A stretch of 10,323 bases of DNA from Candidatus Latescibacterota bacterium. Lineage in GTDB: Bacteria > Latescibacterota > UBA2968 > GCA-2709665. A model generated the notes under the pieces. It saw only the letters and a list, made by a program, of their open reading frames with translations, did no database searches and had not been told where the DNA came from. Shown here piece after piece: positions 1-10,323 of this stretch. The translations under genes and the position numbers were made by a program. The stretch spans positions 1 through 10,323 of the forward strand of contig CAXXJS010000009.1 in assembly GCA_963662665.2 (NCBI GenBank). The letters are read 5' to 3'. The first letter of the stretch is position 1. The number at the start of each line of letters is the position of its first letter.

Positions 1-1
1 C

Positions 2-541
2 ACTCAGGAACTCACGCTGGACATCATGGATCGGCTGTTGCCGTTCGAACGCATTATAGGTACCAAAGACTCCAGCAGGGACCTGCCGCGCCTGATCAAC
101 ACCATGCACCGGCTGCGCGCCAGGCGCCCCGACTACGTGGTCCTTGTCGGCTGCGAAGAAATCCTCTGCCCGTCAATTATAATGGGCGCGAGCGGCGGCA
201 CGATCGCGACGTCCGGAATCATTCCCGAAGTCATCGTGGACATCTACGAAAAAACCCTCTCCGGCGATATCGAAAACGCGCGCAGCATGCAATACCGCAT
301 ACTGGACCTGATCAACCTGATGCTTCTGGGAGTGAACTTTCCTGAAGGGTTTAAAACGGGCGTGGCCGTGCGCGGCTTCGACGTCGGTCCGCCTCGTCAG
401 GCCATGAGCGCCGAGGAGAAGGACTATCTGCTAAAGCTGGAAGCGCAGATCAGCTGCATACTCAGAGACATGGGATATGAAGTCAAGGGCGCCAGAGCCT
501 GTCCGGTCACCAACCTGCCGTCTATTGTCGGAAACGCTTGA
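2..541 (+). CDS. Dihydrodipicolinate synthase (DHDPS/NAL) family class I aldolase/dehydratase, C-terminal part (start lies upstream of the window)
   Basis: The frame is open from position 2 (TQELTLDIMDRLL...). It contains IIGTKDSSRD (Schiff-base Lys motif G-x-K-x-S-S), VLVGCEE...MGASGGTIATSGIIPE and a C-terminal FK...RGFDVGPPR, all typical of DHDPS-like TIM barrels. TGA at 539-541. Confidence 0.85.
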   Translation, partial: TQELTLDIMDRLLPFERIIGTKDSSRDLPRLINTMHRLRARRPDYVVLVGCEEILCPSIIMGASGGTIATSGIIPEVIVDIYEKTLSGDIENARSMQYRILDLINLMLLGVNFPEGFKTGVAVRGFDVGPPRQAMSAEEKDYLLKLEAQISCILRDMGYEVKGARACPVTNLPSIVGNA

Positions 542-617
542 CACGATACGCACGCCCTCGTGCAGTACCCTGATCCGGCCTCGATTTACCGATCAGGTTC
601 ACGTCCGGAGAATTCAG

Positions 618-1562
618 ATGGCGAAAGATGCGCCGCGGCAAAACCTCGTGGATCCCTTCAGCCTGAAGGCCGAAGACGGTTACGTGTGGCTGAAGGGCAA
701 CCTCCACTCCCACACAACGAATTCCGACGGCAAAGCGTCGCCCCAGGAACGCCTGGATGGTTACGTCAACCAGGGATACGACTATCTCTGCCTTTCGGAC
801 CATCGCAGAATCACCCGGATCGATTCCGTGGCCTGTCCGGCAGACTTTGTGCTCATTCAGGGCGCCGAACTGCATCCGGACAACCCGTTCGGAGGTCAGA
901 AGCACCATTTTCTCTGTCTGAACATCCACGAAGACTTGGATTCGGAGAACATGCCCCCTCAGCACGTCATCGACGCCGTTCGCGACCAGGGCGGCAGCAC
1001 GTGGCTGGCCCACCCGTACTGGAGTTCAATCAACATACTCCGCGACACCCTGCCTTTTTCGGGACTGGCCGGCATTGAGGTGTTTAACACAACGTGTCGA
1101 TGCGCGGGACGCGGGGAATCCGGCGTTCACTGGGACGATTGGATGGACCTGGATAACAGGCTGTATCCCGCCCTGGCCAACGACGACTCGCACGCCCTCG
1201 AATCCGACAAACGCGATACCTACGGAGGCTGGACGATGGCGCGCGTGAAAGACCGTTCTCCCCGGGCCATCGTCGACGCGCTCGCAAATGGCGCGAGCTA
1301 TTCGAGTACGGGAGCGGAAATTCACAACATCAGCCTGCACAAGACCATAGGCGAGCCGGCAGCGGTGGAGGCGACGGTGGAATGTTCCGAATCCCGGTGT
1401 ATCGTTGCCATCTGCGATACCTTCGGTACCGAATACAGAGAATCCGGAAATCCATTTACAGAAGCCACCTTCAGGCTGCGTCCGGGCGCGCGCTGGGTCC
1501 GTTTCGAAGTCATCGGAACCGACGGCGCCAAGGCCTGGTCCAATCCATACGACCTCGCTTGA
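618..1562 (+). CDS. PHP-fold (CehA/McbA-like) metal-dependent hydrolase
   Basis: Motifs KGNLHSHTTNSDG, LSDH, GAELH, HHFL, AHP, IEVFN, NDDSH are the PHP-domain metal ligand pattern. Start moved from 477 to ATG 618, which has GGAG at 607-610 and avoids overlapping the upstream gene. Confidence 0.85.
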   Translation: MAKDAPRQNLVDPFSLKAEDGYVWLKGNLHSHTTNSDGKASPQERLDGYVNQGYDYLCLSDHRRITRIDSVACPADFVLIQGAELHPDNPFGGQKHHFLCLNIHEDLDSENMPPQHVIDAVRDQGGSTWLAHPYWSSINILRDTLPFSGLAGIEVFNTTCRCAGRGESGVHWDDWMDLDNRLYPALANDDSHALESDKRDTYGGWTMARVKDRSPRAIVDALANGASYSSTGAEIHNISLHKTIGEPAAVEATVECSESRCIVAICDTFGTEYRESGNPFTEATFRLRPGARWVRFEVIGTDGAKAWSNPYDLA

Positions 1563-1575
1563 AGCGGAAGCCGCC

Positions 1576-2313
1576 ATGGGAATCGCACTGACGCCCAGGC
1601 AGACGGCAGCGTATCGCGCAAACGGATTCATCCAGGTTCCAAACCTGCTGACCGGGCGTGAGATCGACACCTTTCTGGATGCGGAGGCAGGAACGAAGCC
1701 TCCGGAAATCCTGGAACTCGGCCTGCGCAGGCACACCGCCGACCCACAGTGGCGCTATCTGTCATCGCATCCTGGCGTTGCCGGCATCGCGGCGCAACTG
1801 CTGGGCGGTGGGCCGATGATCGTCCAAACCATGTACATGGCGAAGGCGCCGGGAGGCGGTACGGGAATCGCACTGCACCAGGACGCCCACTACATCCGAA
1901 ACGAACCCGACACGCTGATGGCCTGCTGGCTCGCACTGAGCGATACCGACAGAAGCAACGGCGGTCTCTGCGTTGCCGCCGGCAGCCACCTGGCGCCGCT
2001 GCGGAAGACCCGCCCCCCCCAAGACGGCCGCGAACACGCCTCGTGGGTGAAAGATTATGCCATGCGCGGGCCCGACGGGAGGGAATGGACCGAAACCATG
2101 CACTCGCACGAGGTTGCCGGCGTAAATCTCGATGAACTCACCTTTCTTACGGTACCGCGCGGGTCGGGAGTCTTCTTTAACGGCAGAACCATACACGGCT
2201 CGTACGCCAACCGGTCGCGCGGCAGGCCCCGACTGGCGTTCGCGGTTCACTTCGTAAGAGAAGGCACATGGGTCTTTCGCCGGGACATTCAGGATCTCAC
2301 ACCGGCTGCCTGA
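1576..2313 (+). CDS. Phytanoyl-CoA dioxygenase (PhyH) family Fe(II)/2-oxoglutarate dioxygenase
   Basis: N-terminal LT..Q.AAY..NGF, HxD motif LHQDAHY, WLALSD...NGGL.V..GSH, distal His in IHGSYANRS and the 2OG-binding Arg in RLAF. Start ATG 1576 follows GGAAG and lies 13 nt after the previous stop. Confidence 0.9.
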   Translation: MGIALTPRQTAAYRANGFIQVPNLLTGREIDTFLDAEAGTKPPEILELGLRRHTADPQWRYLSSHPGVAGIAAQLLGGGPMIVQTMYMAKAPGGGTGIALHQDAHYIRNEPDTLMACWLALSDTDRSNGGLCVAAGSHLAPLRKTRPPQDGREHASWVKDYAMRGPDGREWTETMHSHEVAGVNLDELTFLTVPRGSGVFFNGRTIHGSYANRSRGRPRLAFAVHFVREGTWVFRRDIQDLTPAA

Positions 2314-2426
2314 GCGGTATTTCCAGTCGTGTATGACCTGAGAGGCCGGGCCGCGCGGCTCGCACACTCGTTATTTGAAGCATCATCGCCGGCAGCCTTC
2401 GAATCTTCAATTTCGGGAACCCCATC

Positions 2427-3395
2427 ATGAAACGCATTGCAAAGCCGGAAGGCGAATACAATATCGTAGTCGAAGACGTACCCATACCGGAAATTGCGCC
2501 CACCCAGGTGCTGATCCGCGCGGAATGCAGCCTGATCAGCCGCGGTTCCGAGATCTGGCGGCGTTACATCCGTCCCGAGGCCATCGATCATCAAAGCATG
2601 GGGTACTCGTTCGTCGGAGACGTGGTTGAGGTTGGAGCGCGCGTGGATGGCTTTTCCATGGGAGACCGTGTGGCCGCAATTGCGCCTCACGCCGAATACG
2701 TCGCCGTTGAAATCGTGGCGTCACGCCACCAGGATCCGGTTGTCCATCTTCCGGACGCCGTCTCCTCCGAAGCCGCGACGTTCTGGCCGCTGAGTACCAG
2801 TTCCGTTCTCTGGATGTGGGAAATCGACGCGAGAAAGGAACAGACCGTCGCCATACTCGGACAGGGTCTCGTAGGCTCGATGTGCATGCAGGCGCTCAAC
2901 GCGGACGTGAACCCCCGGGTTATCGCGGTCGACGCGTTGCCCCTCCGATGCGAACTGGCCGAACGTCTCGGGGCGGACCACGTGGTGGACGCTTCCGGTG
3001 AAGATCCCGTGCGGGCGATCCGACGGCTAACGGACGGCGCCGGCGTCGACGTCGTAGTTGAGGCGGTGGGCGGACGCGCCGGTGCGGCCGCGTTCGCGCA
3101 GGCGCAGGATATGGTGAAACGGAGAGGCCTGATCCAGGTTATCGGATTGTATGAGGATGAGCCGCTACCGCTCGACTCGGGAAAGATCCAGGGCCGGCGC
3201 ATTGTCGGCGGTTATTCGAACGGCGGCAAACGCTCTCTGGGCTCCGACCGCGCGTTACAGCTCCTTGCGCAGAAGAAGATTCGCGCCGGAGAGATGATCA
3301 CCCACCGCTTCCCCTTCCAGGATGCTGCCGAAGCCTTTGACTTGCTGTACAGTCGACTCGGGGAGACGATGGGCGTGGTGCTGGTGTGGAGATAA
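2427..3395 (+). CDS. Medium-chain dehydrogenase/reductase (alcohol dehydrogenase GroES fold), probably NAD-dependent, lacking canonical Zn ligands
   Basis: GroES-like N-terminus (VPIPEIAPTQVLIR...GDVVEVGARVDGFSMGDRV), Rossmann GQGLVG followed by acidic VIAVD, GADHVVD, GVDVVVEAVG, and C-terminal MITHRFPFQDAAEAF. Confidence 0.88.
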   Translation: MKRIAKPEGEYNIVVEDVPIPEIAPTQVLIRAECSLISRGSEIWRRYIRPEAIDHQSMGYSFVGDVVEVGARVDGFSMGDRVAAIAPHAEYVAVEIVASRHQDPVVHLPDAVSSEAATFWPLSTSSVLWMWEIDARKEQTVAILGQGLVGSMCMQALNADVNPRVIAVDALPLRCELAERLGADHVVDASGEDPVRAIRRLTDGAGVDVVVEAVGGRAGAAAFAQAQDMVKRRGLIQVIGLYEDEPLPLDSGKIQGRRIVGGYSNGGKRSLGSDRALQLLAQKKIRAGEMITHRFPFQDAAEAFDLLYSRLGETMGVVLVWR

Positions 3396-3476
3396 GAAAA
3401 ACGTGCGTCGGCGTTCGGGATTATTTACTTGTCGCTCCTGAAACCCGGCGCACGTATGACGTTAACCGGAGGATTT

Positions 3477-4373
3477 GTGAAAAACGGTTTCTACAAGGGC
3501 CACGGTCTCGGCAACGACTATATCGTCATGGATCCGGCCGAACTGGAATTTGAACTCACACCGGACAATATCCGCTACATCTGCGATCGCAACCGGGGCA
3601 TCGGCGGCGATGGCATCCTCACGCTGGAACCCGGAAATGGCGCCGACTACGGCCTGCGCATTCTGAATCCCGACGGCAGCGAAGCCGAAAAGTCGGGCAA
3701 CGGCCTGCGCATTTTCGCCCGCTTCCTCCACGCCACCCGTCGGACGCGAAAGCGTAACTTCACGGTGGACACGATTGGCGGCCGCGTGGAAATCCAGGTA
3801 CATCCGGACCACCACGGCGATGCCAGTCTCGCGACCGTTGAGATGGGGCAGGCCGCGTTCAATCCCGGTGCGCTGCCCTGCACGTTGCCTGGAGGCGAGT
3901 TAATCGGTCGGCCGATATCCGCCGGCGGACGGGAGCTGAAATTCACGGGCGTCAGCGTGGGAAATCCCCACTGCGTCCTCTTCAAACCCGAACACGAGGC
4001 GTGGACCCGCGACGACCTGCTCGAACTGGGTCCGGCCCTGGAGAATCACAAGCTGTTTCCCAATCGCATCAACGTGCAACTGGCCGTGCCCACGGGTCCG
4101 AAGGAAATCTTCATTCTCATCTGGGAGCGGGGCGCCGGGGAAACGCAGGCATCCGGATCGTCGTCCTGCGCGGCGGCATGCGCTGCCGTTCGTCTGGGAC
4201 TGGTGACGTCTCCGGTAACCGTCAACGCTCCGGGCGGCGCCCTGTACGTCGCCATCGACGCGGGGTATCACCTTACCATGAAGGGGCCGGTCTCGGAGGT
4301 GGGGCAGGGCGTCCTGAGTCCGGCGTTTGTCAGGGAACTACAGGACGAAAACAAGGTTTCCGCCGGCAGGTAA
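3477..4373 (+). CDS. dapF: Diaminopimelate epimerase (DapF) family protein with Ser/Ser active-site pair
   Basis: FYKGHGLGNDY, CDRNRGIGGDG, NPDGSEAEKSGNGLR, VSVGNPHCV, LENHKLFPNRINV, WERGAGETQASGSSSCA and MKGP match DapF throughout. Start chosen at GTG 3477 behind GGAGG (3468-3472). Both catalytic Cys positions are Ser, so the substrate is less certain than the fold. Confidence 0.85.
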   Translation: MKNGFYKGHGLGNDYIVMDPAELEFELTPDNIRYICDRNRGIGGDGILTLEPGNGADYGLRILNPDGSEAEKSGNGLRIFARFLHATRRTRKRNFTVDTIGGRVEIQVHPDHHGDASLATVEMGQAAFNPGALPCTLPGGELIGRPISAGGRELKFTGVSVGNPHCVLFKPEHEAWTRDDLLELGPALENHKLFPNRINVQLAVPTGPKEIFILIWERGAGETQASGSSSCAAACAAVRLGLVTSPVTVNAPGGALYVAIDAGYHLTMKGPVSEVGQGVLSPAFVRELQDENKVSAGR

Positions 4374-4384
4374 TCGGACGTCTA

Positions 4385-5497
4385 TTACGCCACCCGATAC
4401 TTCGCCACAGTTTCCTCGTTAATCGTCACCCCCAGACCTGGACCCTCCGGCACCGCAACGTATCCATCGACAATTTCGAAGCGCTGGTGCGTCAGTTCGT
4501 GGCGCAGCGGGGATTCCGACATGCAATACTCGAACATCTCCCCGCCCGGTACGGCGGCGAGCGCGTGAAGCGACGCCGCGATTGTAATCCCGCTCTTGAA
4601 GCTGTGGTTCACCACGCCTGCCCGGCGGCGGTGCGCCATCCTTCCCACCGCCACCATGGTCGAAATACCGCACCGTCCCGGGTCAGGCTGCACCCAGTCC
4701 AGCCCGCCGTCGGCCACAAGACGCTCGAACGCGTCGAGCCGCGCTTCCGCTTCACCCGCCGCGATGGGCAGGGGGCTTTCCGCCGACAGCCTCGCGTAAC
4801 CGCGCAGGTCTGACGGATGAAGTGGTTCCTCGAGCCAGAACGGGCGGAACTCCGCGAACCGGCGCGCACGCTCCAGGGCCGTCTTCCAGTCCCAGACCTG
4901 CCCCGCGTCGATCAGCACGTCCACCCCGTCTCCCACGCCCCGGCGTGCCTCCCGTACCAGGGCGATATCGGTCTCCTCGTCCTGTCCCATCGGCCCCCAG
5001 CCGAATTTGACCGCCGTAAAACCCTCTCCCGCAAATCTCCGCCCGAGTTCTCCGGTCTGCGCGGGCGAATCGCCGAACAGAATTGAACAGTACGCCCGGA
5101 AACGCTTTCTGAAGGGCCCGCCCAGAAGCCGGTAGACCGGCCGGTCACATGCTTTGCCGGCGATATCCCAGAGCGCAAGATTGACGCCCGCCATGGCGTG
5201 CAGCGCCACACCCCCTCCTCCGTAGTAGTTCGCCGCATCCATCATACGATGCATACACACTTCCACCGCCAGCGGGTCCTCAAGGTAGAGCGCGTTTGCC
5301 AGACCGTTACAGATCCGGTGCGAAAGCGGCGCGTCCACAATGGCCTTGACGGCCGATGGACAGGAATCCACCTCTCCCCACCCCGTGAGGCCGGCGTCGG
5401 TCTCCACCCTGACCAAACAGGTATCCTGCGTTCCGTCACAGGCGTCGGTGACGCGGGGCAGCCGCAACACCATTGCGGTCACACGGGTGATTTTCAT
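4385..5497 (-). CDS. Mandelate racemase/muconate lactonizing enzyme family protein (enolase superfamily, probable acid-sugar dehydratase)
   Basis: N-terminal MKITRV...VRVETDAGLTGWGE, AGVNLALWDIAGK...PVYRLLGG, metal ligands LIDAG / WLEEP / AAGE, and the His-Asp dyad QPD...NHS. GGAGG RBS upstream on the - strand (5504-5508). Confidence 0.92.
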   Translation of the reverse strand: MKITRVTAMVLRLPRVTDACDGTQDTCLVRVETDAGLTGWGEVDSCPSAVKAIVDAPLSHRICNGLANALYLEDPLAVEVCMHRMMDAANYYGGGGVALHAMAGVNLALWDIAGKACDRPVYRLLGGPFRKRFRAYCSILFGDSPAQTGELGRRFAGEGFTAVKFGWGPMGQDEETDIALVREARRGVGDGVDVLIDAGQVWDWKTALERARRFAEFRPFWLEEPLHPSDLRGYARLSAESPLPIAAGEAEARLDAFERLVADGGLDWVQPDPGRCGISTMVAVGRMAHRRRAGVVNHSFKSGITIAASLHALAAVPGGEMFEYCMSESPLRHELTHQRFEIVDGYVAVPEGPGLGVTINEETVAKYRVA

Positions 5498-5583
5498 TTC
5501 AAGCCTCCGATAATAGAAGACAGCAGGCGGCGCTACATCGAAACCGGGCTCAATTGCACGTGAACAGTGGTTCCCGGTTCCGC

Positions 5584-5612
5584 ATGATACCCACCCGCGT
5601 CCGTACTGTCAA
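5584..5612 (-). promoter_or_regulatory. sigma70-type promoter for the enolase-superfamily gene
   Basis: On the - strand: TTGACA (5612-5607, perfect -35), a 17-nt spacer, then TATCAT (5589-5584, 5/6 match to -10). It lies about 85 nt upstream of the ATG at 5497. Confidence 0.7.
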
Positions 5613-5747
5613 TCCCCAGACGCGGGATCGGCCGCCGGCATTAGTGTCCCGTCCCGCTGCGTTACCCTCCCTCGCCGACCTTGCCCGGGTCGCCTTGCTC
5701 CGGTGCCTTGCCGGCCGGGCGAGTCGACGGCCAAATCCAGGCAATCC

Positions 5748-5760
5748 ATGTCCGGGACAT
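5748..5760. promoter_or_regulatory. Palindromic operator-like site ATGTCC-G-GGACAT
   Basis: Perfect 6-bp inverted repeat with a 1-nt centre, ending 15 nt upstream of the putative + strand -35 box in the divergent intergenic region. Confidence 0.4.
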
Positions 5761-5775
5761 AACACCAGAAACGGG

Positions 5776-5804
5776 TTGCACCGGCGCGTCGTTCACCGTA
5801 GATT
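5776..5804 (+). promoter_or_regulatory. Putative sigma70-type promoter for the phyH/SDR/dehydratase unit
   Basis: TTGCAC (5776-5781), a 17-nt spacer, then TAGATT (5799-5804, keeping the key T-A---T bases). It lies 50 nt upstream of ATG 5855. Confidence 0.45.
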
Positions 5805-5854
5805 ATTCGCGACCTGCACGGTTCCAAATGCTGTCTTGAACCAGGGATCCCGCC

Positions 5855-6616
5855 ATGCCTGCCGTCGAAAACCTGAGTGAAACCTACGAAGCCAATGGCG
5901 TGCTGCCTCGAATCGACGTATTCTCCGAAACAGAGATCAGCGCATTCAGGGCACAGTTCGACGAACTCGAAGCCAGAGAAGGCAGAGGCGTATGCCAGGT
6001 GGGCCTTCAGTCCCGGCACTTCGAAGAGGAATTCATCTGGCGGTTATCCACAGACGCGCGTCTTCTGAACGTCATGGAACGGGCCATGGGTAAAGATATC
6101 CTTCTGCTGGCCACGCATTTTTTCTGCAAATACCCCGCCAGGGCCGAAAAACACTTTGTCGCGTGGCACCAGGACGTGACCTACTGGGGCCTTAAGCCGC
6201 CGCTGGCGCATACGGCCTGGATTGCCATAGACGACAGCGACGTGGAGAACGGCTGCATGCGGGTTATCCCGGGATCCCACAAGAGCGGGATCGTCACCCA
6301 CGGCACGTCGGAACGGGCGGGGAATTTATTGAGCATCAACCAGGAAATCCCGGACGAACTCGTCGACACCAGCCGTGCGATAGACCTTGTACTCAGCGCA
6401 GGCCAGATGTCGGTCCACAACGGCCGGCTTTTCCACGCAAGCATGCCCAACACCTCGAACCGGCGGCGTTGCGGCCTTACCGTCCGCTTTATCCCGCCGG
6501 AAGCCAGACAGGTCGAAGACAACTCGATCGGCCAGGACTGGCGGCCCGTTCTGCTTCGGGGCCTGAACCGGTACGGGCACCACCCCGAAATCTCCATGCC
6601 CTTTCCACTGCCATAG
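5855..6616 (+). CDS. Phytanoyl-CoA dioxygenase (PhyH) family Fe(II)/2-oxoglutarate dioxygenase
   Basis: YEANGV, FFCKYP, HxD motif WHQDVTYWGL, WIAIDDSDVENGCMRVIPGSH, and LFHASMPNTSNRRRCGLTVRFI. Confidence 0.92.
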   Translation: MPAVENLSETYEANGVLPRIDVFSETEISAFRAQFDELEAREGRGVCQVGLQSRHFEEEFIWRLSTDARLLNVMERAMGKDILLLATHFFCKYPARAEKHFVAWHQDVTYWGLKPPLAHTAWIAIDDSDVENGCMRVIPGSHKSGIVTHGTSERAGNLLSINQEIPDELVDTSRAIDLVLSAGQMSVHNGRLFHASMPNTSNRRRCGLTVRFIPPEARQVEDNSIGQDWRPVLLRGLNRYGHHPEISMPFPLP

Positions 6617-6627
6617 AGAGAATTGCG

Positions 6628-7497
6628 ATGGCGAAACGCAGGGTAGTCATCACCGGCGCGGCCGGATATATTGCGGGCAGGAGTCTGCCGGCCCTCAGAG
6701 AGCGCTATGACCTCGGCCTGCTGGACGTCCGCAAAACCGACAGGTCCGGCAACAAAGTGGAGGGCATCATTCAGGCCGACCTCCTGAACCGGGACAGGGA
6801 TGGGTACAGGAAGCACTTCAGGGGCGCAGACGCGGTTATACATTGCGGCTTTACCCGCGCAAAGGAACCGGAGGATCAGTACTGGGCCGAATCGGACAAC
6901 GTCGCCATGGCGTACAACGTTTACCAGACCTGTCTCGAAGAGAACGTCCGTCGGGTCGTGGTCATCAGCTCCAATCATGCGGCCGACTACTACGAGACCC
7001 TCATCTGGTCCGGGCGCATGGATTTCGTTACGCCGGATATGCTCCCGCTTTCCGACAACTTTTACGGGTGGGCCAAGGCCGCGTACGAACTGCTGGGCTT
7101 CGCCTTTGCTGCGGGAAAGATCGGAAACGGACGGAAACTACAGAATGTTCAGCTTCGCATCGGCGGGCCCCGCGAGAACGTGGCGGACAGACTCAGTCCG
7201 GAAAACCCAAAGGGCATGCACCGCAGCCTCGGGGCCTACCTGAGCGCGCGTGACCAGACCCAGCTTTTAGTCAAGAGCATTGAGACGGAGAACATCGAAG
7301 ACGAGAACGGCATCCCCTTTCAGATTTTCTACGGCATCAGTGGAAACAGCCACAATTTCTGGAGTATCGCCAACGCCCGCAGGCTCATCGGCTACGATCC
7401 GGAAGATAACAGCCTGATCCGGTTTGCCGACAGGATCGCACCCGTTCTTGCAGCCGCGAAGCGGGACAAAGAAAGGGGCGTAAACTCCGATTCGTGA
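6628..7497 (+). CDS. Extended SDR / NAD-dependent epimerase-dehydratase family protein, uronate-dehydrogenase-like
   Basis: VVITGAAGYIA Rossmann motif, ISSNHA, catalytic YGWAK (YxxxK), LRIG, YLSARD and FYGISGN...W, the motif series seen in uronate dehydrogenase-like SDRs. Start moved to ATG 6628, 11 nt after the previous stop and behind AGAGAG. Confidence 0.82.
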   Translation: MAKRRVVITGAAGYIAGRSLPALRERYDLGLLDVRKTDRSGNKVEGIIQADLLNRDRDGYRKHFRGADAVIHCGFTRAKEPEDQYWAESDNVAMAYNVYQTCLEENVRRVVVISSNHAADYYETLIWSGRMDFVTPDMLPLSDNFYGWAKAAYELLGFAFAAGKIGNGRKLQNVQLRIGGPRENVADRLSPENPKGMHRSLGAYLSARDQTQLLVKSIETENIEDENGIPFQIFYGISGNSHNFWSIANARRLIGYDPEDNSLIRFADRIAPVLAAAKRDKERGVNSDS

Positions 7498-7599
7498 GTC
7501 GCTCGGGTCTCCCTTTTGATCCGCATGGCCCGAAGCGGATCCGAACTTCCGGATACCCGGAAACGCGGGGTCGACGGAGTCCCCCGAGAGGTCATTCTC

Positions 7600-8724
7600 A
7601 TGAAGATCACCCGCCTTGAAACGGTCCCCGTTGCCCAGCGGTTCCTCGTGCTGAAAATGCACACAGACGAGGGCGTGGTCGGCTATGGAGAACCCCTGGA
7701 CTATACGCACTGGCGTATCGTGGCGCGGGCCATTGACGACCTGGCCGAATACCTCATCGGCAAGGATCCGCTCCAGATCGAAGACCACTGGCAGACCTTC
7801 TTTCGCTCCACGTACAGCCGCAGCATGCCGATTATCGTTGGCGCGCTCAGCGGCGTGGATATGGCTATGTGGGACATCATGGGCAAAGTCCTGGACGTTC
7901 CCGTCTGGAGACTTCTCGGAGGCTCGGTCCGGGACCGGGTCCGGGTCTACGCCCACGCCGGGGGGAACACGCCGGAATCCTGTGCGGTACAGGCACGCAA
8001 ACGGGTCGCCGACGGGTTCACGGCCATCAAGATGGGCGGCGCCGTCAGACCCGTCCGTTTTGTGGATACGGCAAGAGCCGTCGACGAAATGGTCGCCCGT
8101 GTCGCCGCCGTACGCGAAGCCGTGGGCGACGACGTGGACATTGCGGTCGATCTGCACCGCCGCCTCAGCCCGCAGATGGCCGTCATCACCGTCAAGGCGC
8201 TCGAACCCTATCATCTGCTGTTTGCGGAAGAACCCTGCCATCCCGAGAACAACGACGCCCTGCTGACCCTTTCCCGATCGACCTCCACACCCATCGCAAC
8301 CGGCGAGCGCCACCTCACTCGCTGGAGTTTCTGGGACATCGTGGAAAAGCAGGCCTGCGCCGTTCTGCAGCCTGATATCCGGCATGTGGGAGGCATATCG
8401 GAAATGAAGAAAATCGCCACCCTGGCGGAAATCAGGGACATTGCCCTGGCGCCGCACAACGCCGCCGGTCCCATCGGCGTCGTCGCTTCCATCCATACCA
8501 TGGCCACGGTCCCCAATTTTCTCATCTGCGAGGGCGGCACCGTACGCGGCGACGGCCTTCTGACGCCTCCGCTCACGTTCAACGGCGGATTTATCGAACT
8601 TCCCACAGGTCCCGGTCTCGGGTTCGAAATCGACGACGACGCCCTCGATGCCATGCGGGACGAACGCTTTCGCTTCCGAGGCATGTGGCGCTCGGAAGAA
8701 GATGGATCCTTCGCGGACTTCTAG
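7600..8724 (+). CDS. Galactonate dehydratase (DgoD)-like enolase-superfamily enzyme
   Basis: MKITRLET...LKMHTDEGVVGYGE, ALSGVDMAMWDIMGK..DVPVWRLLGGSVRDRVRVY, DLHRR (DgoD-type D-x-H-x-R), FAEEP, IATGER and QPDIRHVGGISEMKKIA...APHN..GP. Start ATG 7600 follows GAGAGG. Substrate not certain, so no symbol is given. Confidence 0.85.
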   Translation: MKITRLETVPVAQRFLVLKMHTDEGVVGYGEPLDYTHWRIVARAIDDLAEYLIGKDPLQIEDHWQTFFRSTYSRSMPIIVGALSGVDMAMWDIMGKVLDVPVWRLLGGSVRDRVRVYAHAGGNTPESCAVQARKRVADGFTAIKMGGAVRPVRFVDTARAVDEMVARVAAVREAVGDDVDIAVDLHRRLSPQMAVITVKALEPYHLLFAEEPCHPENNDALLTLSRSTSTPIATGERHLTRWSFWDIVEKQACAVLQPDIRHVGGISEMKKIATLAEIRDIALAPHNAAGPIGVVASIHTMATVPNFLICEGGTVRGDGLLTPPLTFNGGFIELPTGPGLGFEIDDDALDAMRDERFRFRGMWRSEEDGSFADF

Positions 8725-8792
8725 CAGATAACCCGACTGGAAACCCGCGGCAACGGACTACCGACATGCATGAGACAACCCACGGGTACCGT

Positions 8793-10031
8793 ATGCGAAA
8801 CCGATGGCTCGCCGCGCTCGCACTGTCCGTTTCGTCTTTGCTGCCGGTTGACGTGTCAGGCCGCGCGGATGACAGAACCTCCCCGGTGGACCGCAGCCCG
8901 TTTGCCATTCGCCAGGAATTCAATGCGGTCTCGGCGCAGATCGACAGTCTGATTCGCGTGATGAGCGCGGCCGACCCGGGAGCCATCGACAAAAAACGTC
9001 TGCCCGGAACCGCCGATGTCCTGCGTCTTCCGAAAGGGACCTCGGTTGTCTGCATCTTCTGGGCTGATGACGAGGCGCGCGTGTGGATCAATGACTTCCC
9101 CGTCGGCGAAACCCGCCTCACGCCGGTGGAGGTCGAGGTCCCGCACCTCTACCTCAAAGACAGGAATCGGATCCGCGCCAGGTGCTGGGACACCGACCAC
9201 GTGGAAAGCGGATTCCTCTTCGGTCTCTTTCTGAAGGAAGCGAACGGCGCGCTGCACCCGATTCTGGTTTCCGACGACACCTGGCAGACCGGAAGTGGCC
9301 CGGCACTCGAAATCATCTATGCGCATCCCGTTCCCGACATCCCGTCGGCCCGGGTTATCTGGCATTCCATGATCTTCGGACAGGCGGAATTCTCAAAAGG
9401 ATTCACCCGGCGGGAAATCGAACAGGCCCTGTCGAAACCATCGCGGGCGCAGGCGCCGAAGACCCGGCGGAAACGCATGGACTACCACGGTTTCCTGCAG
9501 AATCTGCTTTCCCTCCAGGAAACACGCGCCAGACTCAAGCGCCAGCTGCAGGAAACCACGGATCCCGTCCTTCAGACCGCTTATACGGGACATCGGAATC
9601 CGGAAGTCAGCTTCACTCTGGGCAAGGCAGGACCGCTCAAGGAAGAGACGTCGCTCACCTTCGCAAAGGAAGTCGAACTGTGGGCGGAGAAACTGGCCGA
9701 GACGGAAAAGCGCCTCGTCTATCCCGATAAACGGACGCTGAAGGGAGAAGACGCCGCCATTGCTGCCGCGGGACCGGCGGCGTTCGGCACGAAGAGCGGG
9801 GAACGTACAGATGCCTATCGCCCGCCCGACGAACGGTCGCCCGGCGAACAAACGGTTTCTGAACGGCGCGAAAGGGAAGGCAAATCCGTTGCGACCGACT
9901 CCGGTGAACGCGGAGGATTCGGAGCAAGCAGCGGGCGCGGGTCGCGTGCGGGACTGCTGTTTCCCAGCATCATCCTCGCCGCCTATATCTGGTACGTTAT
10001 TTCGAAAGGAACGGATGCATTACGAATCTAA
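8793..10031 (+). CDS. Uncharacterised exported protein with probable signal peptide, beta-sandwich (CBM-like) domain and C-terminal transmembrane anchor
   Basis: Long open frame co-oriented with the upstream genes. N-terminus MRNRWLAALALSVSSLL is signal-peptide-like and the C-terminus GLLFPSIILAAYIWYVISK is hydrophobic. The start is uncertain (ATG 8766 or 8793, no strong RBS). Confidence 0.7.
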   Translation: MRNRWLAALALSVSSLLPVDVSGRADDRTSPVDRSPFAIRQEFNAVSAQIDSLIRVMSAADPGAIDKKRLPGTADVLRLPKGTSVVCIFWADDEARVWINDFPVGETRLTPVEVEVPHLYLKDRNRIRARCWDTDHVESGFLFGLFLKEANGALHPILVSDDTWQTGSGPALEIIYAHPVPDIPSARVIWHSMIFGQAEFSKGFTRREIEQALSKPSRAQAPKTRRKRMDYHGFLQNLLSLQETRARLKRQLQETTDPVLQTAYTGHRNPEVSFTLGKAGPLKEETSLTFAKEVELWAEKLAETEKRLVYPDKRTLKGEDAAIAAAGPAAFGTKSGERTDAYRPPDERSPGEQTVSERREREGKSVATDSGERGGFGASSGRGSRAGLLFPSIILAAYIWYVISKGTDALRI

Positions 10032-10323
10032 CCTTGATTCGTATTTCTTCAGGGAAGTAAAACCGAATATATGCAAGTAGATAAAGGCGATTTAACTTCT
10101 GATTACCAGGATACACCAGGTCACTGGACGTGAACTGAGAAAACGTCCTTTTTGACGACCGTTACGCCCCGTATCGGGGGTTTTCGTCGCGTTGCCGAGT
10201 TGCTGTTTTTTTCGAATTGGGGCTAACCTTGATTCGTTATTTTTCCGGGACGTAGAATCGAATATAGGCAAGTGGATAGAGGCGATTTGACGGCTGATTA
10301 CCAGGATACACCAGGTCACTGGA
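10028..10323. repeat. Tandem 195-bp-period non-coding repeat (unit 1 10028-10222; unit 2 from 10223, cut by the window edge)
   Basis: 10028-10128 aligns without gaps to 10223-10323 with 13 mismatches in 101 nt by hand count. The first 15 nt (CTAACCTTGATTCGT) and the last 30 nt (CTGATTACCAGGATACACCAGGTCACTGGA) are identical. Confidence 0.93.
10126..10153 (+). terminator. Possible intrinsic terminator inside repeat unit 1
   Basis: GGACGT (10126-10131), an 11-nt loop, ACGTCC (10143-10148), then TTTTT. It lies about 95 nt downstream of the last CDS. The stem is short. Confidence 0.35.

Follow-up and report, generated by a model that had tools for sequence, protein, structure and literature searches.

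A 195-base repeat in a Latescibacterota genome very probably comprises two adjacent copies of a dispersed, non-coding MITE

The window analysed here is the whole 10,323-nucleotide stretch of contig CAXXJS010000009.1 from a Candidatus Latescibacterota bacterium. A repeat search of the window found a single family of direct repeats, a pair at 10028–10128 and 10223–10323 with a start-to-start spacing of 195 nt (Table 1). We counted 88/101 identical positions between the two stretches (87%), consistent with an earlier note, made from the sequence alone, that had described two units 195 nt apart and about 87% identical over 101 nt. Direct comparison also agreed with its claim that the 13 mismatches are confined between identical blocks: all lie within 10043–10098, between blocks of 15 nt (10028–10042) and 30 nt (10099–10128). 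The GC content of about 40% given there for the first 101 nt, below that of the surrounding genes, was likewise borne out (38.6% at 10028–10128 and 45.5% over the 191-bp unit vs. 61.3% in window positions 1–10027). A BLASTN search of the window with unit 1 as query returned two copies only, and the repeat is far beyond chance, since the second copy has E = 9e-32. Tandem Repeats Finder gave no entry at 10028–10323 because just ~1.5 units fall inside the window, which stops at base 97 of unit 2, the sequence to the right of 10323 being outside view.

Table 1. Features of the repeat locus and the adjoining gene, with window coordinates.
Feature	Position	Strand	Basis
Upstream gene, 448 aa, without Pfam domain	8685–10031	+	ORF list, Pfam scan
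TAA stop codon of gene 8685–10031, within the CTAA that unit 1 duplicated on its 5′ side	10029–10031	+	Sequence
5′ target-site duplication of unit 1, CTAA	10028–10031	+	Flank profiles, flank agreement, empty sites
MITE unit 1 (very probable), complete, 191 bp, 45.5% GC, non-coding	10032–10222	+	Family profile match
Left terminal inverted repeat CCTTGATTCG	10032–10041	+	129 left ends profiled
Right terminal inverted repeat CGAATTGGGG	10213–10222	+	107 right ends profiled
20-codon chance ORF within unit 1, not a gene	10071–10133	+	Family alignment
CTAA common to both units (3′ duplication of unit 1, 5′ flank of unit 2)	10223–10226	+	Sequence
MITE unit 2 (very probable), first 97 bp only, cut by window end	10227–10323	+	Identity to L095

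Reference genomes were scanned with a degenerate 27-nt pattern taken from the invariant block, which yielded at least 105 loci (given L numbers here) in 10 Latescibacterota/"Gemmatimonadota" MAG assemblies. Loci per assembly numbered at least 27 in JAPPJY01, 23 in JAPPFJ01, 21 in JAGWBX01, 17 in OZ242358.1, 7 in JAPPNU01, 4 in OZ220733.1, 2 each in OZ242180.1 and CAZKDZ01, and 1 each in OZ241917.1 and OZ250150.1; OZ242358.1 is a 5.2-Mb chromosome, and some of its loci hold two or three pattern matches. Applying nhmmer with a profile of 92 copies to the matched loci gave 159 matches, corresponding to at least 144 distinct copies, of which 103 belong to the full-length class. Unit 1 is a full-length match to the family profile (positions 3–201), 93% identical to the copy at L098 and 91% to that at L025. 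The near-invariance of the 27-nt block is partly a scan artefact, as the pattern itself demanded the block, and only 11 full copies were detected independently of it. Across the family the entire unit is similarly conserved rather than block by block, so that the functional constraint proposed earlier from block-wise conservation between the two units did not hold. Several related assemblies have contigs whose first or last bases fall within a copy (L008, L020, L094, L103).

Conservation begins and ends abruptly and delimits an element proper of 191 bp, with column identity of ~20–40% outside, 80–99% from the left CCTTG onwards, and a renewed drop directly after the 3′ YTAA. The terminal inverted repeats are 10 bp long and imperfect (left CCTTGATTCG, right CGGATTGAGG or CGAATTGGGG), the reverse complement of the right end agreeing with the left end at 7/10 positions. 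The left end is 84–99% conserved per position (129 ends), and the two ends together 76–99% (107 right ends). Flank profiles show YTAA at either end and random sequence beyond. Both flanks carried identical tetranucleotides in 59 of the 97 full copies with flanks, and among copies flanked by TAA at either end the base before TAA was the same in 53/59 (CC 31, TT 22) and different in 6. Rare flank variants also matched within a copy (CTAG, TTAG, TGAA, TTGA, TTCA, TAAA). Within one subfamily of near-identical members, some read CTAA...CTAA and others TTAA...TTAA, and the tetranucleotide therefore comes from the insertion site and not from the element. The 4-bp direct repeat YTAA is thus a target-site duplication whose sequence is set by the insertion site, and element plus duplication add up to the 195-nt period (191 + 4).

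Comparison of orthologous loci revealed sites with and without the element. At L046:2298-2495 the arrangement is TTAA-element-TTAA, while L014 has a single TTAA, with flanks 87.5% identical over 505 nt; L095 has TTAA on both sides vs. an empty site with a single TCAA in L074. Two more pairs of occupied and empty sites (L040 vs. L059, L075 vs. L074) both have diverged junctions, and at three further orthologous sites the element is present in both assemblies. In a close relative, the copy at L103 adjoins a homologue of window positions 5826–6027; this comparison is not clean, the site in the window (~5826) reading CCAA, not YTAA, and the relative's contig ending inside the element.

These dispersed copies, sharp borders, terminal inverted repeats, 4-bp duplications and empty sites favour the non-autonomous mobile element inserted in tandem that the earlier note had named among its candidates. 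The element has the properties of a miniature inverted-repeat element (MITE): a length of 191 bp within a range of 50–1000 bp, no transposase-coding capacity, many dispersed copies, short and imperfect terminal inverted repeats, a duplication of fixed 4-bp length, and empty sites with a single target. We consider it very probable that the 195-base repeat consists of two adjacent copies of a non-coding MITE dispersed in related Latescibacterota genomes. On this reading the family is a commonplace parasite of the genome and does not represent RNA genes in an array.

IS200/IS605-derived palindrome-associated elements and REP/RAYT elements are likewise short, non-coding, hairpin-bearing, multi-copy units that insert beside a specific tetranucleotide, and to our knowledge they have neither target-site duplications nor terminal inverted repeats. 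An element of this type, moved in single-stranded form by a Y1 (HUH) transposase, inserted 3′ of YTAA and terminating in a YTAA cleavage site of its own, would account for the subterminal hairpins (ATTCG...CGAAT near the left end, a long hairpin 25–60 nt from the right end), the weak terminal inverted repeats (7/10) and the tetranucleotide before the left end, which resembles that of the IS200/IS605 family. The family described here differs in that its flanking tetranucleotide is duplicated and site-dependent: the 3′ tetranucleotide tracks the 5′ one copy by copy (53/59, plus CTAG/CTAG and TGAA/TGAA), even within one near-identical subfamily, which indicates a duplicated target rather than a fixed element end. 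Fixed ends without a duplication were not what we found, as the tetranucleotide varies and is single at empty sites, and Pfam scans of neighbouring ORFs contained no Y1 transposase or RAYT gene. We therefore regard an origin of this type as improbable.

The mobilising transposase was sought around the copies themselves. A regex search for pairs of terminal repeats 450–4000 bp apart in ~1.6 Mb around the copies found no transposase. The 1983 ORFs of at least 200 aa near copies were clustered, and Pfam scans of 30 representatives of recurrent clusters, 8 ORFs beside partial copies and 55 low-GC ORFs likewise gave no transposase, the scanned proteins being ordinary cellular, defence-type or unassigned. 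An adjacent transposase, which the earlier note had proposed to look for, was not found in these ~1.6 Mb. Long variants (L014, L026, L036, L045, L046, L074) were considered as left ends of autonomous elements and rejected: they are non-coding, ~330–400 nt long, and share their first ~110 nt before diverging, those at L026, L036 and L074 end in the usual right terminus, and the ORFs downstream encode a periplasmic binding protein and similar products. In L017 and L052, two pairs of ends with an identical spacing of 1721 bp proved a coincidence, the two stretches having no mutual similarity, and two tandem low-GC ORFs of 413 aa in L007 encode paralogous secreted proteins, not transposases.

Correia elements of Neisseria are bacterial MITEs of a comparable kind. 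According to PMC4596501, the bacterial MITEs BrickBuilt/MITEPgRS of Porphyromonas gingivalis are, like the present family, 50–1000 bp long, AT-richer than the genome, multi-copy and transposase-free, with terminal inverted repeats, a target-site duplication, mostly intergenic positions and presence/absence differences between relatives. BrickBuilt has variable flanks in that description, whereas the duplication here is a uniform 4-bp YTAA, and IS5-related elements of P. gingivalis and Neisseria have GAGACC-type ends, whereas the family here starts with CC (PMC4596501). Bacterial MITEs typically reach 10–20 copies per genome (PMC4596501), and from the at least 17 loci in OZ242358.1 the copy number of this family is at or above the usual range. 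In sequence it matches no known family among those compared here. A literature search on Latescibacter with miniature inverted-repeat elements found no paper, and among the titles and abstracts listed for sponge-symbiont MITEs and for MITEs with the IS5 family and TTAA, none described the present family.

IS5 prefers YTAR targets, which would cover both CTAA and TTAA. The IS5 family also shares a 4-bp duplication with the family described here, a DR of 4 being given for ISPha2 and ISPmar3 of the IS5 group in Table 2 of PMC3281130. IS5-type ends would be expected to open with GG or GA; the IS5-family ends quoted in PMC4596501 begin with GAGAC, vs. CCTTG here, and no IS5-type transposase was present beside the copies among the Pfam-scanned ORFs (30 + 8 + 55). 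The left inverted repeat of ISEcp1, of the IS1380 family, is CCTAGATTCTACGT in PMC6061673, and the left end CCTTGATTCG agrees with it at 8/10 of the first ten bases, a likeness chosen post hoc; beyond position 10 the two mismatch, giving 8/14 overall. ISEcp1 duplications quoted in PMC6061673 are AT-rich (TAATA, TAAGA). A MITE derived from the IS1380 family would be expected to have ends like CCTAGATTC and a 5-bp duplication, the length given for ISEcp1 and IS1247 (PMC6061673; PMC3281130, Table 2), vs. 4 bp here.

We also assessed whether the repeats could be structured small RNA genes, in an array or as a family, each with its own promoter (TTGATT-N18-TAnAAT), a transcribed CCAGG-repeat core and one or two intrinsic terminators, multiplied through the genome. 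In consensus scans, unit 2 showed a promoter-like site (TTGATT-18-TAGAAT), and terminator-like sites in 9800–10323 numbered 3 vs. 0.9 expected. Across 94 copies the named hairpins were paired in 89.1% of cells, and 62/94 kept six or more consecutive T near their 3′ end. All hairpins listed in the earlier note are indeed present in the sequence, yet folding of the unit as a whole is no stronger than that of shuffled sequence (z = −0.63 for the + strand, −0.84 for the − strand). Paired cells amounted to 88.2% in shuffles, and pairs changed on both sides numbered 8 vs. 8.3 in shuffles, with 346/500 shuffles reaching 8. RNAalifold on the 94 copies returned only 4 pairs (−2.07 kcal/mol), and Rfam 15 gave no match, neither at the gathering score nor at E ≤ 10. 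The promoter rule was passed by only 6/94 copies, the first hairpin was followed by a T-run in only 14/94, and orientation relative to the end of the neighbouring gene was unbiased (14 vs. 12). The array of structured RNAs or protein-binding units put forward earlier was thus left with no Rfam match, no covariation and no excess folding energy; it also leaves the site-dependent flanking duplication and the empty sites unexplained, and we give it little probability.

The relationship between the two units was assessed by comparing each with copies elsewhere. Unit 2 is 96.9% identical to the copy at L095 over 97 nt vs. 87% to unit 1, and in that 97-nt stretch unit 1 is 94.8% identical to those at L094 and L025. 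Each unit is therefore closer to copies elsewhere than to its partner, in keeping with the earlier view that the pair is diverged rather than freshly duplicated, and the two are independent insertions from different sublineages, which explains their divergence. Head-to-tail pairs sharing a YTAA also occur in L055 (in OZ242358.1), L029 and L101, with dissimilar units of ~80% identity; L055 and L029, where the outer flanks were read, have two units and no more, while L101 is cut by the end of a 341-nt locus. The outer 3′ flank in L055 is ATGA, which mismatches its CTAA junction. L007, L047, L032 and L073 contain composites in which a full unit follows a 5′ fragment, with the join at an internal TAA. 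In the window, the 3′ end of unit 2 lies outside and its own duplication is beyond view. A local tandem duplication, by slippage or unequal crossing-over, or a misassembly where a contig ends would fit with the window stopping inside unit 2, with the tendency of repeats to break or collapse short-read assemblies, and with the related MAG contigs that start or end in copies (L008, L020, L094, L103). Such an origin is very improbable given units that are 87% identical and closer to copies elsewhere (L095; L094 and L025), and given YTAA-sharing junctions in independent assemblies, complete chromosomes included (L055 in OZ242358.1; L029; L101). Tandem small-peptide genes (20 aa, MQVDKGDLTSDYQDTPGHWT), for example precursors for a modification enzyme beyond the window, were suggested by the ATG-to-TGA ORF of unit 1, which differs from unit 2 at 6 positions, 3 of them synonymous at the third codon position and 2 leading to conservative replacements (K>R, S>A). 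They are refuted to near certainty by the family alignment, in which 77/92 copies have a stop in this frame two codons ahead of the conserved block and lack a start after that stop, and only 15/92 have any ORF (18–60 aa) in the frame. The ATG is absent from unit 2, and no recurrent neighbouring enzyme gene was found.

Under the MITE reading, a DDE-type transposase encoded elsewhere would bind the terminal repeats and make a 4-nt staggered cut at YTAA, and gap repair would duplicate the target. Every insertion would leave YTAA on both sides, and a later insertion there would create a head-to-tail pair sharing the tetranucleotide; the period would be exactly 195 (191 + 4) because the second insertion uses the flanking YTAA. 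At the present locus, on this reading, unit 1 entered a CTAA containing the TAA stop of the upstream gene, with the duplication preserving the stop codon, and a unit of another sublineage then entered the 3′ CTAA of unit 1. Hairpins, promoter-like hexamers and T-runs come with the element, are probably remnants of the ends of a parent insertion sequence, and do not speak for an RNA gene. Weighing against the MITE reading are the lack of a transposase gene with matching ends in the ~1.6 Mb around existing copies, the short and imperfect terminal inverted repeats, the ATGA flank in L055, the position of the 3′ end of unit 2 outside the window, the CCAA site matched to L103 with a relative's contig ending within the element, and the scan's requirement for the 27-nt block, with its 11 pattern-independent full copies.

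Stop codons are frequent targets, with no bias in orientation. Of 75 copies examined, 24 distinct copies coincided precisely with the stop of an ORF of 100 codons or more: the 5′ duplication formed the stop of such an ORF in co-directional orientation in 14/75, and the 3′ duplication that of a convergent ORF in 12/75. Recruitment of some copies as mobile 3′-end cassettes (terminators, mRNA-stabilising hairpins or small-RNA sources), perhaps moved by an undescribed transposase lineage, is conceivable and on balance unlikely. A cassette role could arise because YTAA is often a TAA stop in these 61%-GC genomes and the element brings hairpins and a T-run, and a new lineage could be involved because the analysis turned up no insertion sequence that combines CCTTGATTCG ends with a 4-bp YTAA duplication.

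The MITE explains the end points of this contig and of several related MAG contigs, and its 20-codon ORF, promoter-like site and hairpins should not be annotated as genes or RNA elements. General knowledge of MITEs is unchanged by this family. Its copies are presence/absence markers that separate uncultured Latescibacterota lineages, and they show that a transposon of the cut-and-paste type has been active in these genomes, with a YTAA target that often coincides with stop codons, a mode of insertion that spares the upstream gene.

A repeat search of the window identified a direct repeat between 10028-10128 and 10223-10323 (spacing 195, 87% identity), and direct comparison of the two units found 88 of 101 positions identical, with all 13 mismatches within 10043-10098, between identical blocks of 15 nt at the start and 30 nt at the end. 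BLASTN with unit 1 as query found only two copies in the window, the second at E = 9e-32. The unit has a GC content of 45.5%, and its repeated stretch 10028-10128 one of 38.6%, compared to 61.3% in the rest of the window. The repeated units, their uneven divergence and their low GC, all described in an earlier note, are therefore real. The repeat begins in the final bases of a 448-aa ORF and the window's last base falls within unit 2. The Pfam scan found no domain in this ORF, whose product is hydrophobic in a stretch close to either terminus and charged and of low complexity in its C-terminal third. The remaining genes are metabolic, and the region resembles a cluster for the catabolism of amino acids or sugar acids.

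We scanned reference genomes with a 27-nt pattern derived from the invariant block and made codon-degenerate to suit both coding and non-coding readings. The pattern occurred at no fewer than 105 loci in at least 10 MAG assemblies labelled Latescibacterota or Gemmatimonadota (loci holding copies carry L handles), and the window's exact 27-mer was present in 86 of 109 distinct pattern matches among those listed. When 103 contexts were aligned with the window, conservation began at the left CCTTG and ended just past the 3' YTAA. A profile built from 92 copies gave 159 hits in the listed loci and the window; these represent 144 distinct copies, of which 103 fall into the full-length class.

Based on 129 left and 107 right ends, the element proper extends from CCTTGATTCG at the left to CGGATTGAGG at the right (CGAATTGGGG in the window), and its termini are inverted repeats matching at 7 of 10 positions. 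YTAA adjoins both termini, with random sequence further out. The same tetranucleotide occurred on both sides in 59 of 97 full copies with flanks; among TAA/TAA copies the preceding base agreed in 53 of 59 (CC 31, TT 22), and rare forms also matched within one copy (CTAG, TTAG, TGAA, TTGA, TTCA and TAAA). Near-identical members of the main subfamily were flanked by CTAA in some cases and TTAA in others; since flanks vary among such members and agree within a copy, the tetranucleotide is a property of the site, not of the element. Joining both flanks of each copy and searching them against other loci yielded four orthologous pairs of occupied and empty sites, and three more orthologous sites with the element present in both assemblies. 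Site-dependent flank duplication, empty sites and the ends are together what defines a MITE, here one with a 4-bp target-site duplication, and the earlier proposal of a non-autonomous mobile element inserted in tandem was right.

The period of 195 is explained by a 191-bp element plus the 4-bp YTAA. Every insertion would leave YTAA at both sides of the element, and a later insertion into a flanking YTAA would produce a head-to-tail pair with a common tetranucleotide. Unit 2 was 96.9% identical to the copy at L095 over 97 nt, and unit 1 was 94.8% identical to those at L094 and L025 over the same stretch, compared to 87% between the two units; judged by these similarities, the window units are independent insertions. 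The YTAA-sharing junction also occurred in L055, which is part of a complete chromosome, and in L029 and L101, each time between dissimilar units. Outer flanks showed pairs rather than longer arrays in L055 and L029; L101 is cut by the locus end. At four loci, a 5' fragment of 56-71 nt abutted a full unit at an internal TAA, without the 3' remainder of the first unit. These composites are probably nested insertions that later moved as composites. Three of the four share the same junction, all in assembly JAGWBX01, which suggests that the composite itself was copied.

Coordinates of window features and of loci with family copies
Feature	Location	Detail
Metabolic genes	window 1-8724	DHDPS-family lyase, 2 PhyH-type dioxygenases, zinc alcohol dehydrogenase, DapF-like epimerase, 2 mandelate-racemase/enolase-superfamily enzymes, NAD-dependent epimerase (Pfam)
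448-aa ORF	window 8685-10031	
Unit 1	window 10032-10222	191 bp
Unit 2	window 10227-10323	first 97 bp
Occupied/empty pair	L046:2298-2495, TTAA-element-TTAA	L014, single TTAA
Occupied/empty pair	L095, TTAA/TTAA	L074, single TCAA
Occupied/empty pair	L040 occupied	L059 empty; junctions diverged
Occupied/empty pair	L075 occupied	L074 empty; junctions diverged
Composite units	L007:9780-10180(-), L047:9864-10126, L032, L073	
Longer variants	L026:3727-4120, L036, L074, L014, L045, L046	~330-400 nt, non-coding
Low-GC ORFs with defence-type domains	L059:18480-20027, L074:464-7465, L076:2914-4284, L002:6157-7215, L043:3-1307	Pfam

The alternative of an array of structured RNAs, with block-wise conservation as a sign of constraint, was not supported. 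The hairpins listed in the earlier note exist in the sequence and show no sign of selection. RNAalifold retained 4 pairs (−2.07 kcal/mol) across 94 of the 97 full copies, and in six named helices 89.1% of cells paired vs. 88.2% in shuffles. Changes on both sides affected 8 pairs where shuffling gave 8.3, and 346 of 500 shuffles reached the observed number; the score for covariation was marginally high (reached by 5 of 500), as relatedness alone can produce. The register of pairing in the long 3' hairpin differs between subfamilies, and unit 1 had no folding advantage over shuffled sequence, whichever strand was folded. Rfam gave no match at gathering thresholds in the whole window and none at E ≤ 10 in 9950-10323. 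Among 94 copies, a run of at least six T near the 3' end was found in 62, the first hairpin followed by a T-run in only 14, and the promoter rule that flagged unit 2 held in only 6. In the 11 full copies recovered independently of the pattern, conservation of the 27-nt block was similar to that of several other stretches, and part of its apparent invariance in the family comes from the scan itself. A 20-codon ORF at 10071-10133, inside which half of the inter-unit differences are synonymous, is an accident of the window's subfamily, because 77 of 92 copies have an in-frame stop two codons before the conserved block and no later start, and only 15 have any ORF in that frame (18-60 aa).

Within the MITE family, insertions were frequent at stop codons. 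The window's 5' CTAA includes the TAA stop of the gene at 8685-10031. Of the 75 copies whose flanks were long enough, 14 had the stop of a co-directional ORF (≥100 codons) as their 5' duplication and 12 had that of a convergent ORF as their 3' duplication, together 24 distinct copies. We infer that this occurs because YTAA targets should be enriched at gene ends in a 61%-GC genome and insertion restores the stop through duplication, and the near-equal orientation counts argue against an orientation-dependent function. At the stops of 1134-, 563- and 462-codon ORFs (L001:9928, L026:9928 and L049), the 5' duplication read CTGA and the 3' CTAA or CTGG; the changed 5' copy remains a stop codon, as selection on the stop would predict.

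The search for an autonomous partner covered ~1.6 Mb around existing copies, which says little about whole genomes, and end pairs 450-4000 bp apart revealed no autonomous element there. The ORFs of at least 200 aa in the loci, 1983 in all, were clustered, and Pfam scans found no transposase among representatives of the 30 largest clusters, or among 8 ORFs next to partial copies and the 55 lowest-GC ORFs. Low-GC ORFs near some copies encoded defence-type domains (GmrSD N-terminal, NERD with UvrD-like helicase, AAA_15/AAA_21 ATPases and a type I restriction S subunit), and these may be defence islands sharing AT-rich, insertion-prone DNA with the element. The IS5 group, whose target preference is YTAR, and the IS1380 family each fit the element in part. 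The 4-bp duplications listed for the IS5 group in Table 2 of PMC3281130 resemble those of the element, whereas IS5-type ends begin with GAGAC in PMC4596501 and the element's left end begins with CCTTG. The left repeat of ISEcp1 (IS1380 family), given as CCTAGATTCTACGT in PMC6061673, agrees with the element at 8 of the first 10 positions, but ISEcp1 and IS1247, of the same family, make 5-bp duplications, compared to 4 bp for the element.

Among the assemblies listed, JAGWBX01 was the window's closest relative: its locus L103 and window 5826-6027 share 95.5% identity over 202 nt. At L103 (JAGWBX010000020.1, contig end), a family copy lies directly upstream of a homologue of the PhyH gene starting at window 5855; the matching window site is without the element and its junction reads CCAA. 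The L103 contig stops within the element, which leaves a single border to compare. Syntenic proteins of JAPPFJ01 (labelled Gemmatimonadota) and OZ242358.1 and OZ220733.1 (labelled Latescibacterota) were 97-99% identical (L012 vs. L055, L012 vs. L030 and others), such that phylum labels disagree for apparently very close relatives. The longer variants have the element's first ~110 nt and an internal module that differs, is CT-rich and contains inverted repeats of its own, and those in L026, L036 and L074 also carry the same right terminus; with the same ends and a different module, they are a second MITE subfamily.

Full-text literature searches found no paper on Latescibacter together with MITEs, and the titles and abstracts listed for broader searches contained no description of this family. 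The element belongs to a well-known kind, of which it is a previously undescribed member, and is not surprising; it accounts for the contig end, is of use in annotation and can serve as a strain marker.
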